NCBI GenBank assembly: GCA_016871375.1
Contig: VFYY01000002.1
Coordinates: 1,749-65,748, forward strand
Length of the DNA stretch: 64,000 nucleotides
Reading direction: 5' to 3'
Source: Acidimicrobiia bacterium
GTDB lineage: Bacteria > Acidobacteriota > Vicinamibacteria > Vicinamibacterales > UBA2999
Part shown: positions 1 to 64,000 of the stretch, piece by piece
How the letters are laid out: the number at the start of each line of letters is the position of its first letter
How positions within the stretch are numbered: the stretch's first letter is position 1
Program-made: the position numbers and the translations under genes
The notes under the pieces: generated by a model
What the model was told of the DNA's origin: nothing
The model's input: the letters and a program-made list of their open reading frames with translations, nothing else
Databases searched by the model: none

Positions 1-17
1 GATTTGCGACCGCTGCC

Positions 18-1376
18 TCAGACAGCAGCAGGCGTCGCGCCGAAGTTCAGCTTCAGCCTGAACTCCCGCCGCAGCAGGAACAGGTTCAGCCCGAGGTGAA
101 TCCACACGCCGGCGACTGACAGGTACCACACCCACGCGAGCTGGAAGCCGGGCAGGCGCGCGAGCAGGAACAGCGGCACCGCGATGAGCACGATGCGCGT
201 GGCGGAGCTGACGAGCGGCGGAATCGTGTTGCCCACCGCCTGGAACATGCTCGAGGTCACGAACACGATCCCCGACGCCACGAAGCTGAAGGCGATGATC
301 GTCAGGTACTCGGTGCCGACGCTGATCGCCTGCGGGTCGGCGGAGAAGACCCGGATGATCGGCCCGGGGAAGAGCCAGAAGCACATGGCGGTCAGCATCA
401 TCACGCTGCCCGCCATCAGCGCCGCGGTGCGGAAGGTGTCCTTCACGCGCTGCGCCTGGCGCGCGCCGAAGTTCTGGCCCGCCACCGGCGCCGCCGAGAA
501 GCCGAGCGCCACGGCCGGCATGAAGCACGCCTGCAGCACGCGCCCGCCGATGCCGAAGCCCGCCTGCGCCGCCGCGCCGAACGGGCGGCTGACGACGTAG
601 ACCATGAAGAGGTAGACGGCCATGAGCGCGAACTCCGCGCCGGCGGGGAGACCGATCTTCAGCAGGTCGCGCCAGAGATCGAGCTGCGGCTTCCACTGCC
701 TCCACGCCAGCGTGAGGTACGACTCGCGCGGGATGAAGTAGACGACCAGCCACAGGATGCCCGCCACGATCGCCACGAGCGACGCGATCGCCGCGCCGGC
801 GATCCCCAGCGGCCGCCCGGTCAGCCAGCCGAACATGAGAAACGGCGCGAGCACGAGGTTGATGAGGATGGTGACCGCCCCGACCACCGAGCCCACCTTG
901 AAGTTGCCGACGCCGCGCAGGGCCGCGCCGATCGCCACGAGCGCGAACTGCAGCGCCATCGCGGGAATGAACCAGAACAGGTAGTCGGCGGCCAGCTGCG
1001 CCGTCTCCGCATCCGCGCTCATCTGCGTGGCGTACGGGACGCGGAACGCCATCACGACGACGAGGAAGACGACGCCGACGACCATCGACAGCGCCTGTGC
1101 CTGGTTGAAGACGAGCACGGCGCGGACGTGATCCTTGCGGCCCACCGCGTGCGAGACGAGCGTCGTGGTGCCGACGCCGAGCATCTGCGTCGCCGCCAGC
1201 ACGATGAACATCAGGTTGCCGCTGATGGCCACGGCGGCAATCGCCTGCGTGCCGATGCGGCCGACCCAGTAGAGGTCCACCAGCACGTACAGCGTCTGCA
1301 GCACCATCGTCACGAGCATGAAGCCCGATGTCTTCAGCAGATGGCGCGGAAGCGGGCCGGTCGTGAAGTCCTGCAT
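18..1376 (-). CDS. MATE family efflux transporter
   Basis: 452-aa polytopic ORF. The N-terminus LLKTSGFMLVTMVLQTLYVLVDLYWVGRIG and the two-fold repeat architecture are typical of NorM/DinF-like MATE exporters. It lies 10 nt downstream of the M28 gene on the same strand. Confidence 0.85.
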   Translation of the reverse strand: MQDFTTGPLPRHLLKTSGFMLVTMVLQTLYVLVDLYWVGRIGTQAIAAVAISGNLMFIVLAATQMLGVGTTTLVSHAVGRKDHVRAVLVFNQAQALSMVVGVVFLVVVMAFRVPYATQMSADAETAQLAADYLFWFIPAMALQFALVAIGAALRGVGNFKVGSVVGAVTILINLVLAPFLMFGWLTGRPLGIAGAAIASLVAIVAGILWLVVYFIPRESYLTLAWRQWKPQLDLWRDLLKIGLPAGAEFALMAVYLFMVYVVSRPFGAAAQAGFGIGGRVLQACFMPAVALGFSAAPVAGQNFGARQAQRVKDTFRTAALMAGSVMMLTAMCFWLFPGPIIRVFSADPQAISVGTEYLTIIAFSFVASGIVFVTSSMFQAVGNTIPPLVSSATRIVLIAVPLFLLARLPGFQLAWVWYLSVAGVWIHLGLNLFLLRREFRLKLNFGATPAAV

Positions 1377-1386
1377 GGGTCGGTTG

Positions 1387-2304
1387 TCAGGGAATGCGCG
1401 CGTCGAAGGTGCGCAGCGCGGCGACGATCATATCCGCTACGTCACCGAAAAACGTCACGTTGATCTTGTCCGCCGTGTCGGTCGGCTGGTGGTAATCCGG
1501 ATGGTTCTCCACGCCGAAATAGACCCAGGGCAGCCCCGCCTTGTGGAACTCACCGTGATCGGACTGCGTCGTCCAGTCGTCCGCGCCGCCGCCGGTATCG
1601 TGACCGAAGCGGACCGTGACCTTCGATGGCCTGGCGGCCTCCTCGACGATCGGCCGGATCCACGGGTGGTGCGACGTCCCCGCCGCATAGATCTCGTTCC
1701 GGTCGCTGCGCGACAGCATGTCGAGGTTGACGTTCAGCGCGATGGCGTCCCGCGGGATCAGCCCCGACTCGAGCAGCGCCGCGGCGCCGCGCTGGCCCAT
1801 CTCCTCCGCATCGAGCGCGGCGAACACGATCGGGTGCCGCGGCCGCTGCATCGAGAAATGGCGTGCAGCCGCGAGCAGGACGACCACGCCGGACGCGTTG
1901 TCATCCGCCCCGTGATAGAGGGCGCCGCCGCGGATGCCGTCGTGATCGTAATGAGCGGTGACGACGATCGTCCGCGCGCGGGGATCGGTGCCGGCCACGC
2001 GTCCGATCACGTTCGCGGCGGCTGCGCGCCCGTTGCGCCCAACTGCCGTGAACGGTTGCAGATACCCCGACGTGCCGGCCGGCGTGAGCCCGATCTCGCC
2101 GAACCGCTCGACGAGCCACGCGCGCGCCTTCATCCCCCCAGCGGTTCCGGCGCGGCGTCCTTCCATCGCGGGCGCGGCCAGCGTCGCCACCTCGCGCATG
2201 AGCCGATCGCGGTCGACGGCCGTGCCCGACTGACCCGCGAGTGTCGCAACCGCACAGGCCGCGCAGAGCAGGACCCCGAGCACCGGAGCGGTCCGCAGCC
2301 GCAT
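1387..2304 (-). CDS. M28 family metallopeptidase (aminopeptidase), secreted
   Basis: Zinc-ligand motifs VTAHYDHDG and GADDNASGVVVLLAAARHF. Start is placed at the internal ATG (2304) that gives the signal peptide MRLRTAPVLGVLLCAACAVA. The track ORF extends to 2382. Confidence 0.8.
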   Translation of the reverse strand: MRLRTAPVLGVLLCAACAVATLAGQSGTAVDRDRLMREVATLAAPAMEGRRAGTAGGMKARAWLVERFGEIGLTPAGTSGYLQPFTAVGRNGRAAAANVIGRVAGTDPRARTIVVTAHYDHDGIRGGALYHGADDNASGVVVLLAAARHFSMQRPRHPIVFAALDAEEMGQRGAAALLESGLIPRDAIALNVNLDMLSRSDRNEIYAAGTSHHPWIRPIVEEAARPSKVTVRFGHDTGGGADDWTTQSDHGEFHKAGLPWVYFGVENHPDYHQPTDTADKINVTFFGDVADMIVAALRTFDARIP

Positions 2305-2373
2305 GTCAGAGTGTAGCCCGCCTCGGCTGAAGCCACGGAGCGCACGCCTGCTGAGCACGCGTCGAAGGGCGGT

Positions 2374-5300
2374 ATGATGCACCGCGCAATGCGCCGACCG
2401 TCAGCGCTGATTGCACTTCTGGCATTTGCCCACTTTGCGTCGACGGCTGACGCGCAGACCCCTGCACGCGCCGCGGCGCTGAGTCCCGAGCGGACGCTGT
2501 CGCAGTACGTGCGCTCGGTGTGGCAGCGCGCCCAAGGGCTGCCGCAGAACTCCGTCTTCGACATCGCGCAGACGCGCGACGGCTACCTGTGGGCGGCCAC
2601 GCAGGGCGGCCTCGTGCGATTCGACGGCGTTCGCTTCACGGTGTTCTCCACGCGCACCGAGCCGTCGGTGCGGAGCGACTACTTCACGACGCTCCACGAG
2701 GATCGCAGCGGCGTGCTCTGGGCCGGCACCGCGGGCAGCGGTCTCTTCACGGTGCGCAACGGACGGCTGCAGCCGTTCGCCGCCGCGCCCGCCGGCGCGG
2801 ACTTCATCAACGCGCTGTACGAAGACGCCGACGGCACGCTGTGGATTGCAATGACCGGTGGCCTGTCGCGCCTCGCCGGCGGGAAGCTGACGACGTTCAC
2901 GACTGCCGACGGATTGCCGAGCGCCGCGGTGCGGTCGGTGACGCGCGACACGCAGGGCACTGTCTGGGTTGCGACCGAAGGCGGCATCGCGCGGTTCACG
3001 GCCGGGAAATTCGTCGCCCAGGCAACGCCGCAGCTTCCGTCGCCTGACGTCCGCGTGCTCTACGCCTCTCGCGACGGCACGGTCTGGATCGGCACCGCGC
3101 GAGGACTGGTCCGCGTGCGCGGCGGGACCACGACGACGCTGACGGCGCGCGAGGGGCTCGCGGGCGATTTCATCCGCGCCATCTTCGAGGACGCGGCCGG
3201 GTCCATGTGGATCGGGACGCAGGAGGGCGGCGTCAGCCGCATCGCCGGCGGCCGCATCGACAACTTCAGGTCGTCGGATGGCCTCCCGACCGATGACGTG
3301 CGCGCGTTTGCCACCGACGCCGACGGCGACCTGTGGATCGGGTTGAACATCGGCGGGCTCGTGCGGTTGAAGGAGCCGCGCGCGGTGACCTACGGCCAGC
3401 CGGAGGGCCTTCCGCACGACATCGTGCTGCCCGTGGCCGCGGACCGCGACGGGACGCTGTGGGCGGGCACCTACGGCGGCGGCGTGGCGCGGCTGACGAG
3501 CGGCGCCTGGACGCACCTCTCGACGCGCGACGGCCTGCTGAACGACGTCGTGCTCTCGCTGGCGCCGTCGGCGCGCGGCGGCATGTGGGTGGGCACGCGC
3601 TTCGGCATCAACCGGATCGAGGGCGGACGCGTGACGCGGCTCGGGAGCGAGGCGAACGCGCCGGACGCTGCGGTCACTGCGCTGCTCGAAGACCGGACCG
3701 GCACGCTCTGGATTGGGACGCGCGCCGGCGTGCTGCGCTACGACGGGTCGCGCGTCGGCCCCTTGCCCGCCGCGATCGACCCGGGGCCGAACCCGGTGGT
3801 GGCGATGATGGAAGCGCGCGACGGCGCGCTCTGGTTCGGCAGCGAAGGCGGCGGCGCGGCGCGCGTGTTCGAGGGCAGGCTCACGCGCTTCGGCACCGGC
3901 GACGGGCTGCCGAACCTCGCCGTGCTGACGATCTCGGAGGACTCCGACGGCGCCGTGTGGCTCGGCACCAACGGCGGCGCCGTGCGCTACCGCGACGGCC
4001 GGCTGACGACCTATCGCGCGCGCGACGGCCTCATCGACGACACCATCTACCGCATCCTCGACGACGGCGCCGGCAGCCTGTGGTTCACCTCGAACGTCGG
4101 CATCCAGCGGGTGGGCCGGGATCAATTCGCGGCCTTCGACGAGAAGCGGACGCCGCGGCTGTCGGGCGAGCAGCTCGGCGAGGCCGACGGCATGCGCAGC
4201 AGCGAGTGCAACGGCAGCGTGCAGCCGGCCGGCTGGCGGACCGCGGACGGCGTGCTCTGGTTCCCCACGATCAAAGGGCTCGTCCGCATCGATCCGGCTG
4301 CACTGGCGCTGGCGCGGAGGCCGCCGCCGGTCGTGCTGGAGGCGATCGTCGCTGACGGGCGCGAGCAGGCCGCATCCGCCCCATCCGGCAAGTCGGCAGG
4401 CGGCGGGGTCCGGCTCGAGCCGGGCGTGCGCACGCTGGAGTTCCGCTACACGGCGTTGAACCTCGGCTCCCCCGAGAGCGTGCGCTTCCGCTACCGGCTG
4501 GACGGCTTCGACGGGGACTGGATCGACGGCGGCAACCGGCGCGTGGCCTACTACACCAACCTGCCGCCGGATACGTACACGTTCCGGGTGAGCGGCGCGA
4601 ATGCCGACGGCGTCTGGAGCGACAGGGGCGCGACGGCGGTCGTCACGCTCGAGCCGTTCTTCTCGCAGACGCCCGCGTTCTATCTGCTCTCGATCGCGAC
4701 GCTCTTCCTGGTGATCTTCGGGCTGCACCGCGCGCGGGTCGGCGGCCTGCAGGCGCGCGGGCGCGAGATCGCGCGCGTGGCCGAGGAGCGCCGCTGGGCG
4801 CTCGAGGCCCTGCAGGACAGCGAGGCGCAGTTCCGGACGCTCTTCGACAACGTCAGCGAAGGCGTCTACCGCTCGACGCCGGACGGCCGCATCGTGCTCG
4901 CCAACAGATCGATGGCCACGCTGCTCGGCTACGACTCGGTCGAGGAGCTGCTGAAGGTGCCGGCGCGCGAGCTCTACGTGGACGCCGGGGAGCACGCGCG
5001 GCTGATCACGCTGGCGCGCGAGACCGGCGAGGCCCGCGCCGTCGAGGTGCACCTGCGGCGGCGCGACGGCCGGCAGGTGACGTGCCTCGAGAGCACCCGC
5101 CTCATGCGCGGCCAGGGCGAGCAGCCCGCGTATTTCGAGGGGACGCTCGTCGACATCACCGACCGCAAGCAGCTCGAGGAGCAGCTCCTGCAGCTGCAGC
5201 GCATCGAAAGCATCGGCCGGCTGGCCGGCAGCGTGGCGCACGACTTCAACAACCTGCTGACGCCGATCCTCGGGCACACCGATCTCATCGCCGAGGAGCT

Positions 5301-6306
5301 GCCCGCCGGCGATCCGCGCCGCGCGCGCATCGACCAGATCCGCAAGATGGCCCTGAGCGCGCGGTCGCTCACCCGGCAGCTCCTCGCGTTCAGCCGCCGC
5401 CAGATTCTCCACAAGCGCGTGCTCGACCTGAACGAGTCGGCGGGGCAGCTCGAGGACATGCTGCGCCGGCTCATCGGCGAGCACATCGACCTGCGCCTGC
5501 GGCTGGCCGACGGCCTGGCGCCGGTGCGCGTGGACTCGGGCCAGCTCGAGCAGGTGCTGATGAACCTGGCGGTGAACGCGCGGGACGCGATGCCGCTGGG
5601 CGGCACGCTGACGATCGAAACCGCGAACGTGACGCTCGACGAGCACACCGCCGCGCAACGGCCCGGCGTCACGGCCGGCGATTACGTGATGCTCTCGGTG
5701 ACCGACACCGGCCAGGGCATCAGTCCCGAGGTGCGCGACCACCTGTTCGAGCCGTTCGTCACCACCAAGCGCCACGGCACCGGCCTCGGCCTTTCCACCG
5801 TCTACGGCATCGTCACGCAGAGCGGCGGCCACATCACGGTCGAGAGCGAGCCGGGGCAGGGCGCGTCGTTCCGCGTCTTTCTGCCGGCGCTCCATGAAGC
5901 CGTCGCGGGACACGAAGCCGCAGCGAAGCCGGCGGTGGACACCGCGGGACGGACGATCCTGCTGGTCGAGGACGACGATGACGTACGCGGCATCGCGCGC
6001 GAGGTGCTGGAGCGCGCGGGCTACGTGGTGCTGGCGGCCGAGGATGCCGAAGACGCGCAGCGCGTCGAGGAAGCGCACGCCGGCGCCATCGACCTGCTGC
6101 TCACCGACGTCGTCATGCCGGGCCTCGGCGGCCCGGCGCTGGCCGAGCGGCTGCTCGCGCGGCGGCCCGACATGAAGGTGCTGTACACGACCGGCTACAT
6201 CGACGACGACGTCGCGCACCACGGCGTGCTGCAGCCGGGCGTGGCCGTGCTGGAGAAGCCGCTCACGCTCGAGGCGCTGCTCGAGGCTGTGCAGGAGCGC
6301 CTGTAA
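2374..6306 (+). CDS. Hybrid sensor histidine kinase/response regulator with beta-propeller and Y_Y_Y sensor region
   Basis: 1310 aa with a signal-like N-terminus and about 10 two-component-regulator-propeller type repeats (G.LW.GT..GL). Further elements: Y_Y_Y-like segment (FRYRLDGFDGDW..YTFRV), TM FYLLSIATLFLVIFGL, PAS (FRTLFDNVSEGVYRSTPDGRI), H-box SVAHDFNNLLTPILGH, HATPase boxes (NLAVNARDAM, DTGQGI, GTGLGLS) and a C-terminal receiver (LLVEDDDDVR..DLLLTDVVMPGLGG). Confidence 0.9.
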   Translation: MMHRAMRRPSALIALLAFAHFASTADAQTPARAAALSPERTLSQYVRSVWQRAQGLPQNSVFDIAQTRDGYLWAATQGGLVRFDGVRFTVFSTRTEPSVRSDYFTTLHEDRSGVLWAGTAGSGLFTVRNGRLQPFAAAPAGADFINALYEDADGTLWIAMTGGLSRLAGGKLTTFTTADGLPSAAVRSVTRDTQGTVWVATEGGIARFTAGKFVAQATPQLPSPDVRVLYASRDGTVWIGTARGLVRVRGGTTTTLTAREGLAGDFIRAIFEDAAGSMWIGTQEGGVSRIAGGRIDNFRSSDGLPTDDVRAFATDADGDLWIGLNIGGLVRLKEPRAVTYGQPEGLPHDIVLPVAADRDGTLWAGTYGGGVARLTSGAWTHLSTRDGLLNDVVLSLAPSARGGMWVGTRFGINRIEGGRVTRLGSEANAPDAAVTALLEDRTGTLWIGTRAGVLRYDGSRVGPLPAAIDPGPNPVVAMMEARDGALWFGSEGGGAARVFEGRLTRFGTGDGLPNLAVLTISEDSDGAVWLGTNGGAVRYRDGRLTTYRARDGLIDDTIYRILDDGAGSLWFTSNVGIQRVGRDQFAAFDEKRTPRLSGEQLGEADGMRSSECNGSVQPAGWRTADGVLWFPTIKGLVRIDPAALALARRPPPVVLEAIVADGREQAASAPSGKSAGGGVRLEPGVRTLEFRYTALNLGSPESVRFRYRLDGFDGDWIDGGNRRVAYYTNLPPDTYTFRVSGANADGVWSDRGATAVVTLEPFFSQTPAFYLLSIATLFLVIFGLHRARVGGLQARGREIARVAEERRWALEALQDSEAQFRTLFDNVSEGVYRSTPDGRIVLANRSMATLLGYDSVEELLKVPARELYVDAGEHARLITLARETGEARAVEVHLRRRDGRQVTCLESTRLMRGQGEQPAYFEGTLVDITDRKQLEEQLLQLQRIESIGRLAGSVAHDFNNLLTPILGHTDLIAEELPAGDPRRARIDQIRKMALSARSLTRQLLAFSRRQILHKRVLDLNESAGQLEDMLRRLIGEHIDLRLRLADGLAPVRVDSGQLEQVLMNLAVNARDAMPLGGTLTIETANVTLDEHTAAQRPGVTAGDYVMLSVTDTGQGISPEVRDHLFEPFVTTKRHGTGLGLSTVYGIVTQSGGHITVESEPGQGASFRVFLPALHEAVAGHEAAAKPAVDTAGRTILLVEDDDDVRGIAREVLERAGYVVLAAEDAEDAQRVEEAHAGAIDLLLTDVVMPGLGGPALAERLLARRPDMKVLYTTGYIDDDVAHHGVLQPGVAVLEKPLTLEALLEAVQERL

Positions 6307-6342
6307 TGTGGCATCCTTCCGGTTCTCTGATGGAGGAGTGAT

Positions 6343-7602
6343 ATGCGCCCGATGAAGATGCTTTCCGTGACCGTTGCGATCGTCGCTGCCGTGGTCGTTC
6401 TACGGGCGACGCTTGCGTCGCCCCTACAGGCGCAGGCCGGCGCACGCGTCTTCGAGGGGGCGCGTCTCATCGTCGGCGACGGCAGCGCGCCGATCGAAGA
6501 CTCCGCGTTCGTCGTGCAGGGGAACCGCATCACCGCCGTCGGCCGGCGGGGCCAGGTGAACGCGCCGGCGGGCGCGCAGCGCGTCGATCTCACCGGCAAG
6601 ACCGTGATGCCGGCGATCGTCGACACGCACACGCACCTCAGCCAGGCGAAGGATGCGCTCAGCAGCGACCTGCGGCGGCGTCCGTACTACGGCGTCAGCG
6701 CGGCGATGAGCCTCGGCCAGGATCTGGCGGACGCGATGTCGATGCGCGGGCAGCCGCAGCCCGGCCTGGCGCGCTTCTTCAGCGCCGGCCTGGGCATCAC
6801 CGGGCTGGAGAAGGGGCGCATGACGTCGGCCATCCAGGTCACCACGCCCGCTGAAGCGCGGGCGGCCGTGCAGAAGGTGGCGGCGACCAAGCCCGACGTC
6901 ATCAAGATCTGGATCGACGACCGCATGGGCACGGTCGTCAAGCTCGCTCCGGATCTGTATGCCGCGGTGATCGACGAGGCGCATCGCAGCAAGCTCCGCG
7001 TCACGGCGCACATCTTCGCGCTCGAGGACGCCAAGGGCGCCACCAAGGCGGGCCTCGACGCCTACGCCCACGTGCCGGCGCGCGACAAGGACGTGGACGA
7101 CGAGTTCATGGCCATTCTCAAGGCGCGCAACCCGTCCACGGTGTGGCTGGTGCCGAACCTGCCCAACCGCGGCGTGCGCATGGATCTGAGCTGGCTGAAG
7201 GACAGCCTGCCCGCCGCGGAGCTGCAGAAGCTCGAGATGGGCAACACCGACAACGCCCAGGCGCAGCAGGCGTTCGGCATCCAGGCGCGCAACCTGAAGA
7301 AGATGAGCGACGCCGGCGTGCGCGTCATCCTCGGCACCGACGGCAACACGGCCTGGCAGCCGCACGTGGAGATGGCGGACATGGTGGCGTCCGGGCTGAC
7401 GCCGATGCAGGTGATCGTCGCCTCGACGCGCAACGGCGCCGAGTTCCTGCGCATGGCCGACGCGGGCACGATCGCCGCCGACAAGAGCGCGGACTTCATC
7501 GTGCTCGACGCCAACCCGCTCGACGACATCACGAACACGCGCAAGATCAATCGCGTGTTCCTGCGCGGCGACGAGGTCAATCGCGCGGTCTCGACACAGT
7601 AG
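6343..7602 (+). CDS. Amidohydrolase family protein, secreted (paralog 1 of 3)
   Basis: Signal peptide MRPMKMLSVTVAIVAAVVVLRA. Metal-binding motif VMPAIVDTHTHL and C-terminal ADFIVLDANPLDDI typical of metal-dependent amidohydrolases. The stop TAG lies inside a REP hairpin. Confidence 0.8.
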   Translation: MRPMKMLSVTVAIVAAVVVLRATLASPLQAQAGARVFEGARLIVGDGSAPIEDSAFVVQGNRITAVGRRGQVNAPAGAQRVDLTGKTVMPAIVDTHTHLSQAKDALSSDLRRRPYYGVSAAMSLGQDLADAMSMRGQPQPGLARFFSAGLGITGLEKGRMTSAIQVTTPAEARAAVQKVAATKPDVIKIWIDDRMGTVVKLAPDLYAAVIDEAHRSKLRVTAHIFALEDAKGATKAGLDAYAHVPARDKDVDDEFMAILKARNPSTVWLVPNLPNRGVRMDLSWLKDSLPAAELQKLEMGNTDNAQAQQAFGIQARNLKKMSDAGVRVILGTDGNTAWQPHVEMADMVASGLTPMQVIVASTRNGAEFLRMADAGTIAADKSADFIVLDANPLDDITNTRKINRVFLRGDEVNRAVSTQ

Positions 7603-7624
7603 GGGCGGGGCACGCCCCGCCCGT
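7599..7624. repeat. REP-A hairpin (GTAG + GGGCGGGGC-AC-GCCCCGCCC) between convergent genes
   Basis: Read directly as GTAGGGGCGGGGCACGCCCCGCCCGT. The GTAG head contains the stop codon of the 6343..7602 gene. It probably also acts as a bidirectional terminator-like structure. Confidence 0.8.
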
Positions 7625-8841
7625 CACCGGATCGGCTGTCCGACGATGAGGGCCCGGTTGGCTCCCGCCCGCGGGCGGAACTTCTGGGCCCTCCCGTTGT
7701 TCACCTCGGCGAGATAGAGATTTCCCTCCGGGTCCACGCTCATGCCGTGGACGTTCCACATCGCGCCGGGCCACTCGCCCTGGCTGCCCCACGAGTAGAG
7801 ATAGTGGCCGTCGATGTCGTACTTGACGATCTTCGACGTCGAGTTGTCGGCGACCCACAGGCTGCGATCCGCGGACAGGTAGAGCACCTGCGGCGTTGAC
7901 GGGCGGCCGGTGCCGAACTGATCGAGGAACGTGCCGTTCTCGTCGAACACCTGGATGCGCGCGCTGGAACGGTCGGTCACGTACACGCGCCGGCTGCGTG
8001 GATCGACCTGCACGCCGTGCACCGCGTCGAAGGTGCCCGGCCGCGTGTCGTTCGGCGGCGTGCCCTTCTGCCCCCATGCCCTCAGGAACGTGCCGTCCTT
8101 GTCGAACTTCACCACGCGCGTGTTGGCGTAGCCGTCGGAGACAAAGAGCGTGGAGTCGGGCAGCCACGCCAGGAACGTCGGCCTGTTGAAGTGTGTCGCG
8201 TCTTCGCCGGGCACGCCGCGGACGCCGAGCGTCTGCACCAGCGTCTTGCCGTCGTTGGTGAACTTGTAGACGGCGTGCTGCCGGTCGTCCACGACCCAGA
8301 CGTGCTTCTGCGGGTCGTACGGGTTGATCGCCACCGAATGCGGACGCCGGAAGATCGAGTCCCACTGGGTCCACGACTCGACGATGTTGCCCGCCGCGTC
8401 GACGACGACGAGGCAGTGCTCCCAGCGCGCGTCCACGCCGAGGGTCCCCTTCCAGCCGTTCCAGCCGTCGCTGCCCGAGTTGCCCGGGCTGCTGAGGGGA
8501 CCGACCGACGCGTTGCGGAACGGCGTCTGCGAGACGGGGAAGGAGAGACTGGGCCCGACGCCGGGGTACGGCACTTCCGCCGGCCGCTCGAGCAGCGGCA
8601 GCTCGCCGCGCTGCAGCACGTACACGCGGTTGGCGCTTTCCGCGAAGATCCCCTGCACGGCGCCCCACGTCCACGTCTCGTGGCCGGCGAGCTGCGACAG
8701 CGGCCTGGGCCAGTTCGCCACCACCTCGTACGGCCCGGTCTGATCCTGGCCGCCCTTCTGGCCGGGCACAGCCGCGAACTGCGCGTGGACGGCGACGCCG
8801 GCGGCGACGGCGAAGGCGATGGCCAGGACGTGTCTCATCAT
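7624..8841 (-). CDS. NHL-repeat beta-propeller protein, secreted (peptidylglycine-amidating-lyase-like fold)
   Basis: Start is placed at ATGATG (8841) giving signal peptide MMRHVLAIAFAVAAGVAVHA. The upstream 196 codons of the track ORF are Arg/Gly-rich junk. NHL-like repeats are present (YVTDRSSARIQVFDENGTFLDQFG, LYLAEVNNGRAQKF). ATGA overlap with the stop of the upstream DsbA gene. Confidence 0.7.
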   Translation of the reverse strand: MMRHVLAIAFAVAAGVAVHAQFAAVPGQKGGQDQTGPYEVVANWPRPLSQLAGHETWTWGAVQGIFAESANRVYVLQRGELPLLERPAEVPYPGVGPSLSFPVSQTPFRNASVGPLSSPGNSGSDGWNGWKGTLGVDARWEHCLVVVDAAGNIVESWTQWDSIFRRPHSVAINPYDPQKHVWVVDDRQHAVYKFTNDGKTLVQTLGVRGVPGEDATHFNRPTFLAWLPDSTLFVSDGYANTRVVKFDKDGTFLRAWGQKGTPPNDTRPGTFDAVHGVQVDPRSRRVYVTDRSSARIQVFDENGTFLDQFGTGRPSTPQVLYLSADRSLWVADNSTSKIVKYDIDGHYLYSWGSQGEWPGAMWNVHGMSVDPEGNLYLAEVNNGRAQKFRPRAGANRALIVGQPIR

Positions 8842-9464
8842 CGAGCTCTCCTCAGCGCCTCGGCGAAGATGTCGGCCGACTGCGCGCCTGAAATGGCGAA
8901 GCGGTTGTCGATCACGAAGAACGGGACGCCGCTCACCTGGAGCGCGGCGGCGTCCTGCCGATCGACCCGCACCGCGTCGGCGAAGCCGTCGCCCGCGAGC
9001 ATCCGCGCCGTCTCCTCGCGGTCGAGTCCCGCATCCACCGCGAGCGCCGTCAGCGACTCGTGGTCGAAGATCGACCGCTGTTCCGTGAAGTAGGCGCGAT
9101 AGAGCCGCTCGAGCGCGGCATCCTCGAGCCCCTTGCCCCGGGCGAGGTGAATCACGCGGTGGGCGTCGAACGTGTTGCCGGTGCTGGTGCCCGCCAGATG
9201 GTAGTCGAGTCCTTCGGCAGCCGCCACCTGCTGCATCCGCGCGTCCATGGCGTCGGCCTGCGGCGCCGACCAGCCGTACTTCGACATCAGGTGCGCGCGC
9301 CGGCTCGACGCCCCGTCCTTCGGCGCGCCGGGGTTGAGCTGGAACGCGCGGTGCACCACCTCGACGGCGGGCGGACCGTCGAGCAGCGCGATCGCCCGCT
9401 CGAACCGCCGCTTGCCGATGTAGCACCACGGACAGACGATGTCGGACCAGACGTCGACGCGCAA
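8838..9464 (-). CDS. DsbA-family thiol oxidoreductase (FrnE-like)
   Basis: CPWC active site in VDVWSDIVCPWCYIGKRRFE. Start is placed at the in-frame TTG at 9464, which has GAGGA 6 nt upstream. The track ORF start at 9653 adds 63 non-protein-like residues. Confidence 0.78.
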   Translation of the reverse strand: MRVDVWSDIVCPWCYIGKRRFERAIALLDGPPAVEVVHRAFQLNPGAPKDGASSRRAHLMSKYGWSAPQADAMDARMQQVAAAEGLDYHLAGTSTGNTFDAHRVIHLARGKGLEDAALERLYRAYFTEQRSIFDHESLTALAVDAGLDREETARMLAGDGFADAVRVDRQDAAALQVSGVPFFVIDNRFAISGAQSADIFAEALRRAR

Positions 9465-9528
9465 CGGTATCCTCGTGCGGGGGTAGGTACAGTCTACGAA
9501 CGAACCCCCGGAAGCAGGACCGTTGACG

Positions 9529-10194
9529 TCAGCGCACCTCGAACTCGACGGCGTGAGCGGCCGTGCCCGCGACCGTCCGCAGCGTGTGGCCGCCAGCCGG
9601 TGTGTAGATCCATCGGCCGGGCTCCTGTATCCGGAACGGCTCGGTTCCACCATCCCCCTGGTTCTCGACGCTGCCGCTGACGAGCACCGTGACCGTCGGG
9701 CGCTGGTGGTTGTGGTCGCTTTCCGGCGTGGCCGCGTCGAGCTTGACGTCGTACAGGATGAACGCCCGCGTCTGCTGCGCGATCGTCGTGCCCGCCGCCT
9801 TCATCGGTGTGAGCGTGGACCAGCCGCTCTCGCGCTCGTTGGTCACGGCGATGAGGCGGTAGGGGATCTTGTCCAGGTTCTGGATCGTGTGCGCGCCCGG
9901 CGTCCCCGTGTACTGGGTGGCGTTGAGCGACCCGATGGCGCGCTCGCGCGGCGGACCCCACTCCGCGCCCGGCGTCCTCACGCGGGTCTGCGCGTTCATG
10001 ATGGCCACGGTCGCGACGTCCCGCTCGTGGGCGTGCTCGTGTCCCATCTCGCCGGCGGGGATGTTCACGTCGAGAATCCTGAACCAGTTCGTGTACAGCA
10101 CCTGCCGATGATGCGGATCTTTATAGACGGGCGGCGCCTGCGCCGACGCCACGCACGACCCGAGTACGAACACGATAGTCAGCAGTCGCTTCAT
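9529..10194 (-). CDS. Secreted hypothetical protein, cupin-like
   Basis: Signal peptide MKRLLTIVFVLGSCVASAQA. His-rich metal-site-like segment GEMGHEHAHERD. All-beta composition. It starts 2 nt after the stop of the upstream amidohydrolase. The function call is weak. Confidence 0.55.
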   Translation of the reverse strand: MKRLLTIVFVLGSCVASAQAPPVYKDPHHRQVLYTNWFRILDVNIPAGEMGHEHAHERDVATVAIMNAQTRVRTPGAEWGPPRERAIGSLNATQYTGTPGAHTIQNLDKIPYRLIAVTNERESGWSTLTPMKAAGTTIAQQTRAFILYDVKLDAATPESDHNHQRPTVTVLVSGSVENQGDGGTEPFRIQEPGRWIYTPAGGHTLRTVAGTAAHAVEFEVR

Positions 10195-10196
10195 GG

Positions 10197-11414
10197 TTAG
10201 CTTCCTTGACGCGTGTCCACCACGACGTCGCCGCCCTTGATGACGACGCGGGCGTCGAGCAGGTGCCAGTAGCCCTCGAGCGGGTTGCCGCCGAGCAGCA
10301 CGATATCCGCCAGCTTGCCGGTCTCGAGCGTGCCGAGATCCTTCTGTCGATCGATGAACGCCGCGGAGTTCGGTCCCATCACCCTGATGATGTCGATCGG
10401 CGAGAACATCAGGTTCAGCGTGCGGAGCTCGTGGGCGAGCCCGTGACGCGGCAGGTAGCCGGTGTCGGTGCCGTATCCGTAGACCACGCCGTTGTCGAAG
10501 AGCGTCCGCGCGTTCACGGCCTTGTAGCCCGCCTCGCGCCCGCGGCCTTCGCCGTCGATGATGGCGTCAGGCCAGGGCTTGCCGTCGCGGAACGTGCCGA
10601 CGTTGTTCTGGTTGAAGACGCCGAAGACCGGCACGCCGAACCCCGCGCAGGAGAGCACCTCGACGCCCGCCGCCGCCACGGCCTTCGCGTCGGCGTCCGA
10701 CAGCCAGCCGAAGTGCGGCGTGTGCACCAGCTTCTGCGCGCCGACCTTCACGGCCGCCAGCATCGCCTGCGGGCTCACGGCGTGCACCATGGTCTGCAGG
10801 TTGTGCTTCTTGCCTTCCTCCACGACGACACGGAGGATCTCCACCTCCTCGGCGGTCGCCTGGGGCGAGATGCTGGCTTTGATGTAGTCGATCTTCGCGT
10901 TGGCGAGCGCCTGGACCTGCGCGCGCGCGGCGTCGGCGGTCTTGAATCGCCCGGGGTCCGCGCGGCCCGAGGTGAGGATGCGCGGGCCCTTGATCTTCCC
11001 GGAGTCGATCATGTCGCGGAGCTGCGCGCCGCTTGGCGGCGCGCCGCCGCCCTCCAGCAGCGTCGTGTAGCCGGCCTCGAGGAACTCCCGCATGTGGGCG
11101 GCCGCGCGCGTGTCGAAGTACTCGCCGGCGTTGCCCGGGATGACGTGGCGGTGGCCGTCGATGAAGCCGGGCACCGCGGTCATGCCGCGGCCGTCGATGA
11201 CGCGGGCGCCCCGCGCGGCGCCGGCCGCGGCGCCCACCGACGCGATGCGCCCGCCCGTGACGACGATCGAGCCGGACTCGATGACCTGACCGGTACCGGT
11301 GATGACGCGAACGTTGTTGATCACGAGGTCCTGGGCCGCGAGCGTCTGCGCGGCGCCCAGCATCAGCGCCAGGACGAGGAAGGAAACCGCGAACCGTCTT
11401 TTCATGGCGGCCAT
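10197..11414 (-). CDS. Amidohydrolase family protein, secreted (paralog 2 of 3)
   Basis: Signal peptide MAAMKRRFAVSFLVLALMLGAAQTLAA. Motifs MTAVPGFIDGHRHV and LADIVLLGGNPL. Confidence 0.8.
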   Translation of the reverse strand: MAAMKRRFAVSFLVLALMLGAAQTLAAQDLVINNVRVITGTGQVIESGSIVVTGGRIASVGAAAGAARGARVIDGRGMTAVPGFIDGHRHVIPGNAGEYFDTRAAAHMREFLEAGYTTLLEGGGAPPSGAQLRDMIDSGKIKGPRILTSGRADPGRFKTADAARAQVQALANAKIDYIKASISPQATAEEVEILRVVVEEGKKHNLQTMVHAVSPQAMLAAVKVGAQKLVHTPHFGWLSDADAKAVAAAGVEVLSCAGFGVPVFGVFNQNNVGTFRDGKPWPDAIIDGEGRGREAGYKAVNARTLFDNGVVYGYGTDTGYLPRHGLAHELRTLNLMFSPIDIIRVMGPNSAAFIDRQKDLGTLETGKLADIVLLGGNPLEGYWHLLDARVVIKGGDVVVDTRQGS

Positions 11415-11504
11415 ATCTTAGCTGAGGAGCCTGGAGCTCGGCATCGTCGCCGGGTTCCGAGCTCGTCGGGCCGCGGTGCACAGCGTGCACCGGGAGTCAG
11501 GTCC

Positions 11505-12053
11505 TCACGATACCTCAGCACGCGCACAAGCAGTCAGGTCCTCCAGCGTCCACACCGGCTTCATCAACCCGGCGTCGGTGTGGACGCTTCCGCGTACGAG
11601 GTGGCTGATCTCGTGCGCGATCACGCGGCCCGTCACCAGCGACCGATCGGCGTTCACGTCGGCCGCGATCCGCTCGATGCGATCGATGAAGACCGTGGCG
11701 AGCGTGCCGTGGCTCCGTGCGGGGTCCACGTAGGCGTGGCCGAGCACCTGCCGGTTGGCGGGTCCCGGCGCGCGCACCAGCCGGACGATGAGCTCACGGG
11801 GCGCGGGCGCGTCCGCGCACCAGCCGTGCAGGCTGCCGGCGCGGCCGTCGCAGTCGTGCCACACGACGTCCATGTGCTCCGCCGCCAGCGCCAGCCGCGC
11901 ATCGTCCATCATGCGCGCGCGTTCGCGCGCGTCCAGTCCCGCGGCGTCGTAGATTCGTACCACCAGCGAGTGACGAACCGCGGCTGCCGTGGTGACCAAC
12001 GGCAGGCACACCGAGTACACAACCACCGCAAGAATGCTCGTGGCAACGCGCAC
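11505..12053 (-). CDS. Hypothetical protein with HExxH zinc-metallopeptidase motif
   Basis: 182 aa with an N-terminal hydrophobic anchor and the motif VIAHEISHLV. I do not recognise a family beyond this motif. Confidence 0.5.
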   Translation of the reverse strand: MRVATSILAVVVYSVCLPLVTTAAAVRHSLVVRIYDAAGLDARERARMMDDARLALAAEHMDVVWHDCDGRAGSLHGWCADAPAPRELIVRLVRAPGPANRQVLGHAYVDPARSHGTLATVFIDRIERIAADVNADRSLVTGRVIAHEISHLVRGSVHTDAGLMKPVWTLEDLTACARAEVS

Positions 12054-12132
12054 GATGTGGGAGTGGACGGAGGAGCGCGGGCTGGAGTTCCAGTCTCTGC
12101 GCCTGCGGCGCCGGCATGATAGAAGATGGGGC

Positions 12133-13470
12133 GTGAAGAACGCGCTGCTCGTCTCGCTGCTTGCCGCCTCCTGCGTCGTCCTGTCAGTCCAGGCGCAGAA
12201 TCCCGGCGCCGTGCTCTACGAAGGGGCGCAGCTCATTACCGGCGAGGGCGGCGCGCCCGTCGAGCGCTCGGCGTTTCTCGTCGCGAACGGCCGTTTCTCG
12301 CGCGTCGGCCGCGCCGGCGAGGTGCAGGCGCCGCCGGGCGCGTCGCGCGTCAACCTCACCGGCACGACGGTGATTCCGGCGCTGGTCGATGCGCACTCGC
12401 ACATCGGCTACATGAAGGACCTCACCAGCGGTCCGCAGAACTACACGCGCGAGAACATCCTCGACCACATGCGGCGCTTCGCGTATTTCGGCGTCGCGGC
12501 CAGCCAGGCCATGGGCAGCGATTTCGGTGAGCTGCCGTTTCTGTTGCGCGAGGAATTCGCGGCAGGCGGGCACCCCGGCCTGGCGCGGTTCCTCACCGCG
12601 GGCAAAGGGTTGGCGCCGCTCGTCGAGATCGGCCCCGCGAACATGCGGCATGCCGCCTACGCGATCACGACGGTCGAAGGCGCGCGCGCGGCCGTGGAGG
12701 AGCTCTCACGCCGCCGGGTCACCCTGATCAAGACGTGGGTGGACGATCGCGGCGGCGCGATCGCGCCGCTGGCGCCGGAGCTGTACCGCGCCATCATCGC
12801 CGAGGCGCACGCGCGCGGCATGCGTGTGGCGGTCCACGCGACCGCCGCCGCACACGCGAAGGCGCTGCTCCGCGCCGGCGTCGACGTGTTCGCGCACATG
12901 ATCGTGGACGTGGACGAGGAGCTCGTCACGCTCTTCAAACAGCACCCGGACGTCGTCGTCCTTACGGCGCTGGGCGGGCCGCGCCGCATCGTGTCGGCGC
13001 CGTGGATCAGTCCGCCGCATCCGCTCATTCGTGAGACCGTGTCGCCGGCGCAAATCAGGCGGCTGCAGGATCGACTCGCGAACCAGAGCGCGCAGGCGGT
13101 GGAGCAGGGACGGAAGGAATGGGAGCGCCTGGTGCGATCGATCCGGACGCTCGCGGCCGCCGGCGTGAAGATCGGGATCGGCACGGACGGCGGAGGCCAG
13201 ACCGGGGATCAGTTCGTCGGCTGGACCATGCACACGGAGCTCGAGAACCTGGTCGATGCGGGGCTCACGCCGGCGCAGGCGCTGACGGCGGGCACGCGCG
13301 TGTCGGCCGAGGTGCTCGGCCTCCTCGACCTGGGCACGGTCGCGGCGGGCAAGAGCGCCGACTTCGTCGTCCTCGAGGCCAGTCCCCTGAGCGACATCAC
13401 CAACACGCGGCGTATTGCGCGCGTGGTCCTGCGCGGGCACGAGGTCAACCGAACGCCTGTTCAGCGATAA
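12133..13470 (+). CDS. Amidohydrolase family protein, secreted (paralog 3 of 3)
   Basis: Start is placed at the in-frame GTG (12133), giving VKNALLVSLLAASCVVLSVQA as signal peptide. Motifs VIPALVDAHSHI and ADFVVLEASPLSDITNTRRI parallel paralog 1. Confidence 0.78.
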   Translation: MKNALLVSLLAASCVVLSVQAQNPGAVLYEGAQLITGEGGAPVERSAFLVANGRFSRVGRAGEVQAPPGASRVNLTGTTVIPALVDAHSHIGYMKDLTSGPQNYTRENILDHMRRFAYFGVAASQAMGSDFGELPFLLREEFAAGGHPGLARFLTAGKGLAPLVEIGPANMRHAAYAITTVEGARAAVEELSRRRVTLIKTWVDDRGGAIAPLAPELYRAIIAEAHARGMRVAVHATAAAHAKALLRAGVDVFAHMIVDVDEELVTLFKQHPDVVVLTALGGPRRIVSAPWISPPHPLIRETVSPAQIRRLQDRLANQSAQAVEQGRKEWERLVRSIRTLAAAGVKIGIGTDGGGQTGDQFVGWTMHTELENLVDAGLTPAQALTAGTRVSAEVLGLLDLGTVAAGKSADFVVLEASPLSDITNTRRIARVVLRGHEVNRTPVQR

Positions 13471-13482
13471 ACCCGGGCTGAC

Positions 13483-13588
13483 GCGGTTTCGACTTCTTCG
13501 TAGTGTCCGGCTTTAGCCGGACCACACACGGCGGTGCCGATCAACGTGGTCCGGCTGAAGCCGGACACTACGACGTTTCAGAAACCGC
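13483..13588. repeat. 106-bp nested palindromic element (REP-B doublet inside asymmetric outer flanks), copy 1
   Basis: Layout: GCGGTTTCGACTTCTTC, then GTAGTGTCCGGCTTTAGCCGGACCAC, then ACACGGCGGTGCCGATCAAC, then GTGGTCCGGCTGAAGCCGGACACTAC, then GACGTTTCAGAAACCGC. A second copy lies at 31865..31970. Confidence 0.9.
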
Positions 13589-13589
13589 T

Positions 13590-14021
13590 CTAACGCGCCG
13601 GGCAGCTGTCGGGGAGGAGCTGGAACGACTCGACGTCGATGACGACCTGGTTGTACATCGGGTCGTTGCGGTCGCGCGGCGGCGCGCCGCCGATGCGGAC
13701 GCGGCCGCCGAAGAGGCGCACGCCGCCGGGCCCGGCGAGATCGGATTTCCGCACCAGGCCCGTGATCTCCACCATCGAGCCCTCGCGGCGCCTGATGTTC
13801 CCCAGCACGCTGCGCGGTCCTGACAACCGGAAGCGGCGGCCCGGCGCGATGCCGTTGCTGGATCTCTCGCGTCCCTGCGGTACGTCCACGATGAAGGCGC
13901 GGTCGTGCGCGCAGCCGGCAATGCGAACGCGGCTGGAATCGGAGGGGACGGGACGCTCCTCCTGCGCGTGCGGGAGCGTGGGGACGGCGACGAGCACGAG
14001 CACGGGCAGCAGCCGCCGCAT
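13590..14021 (-). CDS. Secreted hypothetical protein
   Basis: 143 aa with signal peptide MRRLLPVLVLVAVPTLPHAQ. Codon usage is consistent with neighbouring genes. No recognisable motif. Confidence 0.5.
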   Translation of the reverse strand: MRRLLPVLVLVAVPTLPHAQEERPVPSDSSRVRIAGCAHDRAFIVDVPQGRERSSNGIAPGRRFRLSGPRSVLGNIRRREGSMVEITGLVRKSDLAGPGGVRLFGGRVRIGGAPPRDRNDPMYNQVVIDVESFQLLPDSCPAR

Positions 14022-14044
14022 CGCGCAAGTGTATCCTTTCTCGC

Positions 14045-15034
14045 GTGTCCGCGCTGCCGCTCACGATCGCCACCACCGACTACGACCATTTCCGCGACTT
14101 CCGCTTCGGCCTGGTGAAGGCCGAGGGGATCGACCACACGTGGCTGACCCTCGGGCACCACGAGTGCTTCGCGCGCTTCACCGCGAACCGCGAATTCGAC
14201 CTCTCCGAGCTGTCGTTCGCCAAGTTCTGCACGCAGGTGAGCCGGCCCGACGCCGACATCGTCGGCCTGCCGGTGGTCTGCTCGCGGCTGTTCCGCTTCT
14301 CCTCGTTCTATGTGAACCGCAGGAGCGGCATCCGGACCGTGGCCGACCTGAAGGGAAGGCGGGTCGGATCGCCTGAGTGGGCGCACTCGGCTGCCGTCTA
14401 CATGCGCGGCTGGATGCAGAACGAGATGGGCGTCGCGCTCACCGACGTCGAGTGGTACCAGGCCGGCGCCAACGCGCCCGGGCGCGAGGAGAAGGTGGAG
14501 GTGAACCTGCCGAAAGGCGTGCGCCTCACGCGCGTGGCCGATCGCAGCCTCAGCGACATGCTGGCCGCGCACGAGATCGACTGCGCGATCATCGCCCGGC
14601 CACCGACGTGCTTCCTCGATGGCCACGCCGATGTCGTCCGGCTGTTTCCGAATCACGTGGAGATGGAGGAGGAGTACTACACGCGGACGAAGGTCTGGCC
14701 GATCATGCACATCATCGCCATGAAGCGGTCGATCGCCGAGCAGCACCCGTGGGCGCCGCGGAACCTGTTCAACGCGTTTCTCGAGTCCAGGCGCCGCTCG
14801 CTCGAGCGGATCCTCGATCCGGCGGTCTCACGGTATCCCGTGCCGTGGCTGACGCAGTACGCGCGCCGCATGCGCGACACGTTCGGCGGCGATCTCTTTC
14901 CGTACGGGATCGAAGAGAACCGGCCGACGCTCGAGCAGATGGCGCTCTACACGCACCAGCAGGGCATCGCCCACCGGCAGCTCAGGCCAGAGGAGATGTT
15001 CCCGGCCGGGATAATGACGAAGGTTGTGATCTGA
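14045..15034 (+). CDS. NMT1/SsuA-like periplasmic-binding-fold protein resembling 4,5-dihydroxyphthalate decarboxylase family
   Basis: 329 aa. The N-terminus LTIATTDYDHFRDFRFGLVKAEGIDHTWLTL..FDLSELSFAKF matches my recollection of proteins annotated as 4,5-dihydroxyphthalate decarboxylase. No signal peptide. Confidence 0.55.
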   Translation: MSALPLTIATTDYDHFRDFRFGLVKAEGIDHTWLTLGHHECFARFTANREFDLSELSFAKFCTQVSRPDADIVGLPVVCSRLFRFSSFYVNRRSGIRTVADLKGRRVGSPEWAHSAAVYMRGWMQNEMGVALTDVEWYQAGANAPGREEKVEVNLPKGVRLTRVADRSLSDMLAAHEIDCAIIARPPTCFLDGHADVVRLFPNHVEMEEEYYTRTKVWPIMHIIAMKRSIAEQHPWAPRNLFNAFLESRRRSLERILDPAVSRYPVPWLTQYARRMRDTFGGDLFPYGIEENRPTLEQMALYTHQQGIAHRQLRPEEMFPAGIMTKVVI

Positions 15035-16274
15035 GGACCCACGCCGTCCACCCGGCTGCCGCCACTGCGGCGGTCATCAACAGCTCCGCCGGGCTCGTCG
15101 TCGTGATCAGCCAGGTGCTCACGGCCGCCGACGCGAGCGCGATCGCCACGCCGCCGCGCAGGCGGAAGAGCGCCGCGGGGGCACTCCCGCGGCGCAGCAC
15201 CGGCAGCGACAGGCAGACGACGATGTAGGTGAGCACGCGGGCGGTCACGGTGATGGCTGCAGCGGTGGCGAACTCGGCGAAGAGCGACGCGACGAACGCC
15301 GCGGTGACCATGACGCCGATGGCGAGCATCGGCGTTCGAAAGTCCGGGTGCAGCCGGGCGAAGCGCGCGGGGATCTGGCCGCGCTCGGCCATCGCCAGCA
15401 GCAGGCGTGTCGAGCCGACCAGCACGGCCAGCATCGTCCCCACCATGAGCACGATGGCCGCGATGGCGACGATCCACGCCGCACGCGCGCCGAACAGCCG
15501 CTCGACGGCGTCCGCCACTGGACGGTCGGAGACGGCGAGGTCCGGGACGGCGGCGATGCAGACGACCTGCACGCCCAGGTACAGCAACGCCGCCATGCTG
15601 ACGCTGGCGAGGATGGCGATCGGCATGTTGCGCTGGGGGCTGACCGTTTCGCCGGCCGCATAGGTGCCGTTCTCGAAGCCGAAGAACGCGAACAGCAGAA
15701 TCACCACCGCGGCCGAGACGTCAGTGACGGTGGGGAGCGGACCGGCGATGGCTGGCAGCGGCGCGGTCAGCAGGCCGATGGCGACGAAGCCGACGATCAG
15801 CCCGAGCTTCGTCAGCGTCAGCAGGGAGCTCGCCCACGCGGTCGGGCGGATGCCGCGGACGAGGACCGTCGCCATCGCGCCGTACAGAACCGCGAAGATG
15901 CCGATGCGCAGCGCACTGCCGACCGTGCCGCCCGTCAGCGCGCCGACGTACGACATGAGCAGGCTGGCGACGGTCGCGATGGCGACGACGCGCGAGGTCA
16001 GCGTCAGCCAGCCGGTCAGGAAGCCGGCGGTGGGACCGAACGCCTCGAGCGCATAGAGGTAGGGCCCTCCCGAATCGCGGTAGCGGCTGCTGACTTCGGC
16101 GAAGCAGAGCGCGATGCCGGCGACCAGGATGCCGGAGGCGACCCAGACGAGGGGGCTGTACGGGCCGGCGAGCGCGTACGCCCGCGCGGGCAGGCCAAGG
16201 ATGCCTGCGCCGATGATGCCGTTGATCAGGAGCGCGACGAGATGCGGGAGCGACAGCCCGCGGACGAGCGACAC
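14982..16274 (-). CDS. APC superfamily amino acid permease
   Basis: 430 aa, about 12 TM helices. N-terminal LINGIIGAGILGLPARAY is typical of amino-acid permeases. Its 3' end overlaps the convergent 14045..15034 gene by 53 nt. Confidence 0.85.
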   Translation of the reverse strand: MSLVRGLSLPHLVALLINGIIGAGILGLPARAYALAGPYSPLVWVASGILVAGIALCFAEVSSRYRDSGGPYLYALEAFGPTAGFLTGWLTLTSRVVAIATVASLLMSYVGALTGGTVGSALRIGIFAVLYGAMATVLVRGIRPTAWASSLLTLTKLGLIVGFVAIGLLTAPLPAIAGPLPTVTDVSAAVVILLFAFFGFENGTYAAGETVSPQRNMPIAILASVSMAALLYLGVQVVCIAAVPDLAVSDRPVADAVERLFGARAAWIVAIAAIVLMVGTMLAVLVGSTRLLLAMAERGQIPARFARLHPDFRTPMLAIGVMVTAAFVASLFAEFATAAAITVTARVLTYIVVCLSLPVLRRGSAPAALFRLRGGVAIALASAAVSTWLITTTSPAELLMTAAVAAAGWTAWVLRSQPSSLSRPGTSPLA

Positions 16275-16437
16275 AGCCGGGCTGCGAAGGTATCACCTTT
16301 CGGCCCGGCCGGCGGGGTTTACGATTGGATCTTCGCGGCGAGCGCGTTCCGAATCAGGTCCCCGGCTTGCGCGCTGCTCAGCCGGGCTGAGAACCTGGCG
16401 TCGATGTACAGCGCGCCGCTGCGGCTCTGAAACAACG

Positions 16438-17643
16438 TCACCCGTCGGGTCTCGACTCTTTGTCAGCGCGTCGCCACCACAGCGCGCACGCAATGAGCCC
16501 TCCGAGAGCGATCAGGACGCGAACTCTCCAGATGCCGTTGAAAACCGTGTCGTCGACCGTGATGCCGCTCACCCGGGCGGCGTGCACGGAGTACGGCCAC
16601 CAGTCGACGAAATAGGCCGCGTCGTCCATTCCCGCCCAGGGATGCTGGGTCAGCACGGTCAGCAACCCGGCGAGCATGACCGGCGCCAGCAGCGATGACT
16701 TCTGTTCGTGTGCCCACGTTCCAACCGCGAGCAACCAGAAGGGAATCAGAAACGGCACGAGCGTCTGGGCTTCGACGCCCCCGGTCAGGGTGAACACCAG
16801 CGGCACGGCGACGAGCGCCCACATCTCGGGCTGCCGGCCGAGGAACTGGCCGATCCAACGTGGCCGCGAACAGAGGAGGATGGTTAGGCCGCCGACGACG
16901 GTGACCAGAAAATAGGCGCCGAACATCATGAACACGGGTTCGGTCCAGAGGACGACGTCCGACCGCACGCGTGAGAACCGAAGGAGGTCCCGTAAGCCGG
17001 ATGGGCCGCCGCGGGCCCACGTTTGGATCAACAGCCACACGAGCAGGCCGGGAGCAAACACGAACAACTCAGACAGGCGTCGCCGGTTCAGCCTCCAGCT
17101 CCGCCAGGTACCGAACACGGGTGAGGCGACGCCGACCGGAGACCCGAAGACCGAGGCGATCTGCGCGGCCGCAATGAACCGCGAACCTCCCGTTTCGCAT
17201 GCCGCAACTCCGAGTGTGGTCAGCGCGACGCCGAACAAGTACGGCTGCGCGGCACTGTACGCCGCAGTGCCGACAGGCCATCCAGCCAGAGTCAAGGTCA
17301 TCAGGGCGCACACCTTGACGCTGAGGGGCGCGCGTCGCGCATCGAGAATCAGAGCGGCGGCAAGAATCAGAACGAGAAATCCGACGAAGTTCACGGCCTG
17401 GAAGCTGCTGACGAGGTTCCCGGTCACGAGATAGATCGCTGTCGCCGCGAGCGGAAACGCCGGCCACAGCCGCTCGCCCAGCGTTTCTCCCCGCAGGGTG
17501 TGAGCGGTCACCATACTGGTATACATCGGTCCCCGAGGTCCGAGGCCCTCATGAAGGGGCGTGGCACCCGAATACAGCCTCAACGCGACATAGAGACTCC
17601 CTGCCGCGATGAGAAGGAGCGCGTTGGTCGCCGACCGAGTCAT
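16438..17643 (-). CDS. Polytopic membrane protein (unknown; last gene of GT2 operon)
   Basis: 401 aa with at least 10 hydrophobic helices. 4-nt start/stop overlap with the upstream ankyrin-like gene. Confidence 0.6.
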   Translation of the reverse strand: MTRSATNALLLIAAGSLYVALRLYSGATPLHEGLGPRGPMYTSMVTAHTLRGETLGERLWPAFPLAATAIYLVTGNLVSSFQAVNFVGFLVLILAAALILDARRAPLSVKVCALMTLTLAGWPVGTAAYSAAQPYLFGVALTTLGVAACETGGSRFIAAAQIASVFGSPVGVASPVFGTWRSWRLNRRRLSELFVFAPGLLVWLLIQTWARGGPSGLRDLLRFSRVRSDVVLWTEPVFMMFGAYFLVTVVGGLTILLCSRPRWIGQFLGRQPEMWALVAVPLVFTLTGGVEAQTLVPFLIPFWLLAVGTWAHEQKSSLLAPVMLAGLLTVLTQHPWAGMDDAAYFVDWWPYSVHAARVSGITVDDTVFNGIWRVRVLIALGGLIACALWWRRADKESRPDG

Positions 17644-18110
17644 CGCAAGGGTTCCTTCGGCGTGCAGGTCCGGATGGTAGTCTCGATGTCCGAGTCCTTG
17701 TCGGCCGGGGCGGCGGACGATCCCAGATCGGAAAGCACCTCCGGAAGTCGCATCCTAGCGAAACATGCCGTCCGGTCGGTGTTACGTTGGACGACTCCCG
17801 AACGCTGAAGGAGCCGTACGATCTCGGCGTGCCTGCCCAGGATCGCCGCATCGATCGGGAGCAGCTCGTGACTGGCCTGGTCGAGGAGCCCTTCGCGCAC
17901 GCGCTGAGGCTGGTTGGCGTCCTGGCCTTCGGCCATGAGCTGCAGCGCGCGCGCCGCCCGTCCCATCGCGGCGGCCTCGGACACGGTGCCGGCCTCGGGC
18001 ACGGTGAGCGCTCCGCACCCGAGCGATTCGGCGACGACATAGCCGACGACAAGAACGAAGCCCGCCAGCGGCGGCAGCACGACACGCGCGGCTACGTCCG
18101 TCGACATCAC
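17640..18110 (-). CDS. Membrane-anchored protein with two ankyrin-like repeats
   Basis: 156 aa with N-terminal TM LPPLAGFVLVVGYVVA. Segments AAAMGRAARALQLMAEGQDAN and LPIDAAILGRHAEIVRLLQRSG fit the ANK consensus. Overlaps both neighbours by 4 nt. Confidence 0.5.
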   Translation of the reverse strand: MMSTDVAARVVLPPLAGFVLVVGYVVAESLGCGALTVPEAGTVSEAAAMGRAARALQLMAEGQDANQPQRVREGLLDQASHELLPIDAAILGRHAEIVRLLQRSGVVQRNTDRTACFARMRLPEVLSDLGSSAAPADKDSDIETTIRTCTPKEPLR

Positions 18111-19567
18111 TGGGTCCGATCGAACAGCGCGCCGATCGCTCCGAGCGACAGCTGCGGAACGCGCGGCGCGCGCAAGACGGCATCCTCGAAGAGCTGTTGC
18201 TTGATGGCGGCCTGTGGCGCATCCAGCGAAGTGTCCGTCGGCTGTTCACGAGCCCAGTCGTCGTAGTACGCCCACTCGTCGCGGACGCTCATCGCCCGCG
18301 CGCGCAGGCTGTCGTGAATCCCGACGAACCTGACCGTCCAGCCAACGGCGATCACGAGAACGAGCACCGGCGCCACGATCAGAGGCGTCACACGCGGCGA
18401 CGCCTCCGCGGCGGTCATCTCGCGCACGACCATGTACGCCGCGGCGGCATAGAAGAGGCCGGCCGGACTCATGATTACGTCCTTTTCATAGGCGGCGGCG
18501 AACAGCGCATTGGCCGGGAGCATGACGAGGAACAACACCACGAACCGGTCGGCGTCGTTGAACGCTCCAGCGCGCCACGACGAGAACCGGAGCGCGGTGT
18601 AGCGGCCGATCAGCAGGGTCGTCGCGGTGCTCGTGATGACGTTGACGACTTGCCAGGCTTCGGGAATGCCGCTCGTGAGGTTTCTGACGAACGCCCAGAC
18701 ACCGCCGCGCGGTTCGGCGAACAAGACGCAACTGATCGCGCTCACGAAATTGTACAGATGGAACGGCGCAGGATTGGACCCGAAGCGTGCCACGAGCTCG
18801 TCGGGATCGAGGGCCGAAAAACCGAAGCCGGCGCTCCGCTCGGTGAGTCCCGGCGCGCTGCCTCCGAGTACGACGAAACGTCCGACGAAATACAGCGCGA
18901 CGCAGGCCGTCAGCACGATCAGTCCATGACGCGAGACGCCTCGACAGCCGACCGCGCGGGCAGCGACAAAGAGCACCCAGACCAGCAGACCACTCTCGAT
19001 CGTCAACATTGCCGCGACGAGCACGACCGCAGCGGCGGCATCGACCAGCGCTCGCGGCCGCGCCTGGGCGAGGTTCACGGCTGCGGCGCAGCAGACGAGA
19101 ACGGTCAGGAAGTGATTGATGGGAAACCCTTCGAGTACCACGCCGGCGAAGGTGTGGATGCCAACGAGAATCGCCAGTGCCAGGGGAAGCGCGACGATGC
19201 CGGCACGGCTTTGCACGCGCAGCATTCGCACCGCGAGCAGCAGCAGCACGACGACCTGCGCCGCCTGGAAACCGCGAAACGCCAGGTGATAGTTGCCGCC
19301 CGACAGGTCGACAACGACTTTGATCAACCCGCGCCGCAGGGGGCGAAAATAGCTGCCGTTCTGGAACTCGGCGCTGACGACTTCGAGCAGCGAGCGCCCC
19401 GCGATGTTCGTGAACTCGGTGAAGGAGTCACTGAGCTGGACGGGAATCTGCAGCAGGAAGATGCTCATCAATCCTCCGACTGCCAGAGCGGACGCGTAGC
19501 CGAGTCGGCGCGGGCCCGCGGCTGGTGCGCTCTGCTTCGAATCGATGCCGGCCGGGGGCAATGGCAA
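18107..19567 (-). CDS. Large polytopic membrane protein, possible GT-C-type glycosyltransferase
   Basis: 486 aa with at least 11 TM helices. It lies directly downstream of a GT2 polyprenol-phosphate glycosyltransferase. The GT-C assignment rests on context only. Confidence 0.55.
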   Translation of the reverse strand: MPLPPAGIDSKQSAPAAGPRRLGYASALAVGGLMSIFLLQIPVQLSDSFTEFTNIAGRSLLEVVSAEFQNGSYFRPLRRGLIKVVVDLSGGNYHLAFRGFQAAQVVVLLLLAVRMLRVQSRAGIVALPLALAILVGIHTFAGVVLEGFPINHFLTVLVCCAAAVNLAQARPRALVDAAAAVVLVAAMLTIESGLLVWVLFVAARAVGCRGVSRHGLIVLTACVALYFVGRFVVLGGSAPGLTERSAGFGFSALDPDELVARFGSNPAPFHLYNFVSAISCVLFAEPRGGVWAFVRNLTSGIPEAWQVVNVITSTATTLLIGRYTALRFSSWRAGAFNDADRFVVLFLVMLPANALFAAAYEKDVIMSPAGLFYAAAAYMVVREMTAAEASPRVTPLIVAPVLVLVIAVGWTVRFVGIHDSLRARAMSVRDEWAYYDDWAREQPTDTSLDAPQAAIKQQLFEDAVLRAPRVPQLSLGAIGALFDRTQ

Positions 19568-19649
19568 CGGAGTGGGAGATTACCACCATCCGCCCGTGAC
19601 CGCCTGGCATTGACGCACGGTCGTGCGATTCGCCTTCAACATCGCGTCG

Positions 19650-20426
19650 TCATCGTGCCTCGGACCTCGGCGATCCTCGCCGTGACGGGACCTCTGCATA
19701 ACGGCCCAGCCACGCGTTCCAGCGAATTCGCGCCACATCTCGCAGCATGAGAAGACCATCGCGCAACGGCCTGACGCGCGAGCGTTGCTGGAATCGCCAT
19801 TCGATGGGAACTTCGTGGACACGCAGGCCGCGCAAGCGCGCGACGAACAGGACTTCGACGTCGAACGCCCATCCCTCGATCATCAGCCATGGCACGATGC
19901 GTTCGACTGCCACCGCGCTGAACAGCTTGAACCCGCATTGCGTGTCATTCACGGCGGCCAACGCCACGGTGCGGACCACACGGTTGAAGAGGCGGCCGAT
20001 GAAGTGCCGGATCCACGGCTCGTCTATGCGCCTGGCCGTCGTGCCTTCGCGGGTGGCGATGGCGATGTCACATCGGCCCGGGACCTCGTCGAGAAAACGC
20101 GGCAGCTCGAACACCGGCATCGACAGATCCGCGTCGCACATGAATCTGAGCTGCCCTCTCGCGGCCATCAAGCCGTGGCGCACTGCGCCTCCCTTGCCGC
20201 GGTGGGGCTCGCGCCGCAACACAACCCGCGGGTCTGCCTCGCCAATCTGTTCGACGATGCGGGCGGTGTCGTCCGTCGAGCCGTCATCGACCACGAGGAT
20301 TTCCCACGTATCGGCCACGGCGGCGAGTCTCGATTGAAGCGCGAGAACGCTCTCCGCAATCCGCGTGCCTTCGTTGAAAGCGGGAATAACGACCGACAGG
20401 GCGACGGCAGGCTCATCGTGTGTCAT
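19650..20426 (-). CDS. Family 2 glycosyltransferase (polyprenol/dolichol-phosphate sugar synthase-like)
   Basis: LSVVIPAFNEGTRIAESV..EILVVDDGSTDDT and a DAD-type motif (FMCDADLS) are typical of DPM1/ArnC-like GT2 enzymes. Confidence 0.85.
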   Translation of the reverse strand: MTHDEPAVALSVVIPAFNEGTRIAESVLALQSRLAAVADTWEILVVDDGSTDDTARIVEQIGEADPRVVLRREPHRGKGGAVRHGLMAARGQLRFMCDADLSMPVFELPRFLDEVPGRCDIAIATREGTTARRIDEPWIRHFIGRLFNRVVRTVALAAVNDTQCGFKLFSAVAVERIVPWLMIEGWAFDVEVLFVARLRGLRVHEVPIEWRFQQRSRVRPLRDGLLMLRDVARIRWNAWLGRYAEVPSRRGSPRSEAR

Positions 20427-20525
20427 GCGACGGTGCGGACGATGGATAGATCGAAGCCGTCGTTCCTCGGATTAGGCTGAAACCGGGAACGTCACCAGCG
20501 TCGTGGGAACTCACAACTGAAGATG

Positions 20526-20601
20526 TGGAGCCGGCGGTCGGACTTGAACCGACGACCTGCTGATTACGAATCAGCTGCTCTACCAACTGAGCTACGCCGG
20601 C
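20526..20601 (-). tRNA. tRNA-Thr (anticodon CGT)
   Basis: The reverse complement folds as a 76-nt cloverleaf: GCCGGCG-TA-GCTC AGTTGGTA GAGC-A-GCTGA TTCGTAA TCAGC-AGGTC-GTCGG TTCAAGT CCGAC-CGCCGGC-T-CCA. The anticodon loop gives CGT, and CCA is encoded. Confidence 0.92.
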
Positions 20602-20714
20602 AAGGCGGGTCGAACGATCGATCTTAGCATGCCGAAGGGCCGGCTGAAGCCGGCCCCCACGACTGAGGCGTGGTGAGCCGGCCGGCAGGACGAGCAGCGG
20701 TCGGCGCGAAACGA

Positions 20715-20736
20715 GGCGGACCTGACAAGGTCCGCC
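20715..20736 (-). terminator. Hairpin GGCGGACC-N6-GGTCCGCC downstream of small ORF/peroxiredoxin unit
   Basis: 8-bp GC stem read directly. On the minus strand it is followed by TCGTTTCG, a weak T tract. Confidence 0.45.
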
Positions 20737-20752
20737 CCACATGAATCCAGAG

Positions 20753-20878
20753 TTATTCGTGGCGGTGGATCTCGTGGACGTAGTGGGCGCAGGCTTCGAC
20801 CTCGCGGATGTAGTCGTCGAGCAGCCGGCGCTCCAGTTCGGCCAGCGGTTCTTCCATCGGCGGCACGTCAGGACTCAT
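20753..20878 (-). CDS. Small hypothetical protein (41 aa), not in ORF track
   Basis: ATG is preceded by GAGGTG at -5..-10. Translation is MSPDVPPMEEPLAELERRLLDDYIREVEACAHYVHEIHRHE with GC3-rich codons like neighbouring genes. Confidence 0.4.
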   Translation of the reverse strand: MSPDVPPMEEPLAELERRLLDDYIREVEACAHYVHEIHRHE

Positions 20879-20972
20879 AGGCACCTCAGCGGGAACGCCG
20901 GACACGCACTCGGGGCGTCCGGATCTCCATGATCCAGACGCCCCGAGCGGATTGCACGCCCGATGCGGCGCG

Positions 20973-21542
20973 CTAGTTGCGCGCGGCGACCTTGATCTCG
21001 GTCAGCTTCGCGATCATGTCCTCGGCGGAGGTCGCCGGCCGGACGGCCTTGTCGATCGCCGCGATGCGGCCGTTCCTGTCGATGTAGAACGTCCACCGGT
21101 TGGCGAAGCCGCGCTGCGGGTTCAGCACGCCGTACTTCGTGGCGACTTCCCTGGTCGGATCCGCCAGCATCGGGAAGTCTGCTTCCTTCTTCTCGACGAC
21201 CTGCTCGCCGAGCTTCACCGACGTCGCCTTCGCGAACGCGATGTTGTCCGCGAGCGTGTCCACGCTCGCCATGAAGTACGCCACCTCGAACTTCTTGATC
21301 CGGTCGCCGTTCTCCGCCAGCGACTTGCACTCGATCGTGCAGCCCTGCGTGAACGCCCTCGGGAACCAGGCCACGACGACGGCCTGCTTGCCCCGGTACT
21401 CCGACAGCCGGTGGGCCTTGCCGTCGGTGCCCTGCAGGGTGAAGTCGGGCGCCATGTCGCCGACCTTCAGCTCCACGGGCGCCTGCGCCCCGAGCCCCAC
21501 CACGACCGCCGCCGCCACCGCCATCGTCATCCATGCGCGCAT
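20973..21542 (-). CDS. Secreted peroxiredoxin (AhpC/TSA, Bcp/PrxQ-like)
   Basis: Signal peptide [19 protein letters not shown]. Peroxidatic Cys motif [17 protein letters not shown]. Confidence 0.8.
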
Positions 21543-21573
21543 CCATCAACCTCCGAGGGGGCCGAGTATATTC

Positions 21574-23343
21574 CTAAAACTGCAGGCCGCCGGTGTCGGC
21601 GTCCTGCGCGGCCGGTGCCGGGCGATCGATGCCGAGGAGCTCGCCGTGCACGCGCTGCCGCTCGCGGTCGATCTGGTCCGGCGTCGCGCCGAGCCGCCGC
21701 AGGACGGCCTCGGTCATCGCCAGCGCGACCTCGCCTTCACCGGAAAAGACCTGCTCGGCGCCCGCGTTCCTCAGCTTGGGCACGTCGCGCAGGTACGCGC
21801 CGCGGGCGAACGTGTGGATGACGGGGTTGAGCTCGCGCGCCGCACGGATGGCCTCCGGCGCTCCCGCGTCCGCACCGCTGACGATGAGCGTCGAGGCGTG
21901 GCGCACGCCGGCCGTGCGCAGCGTGTCCGGATCGCGGGCGTCACCGTAGACCGCCGAGATGCCGTCCTGCCGCAGCTGGCGCACGGTATCGATGTTCATC
22001 TCGATCACCGTGGGCGCGATGCCGTTCTCGCGCAGCAGCCGCGTGACCGTCCTCCCGGTGGGGCCGTAGCCAATGACGATCGCGCGATCCTCGGCCTGCA
22101 GCGACGAGGCGGCGCCGCGGTCTTCCAGGTGATCCGTGAAGCGTCCGCGCGTGAACAGCCGGCGGTGCGCCAGCCACCGCTCGGCGGGACCGATGATCTT
22201 CGCCACCACGGGATTGATCAGGATCGACGCGATCGAGACGGCCACGACAATGTTCATCGCCGTCGCCGGCAGCACGCCGAGGTCGGTGGCGAGCGCGGCG
22301 AGGATGAACGAGAACTCGCCGGTCTGCGCGAGCGACGAGGGCACGGTGAGCACGGTCCGGATCGGGTACTTCATCAGCGCGACGATCAAGGCGGCGACGA
22401 GCGGCTTCGCGAAGACCACGATCAGGAACGCGGCGAGCGCCAGCCACGGCGCCTCCAACAGCCGGCCGGGATTGAGCAGCATGCCGACGGAGACGAAGAA
22501 GATCACCGCGAACGCATCGCGCATCGGCAGCTCGTCGGTCGCGGCCCGCAGGCTGTACTCCGAGCGCCCCACCGCCAGGCCGGCGACGAAGGCGCCCAGC
22601 GCCATCGACACGCCGAATACCGTCGTCGCCAGCACGGCGATGCCGAGCGCGAGCACGAGCACGGTGAGCGTGAACAGCTCGCGCGACCGGGTCGCAGCGA
22701 CGCGGTCGAGCAGCTGCGGGATGATGCGCGTGCCGGCGAACGCCGCCGAGGCCAGCAGCGCGATGATCTTGGCCAGCGACACGCCGACGGCGGCCAGAAC
22801 CCCTTCCGCGTCCGCGCCGCGCGCGACGATCGTCGGCATCAGGACCAGCACGAGCACGGTGAACAGGTCCTCGACGACGAGCCAGCCGACCGCGATGTGA
22901 CCGCTGGACGTGTGGAGCTGGCGCGAGTCCGACAGCACGCGCACGAGCACGACCGTGCTGGCGACCGACAGCGTCAGGCCGAAGACGACTGACGACGTCC
23001 AGCTCCAGTCCATTGCCTGCGCCGCAAGCGCGCCGAGGAGGGTGGCGGTCGCGATGCCCGCCGCCGCGCCCGGCACCGCGACGCGCCGGACCGCCAGCAG
23101 CTCTTCCACGTGAAACTGCAGGCCGACGCCGAACATGAGCAGGATCACGCCCACTTCGGCGAGCTGCTCGGCCAGCTCCGCGTTGGCGACGAGCCCCGGC
23201 GTATACGGCCCGATCGCCACGCCGGCGAGCAGATACCCGACGATGGGCGAGAGGCCGATCCGGTGCGTGACGTAGCCCAAGATCAGCGCCGCGCTGAGTC
23301 CGCCGGCCAGCGTCAGGATCAGTTCGAGTTCCTGCACGGCCAC
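21574..23343 (-). CDS. CPA2 cation:proton antiporter with C-terminal RCK/TrkA-N domain (KefB/YbaL-like)
   Basis: 589 aa. N-terminal Na+/H+ exchanger-type TM domain (GLSPIVGYLLAGVAIGP). C-terminal Rossmann segment AIVIGYGPTGRTVTRLL. Confidence 0.85.
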   Translation of the reverse strand: MAVQELELILTLAGGLSAALILGYVTHRIGLSPIVGYLLAGVAIGPYTPGLVANAELAEQLAEVGVILLMFGVGLQFHVEELLAVRRVAVPGAAAGIATATLLGALAAQAMDWSWTSSVVFGLTLSVASTVVLVRVLSDSRQLHTSSGHIAVGWLVVEDLFTVLVLVLMPTIVARGADAEGVLAAVGVSLAKIIALLASAAFAGTRIIPQLLDRVAATRSRELFTLTVLVLALGIAVLATTVFGVSMALGAFVAGLAVGRSEYSLRAATDELPMRDAFAVIFFVSVGMLLNPGRLLEAPWLALAAFLIVVFAKPLVAALIVALMKYPIRTVLTVPSSLAQTGEFSFILAALATDLGVLPATAMNIVVAVSIASILINPVVAKIIGPAERWLAHRRLFTRGRFTDHLEDRGAASSLQAEDRAIVIGYGPTGRTVTRLLRENGIAPTVIEMNIDTVRQLRQDGISAVYGDARDPDTLRTAGVRHASTLIVSGADAGAPEAIRAARELNPVIHTFARGAYLRDVPKLRNAGAEQVFSGEGEVALAMTEAVLRRLGATPDQIDRERQRVHGELLGIDRPAPAAQDADTGGLQF

Positions 23344-23411
23344 GATGGTACCCCGTGACGCACATCCGATCTCCCGGCCCGTCCGTAATGGACAGCGGAG
23401 GGTTAGAAGCG

Positions 23412-23834
23412 ATGTCTGAAGCCGGGAATACGCAGATCGTGAAAGACGCCTATGCCGCCTTCGGGCGCGGCGACGTCAACGCCATCCTCGCCCTGGTGGA
23501 CGAGCAGGTCGAGTGGGAGGGCGTGAAGGGGAGCGAGGGTGTGGCGCCGCACGCCGGCCTGAAGCGCGGCCGCGCGGCCGTCGGCGAGTTCTTCGCCACG
23601 GTCGGCACGACGCTGGATTTTCATCAGTTCGAGCCGCGCGAGTTCGTGGCCCAGGGCGACACCGTGGTGTCGGTGGGCACGTACAAGGCGACGGTGAAGG
23701 CGACCAGGAAGACGATTGCGGCCGACTGGGTGATGGTCTTCACGATCCGGAACGGGAAGGTCGTGCGGTTCCGCGAGTGGAGCGACAGTGCGGCGGTGAA
23801 TCGCGCCTTTCTCGGCGCGGCCGTTACGGCGTGA
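23412..23834 (+). CDS. SnoaL-like / NTF2-fold protein
   Basis: Start is at the internal ATG with GGAGGG upstream. MSEAGNTQIVKDAYAAFGRGDVNAILALVDEQVEWEG is typical of ketosteroid-isomerase-like SnoaL proteins. Confidence 0.72.
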   Translation: MSEAGNTQIVKDAYAAFGRGDVNAILALVDEQVEWEGVKGSEGVAPHAGLKRGRAAVGEFFATVGTTLDFHQFEPREFVAQGDTVVSVGTYKATVKATRKTIAADWVMVFTIRNGKVVRFREWSDSAAVNRAFLGAAVTA

Positions 23835-23858
23835 TCCGGCGGGCCGTAAAGGCCAGCC

Positions 23859-24185
23859 CTACGACCTCGACGACCTCGGCTCCAGCCGCGCCAGCGCCAG
23901 CGTATCGCTGACCACCGCCACCGCCAGGGCGACGACCAGCCCGGCCATCAGCAACGTGATGCCGACGATGTCGAGGACGTGGTCTACGTAGAAGCCGTAG
24001 CGCGACCGCTCGACGCGGCGTACGCGCGCGAGCGTGCCATCGAGGCTGTCGCCCAGCCAGTTGAGCGCGAGCGCGATGATGACGAGCCACAGGCCGCGCG
24101 TGTCCCAGCGGGCGAGGGCGTAGCCCGCGCCGGCGATGCGGACGAGCAGGCGCTTTTCAGCAGAGGCCGTCAGGGCGCGAGTCAC
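23859..24185 (-). pseudogene. Truncated CDP-alcohol phosphatidyltransferase (108 aa; catalytic motif present, C-terminal half missing)
   Basis: Contains DSLDGTLARVRRVERSRYGFYVDHVLD, matching D-x2-D-G-x2-A-R..G-x3-D-x3-D. Only about 3 TM helices are present, against about 6 in full-length enzymes such as the paralog at 44636. Confidence 0.5.
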
Positions 24186-24221
24186 GGGCGTGATTGAGGA
24201 TGCTCATGTCCGGAGACGTGT

Positions 24222-24296
24222 CGCGTGCCCCGCTTCCGGCTCATGGCGCGTGCCGTGGTTCCGGCTCATGGCGCGTGCCCCGCTTCCGGCTCATGG
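24222..24296. repeat. 3 x 25-bp tandem repeat upstream of uvrA
   Basis: The unit CGCGTGCC[CCGC/GTGG]TTCCGGCTCATGG occurs at 24222, 24247 and 24272. Units 1 and 3 are identical. Unit 2 differs only in the central tetranucleotide. Confidence 0.9.
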
Positions 24297-24319
24297 TAGG
24301 GGCGCGGCATGCCGCGCCC
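24296..24319. repeat. REP-A hairpin GTAG+GGGCGCGGCATGCCGCGCCC
   Basis: Read directly. The sequence is identical to the copy at 30077. Confidence 0.85.
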
Positions 24320-24366
24320 GTGTGTAGTAACATTCTCTCCTTACCGTTCTGGGGAAATCGCTCGCA

Positions 24367-27322
<2,956 letters not shown>

Positions 27323-27342
<20 letters not shown>

Positions 27343-28057
27343 CAAGCCGGGTCCGCGACGCGATGCGAGCGGAACCCGGCCTACGTACGTAGGGCGGGTC
27401 CGCGCCACGAACACGAGTGGACCCGCCGTCCTGCCGCGATCGTTCTACAGCCGCCCGACGCTGAAGGTCGCTGAAGATCTCCTCGGGAAGGTCCTCGTCC
27501 ACCGCACGCCGGACGGCGTCGCGGCCGGGATGATTGTCGAGGCCGAGGCCTACATCGGCGAGGACGATCCGGCGTGTCACGCCGCGCCGGGCCCGACGCG
27601 CCGCAACGCGCCGCTCTACGGACCGCCCGGCATCGCCTACGTCTACCTGAACTACGGGATCCATCACCTCGTGAACGCGGTCACCGAGTCCGAGGGAGAT
27701 CCAGCCGCGGTGCTGATTCGTGCGCTCGATCCGGTTGAAGGGCTGGCGCTGATGCGCAGGCGCCGCGCAACGGACGGACGGCACATCGAGGAACACGACC
27801 TGTGCCGCGGGCCGGGGAACCTCACGCGGGCGCTCGGCATCACGCTCACGGACAACCTGCTCGACCTGACCCTTCGACCAGGCTCAGGGCAGGCGTCGGG
27901 CCGTCTCACGATCGAGGATCGCCGCTTGAGGCGCGGCAGCGTGGCGTGGGGTCCACGCATCGGAATTAGGGTTGGCGTCGATAAGCGCTGGAGATGCTGG
28001 ATTGCCGGACACCCGAGCGTTTCCGCGCCGAGAGCGAGTGGTACAGTTAAGAGATAA
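27323..28057 (+). CDS. mpg: DNA-3-methyladenine glycosylase (Mpg/AAG family)
   Basis: FYSRPTLKVAEDLLGKVLVH..IVEAEAYIGEDDPACHA..PGIAYVYLNYGIHHLVN is diagnostic. The start is uncertain: the only in-frame ATG (27323) overlaps uvrA by 20 nt, and the first 35 or so codons run through two hairpin repeats. Confidence 0.8.
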
Positions 28058-29458
28058 ATGGGCACGACGCTCCTCCAGAAGGTGTGGGACCTCCATTCAG
28101 TGCGCGCGCTGCCGACGGGCCAGACGCAGCTCTTCATCGGCCTGCACCTGATCCACGAAGTGACCACGCCGCAGGCGTTCGACACGCTGCGCGCGCGCGG
28201 CTGGACGGTGGCGCGGCCCGACCGCACGTTCGCCACCGTGGACCACATCGTCCCGACCAGCCAGCGCACGCGGCCGTTCCTCGACGTGCTGGCCGAGGAC
28301 ATGATCGCGTCGCTCGAGCGCAACTGCCGCGACTTCGGCGTGCGCCTCGCCGGCCTCGACGACGAACGGCAGGGCATCGTGCACGTCATCGGGCCGGAGC
28401 TCGGGCTCACGCAGCCGGGCATGACGATCGCCTGTGGCGACAGCCACACGTCCACGCACGGCGCCTTCGGGGCGGTGGCGTTCGGTATCGGCACCTCGCA
28501 GGTGCGCGACGTGCTCGCGTCGCAGTGCCTGGCGATGGAACCGTTGAAGGTGCGGCGCATCCGCGTGACGGGGACGCTGCCGCCCGGCGTCTACGCGAAG
28601 GACGTCGTGCTCACGATCATCCAGCGCCTCGGCGTCGCCGGCGGCGTCGGCTACGCGTACGAGTACGCGGGCGAGGTCATCGAGCGGATGTCGATGGACG
28701 AGCGGATGACCATCTGCAACATGTCCATCGAGGGCGGCGCGCGTGTCGGCTACGTCAATCCCGATCAGACGACGTTCGACTACATCAAGGGGCGGCCGTT
28801 CGCACCGGCCGGCGAGGCATTCGATCGCGCGTGCGCCTGGTGGCGCTCGCTCGCCTCGGATCCCGACGCTGTCTATGACGATGACGTGGAGATCAGGGCG
28901 GAGGAGCTGACGCCCGTGGTGACGTGGGGCGTGAACCCGGGCCAGTCGATTGGCGTCGCCGAGGTCGTGCCGTCGGGGCGCGAGCCCGGCACCGACCCGG
29001 CGGCGGTCAGGGACGCGCTCGAGTACATGCAGCTGCAGCCGGGAAGGCCCATCGCCGGGCTGAAGGTGGACGTCGCGTTCATCGGCTCGTGCACGAACTC
29101 GCGGCTGTCGGACCTGCGCGAGGCCGCCCGCGTGGTGAAGGGGCGGCGCGTGGCGCCGCACGTCAAGGCGCTCGTCGTCCCCGGTTCGGCATCCGTGAAG
29201 GAGGCGGCCGAGCGCGAAGGCCTCGACGAAATCTTCCGATCGGCGGGGTTCGAGTGGCGCGCCGCCGGCTGCTCGATGTGCCTGGGCATGAACCCCGACA
29301 AGCTCTCGGGCGATCAGGTCTGCGCCGCCTCGTCCAACCGGAATTTCAAGGGCCGCCAGGGAAGTCCCACCGGCCGCACGCTGCTCATGAGCCCGGCGAT
29401 GGTGGCCGCGGCCGCGGTGGCCGGGCAGGTCACGGACGTGCGCGAGATGGTGAATTGA
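28058..29458 (+). CDS. leuC: 3-isopropylmalate dehydratase large subunit
   Basis: 466 aa. Aconitase-family motifs ([34 protein letters not shown]). Starts 1 nt after mpg. Confidence 0.95.
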
Positions 29459-30072
29459 TGCAGGCCGAGCGCATCACGTCCGTCAGGGGCCGCGCGCTGC
29501 CGATGCGCGGCGACGACATCGACACCGATCGCATCATGCCCGCGCGCTTCCTCAAGGCGGTCACCTTCGACGGCCTGGAGCAGCACATCTTCGAGGACGA
29601 GCGCGCCGGATCGAAGGCGGCCAGCCACGGGCACGGCATCCACCCGTTCGACAACCCGCACTACGCGGGCGCCTCCGTCCTGCTCGTCAACAGCAACTTC
29701 GGCTGCGGCTCGTCGCGCGAGCATGCGCCGCAGGCGCTCCGCCGCTGGGGCATCCGCGCCGTCGTCGGCGAATCGTTCTCGGAGATCTTCTTCGGCAACT
29801 CGCTGATGATCGGCATGCCGTGCGTCACCGCGACGGCGCTCGAGATCCGCGAGCTGATGGACCGTGTCGAAGAGCGCCCGGACACGATCATCGCGGTCGA
29901 TCTCGCGCGTGGTGTCTGCGAAACCGACGGCTACAGCTGCGCGGTCTCGATCCCCGCCGCGGCGCGCGACGCGTTCGTGACGGGCGCCTGGGACACGACG
30001 GGCCTGCTCCTCGAGCGCTACGGCGAGGTGGATGCCGTGGCCGCGCGTCTTCCGTACATCAAGGGTTTCTGA
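29458..30072 (+). CDS. leuD: 3-isopropylmalate dehydratase small subunit
   Basis: TGATG overlap with leu[49 protein letters not shown]. Confidence 0.92.
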   Translation: MQAERITSVRGRALPMRGDDIDTDRIMPARFLKAVTFDGLEQHIFEDERAGSKAASHGHGIHPFDNPHYAGASVLLVNSNFGCGSSREHAPQALRRWGIRAVVGESFSEIFFGNSLMIGMPCVTATALEIRELMDRVEERPDTIIAVDLARGVCETDGYSCAVSIPAAARDAFVTGAWDTTGLLLERYGEVDAVAARLPYIKGF

Positions 30073-30076
30073 CACG

Positions 30077-30100
30077 GTAGGGGCGCGGCATGCCGCGCCC
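30077..30100. repeat. REP-A hairpin GTAG+GGGCGCGGCATGCCGCGCCC
   Basis: Read directly, 5 nt after the leuD stop. Confidence 0.85.
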
Positions 30101-30117
30101 GTTATAGGATTGCGCCC

Positions 30118-31863
30118 ATGAAATTGAAGGGTGCACTCGCGGTTTCCTGCCTGCTTTGCGTCGCCCTGTCCGGCCAGGGCCGTGAGCTCGTCGCGCCGCC
30201 AACCACCGGGTGGCCGACCAACGGCGGCGACCTCTATAACCGCCGGTATTCACCGCTCACGCAGATCACGCGCGACAACGTCTCCGGGCTGAAGGCCGCG
30301 TGGCGTGCGCGCCTGAACGGATCCGGCCTGGCCGCCAAGTATTCCGGCGAAGCCACGCCCATCGTTGCCGACGGCGTGATGTACGTGGTTACCGGCGCGG
30401 ATGACGTCTTTGCGCTGAGCGTCGACACGGGCGCCACGCTGTGGACCTACACGGCGAACCTCGATCAGACGATCGACGTCGTCTGCTGCGGGTGGACGAG
30501 CCGGGGCGTGGGCCTCGGCGACGGCAGGGTGTACGTCGGCCAGCTCGACGGCAAGCTGGTCGCGCTCGATCAGCGGACGGGCACGCCGGTCTGGTCGGTG
30601 CAGGCCGAGCGGTGGGAGGAAGGCTTCAGCATCACGAGCGCGCCGCTCTATTACGACGGCCTGGTGATCACCGGCTTCGCGGGCGCCGAATACGGCATCC
30701 GCGGCCGCGTGAAGGCGTACCACGCGAAGGACGGCTCGCTGGCCTGGACGTTCTACACGGTTCCGGGACCCGGCGAGTTCGGCCACGACACGTGGCCGCG
30801 TACCAACACCGTCTGGCAGAAGGGCGGCGCGTCCGTCTGGCAGACGCCGGCCGTCGATCCCGAGCTCGGTCTCCTCTATTTCTCCACCGGCAACCCCGGC
30901 CCGGACTTCAACGGCGCCGTGCGCGCCGGCGACAACCTGTTCTCGGCGTCGATGGTGGCGGTGGACGCGAAGACCGGCAAGTACCGCTGGCACTTCCAGC
31001 AGGTGCACCACGACATCTGGGACTACGACGCGCCGAGCCCCGTGGTCCTCTTCGACATCGAGCTGAACGGCCGCCCGCGCAAGGCCATCGCGCAGCCGGG
31101 AAAGACCGGCTGGGTCTACATCCTCGACCGCACGAACGGCCGTCCGCTCATCGGCATCGAGGAGCGTCCCGTCCCGCAGGAGCCGCGCCAGCTCACCGCG
31201 CGCACGCAGCCGTACCCGGTGGGCGACGCGTTCGTGCCGCAGGCAGTCGCCATCCCGCCCGAGGGGTTCCGCGTCGTCAACCACGGACGGATCTTCACGC
31301 CGTTCTGGACCGAGCCGATTGCCGCGAAGCCGGGCCAGGGCGGCGGGGCGAACTGGCCGCCGAGCTCGTACGACCCGGGCAGCGGCTTTCTCTACGTGTG
31401 CGCGGCCGACCGTGCGGGCGTGTTCCGTGCGGACGACATCGGCCCCGAGCTGCCGCCAGAGGGTGAGCGGTATCTCGGCGGCGCGTTCGGGACGGTGCCG
31501 TTCGGCGTCACCGGCATCTTTGCGGCGCTCGACATGCGCACCAACAAGCTGGTGTGGCAGCAGCAGTGGCCGGACCGGTGTTACAGCGGCTCGACGGCGA
31601 CCGCCGGCGGCCTCGTCTTCGTCGGCCGCAGCGACGGCCGTTTCACGGCGCTCGATTCGCGGAACGGGCGGATGCTGTGGGAGTTCCAGACAGGCGCCGG
31701 CGTGAACGCGCCGGCCAGCGTCTTCGAGCACCGCGGACAGCAGTACGTCGCGGTGTACTCCGGCGGCAATCTCTTCGCTGGATCGCCGCGTGGCGACAGC
31801 GTGTGGCTGTTCTCGCTGAACGGCACGCTCGGTCCGGTCGACCGAGCGGTGCCGACGAATTAG
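30118..31863 (+). CDS. PQQ-dependent dehydrogenase, methanol/ethanol family, secreted; D-x-D (lanthanide-type) signature
   Basis: Signal peptide MKLKGALAVSCLLCVALSG. GWPTNGGDLYNRRYSPLTQITRDNVSGLKAAW. Vicinal Cys pair VCCGW. HDIWDYDAPSP. Confidence 0.85.
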   Translation: MKLKGALAVSCLLCVALSGQGRELVAPPTTGWPTNGGDLYNRRYSPLTQITRDNVSGLKAAWRARLNGSGLAAKYSGEATPIVADGVMYVVTGADDVFALSVDTGATLWTYTANLDQTIDVVCCGWTSRGVGLGDGRVYVGQLDGKLVALDQRTGTPVWSVQAERWEEGFSITSAPLYYDGLVITGFAGAEYGIRGRVKAYHAKDGSLAWTFYTVPGPGEFGHDTWPRTNTVWQKGGASVWQTPAVDPELGLLYFSTGNPGPDFNGAVRAGDNLFSASMVAVDAKTGKYRWHFQQVHHDIWDYDAPSPVVLFDIELNGRPRKAIAQPGKTGWVYILDRTNGRPLIGIEERPVPQEPRQLTARTQPYPVGDAFVPQAVAIPPEGFRVVNHGRIFTPFWTEPIAAKPGQGGGANWPPSSYDPGSGFLYVCAADRAGVFRADDIGPELPPEGERYLGGAFGTVPFGVTGIFAALDMRTNKLVWQQQWPDRCYSGSTATAGGLVFVGRSDGRFTALDSRNGRMLWEFQTGAGVNAPASVFEHRGQQYVAVYSGGNLFAGSPRGDSVWLFSLNGTLGPVDRAVPTN

Positions 31864-31864
31864 C

Positions 31865-31970
31865 GCGGTTTCGACTTCTTCGTAGTGTCCGGCTTTAGCC
31901 GGACCAAGTTGATCGGCACCGCCGTGTGTGGTCCGGCTAAAGCCGGACACTACGACGTTTCAGAAACCGC
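31865..31970. repeat. 106-bp nested palindromic element, copy 2 (core inverted relative to copy 1)
   Basis: The outer flanks are the same as in copy 1 and in the same orientation. The central 20-21 bp (AGTTGATCGGCACCGCCGTGT) is the reverse complement of the copy-1 centre. Confidence 0.9.
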
Positions 31971-31976
31971 TCTCGT

Positions 31977-32050
31977 GTGGTCCGGCTCAAGCCGGACACT
32001 ACGTATGCCGGGATGCTACGGGACGTAGTGTCCGCCTTTAGGCGGACCAC
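31977..32050. repeat. REP-B doublet, tail-to-tail, with compensatory stem change
   Basis: GTGGTCCGGCTCAAGCCGGACACTAC, then 22 nt, then GTAGTGTCCGCCTTTAGGCGGACCAC. In the second unit CCGGC/GCCGG has become CCGCC/GGCGG, which preserves pairing. Confidence 0.88.
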
Positions 32051-32052
32051 AA

Positions 32053-32949
32053 TCAGGCACGCTTCTTCTCTTCTTTCTTCTCCTCGACGATGGCGAGGAA
32101 GGCGGCGGACGCGTGAGAGCGCTCGCCGCTCTTTCGGTACACCATTCGCACGTGGCGGCGCAGGCGGATCTCCGGCATGGCGAGGGCCACGAGATCGCCG
32201 CGTGAGATCTCGGGCTCCGCGCAGCGGCGCGGCAGGAGCGCCACCCCCATCTGCAGCGCCACCGCGCGCTTGATGCCCTCGAGGCTCGGCAGCGAGATCA
32301 GGATGTTCGCGGGGATGTGATGCTGCTCGAAGAGCCGCAGCACGCGCTCGCGCACGTGCGACGGGTCGTTGTGGGCGATGACCGTCTGCCGGGCGCACTC
32401 CGACAACGTCACCTCCCGCGTGTGCGCCAGCGGGTGCGCGGGGTGCACGAGCATCACGAGCTCGTCCTGGCCAAGGACGACGGAGCCGAGCTTCGGCTCC
32501 GCCGGCTGGAACGTCAGCACGCCGAAGTCGAGGCTGCCGTGCGCGACCTCGGCGCCGATCTGCCGCGCGGGGATGCGCCGCACGTCCACGTGCACCAGCG
32601 GGTGCGCTTCGCGGAAGCGCTGGATGAGCGGCAGCACGGCGTGGACCGACGCTTCGTTGGCGCCAATCAGCACGCGCCCGCGGCGCAGGTCGCGCAGATC
32701 CTTGACGGCGGTCTCGGCCTCCTCCGAGAGGCGCAGCAGGCGGTCGGCGTAGTCGCGGAGGAGACGCCCCGCGTCGGTGAGCGTCGCGTCCTTGGTCGCG
32801 CGGTCGAACAGGCGCTCTCCGACGCTTTCCTCGAGCCGCTTGACGGCCTGGCTCACGGCCGGCTGCGTCCGGTGCAGCTTCATGGCCGCCCGGGAGAAGC
32901 TCCGCTCCGAGGCCACCTTCAGGAAGACGCGCAGCTCGCTCAATTCCAC
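32053..32949 (-). CDS. LysR family transcriptional regulator
   Basis: N-terminal wHTH MELSELRVFLKVASERSFSRAAMKLHRTQPAVSQAVKRLE followed by a LysR substrate-binding domain. Divergent from the leuA-like gene. Confidence 0.9.
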   Translation of the reverse strand: MELSELRVFLKVASERSFSRAAMKLHRTQPAVSQAVKRLEESVGERLFDRATKDATLTDAGRLLRDYADRLLRLSEEAETAVKDLRDLRRGRVLIGANEASVHAVLPLIQRFREAHPLVHVDVRRIPARQIGAEVAHGSLDFGVLTFQPAEPKLGSVVLGQDELVMLVHPAHPLAHTREVTLSECARQTVIAHNDPSHVRERVLRLFEQHHIPANILISLPSLEGIKRAVALQMGVALLPRRCAEPEISRGDLVALAMPEIRLRRHVRMVYRKSGERSHASAAFLAIVEEKKEEKKRA

Positions 32950-32976
32950 GGTTCAGCTCCGGTCTTTCGCCCCATC

Positions 32977-33048
32977 GGGCCACGGAGACACAGAGACACA
33001 GAGAAACATTAGGAAATCAACCTCTGTGACTCCGTGTCCCTGTGGCCC
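32977..33048. repeat. Imperfect 27-bp-arm hairpin built from CACAGAG/GGAGACA units
   Basis: GGGCCACGGAGACACAGAGACACAGAG, then an 18-nt loop, then CTCTGTGACTCCGTGTCCCTGTGGCCC. Lies in the lysR-leuA divergent region. Confidence 0.8.
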
Positions 33049-33063
33049 GTCTCGATAACGACC

Positions 33064-33101
33064 GATAATCCAAGCAGAATAATTATCATTTTGACATTAT
33101 C
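33064..33101. promoter_or_regulatory. Candidate LysR-type operator: GATAAT-N12-ATTATC-N8-ATTATC (T-N11-A core) plus TTGACA
   Basis: This is the only AT-rich stretch in the divergent region. GATAAT (33064-69) and ATTATC (33082-87) form a perfect dyad with T33069-N11-A33081. A third half-site lies at 33096-33101. TTGACA is at 33091-96. Confidence 0.4.
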
Positions 33102-33140
33102 CCGGCCGGTCGCGTCTACTGGGCAAGCGGGAGGTCCCGA

Positions 33141-34394
33141 GTGGCACAGGAACAGGTTCTGATCTTCGATACGACGCTGCGCGACGGCGAGCAGGCGCCC
33201 GGCTTTTCGCTTCGTCCGGCGGAAAAGCTGCTGCTGGCGCGCCAGCTCGACGCCCTCGGCGTGGACATCATCGAAGCCGGGTTCCCGATCGCCTCGCCCG
33301 CGGACGCGGAGGCCGTGCGCCGCATTGCCGCCGAGATCCGCCGCCCCGCGATCGCCTGCCTCGCGCGCTGCCACCGCGCCGACCTGGAGAAGGCCGCGTG
33401 GTCGATCCAGCCGGCCGAGAAGGGGCGCATCCACACGTTCATCGCGACCTCCGACCTGCACCTGCAGGCGAAGCTGCGCATCAGCCGCGAGCAGTGTCTC
33501 GAGGCGGCCGTCGATGCCGTCCGCTTCGCGCGGCACCACACGTTCGACGTCGAGTTCTCGGCGGAAGACGCCACCCGCAGCGACTTCGACTTCCTCTGCC
33601 GCGTCGTCGAAGCAGTGATCAAGGCGGGGGCGAGCACGATCAACCTGCCGGACACGGTCGGCTATTCGACGCCCGACGAGCTGCGTGACTTCTTCGCCCG
33701 CGTGCGCGAGCGCGTGCCCAACACCGACAAGGTGGTCTTCAGCGCGCACTGCCACGACGACCTGGGCCTGGCGGTCGCCAACACGCTGGCCGCGATCCAG
33801 GGCGGCGCGCGCCAGGTCGAGTGCACGGTCAACGGCATCGGCGAGCGCGCGGGCAACACGGCGCTCGAGGAGCTGGTGATGGCGTTCCGCGTGCGCGCGG
33901 ACCGCATGCCGTATCACGTCGGCATCGACGCGAAGCAGATCTACCCGTCGAGCGAGCTGCTCACCAGGCTGACCGGCCAGCCGGTGCAGGTGAACAAGGC
34001 CATCGTCGGGCGGAACGCGTTCTCACACGAGGCGGGGATTCACCAGGACGGCATCCTCAAGGACCGCCGCACCTACGAGATCATGCGCGCCGAGGACGTC
34101 GGCGCGCCGTGGAACCCGCTCATCCTCGGCAAGCACTCGGGGCGCCACGCGGTGCAGCGTCGCTGCAGCGAGCTCGGCTTCGAGCTCGAGGGCGCCGAGC
34201 TCGTGGAGGTCTACCGCGCGCTGATGGCGATTGCCGACGATCGCAAGATCCTCACCGACAACGACATCGTCGCCGTCGTCAGCGGCGTCCGGACCAAGCA
34301 GCCGACGGGGCAGGAGCCGATCGACCCGTTCGACACGCCCGCCGCCGCCGGGCACCACGCGCTGCACGAGTCCGGCTACGGACACGGCGTGTAA
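33141..34394 (+). CDS. 2-isopropylmalate synthase/homocitrate synthase family protein (short form, no obvious C-terminal regulatory domain)
   Basis: [49 protein letters not shown] (DRE-TIM metallolyase). At 417 aa it is shorter than a classical LeuA of about 515 aa. Confidence 0.82.
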
Positions 34395-34403
34395 TCAGGG
34401 CTA

Positions 34404-34508
34404 GTAAGGCGGGTAGGGCGGGTAGGGCGGGTAGGGCGGGTAGGGCGAGTGGGGGCTAGGAAGGTCTAGTTTTTGCCCGCCTTACCCGCCTCACCCGCCT
34501 CACTCGCC
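34404..34508. repeat. 9-bp tandem array (GTAGGGCGG x5) plus inverted partner forming a long hairpin across the mscS stop
   Basis: 34404-34448 holds GTAAGGCGG GTAGGGCGG x3 GTAGGGCGA. 34476-34508 holds CCCGCCTTACCCGCCTCACCCGCCTCACTCGCC, which encodes the mscS C-terminus EAGEAGKAGK. Confidence 0.85.
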
Positions 34509-35572
34509 AGCACCATCATCGTTGGCACCGGCAGCTTGATTCCCCGTTCCGCGAACGTCCTCGCAATCCGCTTCCGCAGCTCGCGCCCCACCAGCCACTG
34601 CTTCAACGGCACGGTCTTGATGCGCGCCTTGATCACGAGCTGACCCGGCTCGAAATTGTCCACCCCGTACACGTCCAGCGGCTCGAGGATGTGCGGCTTG
34701 AACTGCTCGTCGTCCATCAGCGTCGCCGCCGCGGCGCGCATCGCGTCCATGGCGCGATCGACGTCGCCTTCGAAGGGGACGGCCACGGTGATCACGTAAT
34801 ACGAGAAGTCCTTTGACATGTTGGCGAGCGTCTTCACCTCGCCGTTGGGGAAGATGTGCACCGCGCCCTGCTCGTCGCGGAGCACGATCGTGCGGAGGTT
34901 GACCTCCTCCACGAGCCCGCCCTGGCCGTTCACCTGCGCCACGTCGCCGACGCGCACCTGGTCCTCGAGAATCAGGAAGAAACCGGAGATCACGTCGCGG
35001 ACCAGTGTCTGCGCGCCGAAGCCGACCGCCAGGCCGGCAATGCCCGCACCCGTCAGCACCGGCGTGATGTCCACGTCGAGCTCGCGCAGGATCATGAGGC
35101 CCGCCATGGCGGTGACGACGATCGCGAGCATCTTCTGCAGGAGCCGGCCGAGCGTCTGGGCGCGCTTGGTGCGCTCGATGACGTCGAGCCCGGTCCCCTG
35201 ACTCATCTCGCGCTCGAAGCGCCGCGCCGCCGCCGAACCGATGCGGATGACCAGGTAGGCGCCGATGGCGATGACGGCGATGCGCAGGCCGCGGTCCAGC
35301 AGCCAGTCGGCGACCGCGCGCGGGTTCCCGCCGACCGGGCTCTCGACGCCTGCCAGCCGCATGGCCGGGAACGACAGGGCGATGGCCGTGATCAGGAAGA
35401 TGACGATGCGGACGACGCGGCGGGGACGGTCGACGAAGATCTTCTCGAGCTCCGGGTCGCCGATGACGCCGCGCAGCATCGACTGCGCCACGCGCGCGCC
35501 CATGTCCGCCACCAGGTAGGCGACGACGAGCGCCAGCGCCAGGGCGAGCATGAGTGTGGGGTCGGGAGTCAT
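34466..35572 (-). CDS. Small-conductance mechanosensitive channel (MscS family)
   Basis: 368 aa with N-terminal TM helices. The conserved pore/beta-domain region GAGIAGLAVGFGAQTLVRDVISGFFLILEDQVRVGDVAQV is typical of MscS. Confidence 0.85.
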   Translation of the reverse strand: MTPDPTLMLALALALVVAYLVADMGARVAQSMLRGVIGDPELEKIFVDRPRRVVRIVIFLITAIALSFPAMRLAGVESPVGGNPRAVADWLLDRGLRIAVIAIGAYLVIRIGSAAARRFEREMSQGTGLDVIERTKRAQTLGRLLQKMLAIVVTAMAGLMILRELDVDITPVLTGAGIAGLAVGFGAQTLVRDVISGFFLILEDQVRVGDVAQVNGQGGLVEEVNLRTIVLRDEQGAVHIFPNGEVKTLANMSKDFSYYVITVAVPFEGDVDRAMDAMRAAAATLMDDEQFKPHILEPLDVYGVDNFEPGQLVIKARIKTVPLKQWLVGRELRKRIARTFAERGIKLPVPTMMVLASEAGEAGKAGKN

Positions 35573-35608
35573 TTTTTCGAGTGTCCTCTAAAAATGACTC
35601 CCGACCCC
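35558..35608 (-). promoter_or_regulatory. Perfect 19-bp-stem hairpin enclosing the mscS start codon
   Basis: GGGGTCGGGAGTCATTTTT, then a 13-nt loop, then AAAAATGACTCCCGACCCC. On the minus-strand RNA the mscS AUG and first four codons form the 3' arm, and the loop carries AGAGGA. Confidence 0.7.
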
Positions 35609-35609
35609 A

Positions 35610-36788
35610 TTACTGTTCTGTACTGCTGCGGATGGGGATCTTCAGCTCGAGCGTCCGGCCGTCCCGGAGGACGGTGACGACGGCCGTGCTGCCGATTCTG
35701 GCGTCGCGAATCAGGCGAATGAGCTGTCCGCCGTCCTCGACCGCCGCGCCGTTGATGGCGAGCACGATGTCGAGCGGACGGAGGCCGCCGCTGTAGGCCG
35801 CCGAGTCCCGGCGCATGCGGCCGACGAGCACGCCGTCGGTATCGGGCGCGCCGAGCTCCGCGGCCGCCTGCGTCGTCAGCGGGGCGAACTCGACGTAGCC
35901 GATCGACCCGCGGCGGACCTCGCCGTGCTGCTGCAGCTCCGACACGATGCGGCGGGCCAGGTTGCTGGGCACGGCGAAGCCGATGCCCTGGTAGCCGCCA
36001 CTCTGGCTGAAGATCGCGGTGTTGATCCCGATCAGCTCGCCACGCGCGTTGACGAGCGCGCCGCCGGAGTTGCCAGGATTGATCGCGGCGTCCGTCTGGA
36101 TGAAGTCCTCGTACTCGGTGATGCCGACGCGCCGGCCGAGCGCGGACACGATGCCGAGCGTCACCGTCTGATTGAGCTGGAACGGGTTGCCGATCGCCAT
36201 CACCCACTCGGCCACCTTGAGCTGGTCGGAGTTGCCCCACGGGATCGTCGGCAGGTTCGTCGCGTTCACCTTGACCAGCGCGAGGTCGGTCTCCGGATCC
36301 ACGCCGATGATGCGCGCCTCGATCTCGCGACGGTCTTCGAGCGCCACCGTAATGGCGGGGAGCTGCCGGAGCTGCTGGCCCGACTCGCCGACGATGACGT
36401 GGTGGTTGGTGAGGATGTAGCCGTCGGAGCTGACGACGACGCCCGAGCCCAGGCTGCGCTCCACGCGGTTGCGCGGCCCGAAGACGTCGTCGGGGTCGCC
36501 GAAGAACTGGAAGAACGGGTCGTTCTGGAACGGGGAGTTGCGCCGCCGGATCACCTGTACCGACGAGATGTTGGCCACCGCCGGAATCGCGCGCTCGGCG
36601 ACGCGCGTGAAGTCAGGCGTCGGGACGGCGCCGCCGCCCGCGCCTGGCGCCTGTGCGGCGGCGGCCGGGGGCACCGGGTTCTGCGCGCCGACGTCGGTCG
36701 TCCCGCGCATCCGCGCCGTGATGACCAGGCCCGCGGCAAACCCGCACGCCAGCAGGAGCACCGACAGGATCAGGCGTCGTGCGCTCAT
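35610..36788 (-). CDS. HtrA/DegP-family periplasmic serine protease with PDZ domain
   Basis: Signal/anchor MSARRLILSVLLLACGFAAG. Catalytic segments TNHHVI, DLALVKV and GNSGGALVN. C-terminal PDZ domain. Confidence 0.9.
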   Translation of the reverse strand: MSARRLILSVLLLACGFAAGLVITARMRGTTDVGAQNPVPPAAAAQAPGAGGGAVPTPDFTRVAERAIPAVANISSVQVIRRRNSPFQNDPFFQFFGDPDDVFGPRNRVERSLGSGVVVSSDGYILTNHHVIVGESGQQLRQLPAITVALEDRREIEARIIGVDPETDLALVKVNATNLPTIPWGNSDQLKVAEWVMAIGNPFQLNQTVTLGIVSALGRRVGITEYEDFIQTDAAINPGNSGGALVNARGELIGINTAIFSQSGGYQGIGFAVPSNLARRIVSELQQHGEVRRGSIGYVEFAPLTTQAAAELGAPDTDGVLVGRMRRDSAAYSGGLRPLDIVLAINGAAVEDGGQLIRLIRDARIGSTAVVTVLRDGRTLELKIPIRSSTEQ

Positions 36789-36801
36789 CTCAGCGCCCCT
36801 C

Positions 36802-37203
36802 TCAACCGATGGAAATGCGGCGCGCCGCGGGCTCTCCCGTCTTCGGGCACGTCACCGTCAGCACGCCGTCGCGCAGGTCCGCGCTGATGGCGTCGACGTC
36901 GACGGGCACGGGCAGGTGAAACGTGCGGCTGAAGGACCCGTGGCCGCGCTCGACGCGGTGATACTGCTCGCAGACGGCCTCGCGCTCGCGGCGGACGCCG
37001 GAGATGGTGATCTGGCCGTCGTGCATCTGGATGTCGAGGTCCTCGCGGCGCAGGCCGGGGAGCTCCGCCGTGATTACGTAGCGATCGGGGGTCTCGTGCA
37101 GATCGACGGGCGGGACCCAGCCGGCGGGGCCCGGCGCGAAGCGGTCCAGCCGCTGCTGGATCGCCAGCAGATCGCGGATCGGATCCCAACGGGTGAAGGC
37201 CAT
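36802..37203 (-). CDS. Hsp20/alpha-crystallin small heat-shock protein
   Basis: MAFTRWDPIRDLLAIQQRLDRF..PPVDLHETPDRYVITAELPGL..FSRTFHLPVPVD..GVLTVTCPK. Lies 13 nt upstream of htrA on the same strand. Confidence 0.85.
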   Translation of the reverse strand: MAFTRWDPIRDLLAIQQRLDRFAPGPAGWVPPVDLHETPDRYVITAELPGLRREDLDIQMHDGQITISGVRREREAVCEQYHRVERGHGSFSRTFHLPVPVDVDAISADLRDGVLTVTCPKTGEPAARRISIG

Positions 37204-37241
37204 AAAAGATGCTAACATGGCGAGGATCTAACGATTACAAG

Positions 37242-37805
37242 ATGGCTTCCATACAGGCAACGCGTCTCAAGAAGGGCATGCTCATCAAGCAGGACCAGGA
37301 TCTGTTCCGGGTCCTCGAGCTGCAGCACGTCACCCCCGGCAACCTGCGCGGCTTCGTCCGCGTCAAGCTGCGCAACATCCGCAGCGGCACGCTGTCGGAC
37401 CAGAAGCTGCGCTCGGAAGACACGCTGGAGCGCGCCACGCTCGAACAGAAGGACATGCAGTTCCTCTACAAGGACGGCGAGGACTTCTACTTCATGGACA
37501 CGGCGTCCTACGACCAGATCCACATCTCCGGCGAGGCGCTCGGCGACTCGGTGAACTACCTGAAGCCGGAGATGACGATCGAGGTGGAGTTCTACGGCGA
37601 GGAGCCCGTCGGGATCGAGCTGCCGCAGACGGTGGACCTGAAGGTGACCGAGACCGTGCCCGGCATCAAGGGCGCGACCGCGAGCAACCAGGTGAAGCCG
37701 GCGACGCTCGAGACCGGGCTGGTCGTGCAGGTGCCCCCGTTCATCAACGAGGGCGACGTCGTTCGCGTCAGCACGGAATCCGGCGAATACCTCTCACGCG
37801 CGTAA
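37242..37805 (+). CDS. efp: Translation elongation factor P
   Basis: 187 aa from the internal ATG (MASIQATRLKKG). Colinear with E. coli EF-P through all three domains (..VKPATLETGLVVQVPPFINEGDVVRVSTESGEYLSRA). Confidence 0.9.
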   Translation: MASIQATRLKKGMLIKQDQDLFRVLELQHVTPGNLRGFVRVKLRNIRSGTLSDQKLRSEDTLERATLEQKDMQFLYKDGEDFYFMDTASYDQIHISGEALGDSVNYLKPEMTIEVEFYGEEPVGIELPQTVDLKVTETVPGIKGATASNQVKPATLETGLVVQVPPFINEGDVVRVSTESGEYLSRA

Positions 37806-37877
37806 TTAAGAATTAGGAATTACGAATTAGGAATTCGTGTCACGCATTCTTAATTCTTAATTCCGAATTTCTAATTA
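37803..37877. repeat. AT-rich hairpin built from 7-bp GAATTAN units between convergent efp and PQQ-dehydrogenase genes
   Basis: TAATTAA GAATTAG GAATTAC GAATTAG GAATTCG, then gtgtca, then the inverted partner CGCATTC TTAATTC TTAATTC CGAATTT CTAATTA. Confidence 0.8.
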
Positions 37878-39617
37878 CGGCAGCGCAAACACATACAGCG
37901 TATTGCCCGCGGACGGACGAATCTCCGGCGTGAGGCGATTGGTGCCGCCGGTGGCCAGTGACGTCCCGGTACTCACCGCCACATACTGCTTCCCGCCGAC
38001 CGCGTAGGTGACTGGATAGCCGGTCACCGCCGATCCGAGATTGACCTCCCACAGCACCTTGCCGGTGTTCTGATCGAAGGCGCGGAAGCGTCCGCTGACG
38101 TCGCCGCCGAAGAGCAGCCCGCCGCCGGTCGCGACCAGCGACGTCGTGCCCGCGCGCTGCTCGTACTTCCACGCCGTGGTGCCCTTGTCCACCGAGATCG
38201 CGTGGATCGCGCCGACCTTGTCGGTGCCCGGCGCAATCTGCGCGCTGGTGCGGATGGCGTAGAGCGAGTCGAGGCTCGGCTTCTCGGCGATGGCCGAGAG
38301 CTGCATGCAGCTGTTCTGCAGCGGGAAGTACATCGTGTTGGTCAGCGGGCTGTAGGCGCCCGCCTGCCAGTTCTTGCCGCCGTTGGTGCTCGGGCACACG
38401 AGCATCGAGTCGCCCGGCTTGTGCAGGATCATCGCCGGGTTGACCGTCGCGGCCCCCGTCGCGCCGTCGATCGAGGCGACGACGGTCTGGTGGATCGTGG
38501 GACGGGCCCACAGGAACTCGCCGGTGACGCGGTCGAGGGTGTAGACCACGCCGGTCTTGCCGGGGATGCCGGTGAGCACGCGGCGTCGCTCGCCGGGCTT
38601 CACCCGCGGGTTGATCCAGCTCACGTCACTGGCCGCGGGCGCGACGACGGTGTCCACGAGCAGGCGCTCGAAGGGGTGATCGAGGTCCCAGTGGTCGACG
38701 ATGTGCTGGTAGTACCACACGATCCTGCCGGTATCGGCGTTCAGCGCGAGCGTCGAGTTGTGATAGAGGTGCTGCTTCTCGTTGCCGCCCAGCATGTACT
38801 TCGGCGCCGGCGACGACACCGACGTGCCGATGTAGATCAGGTTCAGCTCCGGGTCGTAGCTCGGCACCATCCAGGTGCCCACGTGCCACCGGCCGTCGTC
38901 AGGGACGTTGCCCCAGCTCTCGCTCCCCGGCTCGCCGGGGCGCGGAATCGTGCGCGTCCGCCACAGCTCCTTGCCGGTCTTCGCGTCGTGCGCGGTGATG
39001 ATGCACGCGTCGGGGCCGCCCTCGGGCTCGCAGCCGCGGCCGGAGACGATCTTGCCGTTGGCGATGATCGGCCCCGAGGTCTGCTGCGCGCCCCGCTTGT
39101 AGTCGAGGATCTTCGTCTCCCAGGTGAGCGTGCCGGTCTGCGCGTCGAGCGCGATGACGTAGTCGTCGGCGCTGTTGTCGATGATCGTGTTGCCGTAGAT
39201 GGCGAGGTTGCGGTTGATCGAGGGGAACGGAATGAACGTGTTCAGGTCCTCGGGCAGCTCGCGCCGGTACTCCCACAGGAGGTCGCCGCTGCGCGCATCG
39301 AGCGCCTGGATCAGGTCCAGCGGGTTGGGGAAGTACATCACGCCGTTGTAGACCAGCGGCGTCCCTTCCTGCACGCCGGGGCCGAGGCCGCGCGACCACG
39401 CCAGCGCCAGCCCGCGCACGTTGTTGCGGGTGATCTGGTCGAGCGGGCTGTAGCCCCACGAGTCCAGCGTCCGCCGCCACATGAGCCAGTCGCCCGGCGC
39501 GGGCTTCTGCAGCATGGCGTCGGTGACCGGGACATACGGACGCGTCTGCGCGGCGGGATGGCTTCCGGCGGCCAGCGCGGTCGCGAGCAGGGCGGCGGCG
39601 AACAGGGACTGTCTCAT
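37875..39617 (-). CDS. PQQ-dependent dehydrogenase, methanol/ethanol family, secreted; D-x-D signature
   Basis: Signal peptide MRQSLFAAALLATALAAG. WLMWRRTLDSWGYSPLDQITRNNVRGLALAW. Eight-bladed propeller W-motifs. HWDLDHP. Confidence 0.85.
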   Translation of the reverse strand: MRQSLFAAALLATALAAGSHPAAQTRPYVPVTDAMLQKPAPGDWLMWRRTLDSWGYSPLDQITRNNVRGLALAWSRGLGPGVQEGTPLVYNGVMYFPNPLDLIQALDARSGDLLWEYRRELPEDLNTFIPFPSINRNLAIYGNTIIDNSADDYVIALDAQTGTLTWETKILDYKRGAQQTSGPIIANGKIVSGRGCEPEGGPDACIITAHDAKTGKELWRTRTIPRPGEPGSESWGNVPDDGRWHVGTWMVPSYDPELNLIYIGTSVSSPAPKYMLGGNEKQHLYHNSTLALNADTGRIVWYYQHIVDHWDLDHPFERLLVDTVVAPAASDVSWINPRVKPGERRRVLTGIPGKTGVVYTLDRVTGEFLWARPTIHQTVVASIDGATGAATVNPAMILHKPGDSMLVCPSTNGGKNWQAGAYSPLTNTMYFPLQNSCMQLSAIAEKPSLDSLYAIRTSAQIAPGTDKVGAIHAISVDKGTTAWKYEQRAGTTSLVATGGGLLFGGDVSGRFRAFDQNTGKVLWEVNLGSAVTGYPVTYAVGGKQYVAVSTGTSLATGGTNRLTPEIRPSAGNTLYVFALP

Positions 39618-39645
39618 GGGGTGCTATATTCGCACACTAAGGGCA

Positions 39646-39679
39646 AAGGACGAGGGCCCAAGGACGAGGGCCCAAGGAC
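39646..39679 (+). repeat. 14-bp tandem repeat (AAGGACGAGGGCCC x2.4) abutting the tdk start
   Basis: Read directly. The last partial unit AAGGAC ends 3 nt before the tdk ATG (39683) and supplies an AAGGA Shine-Dalgarno. Confidence 0.85.
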
Positions 39680-39682
39680 TCT

Positions 39683-40300
39683 ATGGAAGTCGTCAGACAC
39701 GCGGTCAATCAGGGCTGGATCGAAGTCATCGTCGGCAGCATGTTCAGCGGCAAGAGCGAGGAGCTCATCCGCCGCCTGCGGCGCGCGCAGATTGCGCGGC
39801 AGAAGGTCCAGATCTTCAAGCCGGCGCTGGACACGCGCTACGCGGACGATCAGATCGTCTCGCACAGCGAGATGCGCATCGACTCGCGCCCGGTCGCCAG
39901 CTCGCGGGCGCTCCTCGATTTGGTGGAGCCCGACACGGAGGTCGTCGGCATCGACGAAGGGCAGTTCTTCGACCCGGAGCTGCCGATGATCTGCAACACG
40001 CTCGCCGACCAGGGCAAGCGCGTCATCGTCGCCGGCCTCGATCAGGACTACCTCGGCAAGCCGTTCGAGCCGATGCCGCAGCTGCTCGCGATTGCGGAGT
40101 ACATCACCAAGACGCTCGCGATCTGCATGGTGTGCGGCAACCCCGCGAATCACACCCAGCGCCTCGTCGCCAGCGACGACCGGGTGCTCATCGGCGCGAC
40201 GGGCAAGTACGAGGCGCGCTGCCGGCGGTGCTTCGATCCCCGCCTGGCGGAAAACCCCAAATCCCAAACCCCCAAACCCAACTCACACGCCGAAGTCTGA
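39683..40300 (+). CDS. tdk: Thymidine kinase
   Basis: P-loop [23 protein letters not shown], and the zinc-ribbon Cys pairs CMVCG..CRRC of type II TK. Confidence 0.9.
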
Positions 40301-40849
40301 TTGGGATCTCGAATCCTCTTCCTCTTCGGCATCGGCTTCCTCGTCGCGAACGCCAAGGTCATCACCGACCTGCTCCGCTTCCGCCGGCGGAAGCGCGCCG
40401 CGCTCCTGATCTGGCAGAACCCGAAGCCGCGCTACTACGGGTTCACGCTCGCGCTGGGCGTGGTGCTCGGGCTGCTCGTCGCGTTCAAGATGTTCTACCA
40501 GCGCCGCCCGCCGACCCAGATGTTCGGCGAGCTGATGATGTTCGTCTACTACGGCTACGCGCTGCCGCTCAGCACCCGCATCGCGCGGGGGTTCTACGAG
40601 GACGGCGTGTGGTCGGACGGCGGGTTCATGCGCTGGGGGCAGATCTCGGCCGTCTCCTGGAAGGAAGAGGGGAGCGTCACGCTCATCCTGATTTCCCATT
40701 TCCGCAACATTGCCAGGCGGTTGCAGGTGCCGGGACCGCTCTACGGGCAGGCCCGGCGGGTGCTGCGGGACAAGGTGAAAGCCCACGACATCCACATCGG
40801 CGGATCCGGCCTCGACCTCGGCAGCCGGGACGATCAGGATGCAGTCTGA
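40301..40849 (+). CDS. Membrane protein with C-terminal PH-like/DUF domain (unknown function)
   Basis: TTG start immediately after the tdk stop. Three hydrophobic helices. The C-terminal soluble segment GFYEDGVWSDGGFMRWGQISAVSWKEEGSVTLIL resembles bacterial PH-like domains. Confidence 0.55.
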   Translation: MGSRILFLFGIGFLVANAKVITDLLRFRRRKRAALLIWQNPKPRYYGFTLALGVVLGLLVAFKMFYQRRPPTQMFGELMMFVYYGYALPLSTRIARGFYEDGVWSDGGFMRWGQISAVSWKEEGSVTLILISHFRNIARRLQVPGPLYGQARRVLRDKVKAHDIHIGGSGLDLGSRDDQDAV

Positions 40850-40876
40850 GGGCGTCTGCACCGATAATTCCCCCGT

Positions 40877-41740
40877 ATGCCTCCGCGACCGACCTGGAAG
40901 GGCTTCCTCAAAGTCAGCCTGGTGAACATCCCGGTGAAGGTGTTCCCGGCGACTGAATCGGCGGCGACGCTGTCGTTCAACCAGCTCCACGCCGAGTGCC
41001 AGACCCGCATCCAGCAGAAGCGCTGGTGCCCGACCTGCGAGCGCGAGGTCGCCAACACCGAGCTCGCCAAGGGCTACGAGTTCGAGAAGGGCCGCTACGT
41101 CATCGTCAGCGACGAGGACATCCAGAAGGTGCGCGTCGAGTCCACGCGCGTCATCAACCTGGTGCAGTTTGCCGACGACACGGAGATCGATCCGATCTAC
41201 GTGGACCGCGCCTATTACCTGGCGCCCGACGGCCCGATGGCCGCAGAGGCGTTCGCGGTGATGCGGGAAGGGATGGCGGGGAAGGCCGGCATCGGCAAGG
41301 TCGCGCTCTACGGCCGCGAGTACCTCGTCGCCATTCGCCCGCAGAAGAAGGGGCTCGTGATGTACACGCTGCATCACGACGCGGAGATCCGCAGCATCGA
41401 CCAGATCGAGGAGCTGAACTCGGTGCCCTCGAAGGTGAAGCCGGAGGAGATGAAGCTGGCGAAGCAGGTCATCTCGACCTTCGACGCCGAGCTGAACCTG
41501 AAGGACTACAAGGACGAATACACCGAGGGCCTGCGCCAGATCATCGACGCGAAGATCGCGGGCGAGGAGTACGTGGCGCCGGCGGTGGAAGAGCCGTCGA
41601 AGGTCGTGGACCTGATGGAGGCGCTGCGGCGCAGCCTCGACTCGGTCAGCACCGAGAAGAAGAAGCCCGCGAAGGCAGCCCTGGCCAAGCCGGCCAGGGC
41701 CAGGGCCGCCAACGGGGCCAGAAAGCGCAAGGCCGGGTAG
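40877..41740 (+). CDS. ku: Ku protein (bacterial NHEJ DNA-end-binding protein)
   Basis: WKGFLKVSLVNIPVKVFPAT..KGYEFEKGRYVIVSDEDI..IDRAYYLAPDG..ALYGREYLVAIRP is the diagnostic Ku core. Lys-rich C-terminal tail. Confidence 0.9.
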   Translation: MPPRPTWKGFLKVSLVNIPVKVFPATESAATLSFNQLHAECQTRIQQKRWCPTCEREVANTELAKGYEFEKGRYVIVSDEDIQKVRVESTRVINLVQFADDTEIDPIYVDRAYYLAPDGPMAAEAFAVMREGMAGKAGIGKVALYGREYLVAIRPQKKGLVMYTLHHDAEIRSIDQIEELNSVPSKVKPEEMKLAKQVISTFDAELNLKDYKDEYTEGLRQIIDAKIAGEEYVAPAVEEPSKVVDLMEALRRSLDSVSTEKKKPAKAALAKPARARAANGARKRKAG

Positions 41741-42469
41741 CTACGTCTTCGCGACCTGCGCTACCGCGCCGAGCACCTGCTTCCACGCGCGACGGCTCTT
41801 CTCGACGGCCCCCGCGTCGAGCAGCTTCATGTGCGTCACGACGAACGACACCTTGCTGCCCGGCTTCGGCTGCAGGTAGAACTGCACGGTCGTGGCGCCC
41901 CACTTGAAGCGGAATCGTCCGAGCCCGTCCGGCCGCACGACGAAGCCCTTTGAGCGTTTGTCTTTGACCGCTGCCGTCAACGCGGCGGCGAGGTCCGGAT
42001 CGACGCCCTCGATCCACTGCTTCCGCACCGGCGCGCTCGTGAACGCCTTGATCACCGTCGTGACCGTGCCGGGCAGCACCTTCGACACCGAGACCTCGAA
42101 CTCACCGTCGCAGCGCTGATTCACCACGCGCACGCCACGCGCGCGCTCGTAGGCGGTGGTGATGCCCTGCGCGTGCCACCCGGGCACGTGATGGTCGTCG
42201 TAGAGATGCCGGGCGAGTGCGGTGTGGCCTTTCGCGGGTCCGCCGAAGCGATCGAGCACGACGAACCAGTGGTCGAGGCCGTGGCCGGTCTTCTCGACGA
42301 TCTTCGCATCCGAGATCGGGCTTCGTCTGTCGCTGGGGACTGCCGGCGGCCTGGGCGGCGTGGGAACGGCCATCGCCGCGAGCACGTGGCGGCGGGCGGT
42401 CGTGTAGCGCTCGCCGGTTTTCGCGGCGCGGGCGCGGATGATTTTCTTGAGGGCGCGTTCGCGGGTCAT
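41741..42469 (-). CDS. DUF4287-like N-terminal domain fused to SRPBCC/AHSA1-like domain protein
   Basis: Start at the internal ATG (MTRERALKK). KTGHGLDHWFVVLDRFGGPAKGHTALARHLYDDHHVPGWHAQGITTAY recalls DUF4287. The C-terminal half has an SRPBCC-like pattern. Its stop abuts the ku stop with 0 nt spacing. Confidence 0.62.
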   Translation of the reverse strand: MTRERALKKIIRARAAKTGERYTTARRHVLAAMAVPTPPRPPAVPSDRRSPISDAKIVEKTGHGLDHWFVVLDRFGGPAKGHTALARHLYDDHHVPGWHAQGITTAYERARGVRVVNQRCDGEFEVSVSKVLPGTVTTVIKAFTSAPVRKQWIEGVDPDLAAALTAAVKDKRSKGFVVRPDGLGRFRFKWGATTVQFYLQPKPGSKVSFVVTHMKLLDAGAVEKSRRAWKQVLGAVAQVAKT

Positions 42470-42715
42470 GACTGGTCCTTCATCTGGCCACACGACCTCC
42501 AGCCCCCGCCTGAAGCCGCATGACCGAGAAGAACCACGTCCATAGCCCGGGGCGTGACCCCTTTGCCTCGATTGCAGCCCCGCGGGGGGAGGCCGTCTCG
42601 AGGTGAGGCGCCAGGCCAGCGCCGACGGCAATCTTATAACGAGAGGCGCTTGCGTTCCTGCAGAATCAGGGTGTACTCGGCCGCCCGCCCTTGCAGGGAC
42701 TCGGGGGCCCCCGTA

Positions 42716-42864
42716 CCCGTGCTCGACGGCACACGAATCGCACTCGACATCCGCGACCAGCAGTCGAGAATCGAACCTACGATATCTCCGCGGACGGGAA
42801 ACGATTCCTGATGATCAAGGACGCGGCATGCAACGCGGACGGTGCGGCGGGTCCGAATTCCTAA
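42716..42864 (+). pseudogene. Fragment of a PD40/TolB-like beta-propeller C-terminus (frameshifted)
   Basis: Two frames read PVLDGTRIALDIRDQQSRI and ISADGKRFLMIKDAACNADGAAGPNS*, resembling the last blades of kinase-PD40 proteins. No start codon and no N-terminal part. Confidence 0.35.
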
Positions 42865-42965
42865 TTGCGCGATCGCCCAAGCCGCCGGCGTTCCGCGAGG
42901 TTCGCCGCGAAGGCCAGGACCGCCACTGGCGCCAGGAAGAGGAAGGTCTCCTGATCGCGAGATCG

Positions 42966-43388
42966 CTACGACGGCTCCCAGGGGTTGACCACGGGGACGG
43001 CGAGATCCTCGAAGTGGCGCGTGTTGCGCGTCGCCAGCGTGGCTCGGTGGGCGAGGACAATGCCCGCGAGCAGCGTATCCCGGAGATCGCCTGGCTTGCC
43101 CTTCCGATGGCGGACGGCCATCAGCGTGGCGGCCTCGTGCGCCGCGGCGAGATCGAACGGCACGATCCGCTCGTCGATTTTCTCCCGCAGCACCGTGTCG
43201 AACGCCCGCAGCAGCGCGGCCCGGCGTGTGCCGGCCGGCAGAATCTGCAGTCCGTACCTGACCTCGAGCACGGTCACCGCCGTCGTCCAGATGGACGTGC
43301 GAGGCTGCCCGTCGAGCCACGAGACGACGTCACGATCCTGGGCCTGGCGCATGAGCGCCGACAACACATTGGTATCGAGGATGATCAC
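42966..43388 (-). CDS. vapC: PIN-domain toxin VapC
   Basis: GTG start with a GTGA overlap onto vapB. VIILDTNVLSAL..(D)..TVLEV..ATRNTRHFEDL carries the acidic PIN residues. Confidence 0.85.
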   Translation of the reverse strand: MIILDTNVLSALMRQAQDRDVVSWLDGQPRTSIWTTAVTVLEVRYGLQILPAGTRRAALLRAFDTVLREKIDERIVPFDLAAAHEAATLMAVRHRKGKPGDLRDTLLAGIVLAHRATLATRNTRHFEDLAVPVVNPWEPS

Positions 43389-43633
43389 GGCTCGAACGAG
43401 GCGGGGTCGACGCGATGCCCGCGCAGTTCCCGAATGTCGTCGTCGAGGCCGGCCCTGGCGAACAGCGCGGCAATCTCGCTGCCGAGCCCGCCCCCGGCAT
43501 CGTGATCCCTGCGCACCGCGTTCCGCAGGATTTCCCGGGCTTCCTCCTCCATGCTCCGGCCGTGGCGGCGCGCCCGCCGCTGCAGGCGCGCCTTGACCGC
43601 GTGCTCGAGATTCCTGACCACGAACTGCGCCAT
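43385..43633 (-). CDS. vapB: VapB antitoxin (ribbon-helix-helix, FitA/Arc-like)
   Basis: MAQFVVRNLEHAVKARLQRRARRHGRSMEEEAREILRNAV is a classical RHH N-terminus. 4-nt overlap with vapC. Confidence 0.78.
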   Translation of the reverse strand: MAQFVVRNLEHAVKARLQRRARRHGRSMEEEAREILRNAVRRDHDAGGGLGSEIAALFARAGLDDDIRELRGHRVDPASFEP

Positions 43634-43713
43634 GCCGGCCTCCGGGCGCGATGATATCATGATATCTCAGCGGGGTGGCTGCGGCTCCATAATCCGACCG
43701 GCTCACGGAATCC

Positions 43714-43858
43714 ATGCCGCTCGTGGTCGGTACCCGCATCGGTCCATACGACATCACCGGAACTCCTGGTGCCCGCCGACACGCCAAGGGCGGCCCCATG
43801 GATCGTGCTGATGGAGAACTGGACGGACGAACTGCGACGCCTCGTGCCAGTGGATTGA
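43714..43858 (+). pseudogene. Collapsed Ser/Thr-kinase-PD40 remnant (N-terminal ~25 aa fused out of frame to last ~19 aa)
   Basis: MPLVVGTRIGPYDITG.. resembles the start of a kinase domain just before the glycine loop. One frame over, WIVLMENWTDELRRLVPVD* resembles the conserved C-terminal tail of the same protein class. Confidence 0.35.
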
Positions 43859-43901
43859 CACCTTCGTGTCCTTCGTGGCGATCGGCTTCGTGTAGTCGTG
43901 G

Positions 43902-44654
43902 TTACCGTGATTGCAGCCGCCGGCGTTCCGCGAGGATCAGGCTGTACTCGGCGGCGCGCTTCCACACGCGGTTCGCCATGCCCGTGAGCTGGACGGCCTT
44001 GAGGCCGTAGTAGAGGAACGCCGCGCCGAGCAGCCCCACCAGGAGGTACCGCAGCGCGGTGACGCCGCTCGCGCCAATCACATCCAGCGATCCAAGCGCC
44101 AGGAACGTGAGCACGCCTGCTGCCGCGAGGACCGGGCCGGTCACGGTCCGCACGCCCCACGACGCGACGCGCGACTCTTTCTCCATCAGCGTCCCGACCG
44201 TCGTCAGGCGATCGACCGCCGCCTTGACCTTCTCGATGTTCTCGTCGAGCAGCACGGCGCGCAGCGCCACCTGCGCGCGGCACGCCTCGGCGACCCGCCG
44301 CTCGCCGCGCCAGCCGGACGGCCCTTTCACGGCCACGCGGTAGCCGGGCAGACGCTCCGCAAGCATCGCCAGCAGCCGTGCGCGTGATTCAGGCGAGTGC
44401 TCCTGCCACGTGGACACCGTGTCCACCTCGATCCGCCGCTCGTCGGGAATGAGCGTGAGCTCGTGGAGGTCACCGGTCGCGCGCTCCTGCAGGTAGGCGG
44501 CCGCATGCGGCGCCACGCGCTGGTGCAGCATCGCCTCATGGTCGAGGCACGGGATGATCGGGACCGCCGGGGCCGGATCGAGCGTCAGACGATAGAGCTT
44601 GACGGCCAGCACGCGCCCGAAGCTGTCGAGCGCGTCTAGTTCAGCCAGCCCCAC
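43902..44654 (-). CDS. Hypothetical protein: ~170-aa soluble N-domain + 2 TM helices + basic amphipathic tail
   Basis: The start (GTG 44654) is uncertain. TM helices GPVLAAAGVLTFLALGSL and YLLVGLLGAAFLYYGL. Tail RVWKRAAEYSLILAERRRLQSR. I do not recognise a family. Confidence 0.5.
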   Translation of the reverse strand: MGLAELDALDSFGRVLAVKLYRLTLDPAPAVPIIPCLDHEAMLHQRVAPHAAAYLQERATGDLHELTLIPDERRIEVDTVSTWQEHSPESRARLLAMLAERLPGYRVAVKGPSGWRGERRVAEACRAQVALRAVLLDENIEKVKAAVDRLTTVGTLMEKESRVASWGVRTVTGPVLAAAGVLTFLALGSLDVIGASGVTALRYLLVGLLGAAFLYYGLKAVQLTGMANRVWKRAAEYSLILAERRRLQSR

Positions 44655-45406
44655 AGTCCGATTCCAGACGCCGTGGGGTCGCGCAGCCAGTCGGGCGGCG
44701 TCAGCCACGTGAACGCCAGGATGGCGATCACCCAGACGTCGTAGTACAGCGTGGCGCGCTCGTCGCGCCAGAAGAAGGCGTGCACGAAGACGCGGCTGAT
44801 CGGATTGCCGCCGGTCGGCATCGGCTTGCCGTTCAGCGCCAGATACGTGTAGTGGATGCGGTTGGCGACGGTCACGATCGACAGCACGAGGATGACCCAC
44901 AGCACCGCCGCCATCCGGTCCGTGAACGCGCCGATCATGAAGAGGACGATGCGCTCGGGGCGCTCCATGAAGCCGACCTTGCACTTGTCGATGAGCGACT
45001 CGGCGCGGGCCCGCGCGTAGCTCGTCATGATCGAGAACATCATGGCCAGCGCGGCGATCATCACGTAGTCGGTGCGCCGCAGGTCGGCGTACAGGTAGAT
45101 GAGCCCGAGGAAGAGCGCGATGTCCGAGAAACGGTCGAGCGTCGAGTCCCAGAAGGCGCCGAAGCGCGAGACGGTGTTGGTCAGGTGCGCGACCTTGCCG
45201 TCGATGAAGTCGAAGATGTTGGCGACGATCATGATCACGCCGGCGAGGAGGAACCGGTCCATGCCCAGCGCCCAGGCGGCCGCGACGTTGATCAGCACCC
45301 CGATCAGCGTCAGCGTGTTCGGGTGGACGCCCAGCGCCACGCTCGCGGCAATGATCGCGCGCAGCGGGAACATGCAAACGGTTCCCACCAGGCCCGTCAA
45401 GGTCAT
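44636..45406 (-). CDS. CDP-alcohol phosphatidyltransferase (PgsA-like)
   Basis: DFIDGKVAHLTNTVSRFGAFWDSTLDRFSD motif with 6 TM helices. Start is uncertain; ATGs at 45406, 45454 and 45472 are all possible. Confidence 0.78.
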   Translation of the reverse strand: MTLTGLVGTVCMFPLRAIIAASVALGVHPNTLTLIGVLINVAAAWALGMDRFLLAGVIMIVANIFDFIDGKVAHLTNTVSRFGAFWDSTLDRFSDIALFLGLIYLYADLRRTDYVMIAALAMMFSIMTSYARARAESLIDKCKVGFMERPERIVLFMIGAFTDRMAAVLWVILVLSIVTVANRIHYTYLALNGKPMPTGGNPISRVFVHAFFWRDERATLYYDVWVIAILAFTWLTPPDWLRDPTASGIGLWGWLN

Positions 45407-45464
45407 TCGTTTGTTATAATTAGGGGTTTCGGCAGTTGCGGTCAGAGGCGTCATAGTAACACCA

Positions 45465-47312
45465 ATGCCCATTCACGACCTCAAGGAGCAGATCGCGCGG
45501 CTGCCCGAGCAGCCCGGCGTGTACCTGTGGCGCAACGCCGCCGGCGAGACGATCTACGTCGGCAAGGCGCGCGCGTTGAGGGATCGCGTGCGCAGCTACC
45601 TCGCGGCGGCGGGCATGAGCCCGCGCCACGACGCGCTGCTCGACGAGATCGCCTCGGTCGAGGTGATCGTCACCGACTCGGTCATGGAGGCGCTGGCGCT
45701 CGAGAACAACCTGATCAAGCAGCGGTCGCCGAAGTACAACATCCTGCTGCGCGACGACAAGAACTACCCGTTCCTGCAGCTCACGACGAGCGAGTCGTTT
45801 CCGCGGCTGCTGGTGGCGCGGCACGTCGAGAACGGCGCGGACTTCTACGCGGGCCCGTTCCTGCCGGCCAGGATCGCGCGGCGGTCGATGTCGCTGGCGC
45901 ACAAGCTGTTCGGCATCCGCTCGTGCAACGAGGTGATCACGGGCGAGCGCGGCCGGCCGTGTCTCGAATACGACATCAAGCGGTGCATCGCGCCGTGCGT
46001 GCGGGAGATCTGCACGGAGGAACAGTACGGGGTGGCCGTGGCCAGCACGAGGCTCCTGCTCGAGGGAAGGAACGACGAGTTGATCGACACGCTGCGCGAG
46101 CGGATGACGGACGCCGCGGGCGCGGAGCGGTTCGAGGAGGCGGCGCAGCTGCGCGACGCGCTGCGCACGGTCCAGATTCTGCGCGACCGGCAGCAGAAGG
46201 TGGCCACCGCGCAGCTCGGCGACCGCGACGTCTTCGGCCTGAAGGTCGGGCCGAGCGGGAGCGCGATCCAGGTGTTCGCGATGCGCGGCGGGCGCGTGGT
46301 CGAGCGCGTGGAGCTGGCGACCGGGCCCTTCGACTGCGCTCAGGGCACGCCCGGAATGGCCGACCCCGACGCAGAGGTCCTCGAGGCGGCGCTGCAGCAG
46401 TTCTACGAGCTGCGCGTGCCGCCGTCGGAGATTCACCTGCCGACCGGGATCGAGGACACGGAAGACGTCGAGGCGTGGCTGTCGGCGAAGGCCGGACGGA
46501 AGGTGCGGATCGTCGTGCCGCAGCGCGGCGACAAGAAGGCGCTCGTCGAGCTCGCCACGCGCAACGCGGAGCTGTCCTACCGCACGCGCTTCAACGAGAT
46601 CACGGCGGCGCACTTCGACGCGCTCGAAACGCTGCGCAGCGTCCTCGGCCTGGCCGCGATTCCGCGGCGGATCGAGTGCTTCGACATCTCGACGATCCAG
46701 GGCAGCGAGACCGTGGCGTCGATGGTCGTCTGCGAGGACGGCCGCATGAAGAAGAGCGAGTACCGCACGTTCCGCATTCGTTCCGCCGGCAGCCGGCAGC
46801 CGGCTGCCGGCAGTGACGACTTCGCCGCCATGCGTGAGGTCGTGGGGCGCCGCTACCGGACGATCATGGAGGACGGCGGCCCGTTCCCGGATCTCGTCCT
46901 CATCGACGGCGGCAAGGGTCAGTTGTCGGCGGCCTACGAGGCGCTCGAGCACATCGGGCTCGCGAACCTCGTCGCGGCCGGCATCGCCAAGAAGGAAGAA
47001 GTGATCGTGCTGCGCGACCGGCCGGAGCCGATTGTGTTCGCCGAGCACGATCCGGCGCTCCTGCTCATGCAGCGGATCAGGGACGAGGCGCACCGCTTCG
47101 CGGTGACGTTCCACCGCAAGGCGCGCTCGATGCGCGACCTCCGTTCCGAGCTCGACGCGGTGCCCGGCATCGGCCCGCGGCGGCGGCGCGCGCTGCTGAC
47201 CGCGTTCGGCAGCCTGGCCGGCGTCCGCCGCGCCACGCGCGAGGAGCTCGCCTCGGTGGTCGGCGCGAAGGCGGCGGCGGCGGTTATCGATTATTTCGCC
47301 AGGACCGTGTGA
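45465..47312 (+). CDS. uvrC: Excinuclease ABC subunit C
   Basis: GIY-YIG N-terminus (PGVYLWRNAAGETIYVGKARALRDRVRSY). UVR domain (ERFEEAAQLRDALR). Endonuclease and C-terminal HhH2 (LDAVPGIGPRRRRALLTAFGS). Confidence 0.95.
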   Translation: MPIHDLKEQIARLPEQPGVYLWRNAAGETIYVGKARALRDRVRSYLAAAGMSPRHDALLDEIASVEVIVTDSVMEALALENNLIKQRSPKYNILLRDDKNYPFLQLTTSESFPRLLVARHVENGADFYAGPFLPARIARRSMSLAHKLFGIRSCNEVITGERGRPCLEYDIKRCIAPCVREICTEEQYGVAVASTRLLLEGRNDELIDTLRERMTDAAGAERFEEAAQLRDALRTVQILRDRQQKVATAQLGDRDVFGLKVGPSGSAIQVFAMRGGRVVERVELATGPFDCAQGTPGMADPDAEVLEAALQQFYELRVPPSEIHLPTGIEDTEDVEAWLSAKAGRKVRIVVPQRGDKKALVELATRNAELSYRTRFNEITAAHFDALETLRSVLGLAAIPRRIECFDISTIQGSETVASMVVCEDGRMKKSEYRTFRIRSAGSRQPAAGSDDFAAMREVVGRRYRTIMEDGGPFPDLVLIDGGKGQLSAAYEALEHIGLANLVAAGIAKKEEVIVLRDRPEPIVFAEHDPALLLMQRIRDEAHRFAVTFHRKARSMRDLRSELDAVPGIGPRRRRALLTAFGSLAGVRRATREELASVVGAKAAAAVIDYFARTV

Positions 47313-47313
47313 C

Positions 47314-47368
47314 GGGCGATGCATGCATCGCCCCTGCCATGACGTAGGGGCGACGCATGCGTCGCCCG
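47314..47368. repeat. REP-A doublet in inverted orientation (REPIN-like)
   Basis: GGGCGATGCATGCATCGCCCCTGC is a minus-orientation unit with head GCAG. It is followed by CATGAC and then GTAGGGGCGACGCATGCGTCGCCC, a plus-orientation unit. Confidence 0.85.
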
Positions 47369-47392
47369 CACATCTAGTACACTGTCAGCCCG

Positions 47393-48016
47393 TTGGCCGG
47401 CATCGACTTCACCCAGCTCCTCATCAGCTTCTCGGTCCTCCTGCTTTCCCTGACGGTGCACGAAGCGGCGCACGCCTGGTCGGCCGACCGGCTGGGCGAC
47501 CAGACGGCGCGATACCTCGGCCGCGTCTCGCTGAACCCCGCGGTGCACATCGATCCGATCGGGACGATCCTGTTTCCCTTGATTGCGATGGTGACCGGGT
47601 TCCCGATCATCGGCTGGGCGAAGCCGGTCCCCGTGAACACGCAGAACCTGGGCCGGCACTGGAAGCGCAAGTTCATGGCGATTGCGGCCGCCGGGCCCGC
47701 GAGCAACGTGGTGATGGCGGTGATCGCCGCGGTGGGCGTGCGCCTGATCGGATTCGAGAACGCCGGCAGCGCCGTGTTCCTGTTCCTGCTGTTGATGGTC
47801 AGCATCAACATCCTGCTGGCGGTGTTCAACATGCTGCCGGTGCCGCCGCTCGACGGGGGCAACGTGCTGTCGGGGTTGCTGCACGGCCGCGCGTCCGATG
47901 TCTTCGACCGTCTCCGCCCGTACGGCTTTCTCATCCTCTACGGGCTCATCTTCACCGGGGTCTTCCACCGTCTGATCGTCCCCGTGTACGAGCGCGTGCA
48001 ATCGTGGCTGCTGTGA
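47393..48016 (+). CDS. Site-2 protease family (peptidase M50-like) membrane metalloprotease
   Basis: TTG start. HEAAHAW motif in the first TM region. The later NLLPVPPLDGG-type motif appears as FNMLPVPPLDGGNV. Confidence 0.8.
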   Translation: MAGIDFTQLLISFSVLLLSLTVHEAAHAWSADRLGDQTARYLGRVSLNPAVHIDPIGTILFPLIAMVTGFPIIGWAKPVPVNTQNLGRHWKRKFMAIAAAGPASNVVMAVIAAVGVRLIGFENAGSAVFLFLLLMVSINILLAVFNMLPVPPLDGGNVLSGLLHGRASDVFDRLRPYGFLILYGLIFTGVFHRLIVPVYERVQSWLL

Positions 48017-49005
48017 CGAAGCCCCGCGTGGTGTCCGGCATGCGGCCGACAGGGCAGCTGCACCTTGGGCATCTGGTGGGCGCGCTGAAGAACTGGGCGG
48101 CGCTGCAGGAGCGGTACGACTGCTTCTACTTCGTGGCGGACTGGCACGCGCTCACCAGCGAGTACGCCAGCACGGGCGCGATCACCGGCTACGCGCTCGA
48201 CAACGTGGCGGACTGGATTGCCGCCGGCGTGGACCCGGAGCGCAGCACGATCTTCGTCCAGTCGCTCGTGCCCGAGCATGCCGAGCTCTACCTGCTGCTC
48301 TCGATGGTCGTGCCCGTTCCGTGGCTCGAGCGGGTGCCGACGTACAAGGAACAGCAGGAACAGCTCACCGAGAAGGATCTCTCGACGCTCGGCTTCCTCG
48401 GGTATCCGCTGCTGCAGACCGCTGACGTCGCCATCTACGACGGCCGGTTCGTGCCGGTCGGCGAGGACCAGGTGCCGCATCTCGAGCTGTCGCGCGAGGT
48501 CGTGCGCCGCTTCAACCAGTTCTACGGCGACGTGCTCGTCGAGGCGCAGCCGCTGCTCACGCCGGTGCCGCGCCTGCCGGGGCTCGACAACCGCAAGATG
48601 AGCAAGAGCTACGGCAACACCATCGACCTGGCCGACGATGCGGATGCCGTGCTGAAGAAGGTCAAGCAGATGTACACGGACCCGAAGCGGATCCGCGCGG
48701 ACATCCCCGGCACCGTCGAGGGCAATCCGGTCTTCGTGTACCATGACGCCTTCAATCCCGACACGGCCGAGGTCGACGACCTGAAGACGCGCTACCGCGC
48801 GGGCACGGTCGGCGACGTCGAGGTCAAGACAAAGCTCGCCAGGGCGATGAACGCCATGCTCGAGCCGATGCGCGAGCGCCGGCGCGAGGTGATGGCGAAG
48901 CCCGATCGCCTGCGCGAGATGGCGATCGAGGGATCGCGGAAGGCGCGGACGATCGCGCACGCCACGATGGAACGGGTCCGGGACGGTGTGAGACTGCGCT
49001 ACTGA
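48013..49005 (+). CDS. trpS: Tryptophan--tRNA ligase
   Basis: GTG start with a GTGA overlap onto the upstream gene. HIGH-type motif PTGQLHLGHLVG. KMSKS present (RKMSKSYG). FVADWHALT. Confidence 0.95.
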   Translation: MTKPRVVSGMRPTGQLHLGHLVGALKNWAALQERYDCFYFVADWHALTSEYASTGAITGYALDNVADWIAAGVDPERSTIFVQSLVPEHAELYLLLSMVVPVPWLERVPTYKEQQEQLTEKDLSTLGFLGYPLLQTADVAIYDGRFVPVGEDQVPHLELSREVVRRFNQFYGDVLVEAQPLLTPVPRLPGLDNRKMSKSYGNTIDLADDADAVLKKVKQMYTDPKRIRADIPGTVEGNPVFVYHDAFNPDTAEVDDLKTRYRAGTVGDVEVKTKLARAMNAMLEPMRERRREVMAKPDRLREMAIEGSRKARTIAHATMERVRDGVRLRY

Positions 49006-49805
49006 TGGTGAACGAGCATCCCGACTTCGAGTCGTCGCCCGACGCGTACCACGTCCAGCTCGCGTCCTTCGAGGGACCGCTCGACCTGCTGCTCTACCTC
49101 ATTCGCAAGCATGAGATGAACATCTACGACATCCAGATCTCGCGCATCACCGAGCAGTACCTCGGCTACCTCGAGCTGATGCAGGAGCTGAACCTGGACG
49201 TCGCGGGCGAGTTTCTCGTCATGGCCTCCACGCTCATTCACATCAAGTCGCGCACGCTGCTGCCGCGTCCCGATCCGTCGCAGGAAGACGGCGGGCCGGA
49301 GGACGATCCGCGCGAGGCGCTGGTGCGCCGCCTCCTCGAGCACCAGAAATACAAGGCCGCGGCGGAGCTGCTGCACGAGAAGGAGACGCTGCGCAGCGCC
49401 CAGTTCATGCGCCCCGATGCGCGCGTGGCCGACGCCGCCGGCGACGAGTACGAGCCGGAGCTCGAGGTCGATCTCTTCAGCCTGCTGGCCGCCTTCCGCG
49501 GCGTGCTCGAGCGCGCCAACCGCCGGCCGCCGATGGTCATCCCGCCGGAGCAGATCTCGATCGAGGACCGCATCCAGCAGCTCCTCGGCCGGCTGTCGGA
49601 GACCGAGGCGTGCGGGTTCGAGGACCTGTTCAACGACGGCGACGGGTCGCGCCCGTTCATGATCGTCACCTTCCTCGCGCTGCTCGAGATGATCCGGCTC
49701 AAGCTGATTCGCGTCTTCCAGTCGGGCGGCTTCGGGCCGATCCGCGTCTACAAGCGCGCGCGCCCCGCGGACGCGCCTCACCCCATTGGCGATCCCCAGA
49801 ACTGA
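49005..49805 (+). CDS. scpA: Segregation and condensation protein A
   Basis: FEGPLDLLLYLIRKHEMNIYDIQISRITEQYL is the diagnostic ScpA N-terminus. TGATG overlap with trpS. Confidence 0.9.
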   Translation: MVNEHPDFESSPDAYHVQLASFEGPLDLLLYLIRKHEMNIYDIQISRITEQYLGYLELMQELNLDVAGEFLVMASTLIHIKSRTLLPRPDPSQEDGGPEDDPREALVRRLLEHQKYKAAAELLHEKETLRSAQFMRPDARVADAAGDEYEPELEVDLFSLLAAFRGVLERANRRPPMVIPPEQISIEDRIQQLLGRLSETEACGFEDLFNDGDGSRPFMIVTFLALLEMIRLKLIRVFQSGGFGPIRVYKRARPADAPHPIGDPQN

Positions 49806-49806
49806 G

Positions 49807-50445
49807 ATGACCGAACACTCCCAACTCCCAACGCCCAACGCCCAAGGCGTCGTGTCCGCGGAGTTGAAGGCCATCGTCGAGGCGCTGATCTTCGCGTCGC
49901 CCGAGCCCATCACGCCGAAGATGCTGTTCCGGCTGCTGTCGGACGAGCCGAAGGAAGACGTCACCGCCGCCATCGCGGCGCTGCGCGCCGACTACGAGCA
50001 GCGTCCGGGCCTGCAGTTCGTCGAGGTGGCCGGCGGGTACCAGATCGTCACGCGCCCGGAGCTGCACGAATGGGTGCGGCGGCTGTTCCACGAGCGCTCG
50101 ACGCAGAAGCTCACCGTGCAGGGGCTGGAGACGCTGGCGGTCATCGCCTACAAGCAGCCGGTGACCGCGCTCGAGATCTCGGAGATCCGCGGCGTCAACA
50201 CCTCCGGCGTCCTCTCCACGCTCCTCGAGCGCCACCTGATCAAGATCGTCGGCCGCAAGAACGTCGTCGGCCGCCCGTTCCTCTACGCGACGACGAAGGA
50301 GTTCCTGATCCGGTTCGGCCTCAACGACCTGACCGACCTGCCGAAGGTCGAGGACATGGCCGCCGCGCTCGGCTTCGACCCGCCCGCGGGGCTCACCGAG
50401 CAGACGTTGCGCGAGGAGATGCTCCCGCTCGACGAACCCGAATAG
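49807..50445 (+). CDS. scpB: Segregation and condensation protein B
   Basis: LKAIVEALIFASPEPIT..LETLAVIAYKQPVTALEISEIRGV..GRPFLYATTKEFLIRFGL. Start at the ATG 1 nt after the scpA stop; 49786 is an alternative. Confidence 0.87.
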   Translation: MTEHSQLPTPNAQGVVSAELKAIVEALIFASPEPITPKMLFRLLSDEPKEDVTAAIAALRADYEQRPGLQFVEVAGGYQIVTRPELHEWVRRLFHERSTQKLTVQGLETLAVIAYKQPVTALEISEIRGVNTSGVLSTLLERHLIKIVGRKNVVGRPFLYATTKEFLIRFGLNDLTDLPKVEDMAAALGFDPPAGLTEQTLREEMLPLDEPE

Positions 50446-51220
50446 TTCCCGGTTCCGGGTTCCGGGTTCCGAGTTCGGCAGCTTTCTTCAACGCTCTCAC
50501 TTCATCCGCCTTCAGGTCGCGCCACTCGCCGCGCTTCAGCATCCGGTCGCTCAGCGGGCCGATCTTCACGCGCTTCAGCTTGTCCACCGGATGCCCGACG
50601 GCTTCGAGCATCCGGCGTACCTGCCGGTTGCGCCCTTCGCGAATTGTAATCAGCAGGACGCTGTCGCGCTTCTCGCGTACGTAGTGTCCGGCTTTAGCCG
50701 GACCCTTTGCGAGCAAGACCACCTGCGCCGGCAGCGTGCGCTTCCCGTCCAGCGGGATGCCCTTGCGCAGGCGTTCGAGCGCCTCGTGGTCCGGCATGCC
50801 GGCGACGCGCGCCTCGTAGGTGCGTTCAACGCCGTGGCGAGGGTGGGTGAGCGCGGCGGCAAGATCGCCGTCGTTGGTCAAGAGCAGCAGCCCCTCGGTG
50901 TCATAGTCGAGACGTCCCACCGGGTAGACGTACTCGCGCACGCCGGCCAGCAGATCGATGACCGTCGGCCGCCGCTGCGGATCCGATCGCGTGGTGACGA
51001 CGCCGGCGGGCTTGTTCAGCAGGATGTAGCGGAGGCGCTCGGCGGCCTTGATGCGGCGCCCGTCCACGCGGATGTCGTCGGCCGCGGGGTCGGCCTTCGT
51101 GCCCATTTCGCGCACCGTCGCGCCGTTGACGGAGACGCGGCCTTCGGCGATCAGCTTCTCGGCCGCGCGGCGCGAGGCCACACCGGCCTGCGACAGCGCT
51201 TTCTGGAGTCTTACGCGCAT
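50393..51220 (-). CDS. rluB: 23S rRNA pseudouridine synthase (RluB/RsuA family) with S4 domain
   Basis: MRVRLQKALSQAGVASRRAAEKLIAEGRVSVNG (S4). YPVGRLDYDTEGLLLLTNDG (catalytic Asp). The C-terminal ~30 aa run through a repeat and 53 nt of antisense scpB, so they are probably non-conserved. Confidence 0.85.
   Translation of the reverse strand: MRVRLQKALSQAGVASRRAAEKLIAEGRVSVNGATVREMGTKADPAADDIRVDGRRIKAAERLRYILLNKPAGVVTTRSDPQRRPTVIDLLAGVREYVYPVGRLDYDTEGLLLLTNDGDLAAALTHPRHGVERTYEARVAGMPDHEALERLRKGIPLDGKRTLPAQVVLLAKGPAKAGHYVREKRDSVLLITIREGRNRQVRRMLEAVGHPVDKLKRVKIGPLSDRMLKRGEWRDLKADEVRALKKAAELGTRNPEPGTIRVRRAGASPRATSAR
50445..50478. repeat. 7-bp tandem array GTTCCSG x5
   Basis: GTTCCCG GTTCCGG GTTCCGG GTTCCGA GTTCGG, read directly. 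An inverse-orientation array lies at 56193-56227. Confidence 0.8.
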
Positions 51221-51248
51221 TGCAGCAGGATGAGGGCTGATTGCAGAT

Positions 51249-51386
51249 TCAACGCACGGCAGTACCGGAATCCGCGAGCTGGCTTCGGATCTTGCGCGCC
51301 TCAGTGTTGTCGGGCAGCGTCTTGCAGAAAGAGATCACGGCTAATCCGAATTCGTAGGTGCGCTGGCTCAAGTCGTTTGGCTTCAT
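51249..51386 (-). pseudogene. Truncated four-helix-bundle protein (23S rRNA-IVS protein family) fragment, 45 aa
   Basis: MKPNDLSQRTYEFGLAVISFCKTLPDNTEARKIRSQLADSGTAVR* matches the first ~1.5 helices of this ~120-aa family. The remainder is absent. Confidence 0.5.
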
Positions 51387-51535
51387 GGCCGCCCTATGGA
51401 GCACGGGGCATGCCGCTGAGCCGGACTCAACACCGCGCGTGTTTATTCAGCGTTCTGAAATCAGCCCTCGAAAGTATTCGAAATTCTGCAACACGCCGTT
51501 CTCTGAATGATTGCAATTTCTGCAATCCTCATTCT

Positions 51536-52708
51536 TCACTTCCCGAGAACGTCTGCCCAGAACGAGATGAGCTTCCAGCTCTCCGACGCGGCGGCGGCGC
51601 GATCGAGCTCCGCGTGCGTGATGATGTGGCTGATCAGGACGCGGACGTCCGCGCTCTTCTCGCGCAGGTCGTTCGCGAGCACGATGGACTCGGCGGTCGG
51701 GATGACGGTGTCCTCGTCGCCGTGCAGCAGGAAGATCGGCGCGGCGGGCGCCATCGGCGCGAGCTCGGGCGAGGCGGCCGCGTCGGACTGACTGCCAAGG
51801 TGCGGCAGCAGCAGGGGACCCATCTCCTTCACGTTCCGCTCGTTCACCCACTTCAGATACGTCGCCGAAGGCTCGGGCAGTCCCTTTTCCATGTCACGCG
51901 CCTTCTGGAACGTCTCGTTGGCCTGGTTCATGTCCACCAGCGTGAGCTGCGACGCGTACAGGAACGTGCGGATGCCGTCGCGCAGTCCTTCGACCTGCGC
52001 CGGCGGGACGACGCGATCGGCGGCGGAGTAGAGGATGACGGCAACGCCGTAGTCGTGCGGCGGGTGCGTCTCGACGCCGGGCGCTTCGACGGCTTCGCCG
52101 GTGGCGAGGTACTTGAGCACCCGGCCAAGGTTGCCATGGCCGCCGAACGAGACGACGAATGCCACCTTGTCGCGGATGGAGTCGCGCCCCGCGGCGACGA
52201 TGGAGAGGCCGCCGGCGAAGCTGATGCCGACCATGCCCACCTTGCCGTCGGGCGCGAGATCCTCGCGCGCGGCCATCCACGCCACCGCGTCCTCGAGGAC
52301 GTCGGCCGAGCGCGCGGTGATCTGGTAGCCGATGAGATCGGGCAGCGCCATGGTCATCACGGTCACGCCGCTGCCGGCCAGATCGCGGGCGAGACCCATG
52401 AGCCGCGGTTCCCGCACGCCGAAGGAGTGGACGCCTGGCACGAGGAGCACCGCCCGCCGCGAACCGCCGCGCGGCCGGTAGAACTGCGCGGTGACCTCGC
52501 CCTGCCGCGTCGGCACGAGGTGCGGCTCCTCGACGTCCACGATGCTGGCGCGCGAGTCCGCGAACGCTTCCACGCGGCCGCCGAGATTCGCGGAGCGGAC
52601 GAAGAGCGACGCCGCACGGACGTACGGCACCGCCGCCGAGTAGCCGGCGATGACGATCAGGACGAGGGTGATGGCGATCCAGGCAAGGGCGCGACGCATC
52701 GGAGGCAT
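51536..52708 (-). CDS. Alpha/beta hydrolase, membrane-anchored
   Basis: Start at the internal ATG (MPPMRRALAWIAITLVLIVIAGY anchor). Nucleophile elbow GISFAGG. C-terminal His region LLHGDEDTVIP. Confidence 0.72.
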   Translation of the reverse strand: MPPMRRALAWIAITLVLIVIAGYSAAVPYVRAASLFVRSANLGGRVEAFADSRASIVDVEEPHLVPTRQGEVTAQFYRPRGGSRRAVLLVPGVHSFGVREPRLMGLARDLAGSGVTVMTMALPDLIGYQITARSADVLEDAVAWMAAREDLAPDGKVGMVGISFAGGLSIVAAGRDSIRDKVAFVVSFGGHGNLGRVLKYLATGEAVEAPGVETHPPHDYGVAVILYSAADRVVPPAQVEGLRDGIRTFLYASQLTLVDMNQANETFQKARDMEKGLPEPSATYLKWVNERNVKEMGPLLLPHLGSQSDAAASPELAPMAPAAPIFLLHGDEDTVIPTAESIVLANDLREKSADVRVLISHIITHAELDRAAAASESWKLISFWADVLGK

Positions 52709-52713
52709 GGTAC

Positions 52714-52807
52714 CATTTGTGATTTGTGATTTGTGATTTGTGATTTGCGATTTGCGATTTGTGATGTGAGACAACGGAGATCGCAAATCGCAAATCAGAA
52801 ATCACAA
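52714..52807. repeat. Hairpin built from 7-bp units (TTTGYGA x7 / inverted ATCRSAA x4) filling the whole divergent intergenic region
   Basis: TTTGTGA x4, TTTGCGA x2, TTTGTGA, then tgtgagacaacggag, then ATCGCAA ATCGCAA ATCAGAA ATCACAA. The cmk ATG follows directly. Confidence 0.88.
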
Positions 52808-53473
52808 ATGAAGAAGCTGATCATCGCGATCGATGGGCCGTCGGGAGCGGGGAAGGGCACCGTCGCGCGGACGCTGTCGGAGCACCTGGGCTACCGGCAC
52901 GTGGACACCGGCGCGATGTACCGCGCGGTCGCGTGGAAGGCGACGCAGGAGGGGCTGCCGCTCGACAACGAGGACGCCGTGGCGGCTCTCTCGCGTCGCG
53001 CCGACATCGTCGTCGAAGGCGGTATCGTCTCGATTGACGGCCACGATGTCAGCCGGACGATCCGCACGCCGGAGATGGACAAGGCGGCCGCCGCCGTCGC
53101 GCGGCTGCCGCGCGTCCGCGAGACGCTGGTCGCGCGCCAGCGCACGCTGGGCGAGGGCGGCGGCGTCGTCATGGAAGGGCGCGACATCGGGACCGTCGTG
53201 TTCCCGCAGGCGGACGTCAAGATCTATCTGGACGCGTCGGAGGAAGAACGCGCGCGGCGGCGCTTGAACGACGCGGCGCACACCGGCGGCAAGGCCGGCC
53301 AGGCGGCGGTCGCGGAGTCGATTGCGGCGCGCGATCGATCGGATAAAACGCGAACGGCGTCGCCGCTGACGCTCGCGGCCGACGCCGAATACATCGACAC
53401 GACCGGCATGCCCATTGAACAGGTCGTTCAGACCGTGCTGGAAGCCGTACAGCGCAAGCTGCTACACCCCTGA
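52808..53473 (+). CDS. cmk: Cytidylate kinase
   Basis: MKKLIIAIDGPSGAGKGTVARTLSEHLGYRHVDTGAMYRAVAW is diagnostic. Confidence 0.92.
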   Translation: MKKLIIAIDGPSGAGKGTVARTLSEHLGYRHVDTGAMYRAVAWKATQEGLPLDNEDAVAALSRRADIVVEGGIVSIDGHDVSRTIRTPEMDKAAAAVARLPRVRETLVARQRTLGEGGGVVMEGRDIGTVVFPQADVKIYLDASEEERARRRLNDAAHTGGKAGQAAVAESIAARDRSDKTRTASPLTLAADAEYIDTTGMPIEQVVQTVLEAVQRKLLHP

Positions 53474-53596
53474 CGCGTCACTTGCACGGAAAATCTGATC
53501 CCGTCGGCGCCTGAAGCGCCACGGCGCCTGCGACAGGACCATATCCTTCGCCGCACCGATTTCGTCCCCCGTCTGACATCCCTCCCGGAGGTTGGA

Positions 53597-54076
53597 ATGA
53601 GATTCGTGTGCGCTCCTGCGCTCGCGCCCTTCGTGCTGGCCCTCGGCACGGCAACGGCCGCTGCCCAACAGACTCCGTTGACGGTCGCGCCAACGGGAAA
53701 CGTCGGCATCGGCACGGCGGCGCCGGCGCACAAGCTGGATGTGCAGGGCGGCGAGATCAACGCCTCCGGTGGCCTGTGCATCGCCGGCGACTGCAAGACG
53801 TCGTGGAGCCAGGTGACCTTCGGGCCAGGCCTGACGCTGACCGGCGGGAACCTTGGAGTCGGTACGACGACGCCGGCGTACCGCCTCGACGTGCAGGGCG
53901 GGCAGATCAACGCGTCTGGCGGCCTGTGCATCGCGGGTGACTGCAAGACGTCGTGGAGCCGGTCTGTCACAGGCAGCCTGCGCCGCGGCGACAGTCCTTC
54001 CGGGCATCAGCAACAACTCGCAGTACTGTTCGAACGCCGGCGCACAGGTCTTATGACTTTGCGGCCCGGGCGCTGA
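53597..54076 (+). pseudogene. Secreted protein with two 44-aa tail-fibre-like repeats; probable frameshift after repeat 2
   Basis: GGAGG Shine-Dalgarno and signal peptide MRFVCAPALAPFVLALGTATAAA. The repeat GN[VL]G[IV]GT..PA.[KR]LDVQGG.INASGGLCIAGDCKTSWS occurs twice. After 53960 the protein-like reading (GLSQAACAAATVLPGISNNSQYCSNAGAQVL*) is in another frame. Confidence 0.5.
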
Positions 54077-54142
54077 CGAAACAACCGGTCGCGTTTGCCG
54101 ACAGCCCGGATGTCCCGTGCAACTGAGAACCGCGGAGTACTA

Positions 54143-54605
54143 ATGCGCCGCATCTTGCTGTCCGATTCGTACTGGTGGATCGCACTGTTTTGTGTTCGTC
54201 ACCGCGCAGTTCATGGTTGAGGCGGCGCAGAGTAGTTCCCTTGTGACACTTAACCAGCGGATCGGGCAGATTATCTACGTGCTCGATACATCAGGAGTTG
54301 AAACATTGGCGCGGTGCGTTCGCGCTACGGATCGAGAACTTGTCGCGACAGTCGGAGGCGCCGAAACGACGATTCCGGTGGACAGAATCCGTCGAGTCTC
54401 TGTCGCGGGTGATACCGTCAAGGACGGGGCGCTATGGGGTGCCGTATCCGGCGTCTTGCCTGGCGTATTTGGGTGCCAGGGTTCGAGTGACAACGATTGT
54501 TCGGTTGCCGCCTCACTCGTAGCCGGCGTCGGCGCGTTTGCGGCAATCGGTGCGTGGATGGATCACCGAAAGTCCGGACGGACGGTCATCTATCAGCGGC
54601 CATAG
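54143..54605 (+). pseudogene. Hypothetical membrane protein, apparently split by a 1-nt frameshift in a T4 run
   Basis: ATG at 54143 with GGAG 6 nt upstream encodes MRRILLSDSYWWIALFC.., then stops. The 137-aa ORF (54192..54605) continues the hydrophobic helix one frame over. Lower GC and atypical codons. C-terminal TM VAGVGAFAAIGAWM. Confidence 0.45.
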
Positions 54606-54699
54606 CGCGACGCCCTCTGCACGTGAGCTGGCTGAGCCGATTCCATTCAGCTGGCACCTTGCGATCGTTCGAGTTCAAGAATCAAGACCGACAGCACTT

Positions 54700-55110
54700 T
54701 CATCTCAGGCGAGCGCGGACTGACGCGACGAACCGCAGGAGATCGTCGAGGCGATGCTCGACGATGTCCCGCACGATGACGAGATCGACCGACTGGTAGC
54801 CGTGCACCAGCACGTTGCGGAACCCGGCCATCTGCTTCATCGTTACCACCAGATCGGCGGCCAGCCAGCCGCCGCGGGCCAGCAGGTCGAACAGGTGCCG
54901 CTGCGTGTCCGGTTCGCCGAGCCGCTCGTCGGAGACGATGTGCGAGGCGACGTCGAGCACCGCCTGGATCGCCACCTGCAGCGTGTGCTCGACGAAGCGC
55001 TCCTCCTTGATATCGTGCGCCAGCGCGGCAGGCCTGGCCAGCCGCCGCAGGTCGGCGACGCATGTCTCGATGAGCGCCAGCTTCTTGGCGACCAGGTCCG
55101 GATCGGTCAT
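54700..55110 (-). CDS. hepT: HepT-like toxin (DUF86, RNase of MNT/HEPN type II TA)
   Basis: R-x4-H-x-Y motif in GFRNVLVHGYQSV. 136 aa. ATGA overlap with the upstream mntA. Confidence 0.85.
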   Translation of the reverse strand: MTDPDLVAKKLALIETCVADLRRLARPAALAHDIKEERFVEHTLQVAIQAVLDVASHIVSDERLGEPDTQRHLFDLLARGGWLAADLVVTMKQMAGFRNVLVHGYQSVDLVIVRDIVEHRLDDLLRFVASVRARLR

Positions 55111-55514
55111 CGGGATGGGCGCCGCGGCGTGCGGTACAGACGGCGGACGGGCTCCAGGTCGAAGTACTCGTTGCGCGACCGTACCTCGAAGGCGATCCGC
55201 CGGCCGCGATCGCGATCGAGGAGCAGGACCCCGTCGCGCAGGACGCGATGGACGAGATCGGGCGGCGCTGTCTCGAGCGCCACGACATCCACGTTCCGCC
55301 GGCTCGCCGCCTCGAGCCTGTTGCGGAGATCCTCCAGCGGAAGCGACAGCGGCGCGAGCGGGCCACTCCGTCCCACGACGCCGATGTCAAGGTCGCTGTC
55401 AGGAGCCGCCTCGTCCCGCGACACGCTGCCATACAGGTAGATGGCTGCGATGGCCTCAGAGGCGCCCTGACAGGCTATGCGCACTCGTTCGACGAGATCG
55501 GCCGGGCTCATCAA
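55107..55514 (-). CDS. mntA: MntA-like nucleotidyltransferase antitoxin
   Basis: Minimal NTase motif YLYGSVSRDEAAPDSDLDIGVV (G-S-x9-11-D-x-D). 135 aa. Confidence 0.85.
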   Translation of the reverse strand: MMSPADLVERVRIACQGASEAIAAIYLYGSVSRDEAAPDSDLDIGVVGRSGPLAPLSLPLEDLRNRLEAASRRNVDVVALETAPPDLVHRVLRDGVLLLDRDRGRRIAFEVRSRNEYFDLEPVRRLYRTPRRPSR

Positions 55515-55546
55515 TCGATTCTACCGGCGTTCGCGTGCGTGAGGCG

Positions 55547-56179
55547 TCAGCGATCCTCGTAGTCGTCCGACGAGGCCGGATCCAGCTCCCACCGCTTCCT
55601 GTCGCGGTCGCTGATCTTCTTTTCGCCTTTCAGTTCCTCGTTGTCCTCGTAGACGACGCCGATCGCCTTGCCGATGTCGTCCACGATGTCCTGGTCGGGC
55701 GTGGGGTTGTCGCCGCCCGGCGCTTCGTCGCCCACGCTGTAGGCCGACTCCCAGTCCGCGTCGATGTCGCCGCCGGTGAGCGCGGGGCTGGTCTCGGTGT
55801 GTTGGCGGAACTTTTCGCTGAGCTCGCGGCGTCCGGAGCGGGCGGCCGAGGCCGTACGGTCGAGGTCGAGCGAGGAGGGCGGCGACGGCACGAGATCCTC
55901 GTCCACGACGGTGCGGCGCTGGCGCTCGAGCGACGGGGCTTTCCGGGCCACGACTTTCGCGGGCGCCTTCCGGGCCTGCACCAGGGGGCGCCGAGGCGCC
56001 GCCTTCTTTTTCGGAGCGGCCTTGCGGGCCTGGCCCGAGCGACGGCGAGGAGCTGGAGCCTTCTTCTTCGGCGCCTTGCGGGCCGCCTTCCGGACGGCCG
56101 CTGTTCTGGCTTTCCTGGCGCCTTTCGCGGCCCGCTTGCGGCCGGTCTTCCGTGCGGGCTTGGCCTTCCGCTTCGCCAT
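55547..56179 (-). CDS. Histone-H1-like Lys/Ala/Pro-rich N-terminus fused to a conserved acidic C-terminal domain (unknown function)
   Basis: N-terminal 95 aa is MAKRKAKPARKTGRKRAAKGARKARTAAVRKAARKAPKKKAP... The C-terminus is TGGDIDADWESAYSVGDEAPGGDNPTPDQDIVDDIGKAIGVVYEDNEEL..RDRKRWELDP. I recall this C-terminal pattern from a DUF family (possibly DUF6335), unverified. Confidence 0.65.
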   Translation of the reverse strand: MAKRKAKPARKTGRKRAAKGARKARTAAVRKAARKAPKKKAPAPRRRSGQARKAAPKKKAAPRRPLVQARKAPAKVVARKAPSLERQRRTVVDEDLVPSPPSSLDLDRTASAARSGRRELSEKFRQHTETSPALTGGDIDADWESAYSVGDEAPGGDNPTPDQDIVDDIGKAIGVVYEDNEELKGEKKISDRDRKRWELDPASSDDYEDR

Positions 56180-56192
56180 CGCGCGATCCTTT

Positions 56193-56227
56193 CCGAACCC
56201 GGAACGTGGAACCCGGAACCGGGAACC
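56193..56227. repeat. 7-bp tandem array CSGGAAC x5 (inverse of 50445 array)
   Basis: CCGAACC CGGAACG TGGAACC CGGAACC GGGAACC, read directly. Confidence 0.8.
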
Positions 56228-56242
56228 TAAGTCGTTGTTACC

Positions 56243-56271
56243 TTGACAGTTACCGATAAGTGACCTAATAT
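56243..56271 (+). promoter_or_regulatory. Near-consensus sigma-70-type promoter for rpsA (TTGACA-17 nt-TAATAT)
   Basis: TTGACA at 56243-48, exactly 17 nt of spacer, TAATAT at 56266-71. Implies a leader of about 250 nt before the rpsA ATG. Confidence 0.55.
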
Positions 56272-56528
56272 CTACGTCTTATCGGCGAGGCACAACTGCT
56301 CACAGTGGGTGGCTGAGTTGCTTGGTAGCCAGGTAGCTCGGGCGACGCTTGTCCCAGTCCACCCAGCTACCCAGCAACTTCGCTACCAGGTGCATCGCCG
56401 TTATAGCCGCGGGGGGCCGGTCCCCGCAACAGAAACCGGCATGCCCTGAGCACAGTCGAAGGGCGAGAGCCCGCAGCGAGCCCGCGCACGCAGCGTTCGC
56501 AGGGCCACGAGGAGGACGCGCGACACAC

Positions 56529-58307
<1,779 letters not shown>

Positions 58308-58316
58308 GGAGCACCT

Positions 58317-58676
58317 GTGAACACACCGGGCGGCAGCATGACGAAGGCGGAGCTCGTCGAGGAAGTCTCGCGGGTCTCCGACCTCACGAAGAAGCACTCG
58401 GAAGTCATCGTCGACACGGTCTTCAAGAGCATCATCGATGCGCTGCACCGGGGCGAGAAGATCGAGCTGCGCGGATTCGGGAGCTTCAGGCTGCGCAAGC
58501 GCGAGCCGCGCAAGGGCCGCAACCCGAAGACGGGCGACAAGGTCGACGTGCCGCCCAAGAAGGTGCCCTACTTCAAGCCCGGCAAGGAGCTGAAGGACCT
58601 CATCAACCGCGAGCCCGCTGACCAGTCGATGGACGGCGGCGCCGCGGCCGCCGCGCCCGACGCCGCCGCCGTCTAA
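58317..58676 (+). CDS. Integration host factor / HU family DNA-binding protein (IHF-beta-like)
   Basis: MTKAELVEEV..GEKIELRGFGSFRLRKREPRKGRNPKTGDKVDVPPKKVPYFKPGKELK. GTG 58317 has AAGGAG 5 nt upstream; ATG 58338 is the alternative. Ala-rich C-terminal tail. Confidence 0.85.
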   Translation: MNTPGGSMTKAELVEEVSRVSDLTKKHSEVIVDTVFKSIIDALHRGEKIELRGFGSFRLRKREPRKGRNPKTGDKVDVPPKKVPYFKPGKELKDLINREPADQSMDGGAAAAAPDAAAV

Positions 58677-59153
58677 GTGGAACGGCTGTGGTCGCCGTGG
58701 CGGCTTGAATATGTGACGAGCGCCGATCGCACGACCGGCTGCATCTTCTGCCTCAAAGAGGAAAAGGCCCTCATCGTTCATGAGGGCCTTACTTCGTACG
58801 TCATCCTCAACCTGTACCCCTATAACAACGGTCACCTCATGGTGGTCCCGTACCGTCACGTCGGCTCGCTCGCTGCGCTCACGCCAGAGGAGCTGCAGGA
58901 GATTGGCGTGCTCACGCAGCGGTGCGAGGCGGCGATCGCCGAAGCGTACGACGCGCACGGAATGAACATCGGCATCAATCTCGGCAAGCCGGCGGGCGCC
59001 GGCGTCCTCGATCATCTGCACGTGCACGTCGTGCCGCGCTGGAACGGCGACACCAACTTCATCACCGTCATCGGCGAGATGCGCGTGCTGCCGGAAGAGC
59101 TCGGTGCGTCCGCCGCACGGCTGAGGCCCATCTTCGAGCGCCTGTCGCGGTAG
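58677..59153 (+). CDS. HIT family protein (Ap4A phosphorylase/GalT-like branch)
   Basis: LWSPWRLEYV..CIFC..YVILNLYPYNNGHLMVVP..histidine triad HLHVHVVPRW. The stop TAG lies in a REP-A head. Confidence 0.85.
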   Translation: MERLWSPWRLEYVTSADRTTGCIFCLKEEKALIVHEGLTSYVILNLYPYNNGHLMVVPYRHVGSLAALTPEELQEIGVLTQRCEAAIAEAYDAHGMNIGINLGKPAGAGVLDHLHVHVVPRWNGDTNFITVIGEMRVLPEELGASAARLRPIFERLSR

Positions 59154-59186
59154 GGGCGACGCAAGCGTCGCACGTAGAATGTCCCA

Positions 59187-60194
59187 ATGGACTTCGATCT
59201 GTCCGACGTCCAGGCCGCCTGGCGCGACAAGGGCGCGGCGTTGGGCCGCGACCTCGCCGCGGATCCGGCGGCTGCCGGCGCGATCATGGGCGCCGCGCGT
59301 GTCGGCCTGCTCGATCCTGCGGCCGACCTGCTCGCCGTCACGGTCGCCACCGAGGCGATGGCCTTCGAATCGTCCGCGGCCGCGGCGATTTTCGGGCTGC
59401 ATACCGGGACGGCGCTCGCGGTTGCGGGCGACGACCGCTTCACGTCGTTCTTTCGCGGCGAAGCCGTGGCCGCGGTCGGCCTGTCGTCGGACGACGTGCC
59501 GGTGGAGAGCGGCGGGACCGTCTCGGGGCGCGCAGCCTGGGTGGCGCCGATCACTGAGCGAGGCGTGGTCGTGGTCGGGCCGCGTCCCTCGGCAAGCTCG
59601 GGACGCCCTGAGCGTGTCGAAGGGAGGCGCGGTGAGGATCGGGCGGCGTACGCGGTGTCCTTCGAGGCGCCCGGCGTCAGCATCGAGCCCGTGGAGACCG
59701 CCGCGCTGCAGGGGCTCGTCTGCGGTCACGTGACGTTCACCGCCGCCCGTTGCACGCCCCTCGGCGCCACCATCCCAATCATGACGCGCATCCGCGTGCT
59801 GATGGCCGCCGCCGGCCTCGGCATCGGGAGGCGCGCGCTTCGTGAGGCGCTGACCGCCGCGCGCGCCGCGCATACCGCCGCCGCAGGCGAGCAGACAGTG
59901 CAGGGACTGCTGGCGGATGCGGCCACCGAGCTCGACGCGGCCATGCTCATGACCTGGAAGGCGGCGGCCGCCGCCACGCCGTCCCTGGCGGATGCGTCGC
60001 TCGCCAAGCTCGCCGTCACCGCCGCGGCGCAGCGGGCCGTCGAGCGCGCCACGCAGGTTGTCGGCGCGGACAGCTTCCAGCGTGGCCACATCATCGAGCG
60101 CCTGGCGCAGGACGTCCGCGCACTGGAGCTCTTTGCCGGCCGCACCGAGGCGCTGCGCGCTGCCGCCGCCGAAGACCTGCTTCCTCACCGGTAG
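59187..60194 (+). CDS. Acyl-CoA dehydrogenase-like protein (divergent)
   Basis: 335 aa. The C-terminal helical domain pattern (AKLAVTAAAQRAVERATQVVGADSFQRGHIIERLAQDVRALELFAG) is ACAD-like. The N-terminal and middle parts are degenerate and contain a repeat-derived insert. Confidence 0.6.
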   Translation: MDFDLSDVQAAWRDKGAALGRDLAADPAAAGAIMGAARVGLLDPAADLLAVTVATEAMAFESSAAAAIFGLHTGTALAVAGDDRFTSFFRGEAVAAVGLSSDDVPVESGGTVSGRAAWVAPITERGVVVVGPRPSASSGRPERVEGRRGEDRAAYAVSFEAPGVSIEPVETAALQGLVCGHVTFTAARCTPLGATIPIMTRIRVLMAAAGLGIGRRALREALTAARAAHTAAAGEQTVQGLLADAATELDAAMLMTWKAAAAATPSLADASLAKLAVTAAAQRAVERATQVVGADSFQRGHIIERLAQDVRALELFAGRTEALRAAAAEDLLPHR

Positions 60195-61051
60195 GGGCGA
60201 GGTATTGCCTCGCCCGTAACGAAGCACCTGGCATCACGTCTGCGTTCGCCCCGTGAATGCAGGTCGATCCGGATTTCCCCGTGCGTCGGCGCGTCCGCCT
60301 GCCACAACGCGTCTATTCGGAACCCGGCGCCTTCTTCGTCACGATTTGCACGTGGCGGCGCGCCTGTGTGCTCGGAGAGATCGTCGATTACACCGTGCGT
60401 CCGGGTGCCTACGGGGCGGTGGTGGACGCCTGCTGGCGGGAGATTCCGGCGCACTTCGCCGGCGTGCAGCTCGATGCCTGCGTCGTCATGCCGAATCACC
60501 TTCACGGTATCGTCAAGATCGTCGGCGGCGGTTTGCGGGCGACGCATGCGTCGCCCCTACGACGCATGCGTGGGTCGCTCCTACCCGTGCCGATGCTGGA
60601 ACGCGGGTCGATGCTACCCGCAGCACCCCTGCGGCGGCCGCCGTCTCTCGGGACCATCGTCGGGTCGTTCAAATCGGCTGTGACCCGGCGTGTTCACGAC
60701 GGATTGCGGGCGACGCCTGCGTCGCCCCTACCACGCATAGATACGCCGGCCCGACCGCGCAGGCCGCCTCCGTTCTGGCAGCGCGGGTACTACGACCATG
60801 TCATTCGCGATGAGGCCGCGCTGCTGCGCCTGCGGCAGTACATTCTGGATAACCCCGCGCGATGGGCAGAGGATCCTGACAACGTCACGCGGTAGGGGCG
60901 AGGCATTGCCTCGCCCGTAAGGAAACGGCCTGTTTACAAAGCGATCCAGAGGTGTACGGGCGACGCCTGCGTCGCCCCTACCACGCATAGATACGCCGGG
61001 GCGGAGGATCCCGACAACGTCACGCGGTAGGGGCGAGGCATTGCCTCGCCC
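60191..61051. mobile_element. REPtron-like locus: RAYT gene bracketed by REP-A hairpins, with downstream partial duplication
   Basis: REP-A(+) units at 60191, 60892 and 61027. REP-A(-) units at 60537, 60708 (both inside the ORF) and 60958. Segment 60871-60955 is repeated at 61006-61090, and segment 60705-60749 is repeated at 60955-60999. Confidence 0.8.
60257..60895 (+). CDS. REP-associated tyrosine transposase (RAYT; IS200/IS605 TnpA-like Y1 HUH enzyme)
   Basis: HUH motif VVMPNHLHGIV. Catalytic Tyr region WQRGYYDHVIRDEAALLRLRQYILDNPARW. LGTIVGSFKSAVTRRV helix. 212 aa. Confidence 0.82.
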   Translation: MQVDPDFPVRRRVRLPQRVYSEPGAFFVTICTWRRACVLGEIVDYTVRPGAYGAVVDACWREIPAHFAGVQLDACVVMPNHLHGIVKIVGGGLRATHASPLRRMRGSLLPVPMLERGSMLPAAPLRRPPSLGTIVGSFKSAVTRRVHDGLRATPASPLPRIDTPARPRRPPPFWQRGYYDHVIRDEAALLRLRQYILDNPARWAEDPDNVTR

Positions 61052-61100
61052 GTAAGGAAACGGCCTGTTTACAAAGCGGTCCAGAGGTGGACGCAGCGGG

Positions 61101-61610
61101 TTACCGTCTCGCCAGCATCAGCGCGGCGAACCCGGGGAGGAAGGCGACCGTCCAGGCGCCGAAGTGGACGGCGTAGTCCAGCCCCTGCGGGTTGAACGGC
61201 CGCCAGATGCCGGAGATCAGGTAGAAGGCGAGGCCGGAGGCGAGGGCGGCGACCACTCCGCGGGCGGCGACGCCGCGAACGGTGCCGTGCAGCCACCCGT
61301 ACAGCGCGGCGAGCCCCAGCCAGATGCCGAGCCACGCGACGACCATCGCCGAGAAGCCGATGAACGGCGAGATCACGTAGAACGCCGCGGCGCCGAGGAC
61401 GCCGACCGCCGCGCCGCCGATCGCGCCGTGCACCGGGCGCCCGGCGACGACACCCAGGACGAGGCCGAGGGCGAGGAACAGCACGGTGCCGTGGATCAGG
61501 CCGTAGACCGTCTGGTGCTCGGTGATCCAGGTCGCCCAGATGAAGTCGGCGAGCGTGCTGAGCGCGGCCAGCGCCAGCGATCCCGCGACGGCCGGCCCGA
61601 TGCCCGTCAA
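61101..61610 (-). CDS. Small polytopic membrane protein (unknown), translationally coupled to MFS transporter
   Basis: TTG start overlapping the MFS stop (TTGA). 169 aa, about 5 TM helices, Gly/Ala-rich. Confidence 0.5.
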   Translation of the reverse strand: MTGIGPAVAGSLALAALSTLADFIWATWITEHQTVYGLIHGTVLFLALGLVLGVVAGRPVHGAIGGAAVGVLGAAAFYVISPFIGFSAMVVAWLGIWLGLAALYGWLHGTVRGVAARGVVAALASGLAFYLISGIWRPFNPQGLDYAVHFGAWTVAFLPGFAALMLARR

Positions 61611-62953
61611 TCCGGCAGGTCCTGCTGTTTGGGCTCCGGCAGCCAGCGGCTCGCGACGACGTTGACGATGTACGCCGAGGTGCCGACGAGCGCCGCCGCG
61701 TACGCCAGCCGGATGGGCACGGGTCCGGGCGGCATCGAGGTGACGAGCGACGTGGTGGCCAGCGCGCCCATCGTGCCGATCATGCGGCCGCCGACGTTTG
61801 CCGCGAAGCTCTCGCCCGTGCCGCGCAGGTGCGTGGGGTAGACGCGCGGCAGATAGTTGCCCCAGAAGCTCATCTGCGCAATCGTCGCCAGGCCGACGAA
61901 GAAGATCCCCCACTGCGCGAGCGTGAGGCCGACCGTCGGCGTGAGCAGGAAGACCACAGGCACGAAGACGAGGCCGGGAATCTGGAACAGCCAGAGCAGC
62001 CTGCGGCGGCTGATGATCACCGCCGCGAGCGCGGCCAGCAGGAGGCGGCCGGTCAGCCCGCCGAACTCCTGGAACGACTGCACGCCGCTGATCGTCTGCT
62101 CCTGCGCCGTGCGATCCATCGACTGCACTTCGGCGAGACCCGGCACGATGCGCGGCATCTGCTGGATGGCGCCGAAGGCGGTCGCATAGACGGCGGCCAT
62201 CATCACCGTCGTGACGATGGTGGTGCGGCGGAACTCGGGCGTGAAGAGCGCGCCAAAGCTCGGACGCTGCAGCGTGCCGGCCAGCTTCTTCTGGCGCCAG
62301 ACGGGCGACTCCGGCAGGAACGGGCGGATCAGGATCAGCGGAATGGCCGGCATGACGCCGGAGATCAGCGTGTAGCGCCACGCCTCGTGCCCGCCGCGCA
62401 CCTCGGGCAGCGCGGTGCCGTAGGTGACGATCAGGTAATAGGCGCCGGTGACCATCAGCCCCCCGATCGAGCCGAACGCCTGCGTGTAGCCGACCACGCG
62501 CTCGCGCTGCTTCGGATCCGCGAAGAGCTCCGACAGCCAGGCGACGGCGGCGACGAACTCCACGCACACGCCGACGAACGTGCAGCAGCGCCAGAACAGC
62601 AGCCACCCGACCGTCGTCGCATAGCCGGCAAAGAATGCGGAGAACGCGTAGAGGAGGATGCTCCAGACGAGCACGCGCCGGCGTCCGAAGAGGTCGGTGA
62701 GATAGCCGCCCAGCAGGCCGAAGATCCCGCCGGCGACCGCCGGCACGTACTGCATCGTGCCGACCCACTCGTTCACGGTGAGGCTGTTCGGCGCCACGCC
62801 GAGCAGGTCGGCGAGCGCCGGCCGCACGATGAGCGGCAGCATCAGCAGCTCGTACGAGTCGAACGCAAAGCCGATGGCCGCAATGGCGCAGATCAGCCAC
62901 TGAACCGGGGTCAGGGGTGGCGGCGCCACGTCGGTGCGGACAGCGGTGCTCAT
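61607..62953 (-). CDS. MFS transporter
   Basis: Start at the internal ATG (MSTAVRTDV..). 12 TM helices. The MFS loop motif GYLTDLFGRRRVL lies between TM2 and TM3. Confidence 0.85.
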   Translation of the reverse strand: MSTAVRTDVAPPPLTPVQWLICAIAAIGFAFDSYELLMLPLIVRPALADLLGVAPNSLTVNEWVGTMQYVPAVAGGIFGLLGGYLTDLFGRRRVLVWSILLYAFSAFFAGYATTVGWLLFWRCCTFVGVCVEFVAAVAWLSELFADPKQRERVVGYTQAFGSIGGLMVTGAYYLIVTYGTALPEVRGGHEAWRYTLISGVMPAIPLILIRPFLPESPVWRQKKLAGTLQRPSFGALFTPEFRRTTIVTTVMMAAVYATAFGAIQQMPRIVPGLAEVQSMDRTAQEQTISGVQSFQEFGGLTGRLLLAALAAVIISRRRLLWLFQIPGLVFVPVVFLLTPTVGLTLAQWGIFFVGLATIAQMSFWGNYLPRVYPTHLRGTGESFAANVGGRMIGTMGALATTSLVTSMPPGPVPIRLAYAAALVGTSAYIVNVVASRWLPEPKQQDLPD

Positions 62954-63093
62954 GTCTTCAACCGCGCGCGCAGAGCGCGCGCAAAGCCGGGGCCCCCAAC
63001 GCGCGGACTGTGCGCGTTGGGGTGGAAAGTGATACTGCCAACCAGCCATGGGCAATCAGGAGCCATGCCCGTGGCTGGTTATACTACGGGGCC

Positions 63094-64000
63094 ATGTCTT
63101 CTGTTTCCCTGGAAGTGCCCGCGGCGCGCGTCGCAGCCGCGCGCGAGGCACTCGATGCCTGGGTGCGCGAAGTCGTCGACTGGCATTTCGATCCCGCCAC
63201 CGGCTGTCCCTTCTGGCTCGAGCGTGCGAAGACGCTGGGCTGGGACCCGCGGCGCGAGGTGAAGGGCTTCGACGACCTGCGCCGCTTCGGCGAGTTCGAC
63301 GACGAGTGGCTGCGCGGCGGCCCGGTGCAGCGCTGGGTGCCGCGCGGCATGGCGGGCAAGCCCGTCTACGTGTTCGAGACCGGCGGCACGACCGGCACGC
63401 CGAAGACGCGCATCAACTGCGAGGACTTCCGCATCGACTACGAGATCTTCGCGGACACGATGTCCGAGGAACACTTTCCGAAGGGGGCCAACTGGCTGAT
63501 GCTGGGGCCGTCGGGCCCGCGCCGGCTGCGGCTCGCGGTGGAGCACCTCGCGCAGTACCGCGGCGGCATCTGCTTCTGCGTGGACCTCGATCCCCGCTGG
63601 GTGATCAAGCTCATCAAGAAGGGGTGGAGCGAGCACCTGCAGGCCTACAAGGATCACGTGATCGACCAGGGCATCACGATCCTGCAGGCGAACCACGACA
63701 TCCGCTGCATGTTCACGACGCCGAAGCTGCTCGAGGCGCTGGCGCTGCGGCTCGAGTCGATGGGCACGAGCATCCGCAAGATCGGGATCCAGGGCGTCTT
63801 CTGCGGCGGCACCGAGTTCACGCCGCAGTGGAACCGCTTCGCCCACGAGGAGCTGCTCGACGGCGCGTACATGATCCCGATGTACGGCAACACGCTGATG
63901 GGCCTCGCGCCGAGCGCGCCGACCGGCCCACACAACAACTACAAGATCGCCTACTACCCGCCGCAGCCGCGCGCGGCCATCGAGGTCGTCGATTTCGACG
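63094..64000 (+). CDS. Adenylate-forming enzyme (phenylacetate-CoA-ligase-like/ANL superfamily), 5' partial, continues beyond window
   Basis: This open frame is absent from the ORF track because it has no stop within the window. MSSVSLEVP..; the AMP-binding P-loop appears as YVFETGGTTGTPK. Codon usage is coherent through to position 64000. Confidence 0.72.
   Translation, partial: MSSVSLEVPAARVAAAREALDAWVREVVDWHFDPATGCPFWLERAKTLGWDPRREVKGFDDLRRFGEFDDEWLRGGPVQRWVPRGMAGKPVYVFETGGTTGTPKTRINCEDFRIDYEIFADTMSEEHFPKGANWLMLGPSGPRRLRLAVEHLAQYRGGICFCVDLDPRWVIKLIKKGWSEHLQAYKDHVIDQGITILQANHDIRCMFTTPKLLEALALRLESMGTSIRKIGIQGVFCGGTEFTPQWNRFAHEELLDGAYMIPMYGNTLMGLAPSAPTGPHNNYKIAYYPPQPRAAIEVVDFD

What the first reader, a model, noticed from the sequence alone, without database searches (positions are those of the whole stretch)
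7599..7624. REP-A family: GTAG-headed GC hairpins with covarying stems whose TAG is the stop codon of four genes
I read at least 12 copies of GTAG-G-GGCG-NN-GCA(T)TGC-NN-CGCC-C, starting at 7599, 24296, 30077, 47314(-), 47344, 59150, 60191, 60537(-), 60708(-), 60892, 60958(-) and 61027.

The internal NN pair covaries (GG/CC, CG/CG, AG/CT, AC/GT, AT/AT), so the stem rather than the sequence is conserved.

In four cases the TAG within the GTAG head is the actual stop codon:
- amidohydrolase, 7600-7602
- HIT, 59151-59153
- ACAD-like, 60192-60194
- RAYT, 60893-60895
All four genes end in ...CGGTAG or ...CAGTAG.

A 5' GTAG is the tetranucleotide required for REP recognition and cleavage by E. coli TnpA-REP. 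Finding it here next to a RAYT fits an active or recently active REP/RAYT system. It also suggests REP insertion remodels gene 3' ends.
Basis: partly seen in the sequence, partly recalled or inferred. Interest (0 to 1): 0.6.

Follow-up and report, generated by a model that had tools for sequence, protein, structure and literature searches.

The report
REP hairpins that supply stop codons
A family of about 230 small mobile DNA hairpins (REPs) in this soil bacterium starts with GTAG, and in about a quarter of copies that TAG is a gene's stop codon; the effect is real and far above chance, but it was already described for GTAG REPs in 2013.

Summary
All 12 listed copies exist, with one correction (47314(-) has a GCAG head) and one missed copy (6404-6427(-)). 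The four TAGs are the stop codons of the amidohydrolase, HIT, ACAD-like and RAYT ORFs.

Genome-wide I find about 229 copies, against 0-6 in each of 60 relatives. The internal NN pair is complementary in 139 of 148 copies.

The TAG is a gene's stop in 46-54 of about 180 GTAG-headed copies. The distance to the upstream stop has a roughly 40-fold spike at offset 0.

Comparison with a different-genus relative and with five REP-free alleles from close relatives shows that the TAG is usually derived. It replaces TAA or TGA at the same codon or one codon away, often as CGG-TAG. The REP therefore supplies the stop and rarely changes the protein by more than one residue.

Another third or so of copies lie in frame inside genes and are read as G-A-T-H-A-S-P. 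Two of these are inside the RAYT itself.

All of this matches published descriptions:
- Di Nocera 2013: GTAG REP termini "often provide the stop codon".
- Quentin 2018: TnpAREP subclass 2.4.

This is a new member of a known kind. Why the copies sit so exactly on stop codons is unresolved.

The parts
7599..7622 (+). REP copy (GTAG + GGGCGGGGCACGCCCCGCCC). TAG at 7600-7602 is the stop of the amidohydrolase-like ORF 6343..7602.
   Evidence: hairpin -10.9 kcal/mol
6404..6427 (-). It lies in frame inside the amidohydrolase signal-peptide region and is read antisense as R-A-T-L-A-S-P-L.
   Evidence: orthologues have signal peptides of similar length without the REP
24296..24319 (+). Intergenic REP copy. 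Its TAG is not a gene stop.
30077..30100 (+). Intergenic REP copy. Its TAG is not the stop of a coding frame (negative coding score).
47314..47367 (.). Head-to-head REP pair. 47314-47337(-) has a GCAG head and 47344-47367(+) has a GTAG head; the heads are 6 nt apart.
58677..59153 (+). HIT-family gene. Its stop TAG (59151-59153) is the REP head.
   Evidence: The close relative L290 ends ...CGG GGA TAA with no REP.
59150..59173 (+). REP copy supplying the HIT stop (degenerate 3' arm, CGCAC).
59187..60194 (+). Acyl-CoA-dehydrogenase-like gene. Its stop TAG (60192-60194) is the REP head.
   Evidence: Orthologues mostly end at the same LP-x-x position with TAA or TAG.
60191..60215 (+). Left flanking REP of the RAYT (CGGTAG GGGCGAGGTATTGCCTCGCCC GTAA). 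It also supplies the stop of the ACAD-like gene.
   Evidence: It is conserved in the close relative L291.
60257..60895 (+). RAYT (TnpA-REP-like Y1 HUH transposase, 212 aa). HUH motif is NHLHGIV; Tyr motif is WQRGYYDHVIR.
   Evidence: NCBIfam NF047646 E=1e-15, 57.7 bits, below the 80-bit cut-off. It is the only Y1 gene in the genome flanked by this REP family.
60537..60560 (-). REP inside the RAYT coding sequence, read as R-A-T-H-A-S-P-L, between the HUH and Tyr motifs.
   Evidence: the subclass 2.4 hallmark (PMC6006769)
60708..60731 (-). Second REP inside the RAYT coding sequence, read as R-A-T-P-A-S-P-L.
60892..60916 (+). Right flanking REP of the RAYT (CGGTAG...). TAG at 60893-60895 is the RAYT stop.
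60957..61093 (.). Partial, internally deleted duplicate of the RAYT 3' end. It contains REP 60958-60981(-) and REP 61027-61051(+).
   Evidence: Direct repeats D1 (95 nt, 96%, spacing 135) and D2 (43 nt, 100%). The same kind of structure is described in PMC2817692.

Best explanation
These are copies of a lineage-specific family of GTAG-headed repetitive extragenic palindromes (REPs). Each copy is about 24-32 nt: [CG]-GTAG, a 9-bp G+C stem with a 2-3 nt loop, then G-T-A.

Their cognate REP-associated tyrosine transposase (RAYT, resembling TnpAREP subclass 2.4) is the ORF at 60257-60895. That the RAYT moves these copies is inferred, not shown.

GTAG is an obligatory part of the element: in characterised RAYTs it is the guide or recognition tetranucleotide. 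Every copy therefore carries a TAG next to its hairpin.

Shown here: when a copy sits on the end of an ORF in register, that TAG terminates the gene. This holds for about 25-30% of copies. Comparison with relatives shows the TAG is normally brought by the REP. It overwrites the last base of the final codon plus an ancestral TAA or TGA (less often TAG), at the same codon or one codon away. This often leaves or creates a terminal CGG (Arg).

Inferred: the extreme excess at offset 0 comes from two things acting together.
- Purifying selection. Only frame 0 (immediate stop) and frame 1 (a harmless V-G-A-T-H-A-S-P read-through) are tolerated.
- A local insertion preference at gene ends, possibly after a CG dinucleotide.

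A likely consequence is a stable hairpin starting 1 nt after the stop codon. By analogy with E. coli REPs closer than 16 nt to a stop, this could stabilise the mRNA 3' end and could slow termination.
For: Family and RAYT:
- About 229 loci in the genome, 183 with GTAG heads.
- 148 exact hits here against 0-6 in each of 60 relatives.
- The RAYT matches the profile and is flanked by two CGGTAG REPs.

TAG as stop:
- 46 of 184 by my gene calls.
- 54 of 177 by a frame test that does not depend on gene calls. Frames 0, 1 and 2 score 54, 15 and 1.
- Offset 0 holds 46 copies; each nearby offset holds about 1.

TAG derived:
- Among 11 REP-stop genes whose G014 orthologue ends at the same residue, the orthologue stop is TAG in 2. 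In GTAG-ending control genes without a REP it is TAG in 63 of 103 (Fisher p=0.009).
- Five REP-free alleles from relatives at 90% or more amino-acid identity end in TAA (2), TGA (2) and TAG (1). Their end positions relative to the window gene are 0, 0, 0, +1 and -1 codon.

Other points:
- The last codon is CGG in 24 of 54 against 77 of 549 controls (p=4e-7).
- An 8-aa (24-nt) REP insertion is seen in a signal peptide when compared with a close relative.

Literature: the role of GTAG (PMC8266576); REP termini provide TAG stops (PMC3733652).
Against: - RAYT activity and the cleavage or target site were not tested.
- The RAYT scores below the NCBIfam equivalog cut-off, even with the REP inserts removed.
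- The orthologue test rests on 26 genes, of which 11 have the same length, and on 55% of one relative's genome.
- My gene calls are crude (codon log-odds, longest ORF).
- One close relative does end in the same AAG TAG without a REP, so some copies may simply abut a pre-existing GTAG.
- 10 of 26 REP-stop genes are 1-14 aa shorter than the orthologue (38%, against 22-30% in controls). Some truncation therefore occurs, and selection alone may explain more of the spike than I allow.
- No expression data were available, so the effect on mRNA or termination is purely by analogy.
Confidence: 0.75

Rival explanations
1. Target-site model. The REP core inserts immediately 3' of a pre-existing (G)TAG, as IS200/IS605 elements insert 3' of a fixed tetranucleotide. 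On this view the stop codon belongs to the gene, not the REP. GTAG-ending genes are simply the most common tolerated targets.
For: - GTAG is the commonest stop quartet (615 of 3181 genes).
- REPs occupy GTAG sites more often at stops than in intergenic DNA (7.5% against 2.1%).
- The close relative L298 ends AAG TAG at the same place without a REP.
- The closest genome relative for HIT (L007) ends CGT TAG at the same residue.
Against: - Orthologue stops at the same position are TAG in only 2 of 11, against 61% for GTAG-ending controls (p=0.009).
- 4 of 5 REP-free close alleles end in TAA or TGA.
- Even with GTAG availability as the null, stops are over-represented (46 of 128 against 13.9% expected, p=3e-10).
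- In characterised systems GTAG is part of the REP and is needed for RAYT recognition.
Confidence: 0.1
2. Functional-selection model. Insertion is essentially random, and copies whose hairpin starts at the stop codon are kept because they benefit the host. Possible benefits are protection of the mRNA 3' end or tuning of termination and translation. The spike at offset 0 would then be adaptive.
For: - In E. coli REPs are concentrated 1-20 nt from ORF ends, and those closer than 16 nt to the stop lower translation (Liang 2015, as summarised in PMC12306157).
- Di Nocera 2013 finds REPs mostly downstream of unidirectional or convergent ORFs.
- A smaller spike is also seen on the tail side of the REP (12 convergent-gene stops at +1..+3).
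Against: - No expression or fitness data.
- Offsets 1-20 would give nearly the same hairpin placement, yet each holds about 40 times fewer copies.
- About a third of copies are inside genes, where no such role applies.
- No U-tract follows the hairpins (sequences), so they are not canonical intrinsic terminators.
Confidence: 0.13
3. These are not mobile REPs but locally evolved G+C hairpins (terminators or regulatory stems) that happen to follow TAG stops.
For: The hairpins are stable and lie at gene ends.
Against: - 73 copies share an identical 20-nt core.
- The GTAG head is conserved.
- Copies occur on both strands, inside genes, and flanking and inside a RAYT.
- The family is absent from 55 of 60 relatives.
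- REP-free alleles exist in close relatives.
Confidence: 0.02

Closest known systems
GTAG-tagged REP families (Di Nocera, De Gregorio & Rocco 2013, BMC Genomics 14:522, PMC3733652)
   Same: - Short G+C palindromes with a 5' GTAG.
- High copy number and species-specific families.
- Location next to ORF 3' ends.
[quoted passage not shown]
- Intragenic in-frame copies, many in replication and repair genes. Here they are in UvrD, two Lhr paralogues, Obg and MetH.
   Different: - The family and host lineage are new.
- The share of copies at stops (about 25-30%) and inside genes (about 30%) is quantified here and is high.
- Relatives show that the TAG replaces TAA or TGA in register, which the paper did not test.
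TnpAREP subclass 2.4 REPtrons (Quentin, Siguier, Chandler & Fichant 2018, BMC Genomics 19:475, PMC6006769)
   Same: - REPs inserted in frame inside the tnpAREP gene between the HuH and Tyr motifs.
- Canonical long REPs with three G-C pairs at the foot.
- 'Double-foot' REPs (GTAG...CTAC). Both REP types occur in this genome.
   Different: - I did not place the protein in their tree, so the subclass assignment is by features only.
- The two flanking REPs here are in direct orientation, not inverted.
E. coli, S. maltophilia and Marinomonas REP/TnpAREP systems (Messing 2012, PMC3479197; Corneloup 2021, PMC8266576)
   Same: - A 5' GTAG at the hairpin foot acts as recognition or guide sequence.
- A Y1 HUH enzyme is present.
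- The REPtron arrangement is the same.
   Different: - The proteins are only distantly related (57.7 bits against the E. coli-type model, no PDB hit by sequence).
- Those enzymes cleave at CT or CA. Here CG is the commonest dinucleotide 5' of GTAG, and the cleavage site is unknown.
E. coli REPs within 15 nt of a stop codon (Liang, Rudd & Deutscher 2015, cited through PMC12306157)
   Same: A REP hairpin lies immediately downstream of the termination codon.
   Different: - In that work the hairpin follows the stop. Here the stop is part of the element.
- No functional data are available here.
Rickettsia palindromic elements (RPE), as discussed in PMC3733652
   Same: Palindromic repeats inserted in frame in protein-coding genes and translated as short peptide segments.
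   Different: RPEs are CGTC-tagged or longer elements in a different lineage, and no RAYT link has been shown for them.

Membership tests
REP (GTAG-tagged repetitive extragenic palindrome) | Short (20-40 bp) palindrome able to form a stem-loop | tested here: met
   A 9-bp stem with a 2-3 nt loop, -8 to -14 kcal/mol as ssDNA. 139 of 148 copies keep NN complementarity.
REP (GTAG-tagged repetitive extragenic palindrome) | Conserved 5' GT[AG]G tetranucleotide at the foot of the hairpin | tested here: met
   183 GTAG heads and 31 GCAG heads among 229 loci
REP (GTAG-tagged repetitive extragenic palindrome) | High copy number (more than 100 per genome), dispersed and lineage-specific | tested here: met
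   About 229 loci on many contigs. 148 exact hits against 0-6 in each of 60 relatives.
REP (GTAG-tagged repetitive extragenic palindrome) | Predominantly extragenic location | tested here: inconclusive
   140 of 229 are intergenic, 46-54 overlap a stop, and up to 77 lie inside called ORFs. My gene calls are crude, but several intragenic cases were confirmed against homologues. Intragenic REPs are documented for this class.
REP (GTAG-tagged repetitive extragenic palindrome) | Cognate RAYT gene flanked by copies of the same REP (REPtron) | tested here: met
   Of the five Y1-like genes in the genome, only the window's is flanked by this family.
RAYT / TnpAREP (Y1 HUH transposase) | Profile match to REP-associated tyrosine transposase | tested here: inconclusive
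   NF047646 gives E=1e-15 and 57.7 bits, below the 80-bit equivalog cut-off. With the REP inserts removed there is one continuous match to positions 3-133 of 146 at 58.8 bits. Pfam Y1_Tnp gives only E=0.14.
RAYT / TnpAREP (Y1 HUH transposase) | HUH motif and catalytic Tyr | tested here: met
   NHLHGIV and WQRGYYDHVIR are read in the ORF. In one search the WQRGYYDHVIR segment aligns with the equivalent motif of homologues from several phyla; the printed alignment was cut around the HUH region, where only a few homologue rows are visible. Which Tyr is catalytic was not determined.
RAYT / TnpAREP (Y1 HUH transposase) | Binds and cleaves its REP as single-stranded DNA | not testable with these tools
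   Needs purified protein and a cleavage / strand-transfer assay.
TnpAREP subclass 2.4 (Quentin 2018) | REP copies inserted in frame inside tnpAREP between the HuH and Tyr motifs | tested here: met
   REPs at 60537-60560(-) and 60708-60731(-) lie in frame. They are conserved in the 94%-identical relative L291.
TnpAREP subclass 2.4 (Quentin 2018) | Associated long canonical REPs (three G-C pairs at the foot) and 'double-foot' REPs | tested here: met
   The GGG...CCC foot is present. There are 24 loci with GTAG on both strands, such as GTAG-GGGCACGGCG(N)CGCCGTGCCC-CTAC.
TnpAREP subclass 2.4 (Quentin 2018) | Phylogenetic placement within the subclass | not tested

The most novel reading that the evidence does not exclude
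REPs of this family home to stop codons in register, whatever the stop codon is. One possible route is insertion after the CG of a terminal CGN codon. Another is coupling to a feature of gene ends. Either way the element rewrites N-TAA or N-TGA to G-TAG without changing the protein. This would be a site-specific 'stop-codon homing' strategy that minimises the cost of a selfish element, rather than only a survivor bias.
Probability: 0.2. Interest if true: 0.6.

Novelty: new member of a known kind. Interest (0 to 1): 0.3.

Why it matters
The result shows how a selfish palindromic element can become part of ordinary genes. About 1.5% of this genome's genes now end in a stop codon delivered by a REP, and dozens of proteins, including essential ones such as Obg, carry a REP-encoded peptide.

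For annotation, stop codons and C-terminal residues in REP-rich genomes can be recent, element-derived features.

The phenomenon itself is published. The added value here has three parts:
- Quantification of the effect.
- Evidence that the TAG is derived.
- The open question of why placement on the stop codon is so exact.

Tried and rejected
- A pure 'GTAG target' null. Stops are still 2.6-fold over-represented relative to available GTAG sites, and orthologue stops are mostly not TAG.

- A 3-bp GTA target-site-duplication model, GTA[G-core]GTA[A]. The G-T-A after the core occurs equally in intergenic copies and fits the palindromic partner of the head across a conserved G·G mismatch. REP-stop copies whose orthologue has TGA do not carry GTAA tails.

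- Defining the inserted unit from intragenic copies. In Obg the REP sits in a loop whose length varies among relatives, so its boundaries cannot be set. Only the signal-peptide case gave a clean 24-nt difference. Even there the empty site already contains GCGCCCG, so the junction is ambiguous.

- The idea that REPs inflate TAG usage. The relative G014, which lacks the family, has about the same TAG share (about 39% against 37%).

- Two 'REP-stop' cases flagged by my loose filter (TAG followed by GGGC) were not REPs. These are the C49 and C126 genes. The 26-gene orthologue set also includes a few other GTAG-headed palindrome families.

- Sequence search of the RAYT against PDB chains found nothing useful.

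Full report
**The observation**

The window is C2:1749-65748 of a 4.2-Mb, 295-contig, 68.9% G+C draft genome.

Reading each of the 12 listed positions shows a copy at every one. There are three corrections:
- The copy at 47314(-) has a GCAG head.
- Two copies have degenerate loops or arms.
- A thirteenth copy at 6404-6427(-) was missed.

ORF lists confirm that the TAGs at 7600-7602, 59151-59153, 60192-60194 and 60893-60895 end four ORFs. These are:
- an amidohydrolase-like ORF,
- a HIT ORF (PF01230),
- an acyl-CoA-dehydrogenase-like ORF (PF00441),
- a 212-aa RAYT-like ORF (NCBIfam REP_Tyr_transpos, E=1e-15, below the cut-off).

**The family genome-wide**

A fuzzy core search with a hairpin filter finds about 229 loci, 183 with GTAG heads and 31 with GCAG. 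There are 73 copies of one identical 20-nt core. A second 'double-foot' type, GTAG-GGGCACGGCG(N)CGCCGTGCCC-CTAC, is also present.

With only the outer bases fixed, 139 of 148 copies keep the NN pair complementary, in seven types. Most of this is subfamily amplification.

The consensus extends beyond the head and core:
- CG is the commonest dinucleotide 5' of GTAG.
- G-T-A follows the core. It pairs back to the head across a conserved G·G mismatch.

The family is essentially private to this genome: 148 exact hits against 0-6 in each of 60 family- and order-level relatives.

Of five Y1-transposase-like genes in the genome, only the window's is flanked by this REP family. Both flanking copies read CGGTAG and have the same orientation as the gene.

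I built a crude gene caller from codon log-odds. It gives 3327 genes, with stops TGA 1503, TAG 1171 and TAA 507. With it, the TAG of the head is the stop of a called gene in 46 of 184 TAG-headed copies.

A test that does not depend on gene calls looks for the best coding frame in the 150 nt upstream. It gives:
- frame 0 (TAG in frame): 54 copies,
- frame 1: 15 copies,
- frame 2: 1 copy.

The offset from the upstream co-oriented stop is 0 in 46 copies. Offsets 1-10 hold 10 copies and offsets 11-20 hold 7. The Poisson probability is about 1e-62.

If GTAG availability is taken as the null, stops are still over-represented. REPs occupy 46 of 615 stop GTAGs and 82 of 3818 intergenic GTAGs (p=3e-10). 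The association with stop codons is therefore real and very strong.

**Does the REP supply the stop or abut an existing one?**

I then compared C-termini for 1004 orthologue pairs.

For the 26 REP-stop genes with an orthologue:
- 11 end at the same residue as the orthologue.
- 5 are one residue longer (19% against 6% in other genes, p=0.02).
- 10 are 1-14 residues shorter (38% against 22-30% in controls).

Among the 11 same-length cases the orthologue's stop is TAG in only 2. It is TAG in 63 of 103 GTAG-ending genes without a REP (p=0.009) and in 115 of 211 of all TAG-ending genes (p=0.027). The figure for REP-stop genes resembles the 29% seen for TGA/TAA genes.

A 96.7%-identical gene shows the change directly. 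The orthologue reads CTC TGA gcc ATG. This genome reads CTG TAG GGGCCGACGGTAGTCGGCCC gggaacgaact ATG.

Close relatives (clusters at 90% or more amino-acid identity) gave five REP-free alleles:

| Gene | Relative | Relative's end | Position vs this genome |
|---|---|---|---|
| HIT | L290 | ...CGG GGA TAA | relative +1 aa |
| MBL-fold hydrolase | L293/L294 | ...CGG TAA | same end |
| FAA hydrolase | L297 | ...CGC TGA (this genome: CGG TAG + REP) | same end |
| C31 gene | L292 | ...CCA TGA, overlapping the next ATG | this genome +1 aa |
| C21 gene | L298 | ...AAG TAG | same end, same stop |

A 94%-identical RAYT locus (L291) shares the REPs at the ACAD-like stop, at the RAYT stop and inside the RAYT.

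In most cases, then, the TAG is derived and delivered by the REP. It replaces the ancestral stop at the same codon or one codon away. The last codon is CGG in 24 of 54 REP-stop genes against 77 of 549 controls (p=4e-7). This fits an element whose 5' flank reads CG-GTAG.

**REPs inside genes**

Up to 77 copies lie inside called ORFs. They are strongly biased to the frame read as (G/R)-A-T-H-A-S-P in either orientation (64 of 77).

Some of these will be artefacts of taking the longest ORF. Several are clearly coding:
- Obg, where the REP sits in a variable loop.
- A UvrD-like helicase, with two copies.
- Two Lhr-like paralogues, with the REP at the same position in both.
- MetH and NuoL.
- Signal-peptide c-regions. 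In one of these a close relative lacks exactly 8 aa, which is 24 nt.

The RAYT itself carries two antisense copies between its HUH and Tyr motifs. Removing them gives one continuous match to the RAYT profile.

**Mechanism**

Shown:
- The element carries GTAG.
- The TAG acts as the stop of many ORFs.
- The TAG is usually derived.
- The protein end is little changed.

From the literature: GTAG is the recognition or guide tetranucleotide of RAYTs, which cleave at CT or CA dinucleotides beside the REP (PMC8266576).

Inferred: the offset-0 spike needs more than random insertion followed by loss of harmful copies. The ancestral stop position (within one codon) holds roughly 30 times more copies than any neighbouring offset. 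I therefore suspect a local insertion preference, acting together with selection that tolerates only frame 0 and frame 1. I could not separate the two.

A hairpin that starts 1 nt after the stop might stabilise the mRNA 3' end or slow termination, as reported for E. coli REPs closer than 16 nt to a stop (Liang 2015, via PMC12306157). Nothing here tests that. The hairpins lack U-tracts, so they are not canonical intrinsic terminators (sequences).

**Comparison with what is known**

- Di Nocera et al. 2013 describe GTAG-tagged REPs across prokaryotes. [quoted passage not shown]
- Quentin et al. 2018 describe TnpAREP subclass 2.4. Its features are in-frame REPs inside the transposase gene, canonical long REPs with a GGG foot, and double-foot REPs.
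- Nunvar et al. 2010 describe RAYT 3' ends incorporated into REP arrays. This matches the partial duplicate at 60957-61093.

Every element of the finding therefore has a published precedent.

**Verdict**

This is a new member of a known kind. Interest is modest (0.3).

What this analysis adds to the published description:
- the scale of the effect,
- the evidence that the TAG is derived,
- the CGG-TAG signature,
- the unexplained precision of placement on stop codons.

**Limits**

- Gene calling was home-made.
- Only one distant relative was sampled, and only at 55%.
- Only five close empty alleles were found.

Noticed in passing
genome contigs C97:10490, C197:2092, C154:6025 (outside the window): Three 'double-foot' REPs (GTAG-core-CTAC) appear to give the TAG stop to both convergent genes at once. 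The whole space between the two genes is then one 29-nt palindrome.
   Followed up: partly
genome-wide; window example 6404-6427: Several REPs lie in the c-region of signal peptides, just before an A-x-A/Q cleavage-like motif (for example ...VVVL-RATLASPL-QAQA). A close relative of one such gene lacks exactly 8 aa (24 nt).
   Followed up: partly
genome contigs C26:28403 and C70:16022: Two Lhr-like helicase paralogues carry the same REP at the same position (LERL...-RATHASPL-QRIGLSAT). This suggests either a site preference or gene conversion between the paralogues.
   Followed up: no
window 60957-61093: A partial, internally deleted duplicate of the RAYT 3' end with its REPs (95-nt repeat at 96%, 43-nt repeat at 100%). 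It resembles the RAYT-end-in-BIME structures of Nunvar 2010.
   Followed up: partly
loci L007, L036, L040, L087, L299 (relatives): Relatives that lack this family have their own, different palindromic repeats abutting or supplying stop codons. Examples are CGT TAG ACGGACCTGAAGGTCCGTC after HIT in G018, AGT TAG GGCGCGCGCC after the ACAD-like gene in soil metagenome contigs, and GTAGGGGCCGGCCTTCAGGCCGGCCC in L299.
   Followed up: no
whole genome: TAG is used for 37% of stops in a 69% G+C genome, and GTAG is the commonest stop quartet. The relative G014 shows a similar TAG share (about 39%), so this is a lineage trait and not caused by the REPs.
   Followed up: partly
genome contigs C1, C17, C41 (outside the window): Other GTAG-headed palindrome families (for example GTAG-GGGCCGACGGTAGTCGGCCC and GTAG-GGGCCGGCTTCAGCCGGCCC) also supply TAG stops.
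   Followed up: no
locus L292 against genome contig C31:13781-14600: At one REP-stop site the close relative has an ATGA stop/start overlap with the next gene. This genome instead has the REP followed by a new AGGAGG Shine-Dalgarno-like sequence and a different N-terminus for the downstream gene.
   Followed up: no

What the first reader, a model, noticed from the sequence alone, without database searches (positions are those of the whole stretch)
13483..13588. 106-bp nested palindrome present twice with its ~72-bp core flipped relative to fixed asymmetric flanks
Copy 1 (13483-13588) and copy 2 (31865-31970) share identical outer flanks in the same orientation. The left flank is GCGGTTTCGACTTCTTC and the right flank is GACGTTTCAGAAACCGC.

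The core is a REP-B unit, a 20-bp centre and an inverted REP-B unit. In copy 2 this core is the reverse complement of the copy-1 core:
- centre in copy 1: ACACGGCGGTGCCGATCAAC
- centre in copy 2: AGTTGATCGGCACCGCCGTGT
- only two point differences are seen across the core

This has two possible explanations. A REPIN-like core may have inserted in either orientation into the same target. Alternatively, the segment may invert by recombination between its own inverted REP arms.

Both copies sit immediately 3' of a stop codon in convergent intergenic regions. REP-B also begins with GTAG.
Basis: seen in the sequence. Interest (0 to 1): 0.6.

Follow-up and report, generated by a model that had tools for sequence, protein, structure and literature searches.

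The report
Mobile hairpin repeat with flipped-centre subfamily
The two "flipped" palindromes are copies of a 110-base selfish DNA element present well over 100 times in this uncultured freshwater bacterium; a small, young sub-family has the element's 20-base centre inverted. The inversion looks fixed, so this is ordinary repeat evolution and not a DNA switch.

Summary

**What the element is**
- The "fixed asymmetric flanks" are not a target site. They are the ends of the repeat itself.
- The genome holds about 150 copies of each flank. About 115 elements carry both flanks and the centre.
- The full unit is 110 bp: TA | G(C/A)GCGGTTTC … GAAACCGCTC | TA. It has a 10-bp terminal inverted repeat and a duplicated TA inside a YTAR target, usually CTAG.
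- It is therefore a MITE. Its cargo is a doublet of GTAG-headed REP hairpins.
- The REP's own RAYT gene lies elsewhere in the genome, flanked by the same REP.

**The flipped centre**
- 107 copies have the centre "forward", 7 have it flipped, and 1 is a chimera.
- The flipped copies are unusually uniform (P≈0.005–0.008). This points to one inversion in a master copy that then transposed.
- Five independent metagenome assemblies show copy 1 forward and copy 2 flipped, with no difference between them.

**Position and shorter forms**
- The position next to stop codons follows from the TA/CTAG target, which is scarce in a 69% GC genome.
- "Empty" shells exist (L+GTA+R, L+TAC+R), as do single-REP forms. 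They read best as a deletion series.

**Verdict:** a new member of known kinds (MITE plus REP doublet), of modest interest.

The parts
13481..13590 (+). MITE copy 1 (110 bp, centre 'forward', the majority type). Left TA duplication is degenerate (13479-13480 = TG); right TA is at 13591-13592.
   Evidence: The termini G C GCGGTTTC … GAAACCGC T C match the consensus of 107 aligned copies.
13500..13525 (+). Copy 1, left REP-B arm: GTAGTGTCCGGCTTTAGCCGGACCAC (GTAG head, 8-bp stem, TTTA loop).
13526..13545 (+). Copy 1 spacer, ACACGGCGGTGCCGATCAAC, in the forward orientation.
13546..13571 (-). Copy 1, right REP-B arm (inverted; loop TGAA on the + strand).
31863..31972 (+). MITE copy 2 (110 bp, centre flipped, the minority sub-family). 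Left TA at 31861-31862 belongs to the TAG stop 31861-31863. The right duplication is degenerate (31973-31974 = TC).
31907..31928 (-). Copy 2 spacer, the reverse complement of the family's TT-variant spacer.
31976..32051 (.). Separate REP-B doublet just right of copy 2 (arms 31976-32003 and 32024-32051), with the GTAG heads facing inward. It is not part of the MITE.
   Evidence: I3: 29-nt arms, 90% complementary.
12133..13470 (+). Amidohydrolase gene upstream of copy 1, stop TAA at 13468-13470. The start is uncertain: other assemblies aa, which corresponds to 12034.
13590..14021 (-). 143-aa gene with a signal-peptide-like N-terminus, convergent on copy 1. Its TAG stop is built from the MITE's last base plus the TA duplication.
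   Evidence: GC3 0.91; gene called identically in 5 assemblies.
30118..31863 (+). PQQ-dependent dehydrogenase gene. Its TAG stop overlaps the left end of copy 2.
   Evidence: Pfam PQQ families.
32053..32949 (-). LysR-family regulator, convergent on copy 2.

Best explanation
Both loci are copies of one high-copy, non-autonomous transposon (a MITE) of 110 bp.

**Shown**
- The element has 10-bp terminal inverted repeats, G(C/A)GCGGTTTC.
- It inserts at TA inside YTAR (preferably CTAG) and duplicates the TA.
- Its interior is a doublet of GTAG-headed REP hairpins around a 20-22 nt spacer.
- The same REP flanks a RAYT gene elsewhere in the genome.

**Inferred**
- The element spread as a whole by a TA-duplicating DDE-type transposase (IS630/Tc1-like). 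That enzyme has not been identified.
- The flipped centre arose once. The asymmetric spacer between the two perfect 25-bp arms was inverted in a consensus-like master copy, most likely by replication template switching across the hairpin. The same process keeps the two arms complementary.
- That flipped master then transposed to at least 7 sites, copy 2 among them.
- At each locus the orientation is a fixed, inherited state and not a switch.

**Consequences**
- The position on stop codons follows from target choice. In a 69% GC genome, TA and CTAG survive mainly at TAG/TAA stops, and the element's terminal G/C rebuilds a TAG.
- The shorter forms (62, 37 and 25 bp between or including the flanks) are best read as a deletion series of the same element that keeps its termini.
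For: **Copy number and forms**
- 126-152 hits to each flank and 109-147 to the spacer.
- 95 copies with a 72-bp core, plus 62-bp, 37-bp and other variants.

**Ends and target**
- the flanks of 107 copies give xTA|GC…TC|TAx. The outer positions are symmetric: left C85/T17/A3/G2, right G91/A15/C1.
- Left xTAG and right CTAx do not co-vary. The duplication is therefore TA and not CTAG.
- ten insertions inside REP-B loops. Removing the element and one TA restores the canonical loop GGCTT-TA-GCC.

**Orientation census**
- 107 forward, 7 flipped, 1 L…L chimera. The spacer is never seen without at least one MITE flank.
- flipped copies differ from the re-flipped consensus by 0.57 on average, against 1.73 for forward copies (P=0.008). 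Mean pairwise difference is 1.05 against 3.09 (P=0.005). Three of the seven are identical, and two share a TTCA loop variant.
- in 9 of 12 copies with variants in both loops, the two loops are exact complements. This indicates arm-to-arm templating.

**Stability**
- five independent assemblies (ENA ERZ27247963; JGI 3300020197, 3300020198, 3300020200, 3300020214) carry both loci. The sequence is identical in all, with copy 1 forward and copy 2 flipped.

**RAYT**
- a Y1_Tnp/RAYT gene at C59:16569-17075. It is flanked by five tandem REP-B units and an inverted REP-B on one side, and by a further inverted REP-B on the other.

**Stop codons and target scarcity**
- in 76 of 130 copies an end forms the TAG stop of a long, high-GC3 ORF. 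CTAG occurs 891 times against 12,119 expected.

**Literature**
- Loop inversion by template switching: PMC8794818.
- Compensatory arm changes in REPINs: PMC3116915.
Against: - No autonomous element with matching termini is present in the assembly, which is 92% complete.
- The two IS630-like genes present have unrelated inverted repeats, TA|GTACCCCG…. The transposase assignment is therefore inferred from the TA duplication and the target alone.
- A single origin for the flipped copies rests on only 7 short sequences. Several independent flips of young consensus copies would look much the same.
- The template-switch mechanism is inferred and not observed.
- Consensus assemblies cannot exclude low-frequency switching.
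- The step from the 62/106-bp form to the 37-bp form uses only 1 bp of microhomology. It always leaves exactly GTA or TAC, which is more precise than plain slippage would predict.
Confidence: 0.65

Rival explanations
1. RAYT-driven cargo mobility. The outer 41-bp shell is the MITE proper. The REP, or the REP doublet, is cut out and put back as single-stranded DNA by the REP-B RAYT at the GTAG inside the shell, on either strand. This would produce the forward and flipped cores and also the GTA and TAC scars.
For: - Empty shells exist in two mirror-image forms, L+GTA+R (3 copies) and L+TAC+R (5 copies), with exactly the same end points. Single-REP shells exist too (4 copies).
- On the top strand, the right junction of the TAC form falls at C|TAC. 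The GTA form is the same event on the bottom strand.
- C|T, including C|TAC of inverted REPs, is the cleavage site shown in vitro for RAYTs (PMC3333891; PMC8266576).
- Asymmetric REPIN excisions that leave a few REP bases behind were seen in Pseudomonas fluorescens (PMC3116915).
- A REP-B RAYT is present.
- About 25 copies are truncated exactly at GTAG or CTAC.
Against: - Orientation is 107:7 and not near 1:1.
- The spacer never occurs outside the shell.
- The other junction of each scar would need a cut at C|G, which is not a known RAYT site.
- The short forms keep the MITE termini, so two founder deletions followed by transposition explain the 8 copies without any RAYT.
- The homogeneity of the flipped copies fits a single event.
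Confidence: 0.15
2. Recurrent or ongoing local inversion. At each locus the spacer flips by recombination or strand switching between the element's own inverted REP arms, either as repeated independent mutations or as an active reversible switch.
For: - Perfect 25-26 bp inverted arms flank the spacer.
- The cruciform or hairpin is very stable.
- Arm-to-arm templating is evidently active in the family.
- One L…L chimera (C195) shows that REP arms do recombine.
Against: - The orientation at both loci is the same in five independent assemblies, and contigs run through the elements without breaks.
- Flipped copies are more uniform than random forward copies (P≈0.005-0.008), and all derive from one spacer variant.
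- No recombinase gene lies next to either locus.
- A 20-nt spacer is too short for duplex recombination between its arms. This point is inference.
Confidence: 0.15
3. Assembly or binning artefact: the flipped copies are mis-assemblies of a palindromic repeat in a short-read metagenome bin.
For: - The genome is a 295-contig draft.
- Palindromic repeats of about 110 bp are hard for de Bruijn assemblers.
Against: - Five separate assemblies, made with at least two pipelines (ENA k141 contigs and JGI), reproduce both loci base for base.
- Seven flipped copies lie in seven unique contexts.
Confidence: 0.03

Closest known systems
REPINs (REP doublets forming hairpins) with their RAYT, Pseudomonas fluorescens SBW25 (Bertels & Rainey 2011, PMC3116915)
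   Same: - Two inverted GTAG-headed REPs around a short spacer fold into one long hairpin.
- Complementary changes occur in both arms.
- A RAYT gene flanked by the same REP is present in the genome.
   Different: - Here the doublet is enclosed in a shell with terminal inverted repeats and a TA target duplication.
- The spacer is never found outside that shell.
- Amplification to more than 100 copies is attributable to the shell and not to the RAYT.
- REPINs make no target duplication.
IS630/Tc1-mariner-type bacterial MITEs, e.g. Correia/NEMIS elements of Neisseria and RUP of Streptococcus pneumoniae (family features from general knowledge; listed as MITEs in PMC3733652)
   Same: - About 100-150 bp, with terminal inverted repeats and no coding capacity.
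- TA duplication, with a preference for TA inside CTAG.
- Folds into a hairpin, is high-copy, and lies at gene ends.
   Different: - No autonomous partner with matching ends was found.
- The resident IS630-like elements have unrelated inverted repeats.
- The interior is a REP doublet belonging to a different (HUH/Y1) mobility system.
REP dimers nested inside longer palindromes: Anabaena variabilis GTAG-15 and Halothiobacillus neapolitanus CGTC-1 (Di Nocera et al. [quoted passage not shown]
   Same: A REP dimer sits regularly inside a conserved outer palindrome of about 40-50 bp.
   Different: - Those cases were noted but not analysed, and in both species no outer palindrome was found without a REP.
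- Here empty shells exist, the TA duplication and YTAR target are demonstrated, and a flipped sub-family is present.
Hairpin-loop inversions by replication template switching (Mönttinen & Löytynoja 2022, PMC8794818). Small inversions in chloroplast hairpins are a further example, from general knowledge.
   Same: The sequence between two perfect inverted arms is replaced by its reverse complement with no other change. The same process homogenises the arms.
   Different: Here the inverted loop is 20-22 nt and sits inside a mobile element. The inverted state was then copied to several loci.
Invertible DNA switches (invertons such as fimS or the hin segment; general knowledge)
   Same: A segment bounded by inverted repeats is found in both orientations.
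   Different: - No recombinase lies nearby.
- The spacer is only about 20 bp.
- Each locus has one orientation in five samples.
- The two orientations are seen at different loci, not at one locus.

Membership tests
MITE of a TA-duplicating DDE transposon (IS630/Tc1-like) | Terminal inverted repeats | tested here: met
   The left end GCGCGGTTTC and the reverse complement of the right end GAGCGGTTTC match at 9 of 10 positions. They are conserved in more than 100 copies.
MITE of a TA-duplicating DDE transposon (IS630/Tc1-like) | TA target-site duplication, with a preference for CTAG | tested here: met
   - The outer flank positions are symmetric (C85/T17 on the left, G91/A15 on the right) and do not co-vary.
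- Ten insertions in REP loops restore GGCTT-TA-GCC when the element and one TA are removed.
MITE of a TA-duplicating DDE transposon (IS630/Tc1-like) | Small, non-coding, many dispersed copies | tested here: met
   110 bp; about 115 copies with both flanks, plus partial copies, spread over most contigs.
MITE of a TA-duplicating DDE transposon (IS630/Tc1-like) | Autonomous partner with the same ends that encodes the transposase | tested here: inconclusive
   - Two DDE_3 genes are present, but their ends are TA|GTACCCCG….
- No other sequence bears the MITE termini.
- The assembly is 92% complete and fragmented, so a partner could be missing.
REPIN (RAYT-dependent REP doublet) | Two REPs in inverted orientation with a spacer, folding into a hairpin | tested here: met
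REPIN (RAYT-dependent REP doublet) | Cognate RAYT gene flanked by the same REP | tested here: met
   A PF01797 hit at C59:16692-16973 (37 bits, cut-off 23) with HLH and Y motifs. REP-B arrays lie on both sides.
REPIN (RAYT-dependent REP doublet) | The doublet itself is the dispersed unit, with no inverted-repeat shell and no target duplication | tested here: not met
   Every genuine occurrence of the spacer has at least one MITE flank; the 15 hits with neither flank read as unrelated, probably coding, sequence (fuzzy matches, by inspection). Complete copies have the TA duplication.
Invertible DNA switch (inverton) | Both orientations coexist at one locus within a population | tested here: not met
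   Five assemblies per locus all show the same orientation. This holds at consensus level only.
Invertible DNA switch (inverton) | Dedicated recombinase nearby | tested here: not met
   The neighbouring genes are an amidohydrolase, a 143-aa gene with a signal-peptide-like N-terminus, a PQQ dehydrogenase and a LysR regulator.

The most novel reading that the evidence does not exclude
The 110-bp element may be acted on by two unrelated mobility systems at once.
- A DDE-type transposase moves the shell, producing the TA duplication.
- The genome's REP-B RAYT cuts the REP cargo out of the shell and puts it back as single-stranded DNA at the internal GTAG, on either strand.

On this reading the mirror-image GTA and TAC "scars", the single-REP form and the flipped core are natural footprints of RAYT excision and re-insertion at nucleotide resolution, with the cut at C|TAC. 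That is in-vivo evidence the REP field still largely lacks.
Probability: 0.15. Interest if true: 0.6.

Novelty: new member of a known kind. Interest (0 to 1): 0.3.

Why it matters
- **It removes an apparent DNA switch.** The two orientations belong to two sub-families of one mobile repeat, not to two states of a locus.
- **It is a caveat for REPIN/RAYT population studies.** A REP doublet can be amplified more than 100-fold by riding inside a TA-duplicating MITE. Doublet copy number therefore does not always reflect RAYT activity.
- **It gives a mechanistic reading of an older remark.** Di Nocera et al. (2013) noted that some REP dimers sit inside longer palindromes. Here the outer palindrome has the hallmarks of a MITE.
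- **It explains the position on stop codons.** In a high-GC genome such elements land on stop codons, and their end base rebuilds a TAG.
- **It offers defined substrates for testing RAYT cleavage.** The GTA and TAC empty shells are cheap test material.

Tried and rejected
- **Exact empty site L+R.** Searched with up to 2 mismatches: 0 hits. The empty forms carry 3 extra bases.
- **Metagenome pattern scan for copy 2 with a forward centre**, and for the copy-1 junction in any state. Both returned nothing. Since even the known state of copy 1 was not found, these scans evidently do not hold the relevant records, and the negative is uninformative.
- **Exact-protein look-ups with the amidohydrolase** (493-aa and 445-aa starts) failed. 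The 143-aa neighbour worked.
- **Loop asymmetry as a marker for inversion end points.** I tried to decide whether the whole 72-bp core or only the spacer is inverted. Both loops vary about equally, so there is no resolution.
- **Resident IS630-like elements as the mobilising partner.** Rejected on inverted-repeat mismatch.
- **Rfam.** Only sub-threshold generic hairpin hits, for example a miRNA model at 35.7 bits against a cut-off of 60.
- **Related genomes.** 194 genomes of the same family contain no form of the MITE, so no orthologous empty or alternative sites were available. REP-B itself is widespread in the family.

Full report
**1. The observation**

The sequence at 13483-13588 and 31865-31970 is as described.
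- Both copies start with GCGGTTTCGACTTCTTC and end with GACGTTTCAGAAACCGC.
- The 72 bp between the flanks differ at 16 positions when compared directly and at 2 when one copy is reverse-complemented.
- The arms are 43-45 nt inverted repeats with a 20-22 nt spacer.
- As ssDNA both versions fold to about -46 kcal/mol (z -9.7 and -11.6).
- The two REP arms are mirror images of each other. Only the spacer visibly changes, so the inverted segment may be anywhere between 20 and 72 bp.

**2. It is a high-copy family, and the flanks belong to it**

The window lies in a 4.22-Mb, 295-contig, 68.9% GC draft genome.
- Each flank occurs about 126-152 times and the spacer 109-147 times. The string L+R with nothing between occurs 0 times.
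- Pairing the flanks gives 95 copies with a 72-bp core, plus a spectrum of variants.

Aligning 107 copies with their surroundings shows that conservation continues two bases further on each side and then stops.
- The pattern is xTA|G-C-GCGGTTTC … GAAACCGC-T-C|TAx.
- The outermost positions are symmetric: left C85/T17/A3/G2, right G91/A15/C1.
- The two sides vary independently. The duplicated target is therefore TA within YTAR, most often CTAG.
- The element proper is 110 bp with a 9/10 terminal inverted repeat.

Direct proof of the TA duplication comes from ten copies inserted into the loops of other REP-B hairpins. Deleting the element and one TA restores the canonical loop GGCTT-TA-GCC.

These are the hallmarks of a MITE moved by a TA-duplicating DDE transposase of the IS630/Tc1 type.
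- Two IS630-like genes are present. They are themselves bounded by CTAG/TA, but their inverted repeats (TA|GTACCCCG…) do not resemble the MITE's.
- No other sequence in the assembly carries the MITE ends.
- The partner transposase therefore remains unidentified.

**3. The cargo**

The interior is a doublet of a GTAG-headed REP (GTAGTGTCCGGC-TTTA-GCCGGAC…).
- The same REP flanks a Y1/HUH transposase gene on another contig, C59:16569-17075. It has a Pfam Y1_Tnp hit of 37 bits and visible HLH and Y motifs.
- That gene has five tandem REP units and an inverted REP on one side, and a further inverted REP on the other. This is a typical RAYT/REPtron arrangement.
- The bare REP is 100% conserved in many genera of the same family. 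The MITE in any form is absent from 194 other genomes of that family.
- Three forward copies occur in a different MAG, GenBank VGVM01, titled "Gemmatimonadetes bacterium". In the one region that aligns it is only about 73% identical to this genome.
- REP dimers sitting inside longer palindromes were noted in passing for Anabaena variabilis and Halothiobacillus neapolitanus by Di Nocera et al. 2013 (PMC3733652). The composite architecture therefore has precedent.

**4. How many copies are flipped, and what that means**

I classified every occurrence of the spacer by what lies on each side.

| Class | Copies |
|---|---|
| Forward | 107 |
| Flipped | 7 |
| L at both ends (C195) | 1 |
| Only one MITE flank | about 25 |
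| Genuine occurrences with no flank | 0 |

A further 15 fuzzy hits had neither flank; all read as unrelated, probably coding, sequence.

The one-flank copies break exactly at GTAG or CTAC.

- All flipped copies derive from one spacer variant, TT/ACAC.
- Re-flipped, they differ from the family consensus by 0.57 positions on average, against 1.73 for forward copies (permutation P=0.008).
- Their mean pairwise difference is 1.05 against 3.09 (P=0.005).
- Three are identical, and two share a private TTCA loop.
- The simplest reading is one inversion in a consensus-like master copy, followed by transposition of the flipped element to at least seven sites, each with its own TA-flanked context.

**5. 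Is it switching?**

- The exact PQQ-dehydrogenase protein next to copy 2 and the exact 143-aa protein next to copy 1 are each found on contigs from five samples (one ENA, four JGI).
- All five show copy 2 flipped and copy 1 forward, base-for-base identical to the window. The contigs run straight through the elements.
- This rules out a major polymorphism. It does not rule out rare switching.
- No recombinase lies next to either locus.

**6. Likely mechanism of the flip**

- In the forward copies the two REP loops co-vary. Of 12 copies with variants in both loops, 9 have exactly complementary loops: TGTA/TACA, TTGA/TCAA, GTTA/TAAC.
- One arm is therefore repeatedly copied from the other.
- Replication template switching across a hairpin does exactly this. 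It is also the documented route to clean loop inversions (PMC8794818).
- Compensatory arm changes are also described for REPINs (PMC3116915).
- I therefore infer, but have not shown, that the flip was a template-switch event.

**7. The shorter forms**

All shorter forms keep the MITE ends and the TA/CTAG flanks.

| Form | Structure | Copies |
|---|---|---|
| 62 bp | L + one 28-bp GTAG…CTAC palindrome + R | 4 |
| 37 bp | L+GTA+R | 3 |
| 37 bp | L+TAC+R | 5 |
| 25 bp | GCGGTTTCGACGTTTCAGAAACCGC | 4 (one with a substitution) |

- 106→62 is a 44-bp deletion between the 18-bp direct repeats that a palindromic REP doublet necessarily contains (D1).
- 37→25 is a 12-bp deletion between GAC repeats.
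- The step to 37 bp has only 1 bp of microhomology and always leaves GTA or TAC. These two are reverse complements, which means the same event on opposite strands.
- One junction of that event coincides with C|TAC, the site at which RAYTs cut in vitro (PMC3333891, PMC8266576). The other junction would need a cut at C|G, which is not a known site.
- Since the short forms keep transposable ends, two founder deletions followed by transposition suffice. I keep RAYT-mediated excision and re-insertion as a 15% rival; it is also the most novel reading the evidence allows.

**8. Why next to stop codons**

- CTAG occurs 891 times against 12,119 expected from base composition, and TA occurs at less than half its expected frequency.
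- TAG and TAA stop codons are among the few places that offer the target.
- In 76 of 130 copies, a TA duplication together with the element's terminal G or C forms the TAG stop of a long, high-GC3 ORF. In 11 copies this happens at both ends.
- Copies 1 and 2 are ordinary examples.

**9. Verdict**

- The premise of "two copies at a common target" is wrong, and active inversion is not supported.
- The element is a new member of known kinds: a MITE with a REP-doublet cargo and a flipped sub-family.
- Earlier scan notes on this genome record another copy of the same nested palindrome and a second REP/RAYT system in the window. One also calls the organism an acidobacterium. I did not verify the taxonomy.

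Noticed in passing
genome contigs C24:~31205, C64:~21422, C168:~8672, C179:~139, C208:~6055, C7:~45252, C92/C130 (outside the window): A second repeated element with the terminal sequence CACTACTTTGTCAGA(T/A)TC… is inserted into REP-B loops and at MITE ends, at TTA/TAA within TTAG/CTAA. It is probably an IS that also homes to YTAR. Many contigs end inside it.
   Followed up: no
genome contig C195:1412-1527: A chimeric copy carries the left-type flank at both ends (L-REP-spacer-REP-L'). This is what recombination between REP arms of two copies, meaning a chromosomal inversion, would produce. The reciprocal R…R copy was not found.
   Followed up: partly
about 25 loci, e.g. C87:953, C114:8220, C152:9532 (R flank only); C3:7517, C14:6816, C47:5723, C148:698, C2:1637 (L flank only): Half-elements in which the MITE sequence is replaced by unrelated DNA exactly at the outer GTAG or CTAC of the REP. 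They fit either REP-REP recombination with stand-alone REPs or cleavage at the REP boundary.
   Followed up: no
C192:4189-4340, C246:142-210, C111:10181-10250, C72:12044-12110: Tandem 35-bp arrays of the right half-element (…CTAAAGCCGGACACTACGACGTTTCAGAAACCGCT…). Several copies also carry 10-11 bp internal duplications of the REP stem-loop (GGCTTTAGCCnGGCTTTAGCC), giving 82-94 bp cores.
   Followed up: no
whole genome: CTAG is about 13-fold under-represented (891 observed, 12,119 expected). Roughly a quarter of all CTAGs are the ends of this MITE.
   Followed up: partly
L007-L009 (GenBank VGVM01000052, VGVM01000124, VGVM01000112): Three near-identical forward copies sit in a MAG that aligns to this genome in only one region, at about 73% identity. 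This means either horizontal spread of the MITE or mis-binned contigs.
   Followed up: partly
genome contig C29:15488-16955: An intact IS630-like element (392-aa stop-to-stop frame, 23-bp inverted repeats GTACCCCGTCGCAGGGATTTTGA, flanked by cTA…TAg) lies about 500 bp from a MITE copy at 17474-17583 and near a nested pair at 18406-18546.
   Followed up: partly
window 31973-31974 and 13479-13480: Both window copies have one degenerate TA duplication: TC to the right of copy 2 and TG to the left of copy 1. Copy 2 directly abuts a separate REP-B doublet, so its right junction may have been remodelled.
   Followed up: no

What the first reader, a model, noticed from the sequence alone, without database searches (positions are those of the whole stretch)
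53474..56528. About 3-kb islet splits the conserved cmk-rpsA-ihf linkage
cmk (ends 53473) and rpsA-ihf (from 56529) are adjacent in E. coli (cmk-rpsA-ihfB) and in many other bacteria. Here they are separated by about 3 kb containing:
- a secreted tail-fibre-like repeat protein, apparently frameshifted
- a membrane protein split at a T4 run
- a MntA/HepT toxin-antitoxin pair
- a histone-H1-like protein

The 54.1-54.7 kb portion is visibly less GC-rich and uses atypical codons (aca, tca, gtt, ttg).

The islet is bounded on the right by the CSGGAAC tandem array (56193-56227). No integrase or tRNA is present, so the mechanism of acquisition is unclear.
Basis: partly seen in the sequence, partly recalled or inferred. 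Interest (0 to 1): 0.6.

Follow-up and report, generated by a model that had tools for sequence, protein, structure and literature searches.

The report
Two-kilobase accessory islet after cmk
A 2-kb patch of accessory genes (an intact toxin-antitoxin pair and two damaged secreted-protein genes) sits between two housekeeping genes of an uncultured Acidobacterium, at a junction where relatives carry other cargo or none; it is an ordinary gene-exchange hot spot, not a new kind of element.

Summary
The genome is a Vicinamibacterales (Acidobacteriota) MAG.

- **DUF6335 is resident, not cargo.** The "histone-H1-like" gene (55547-56179, minus strand) lies between cmk and rpsA in 21 of 26 related species genomes. 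It does so again in 117 of 135 informative further loci.
- **The heptamer array is not a border.** The CSGGAAC array is one of about 350 period-7 arrays in this genome.
- **The real insert is about 2.07 kb (53474-55546).** It lies between the convergent 3' ends of cmk and DUF6335. A close relative (L264; rpsA 98%, cmk 88.5% identical) has identical flanking gene order and an empty site.
- **The insert is a mosaic of three modules.**
  - A signal peptide plus two tail-fibre-type repeats, without the usual C-terminal domain.
  - A small secreted-protein gene with foreign composition (GC3 0.63 against 0.91), split by one extra T at 54188-54191.
  - An intact type VII MntA/HepT pair with both catalytic motifs.
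- **The sequence is real.** Ten independent public assemblies are 100% identical across it, frameshift included.
- **The junction is variable.** About 30% of relatives carry other cargo there.
- **No mobility features were found:** no integrase, nearby tRNA, flanking repeats or attC sites.

The likeliest origin is stepwise gain at a hot spot that lacks mobile elements.

The parts
52808..53473 (+). cmk (cytidylate kinase), the left flanking core gene. Its last ~8-10 codons (about 53445-53473) have no counterpart in the empty-site relative.
   Evidence: Pfam PF02224, 8.5e-71. Alignment with L264 loses similarity after about 53445.
53474..55546 (.). The lineage-specific insert (about 2.07 kb) between the convergent 3' ends of cmk and DUF6335. 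Its DNA is unique in the genome.
   Evidence: Empty site in L264, where cmk and DUF6335 overlap by 16 nt. Absent from about 160 related loci. No second copy in the genome.
53597..54076 (+). ORF for a signal peptide plus two tail-fibre-type repeats (GNVGIGT..P..KLDVQGG..NASGGLCIAGDCKTSWS). Probably a truncated remnant: the last ~38 codons (53960-54076) lose the coding GC3 signal.
   Evidence: Homologues are 'tail fiber domain' proteins with C-terminal PF11962/PF13884. PHROG tail-fibre hits at 2e-7. GC3 frame plot. No C-terminal remnant found by tblastn. Only 1 of 150 genomes of the order has any homologue.
54143..54605 (+). Small secreted-protein gene of an unnamed family: signal peptide, Sm/SH3-like beta-barrel, then a Gly-rich helical hairpin. 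It is split by one extra T in the T4 run 54188-54191. The intact 137-aa ORF is 54192-54605. Its composition is foreign.
   Evidence: 347 homologous cluster representatives, at most 48% identical, all with 15-35 extra N-terminal residues. Alignment A1. GC3 0.63 and CAI 0.32. AlphaFold pLDDT 83. Sm/Hfq-like fold, TM about 0.75 on the target, E 3e-3. The same sequence appears in 10 independent assemblies.
54700..55110 (-). hepT, the type VII toxin (HEPN RNase). The RX4HXY motif is present as R-NVLV-H-G-Y.
   Evidence: Pfam PF01934, 1.1e-29. NCBIfam equivalog HepT_toxin, 123.7 bits against a cut-off of 60. Motif read from the translation and defined in PMC7641770.
55107..55514 (-). mntA, the type VII antitoxin (adenylyltransferase). 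The GSX10DXD motif is present as GS-VSRDEAAPDS-DLD. It overlaps hepT by 4 nt (ATGA). The likely start is the ATG at 55511.
   Evidence: Pfam PF18765/PF01909. NCBIfam equivalog MntA_antitoxin, 80.2 bits against a cut-off of 60. Public gene calls give 134 aa.
55547..56179 (-). Lys/Ala/Pro-rich (histone-H1-like) N-terminal tail plus a DUF6335 domain. A long-standing resident between cmk and rpsA in this order, not part of the insert.
   Evidence: PF19861, 4.5e-37. Present after cmk in 21 of 26 and 117 of 135 informative loci. More than 7,229 homologous clusters, some also hitting PF07382 HC2.
56195..56227 (.). Heptamer tandem array (GAACCCG x 4.7) in the DUF6335/rpsA divergent intergenic region. 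One of about 350 such arrays in the genome, not an islet border.
   Evidence: TRF. Genome-wide there are 351 period-7 arrays against 16 of period 6 and 46 of period 8, and 12 arrays share this unit.
56243..56271 (+). Sigma-70-like promoter (TTGACA-17-TAATAT) for rpsA, giving a leader of about 250 nt.
   Evidence: Consensus scan: 10 of 12 matches, with 0.3 expected in shuffles.
56529..58676 (+). rpsA (56529-58307) and the HU/IHF-type gene (58317-58676), the right flanking core genes.
   Evidence: Six S1 domains, 2.5e-97, and PF00216, 4.6e-34. 77-98% identical in relatives.

Best explanation
**What it is.** In Vicinamibacterales the usual gene order is cmk(+) | DUF6335/H1-like(-) | rpsA(+)-ihf-HIT. 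The 3' ends of cmk and DUF6335 are convergent and nearly touch. That junction is a local hot spot for accessory genes. In this species it holds a 2.07-kb mosaic (53474-55546) of three unrelated modules.

**How it was probably built.**
1. A type VII MntA/HepT toxin-antitoxin operon was inserted directly behind the DUF6335 stop codon. It is shared with at least one near relative, so it is the older part.
2. A compositionally foreign small secreted-protein gene was added on the cmk side. It is now frameshifted in its signal peptide.
3. A fragment of a tail-fibre-type repeat protein was also added on the cmk side.

**What works now.** Only the toxin-antitoxin pair looks functional. MntA would poly-adenylylate the Tyr of the RX4HXY motif in HepT and so silence its RNase activity.

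**How it got there (inferred, not shown).** No mobility gene or site is present. [quoted passage not shown] The addictive toxin-antitoxin pair may then slow deletion of the patch.
For: **DUF6335 is resident (shown).** It lies after cmk in 21 of 26 species genomes of the family and order. It does so in 117 of 160 further loci, 25 of which end too soon to tell.

**Hot spot (shown).** The cmk-to-DUF6335 gap is under 300 bp in 82 of 117 loci and 0.3-5 kb in 35 of 117. Recurrent alternative cargos are:
- a YdeI-like gene;
- a PLP-dependent decarboxylase with an aldehyde dehydrogenase;
- a 440-aa secreted protein;
- a 761-aa protein.

**Empty site (shown).** L264 has the same gene order from trpS-scpAB-rluB-hydrolase-cmk to rpsA-ihf-HIT. 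Identities are rpsA 98%, hydrolase 92% and cmk 88.5%. Its cmk and DUF6335 overlap by 16 nt. DNA similarity resumes exactly at the DUF6335 stop codon, 55547.

**Mosaic (shown).**
- GC is 0.675, 0.589 and 0.684 for the three segments.
- GC3 is 0.86 for the repeat core, 0.63 for the secreted-protein gene, and 0.90/0.81 for hepT/mntA.
- Phyletic patterns differ. The repeat gene occurs in 1 of 150 genomes of the order. The secreted-protein family occurs in 37 of 150, at 25-45% identity. HepT orthologues at 63-72% occur in about 10 of 150 genomes of the order and 7 of 193 of the family.
- The toxin-antitoxin orthologues are always paired and always sit in unrelated contexts.

**Stepwise build (partly shown).** The contig carrying P0201, whose DUF6335 is 86% identical overall, reads DUF6335, a 35-bp gap, MntA (134 aa), a 4-nt overlap, HepT (135 aa). 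It then continues into different genes, a PAP2 fragment and a 78-aa ORF.

**Toxin-antitoxin pair intact.** NCBIfam equivalogs score above cut-off. Both signature motifs are present as defined in PMC7641770.

**Real sequence, not an artefact.** Ten independent assemblies (JGI, ENA, Logan) are 100% identical over 52808-56600.

**No mobility signature.** No tRNA, no flanking direct or inverted repeats, no attC-like sites, no structured spacers and no repeated DNA.

**Precedent.** Hot spots without mobile elements that diversify by recombination at flanking core genes are described in PMC5635113.
Against: - The acquisition mechanism is inferred only. No recombination signal in the flanking genes was tested.
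- No donor was found for any module.
- DNA of the P0201 contig could not be read. Orthology of its toxin-antitoxin pair with the window's rests on gene sizes, spacing and Pfam families.
- The order of events assumes that contig is from a closer relative than L264. Support is modest: DUF6335 is 86% against 79% identical, and the C-terminal domain is nearly invariant in all three.
- The repeat ORF and the 137-aa ORF could still be expressed as they stand, so "damaged" is a judgement from homologues.
Confidence: 0.75

Rival explanations
1. One reading: one acquired islet of about 3 kb (53474-56528) that includes the H1-like gene and is bounded on the right by the CSGGAAC array.
For: All five genes lie between cmk and rpsA, which are adjacent in E. 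coli (established knowledge) and in a few members of this order: L050, L051, L055 and L056.
Against: DUF6335 occupies this position across the order, with native composition (GC3 0.87). The array belongs to a genome-wide class of 351 arrays. It lies beyond DUF6335, next to the rpsA promoter.
Confidence: 0.03
2. A single transfer brought all 2.07 kb at once from a donor that already carried the three modules in this order. The compositional mosaic was inherited from that donor.
For: All ten assemblies carry the identical full insert. No intermediate with only two modules was seen in this species.
Against: A near relative's contig shares DUF6335-MntA-HepT and then diverges immediately after hepT. 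The three modules have very different GC3 and very different distributions. No locus elsewhere links any two of them.
Confidence: 0.15
3. DUF6335/H1-like, MntA and HepT form a functional three-gene module. They lie on the same strand with a 32-35-bp gap and may be co-transcribed.
For: The same arrangement and spacing occur in a second lineage. The three genes are co-directional. The only -10-like hexamer for mntA (TAGAAT, 55523-55518) lies in the short spacer (read).
Against: More than 135 loci have DUF6335 without any MntA/HepT. All 10 examined orthologous MntA/HepT pairs in other genomes lack a DUF6335 neighbour. DUF6335 is tied to rpsA, not to toxin-antitoxin genes. The two lineages that share the arrangement are close relatives, so common descent explains it.
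Confidence: 0.05
4. The content is ancestral and was deleted in relatives, or the arrangement is an assembly or binning chimera.
For: The genome is a 295-contig MAG. Deletions are common in bacteria.
Against: Ten independent assemblies from different samples and assemblers agree base for base. About 160 relatives lack these genes here, and the tight cmk/DUF6335 junction is the commonest state. The foreign codon usage of the secreted-protein gene argues for gain.
Confidence: 0.03

Closest known systems
Type VII HepT/MntA (HEPN/MNT) toxin-antitoxin system, e.g. Shewanella oneidensis SO_3166/SO_3165 (Yao et al. 2020, PMC7641770)
   Same: - It is a two-gene operon with the antitoxin first and a 4-nt overlap.
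- The domains are PF01934 (HepT) and PF01909/PF18765 (MNT).
- Both RX4HXY and GSX10DXD motifs are present.
- NCBIfam equivalog scores are above cut-off.
- The distribution is patchy and looks mobile.
   Different: - Activity has not been tested.
- The pair sits 32-35 bp behind a conserved chromosomal gene (DUF6335) with no obvious -35 element of its own.
- The nearest sequenced orthologues are only 63-72% identical.
Hot spots of horizontal transfer that lack mobile elements and are flanked by core genes (Oliveira et al. 2017, PMC5635113)
   Same: - It is one short interval between conserved core genes.
- Many alternative gene contents occur among relatives.
- No integrase, transposase, tRNA or repeats are present.
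- Content turns over between close relatives.
   Different: - It was defined here across an order of uncultured genomes rather than within a species.
- The raised homologous recombination at the flanks that supports that model was not measured here.
Classical genomic island or islet (tRNA-linked, integrase-borne, flanked by direct repeats)
   Same: It holds accessory genes, part of it has deviant GC and codon use, and close relatives lack it.
   Different: It has no integrase, tRNA or direct repeats and is only 2 kb. Only about 0.65 kb is compositionally deviant.
'Tail fiber domain-containing' repeat proteins with a C-terminal intramolecular chaperone (Pfam PF13884 Peptidase_S74, PF11962 Peptidase_G2)
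   Same: It has the same about 45-aa repeat (GNVGIGT..P.YKLDVQGGQINASGGLCIAGDCKTAWSQV), 53-82% identical within a repeat.
   Different: The window ORF has only a signal peptide and two repeats. No chaperone or other C-terminal domain is found in any frame.

Membership tests
[quoted passage not shown] | Toxin with a HEPN/DUF86 (PF01934) domain | tested here: met
   PF01934, 1.1e-29. NCBIfam NF047751 equivalog, 123.7 bits against a cut-off of 60.
[quoted passage not shown] | RX4HXY motif in the toxin (RNase site plus the acceptor Tyr) | tested here: met
   R-NVLV-H-G-Y in '...MAGFRNVLVHGYQSV...' (translation). The motif is defined in PMC7641770.
[quoted passage not shown] | Antitoxin with a minimal nucleotidyltransferase domain carrying GSX10DXD | tested here: met
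   PF18765, 2.8e-15, and PF01909. NF047752 equivalog, 80.2 bits against a cut-off of 60. The motif reads GS-VSRDEAAPDS-DLD.
[quoted passage not shown] | Adjacent, co-directional gene pair with the antitoxin upstream | tested here: met
   mntA is 55514-55107 and hepT is 55110-54700, a 4-nt overlap. The same pairing is seen in 10 of 10 orthologous loci examined.
[quoted passage not shown] | HepT toxicity, and its neutralisation by MntA-dependent adenylylation | not testable with these tools
   This needs expression and mass-spectrometry assays.
Classical genomic island | Integrase or recombinase gene, tRNA or tmRNA target, and flanking direct repeats | tested here: not met
   All ORFs of the insert are assigned and none is a recombinase. 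The only tRNA in the window is at 20526. No boundary repeats were found.
Classical genomic island | Deviant base composition and codon use over the island | tested here: inconclusive
   Only 54.05-54.70 kb deviates (lowest 0.5% of genome windows). The toxin-antitoxin pair and the repeat gene are near-native.
Integron cassette array / attC cluster | attC sites (RYYYAAC ... GTTRRRY imperfect palindromes) after each cassette | tested here: not met
   No core-site pairs in the insert or anywhere in the 64-kb window. The spacers fold no better than shuffled sequence, z -0.8 to +1.2.
Transfer hot spot without mobile elements (Oliveira et al. 2017) | One interval between conserved core genes with many alternative accessory contents across genomes | tested here: met
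   35 of 117 loci carry 0.3-5 kb of at least five different cargos, and 82 of 117 are empty.
Transfer hot spot without mobile elements (Oliveira et al. 2017) | Excess homologous recombination or phylogenetic incongruence in the flanking core genes | not tested
   This needs population-level or multi-genome alignments of cmk, DUF6335 and rpsA with ClonalFrameML-type analysis.
Tail-fibre-domain repeat proteins with an intramolecular chaperone | GNVGIGT...KLDV-type repeats | tested here: met
   Two repeats. Homologues score down to 2e-35. PHROG tail-fibre families hit at 2e-7.
Tail-fibre-domain repeat proteins with an intramolecular chaperone | C-terminal Peptidase_S74/G2 chaperone domain | tested here: not met
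   No Pfam hit. No match to the homologues' C-termini in any frame up to 54720.
DUF6335 (PF19861) | Match to the family profile above the gathering score | tested here: met
   127.7 bits against a cut-off of 25, residues 111-210.

The most novel reading that the evidence does not exclude
The convergent cmk|DUF6335 junction may be a targeted insertion site used across Vicinamibacterales by an unrecognised mechanism that needs no integrase. One possibility is a mechanism directed at the overlapping 3' ends or terminator of the two genes, rather than passive recombination between the flanks. This would explain why at least six unrelated cargos land at one point in about 30% of genomes, and why the window's right junction falls exactly at the DUF6335 stop codon.
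Probability: 0.08. Interest if true: 0.55.

Novelty: new member of a known kind. Interest (0 to 1): 0.25.

Why it matters
**For annotation**
- It corrects the map. The H1-like/DUF6335 gene is a core neighbour of rpsA in Vicinamibacterales, not cargo.
- A real but frameshifted gene of an unnamed secreted-protein family is missed by the gene callers in every public assembly of this population.

**For biology**
- It documents, in an uncultured and little-studied order, a hot spot without mobile elements. Content turns over between close relatives: empty site, toxin-antitoxin pair only, and toxin-antitoxin pair plus two decaying genes.
- That makes the junction a usable marker for strain tracking. 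It is also a small natural test of whether a toxin-antitoxin pair outlives its neighbours.

None of this changes current understanding of how islands form.

Tried and rejected
- **Flanking repeats.** No direct or inverted repeat pair marks the borders; all candidates look like chance matches of 15-20 nt at 75-88% identity.
- **Integron cassettes.** No attC core-site pairs and no structured spacers.
- **Dispersed repeats as borders.** The insert's four spacers are unique in the genome. Only the DUF6335/rpsA spacer holds dispersed repeats.
- **RNA genes.** Rfam found nothing real; the only hits are spurious miRNA matches to the heptamer hairpin at 52713-52811.
- **Replacement of a YdeI-like gene.** Several relatives have one at this spot, but no remnant is present here.
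- **Frameshift rescue of the repeat gene.** tblastn with 47 homologues found no downstream match in any frame. The alternative frames give Arg-rich, low-GC3 sequence.
- **Defence-system libraries.** PADLOC gave only generic nucleotidyltransferase hits for MntA (PDC-S09, 1.8e-11) and nothing for the other genes.
- **Word-based protein search with the 137-aa ORF.** It found nothing, because gene callers skip this ORF. The exhaustive HMMER search was needed.
- **Read-level checks.** Ten independent assemblies served as a substitute.
- **Assembly artefact.** Rejected on the same grounds.
- **Literature.** No paper in the held library mentions DUF6335 or heptamer arrays in Vicinamibacteria.

Full report
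**1. What is in the sequence**

The window is contig C2:1749-65748 of a 4.2-Mb, 295-contig MAG with 68.9% GC. Titles of the nearest public records place it in Acidobacteriota, order Vicinamibacterales, formerly subdivision gp6.

ORF listing and Pfam give the following map.

| Coordinates | Strand | Gene |
|---|---|---|
| 50393-51220 | - | rluB |
| 51536-52786 | - | alpha/beta-hydrolase |
| 52808-53473 | + | cmk |
| 53597-54076 | + | 159-aa repeat ORF |
| 54192-54605 | + | 137-aa ORF |
| 54700-55110 | - | hepT |
| 55107-55514 | - | mntA |
| 55547-56179 | - | Lys/Ala-rich tail plus DUF6335 |
| 56529-58307 | + | rpsA |
| 58317-58676 | + | HU/IHF-type gene |
| 58677-59153 | + | HIT |

**2. The H1-like gene is resident, not cargo**

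I fetched the cmk neighbourhood from 26 other species genomes of the family and order and scored the window's proteins against them.
- In 21 of 26, a DUF6335 gene lies on the opposite strand directly after cmk and before rpsA-ihf-HIT.
- Four have cmk and rpsA directly adjacent (L050, L051, L055, L056).
- One has neither DUF6335 nor rpsA nearby.

A second set of 160 loci from genome and metagenome collections gave the same picture.
- 117 have DUF6335 after cmk.
- 25 end too soon to tell.
- 8 have rpsA without DUF6335.
- 10 have neither.

The gene has native composition, with GC3 0.87. It belongs to a very large family of more than 7,229 clusters at E <= 1e-30. Some members also hit Pfam HC2, the histone-H1-like nucleoprotein family. 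"H1-like" is therefore a fair description. The gene's place between cmk and rpsA is nevertheless the normal state in this order.

**3. The real insert and its empty site**

None of these roughly 185 loci carries the repeat gene, mntA or hepT near cmk.

The best comparison is L264, a 74-kb metagenome contig. It has the same gene order on both sides: trpS-scpA-scpB-rluB-hydrolase-cmk on the left and rpsA-ihf-HIT on the right, with an acyl-CoA-dehydrogenase-like gene further along. Identities to the window are high.

| Gene | Identity to window |
|---|---|
| rpsA | 98% |
| ihf | 97% |
| hydrolase | 92% |
| cmk | 88.5% |

In L264, cmk and DUF6335 overlap tail to tail by 16 nt.
- On the right, DNA similarity between the two genomes resumes exactly at the DUF6335 stop codon, 55547.
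- On the left, it fades within the last 8-10 codons of cmk, at about 53445-53473.

The insert is therefore 53474-55546, about 2.07 kb. It seems to have given cmk a new C-terminal tail.

**4. The junction is a hot spot**

The cmk-to-DUF6335 distance was measured across 117 loci.
- It is under 300 bp in 82 loci.
- It is 0.3-5.2 kb in 35 loci.

The larger gaps hold recurrent but unrelated cargos:
- a YdeI-like gene, about 0.6-0.8 kb;
- a PLP-dependent decarboxylase plus an aldehyde dehydrogenase, about 2.9 kb, sometimes with extra genes up to 5 kb;
- a 440-aa secreted protein, about 1.45 kb;
- a 761-aa protein.

This matches the published description of transfer hot spots that lack mobile elements and diversify between conserved core genes (PMC5635113).

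**5. The three modules**

(a) *Repeat ORF (53597-54076).*
- It encodes a signal-peptide-like N-terminus and two copies of a 150-nt unit.
- Homologues are "tail fiber domain-containing" proteins, many with a C-terminal PF11962 or PF13884 chaperone domain. PHROG tail-fibre families match weakly.
- After repeat 2 the third-position GC signal of the frame collapses.
- No frame downstream matches any homologue.
- I read it as a truncated remnant rather than a single frameshift.
- Only 1 of 150 other genomes of the order has any homologue.

(b) *Small secreted-protein gene (54143-54605).*
- An exhaustive HMMER search found 347 cluster representatives, at most 48% identical. Most are 140-190 aa, and their match to the query starts 15-35 residues in.
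- Those extra residues are signal peptides. In the window the equivalent peptide (MRRILLSDSYWWIALF...) is encoded at 54143-54190 in another frame. Dropping one T of the TTTT run at 54188-54191 joins it to the main ORF and aligns it with relatives.
- The model is confident (pLDDT 83). It shows an Sm/SH3-like five-stranded barrel, a Gly-rich helical hairpin and a closing strand. PDB matches to Hfq/Sm folds are structural only, with E about 3e-3.
- Its composition is foreign.

| Measure | This gene | Genome |
|---|---|---|
| GC3 | 0.63 | 0.91 |
| CAI | 0.32 | first percentile 0.464 |
| A/T-ending codons | 37% | 9% |
| GC of 54000-54699 | 0.593 | lowest 0.5% of 700-bp windows |

- Homologues in relatives mostly match their own host's composition.
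- The family is patchy in the order: 37 of 150 other genomes, at 25-45% identity.
- In two relatives (L040, L184) a member lies just upstream of cmk.

(c) *mntA-hepT (55514-54700, minus strand).*
- Both score as NCBIfam equivalogs of the type VII system: 80.2 and 123.7 bits against cut-offs of 60.
- The GSX10DXD and RX4HXY motifs that define the pair (PMC7641770) are both present.
- The genes overlap by 4 nt.
- Orthologous pairs, with HepT 63-72% identical, occur in about 10 of 150 genomes of the order and 7 of 193 of the family. They are always paired, sit in unrelated contexts and are never next to DUF6335.
- Composition is near-native.
- This is the only module that looks intact.

**6. The order of events**

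A 2.2-kb contig from another sample encodes a DUF6335 that is 86% identical overall to the window's. The L264 protein is 79% identical. The contig's gene table reads as follows:
- DUF6335, then a 35-bp gap;
- a 134-aa MNT protein, then a 4-nt overlap;
- a 135-aa HepT-like protein;
- then a PAP2 fragment and a 78-aa ORF on the same strand.

The spacing and sizes match the window, but the continuation differs. Its DNA could not be read.

Taken with L264, three states exist among close relatives: an empty site, the toxin-antitoxin pair with other neighbours, and the toxin-antitoxin pair with the secreted-protein gene and the repeat fragment. The simplest reading is that the toxin-antitoxin pair arrived first, directly behind DUF6335. 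The cmk-side part was then gained or exchanged later. This step is inferred.

**7. Mechanism**

- No integrase or transposase is in the insert.
- The only tRNA in the window is 33 kb away.
- There are no boundary repeats, no attC sites and no repeated DNA.
- A REP-associated transposase gene about 4.6 kb to the right was reported earlier. It is not known to move cargo.

[quoted passage not shown] I did not test for recombination in the flanks.

**8. The heptamer array**

The array at 56195-56227 lies between the DUF6335 start and a strong sigma-70-like rpsA promoter at 56243-56271.
- The genome has 351 period-7 arrays, against 16 of period 6 and 46 of period 8. Twelve share this unit.
- Related loci are at least as rich, at 163 arrays per Mb.
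- None of 18 relatives has an array of three or more heptamer units in its DUF6335/rpsA spacer; three show only 2-3-unit period-7 or period-14 repeats of other units.

It is a lineage-wide repeat class and not an islet border.

**9. Is the sequence trustworthy?**

The exact repeat protein is found on 12 contigs. Ten independent assemblies (JGI, ENA, Logan) cover all or part of 52808-56600 and are 100% identical to the window wherever they overlap; nine of them span the T4 run and all ten include the end of repeat 2. Every contig that carries the exact cmk protein also carries the insert.

**10. Verdict**

- The thing is a small mosaic accessory patch, free of mobile elements, at a lineage-wide hot spot. 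It contains one working-looking type VII toxin-antitoxin pair and two decaying genes.
- It is a new member of known kinds and of modest interest.

Noticed in passing
whole genome; in the window e.g. 37804-37876, 40252-40281, 46785-46813, 49820-49845, 50445-50476, 52715-52809, 56195-56227: Tandem heptamer arrays are strikingly over-represented. The genome has 351 period-7 arrays, against 16 of period 6 and 46 of period 8, with many different units. Related Vicinamibacterales loci are at least as rich (163 per Mb). They recall cyanobacterial heptamer STRR repeats (from memory). No paper on them was found in the held library.
   Followed up: partly
window 55547-56179 and L031-L251: A Lys/Ala/Pro-rich (H1/HC2-like) tail fused to a nearly invariant acidic DUF6335 domain is a conserved, divergently transcribed neighbour of rpsA across Vicinamibacterales. 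It has more than 7,229 homologous clusters. The C-terminal 100 residues are almost identical among the three close relatives aligned. No paper mentions DUF6335. It is a candidate nucleoid or ribosome-linked protein.
   Followed up: partly
window 54143-54605; L252-L262: Public gene calls for all ten assemblies of this population leave 54077-54699 empty. The frameshifted secreted-protein gene is unannotated everywhere, and its family (347 clusters at 50% identity) has no Pfam or NCBIfam model. The predicted fold is an Sm/SH3-like barrel plus a Gly-rich helical hairpin behind a signal peptide.
   Followed up: yes
L040:2494-2985 and L184:958-1290: In two relatives a member of the same small secreted-protein family lies immediately upstream of cmk and in the same direction. 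The family therefore turns up on either side of cmk in different genomes.
   Followed up: no
L264:5654-5669: In the empty-site relative, cmk and DUF6335 overlap tail to tail by 16 nt. The window's cmk has a different C-terminal tail (…QRKLLHP), apparently supplied by the inserted DNA.
   Followed up: partly
window 55518-55523 (minus strand): A TAGAAT hexamer lies 3 nt before the TTG and 6 nt before the ATG of mntA, in the 32-nt spacer after DUF6335. If it is a -10 box, the mntA-hepT mRNA would be leaderless. Otherwise the pair is read through from DUF6335.
   Followed up: no
L113, L099, L223, L228 and about 10 other loci, between cmk and DUF6335: A recurrent alternative cargo at the same junction is a PLP-dependent decarboxylase (about 475 aa) plus an aldehyde dehydrogenase (about 458 aa), sometimes with one extra gene inserted between or after them.
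   Followed up: partly
L035 (G015), L047 (G022), L109, L124, L149, L160, L171: In these relatives no rpsA lies within 6-9 kb downstream of cmk. The cmk-rpsA linkage is fully broken in a minority of the order.
   Followed up: no
window 52713-52811: The hairpin of heptamer units between the hydrolase gene and cmk draws spurious Rfam microRNA hits (mir-988, 34.5 bits, E 2e-4). This is a trap for automated RNA annotation.
   Followed up: no
window 54186-54194: The frame break reads CUG UUU UGU, that is, U UUU followed by a Cys codon that is rare in this genome. A +1 slip of tRNA-Phe would in principle restore the full secreted protein. There is no evidence for programmed frameshifting, and homologues have no such break.
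   Followed up: no
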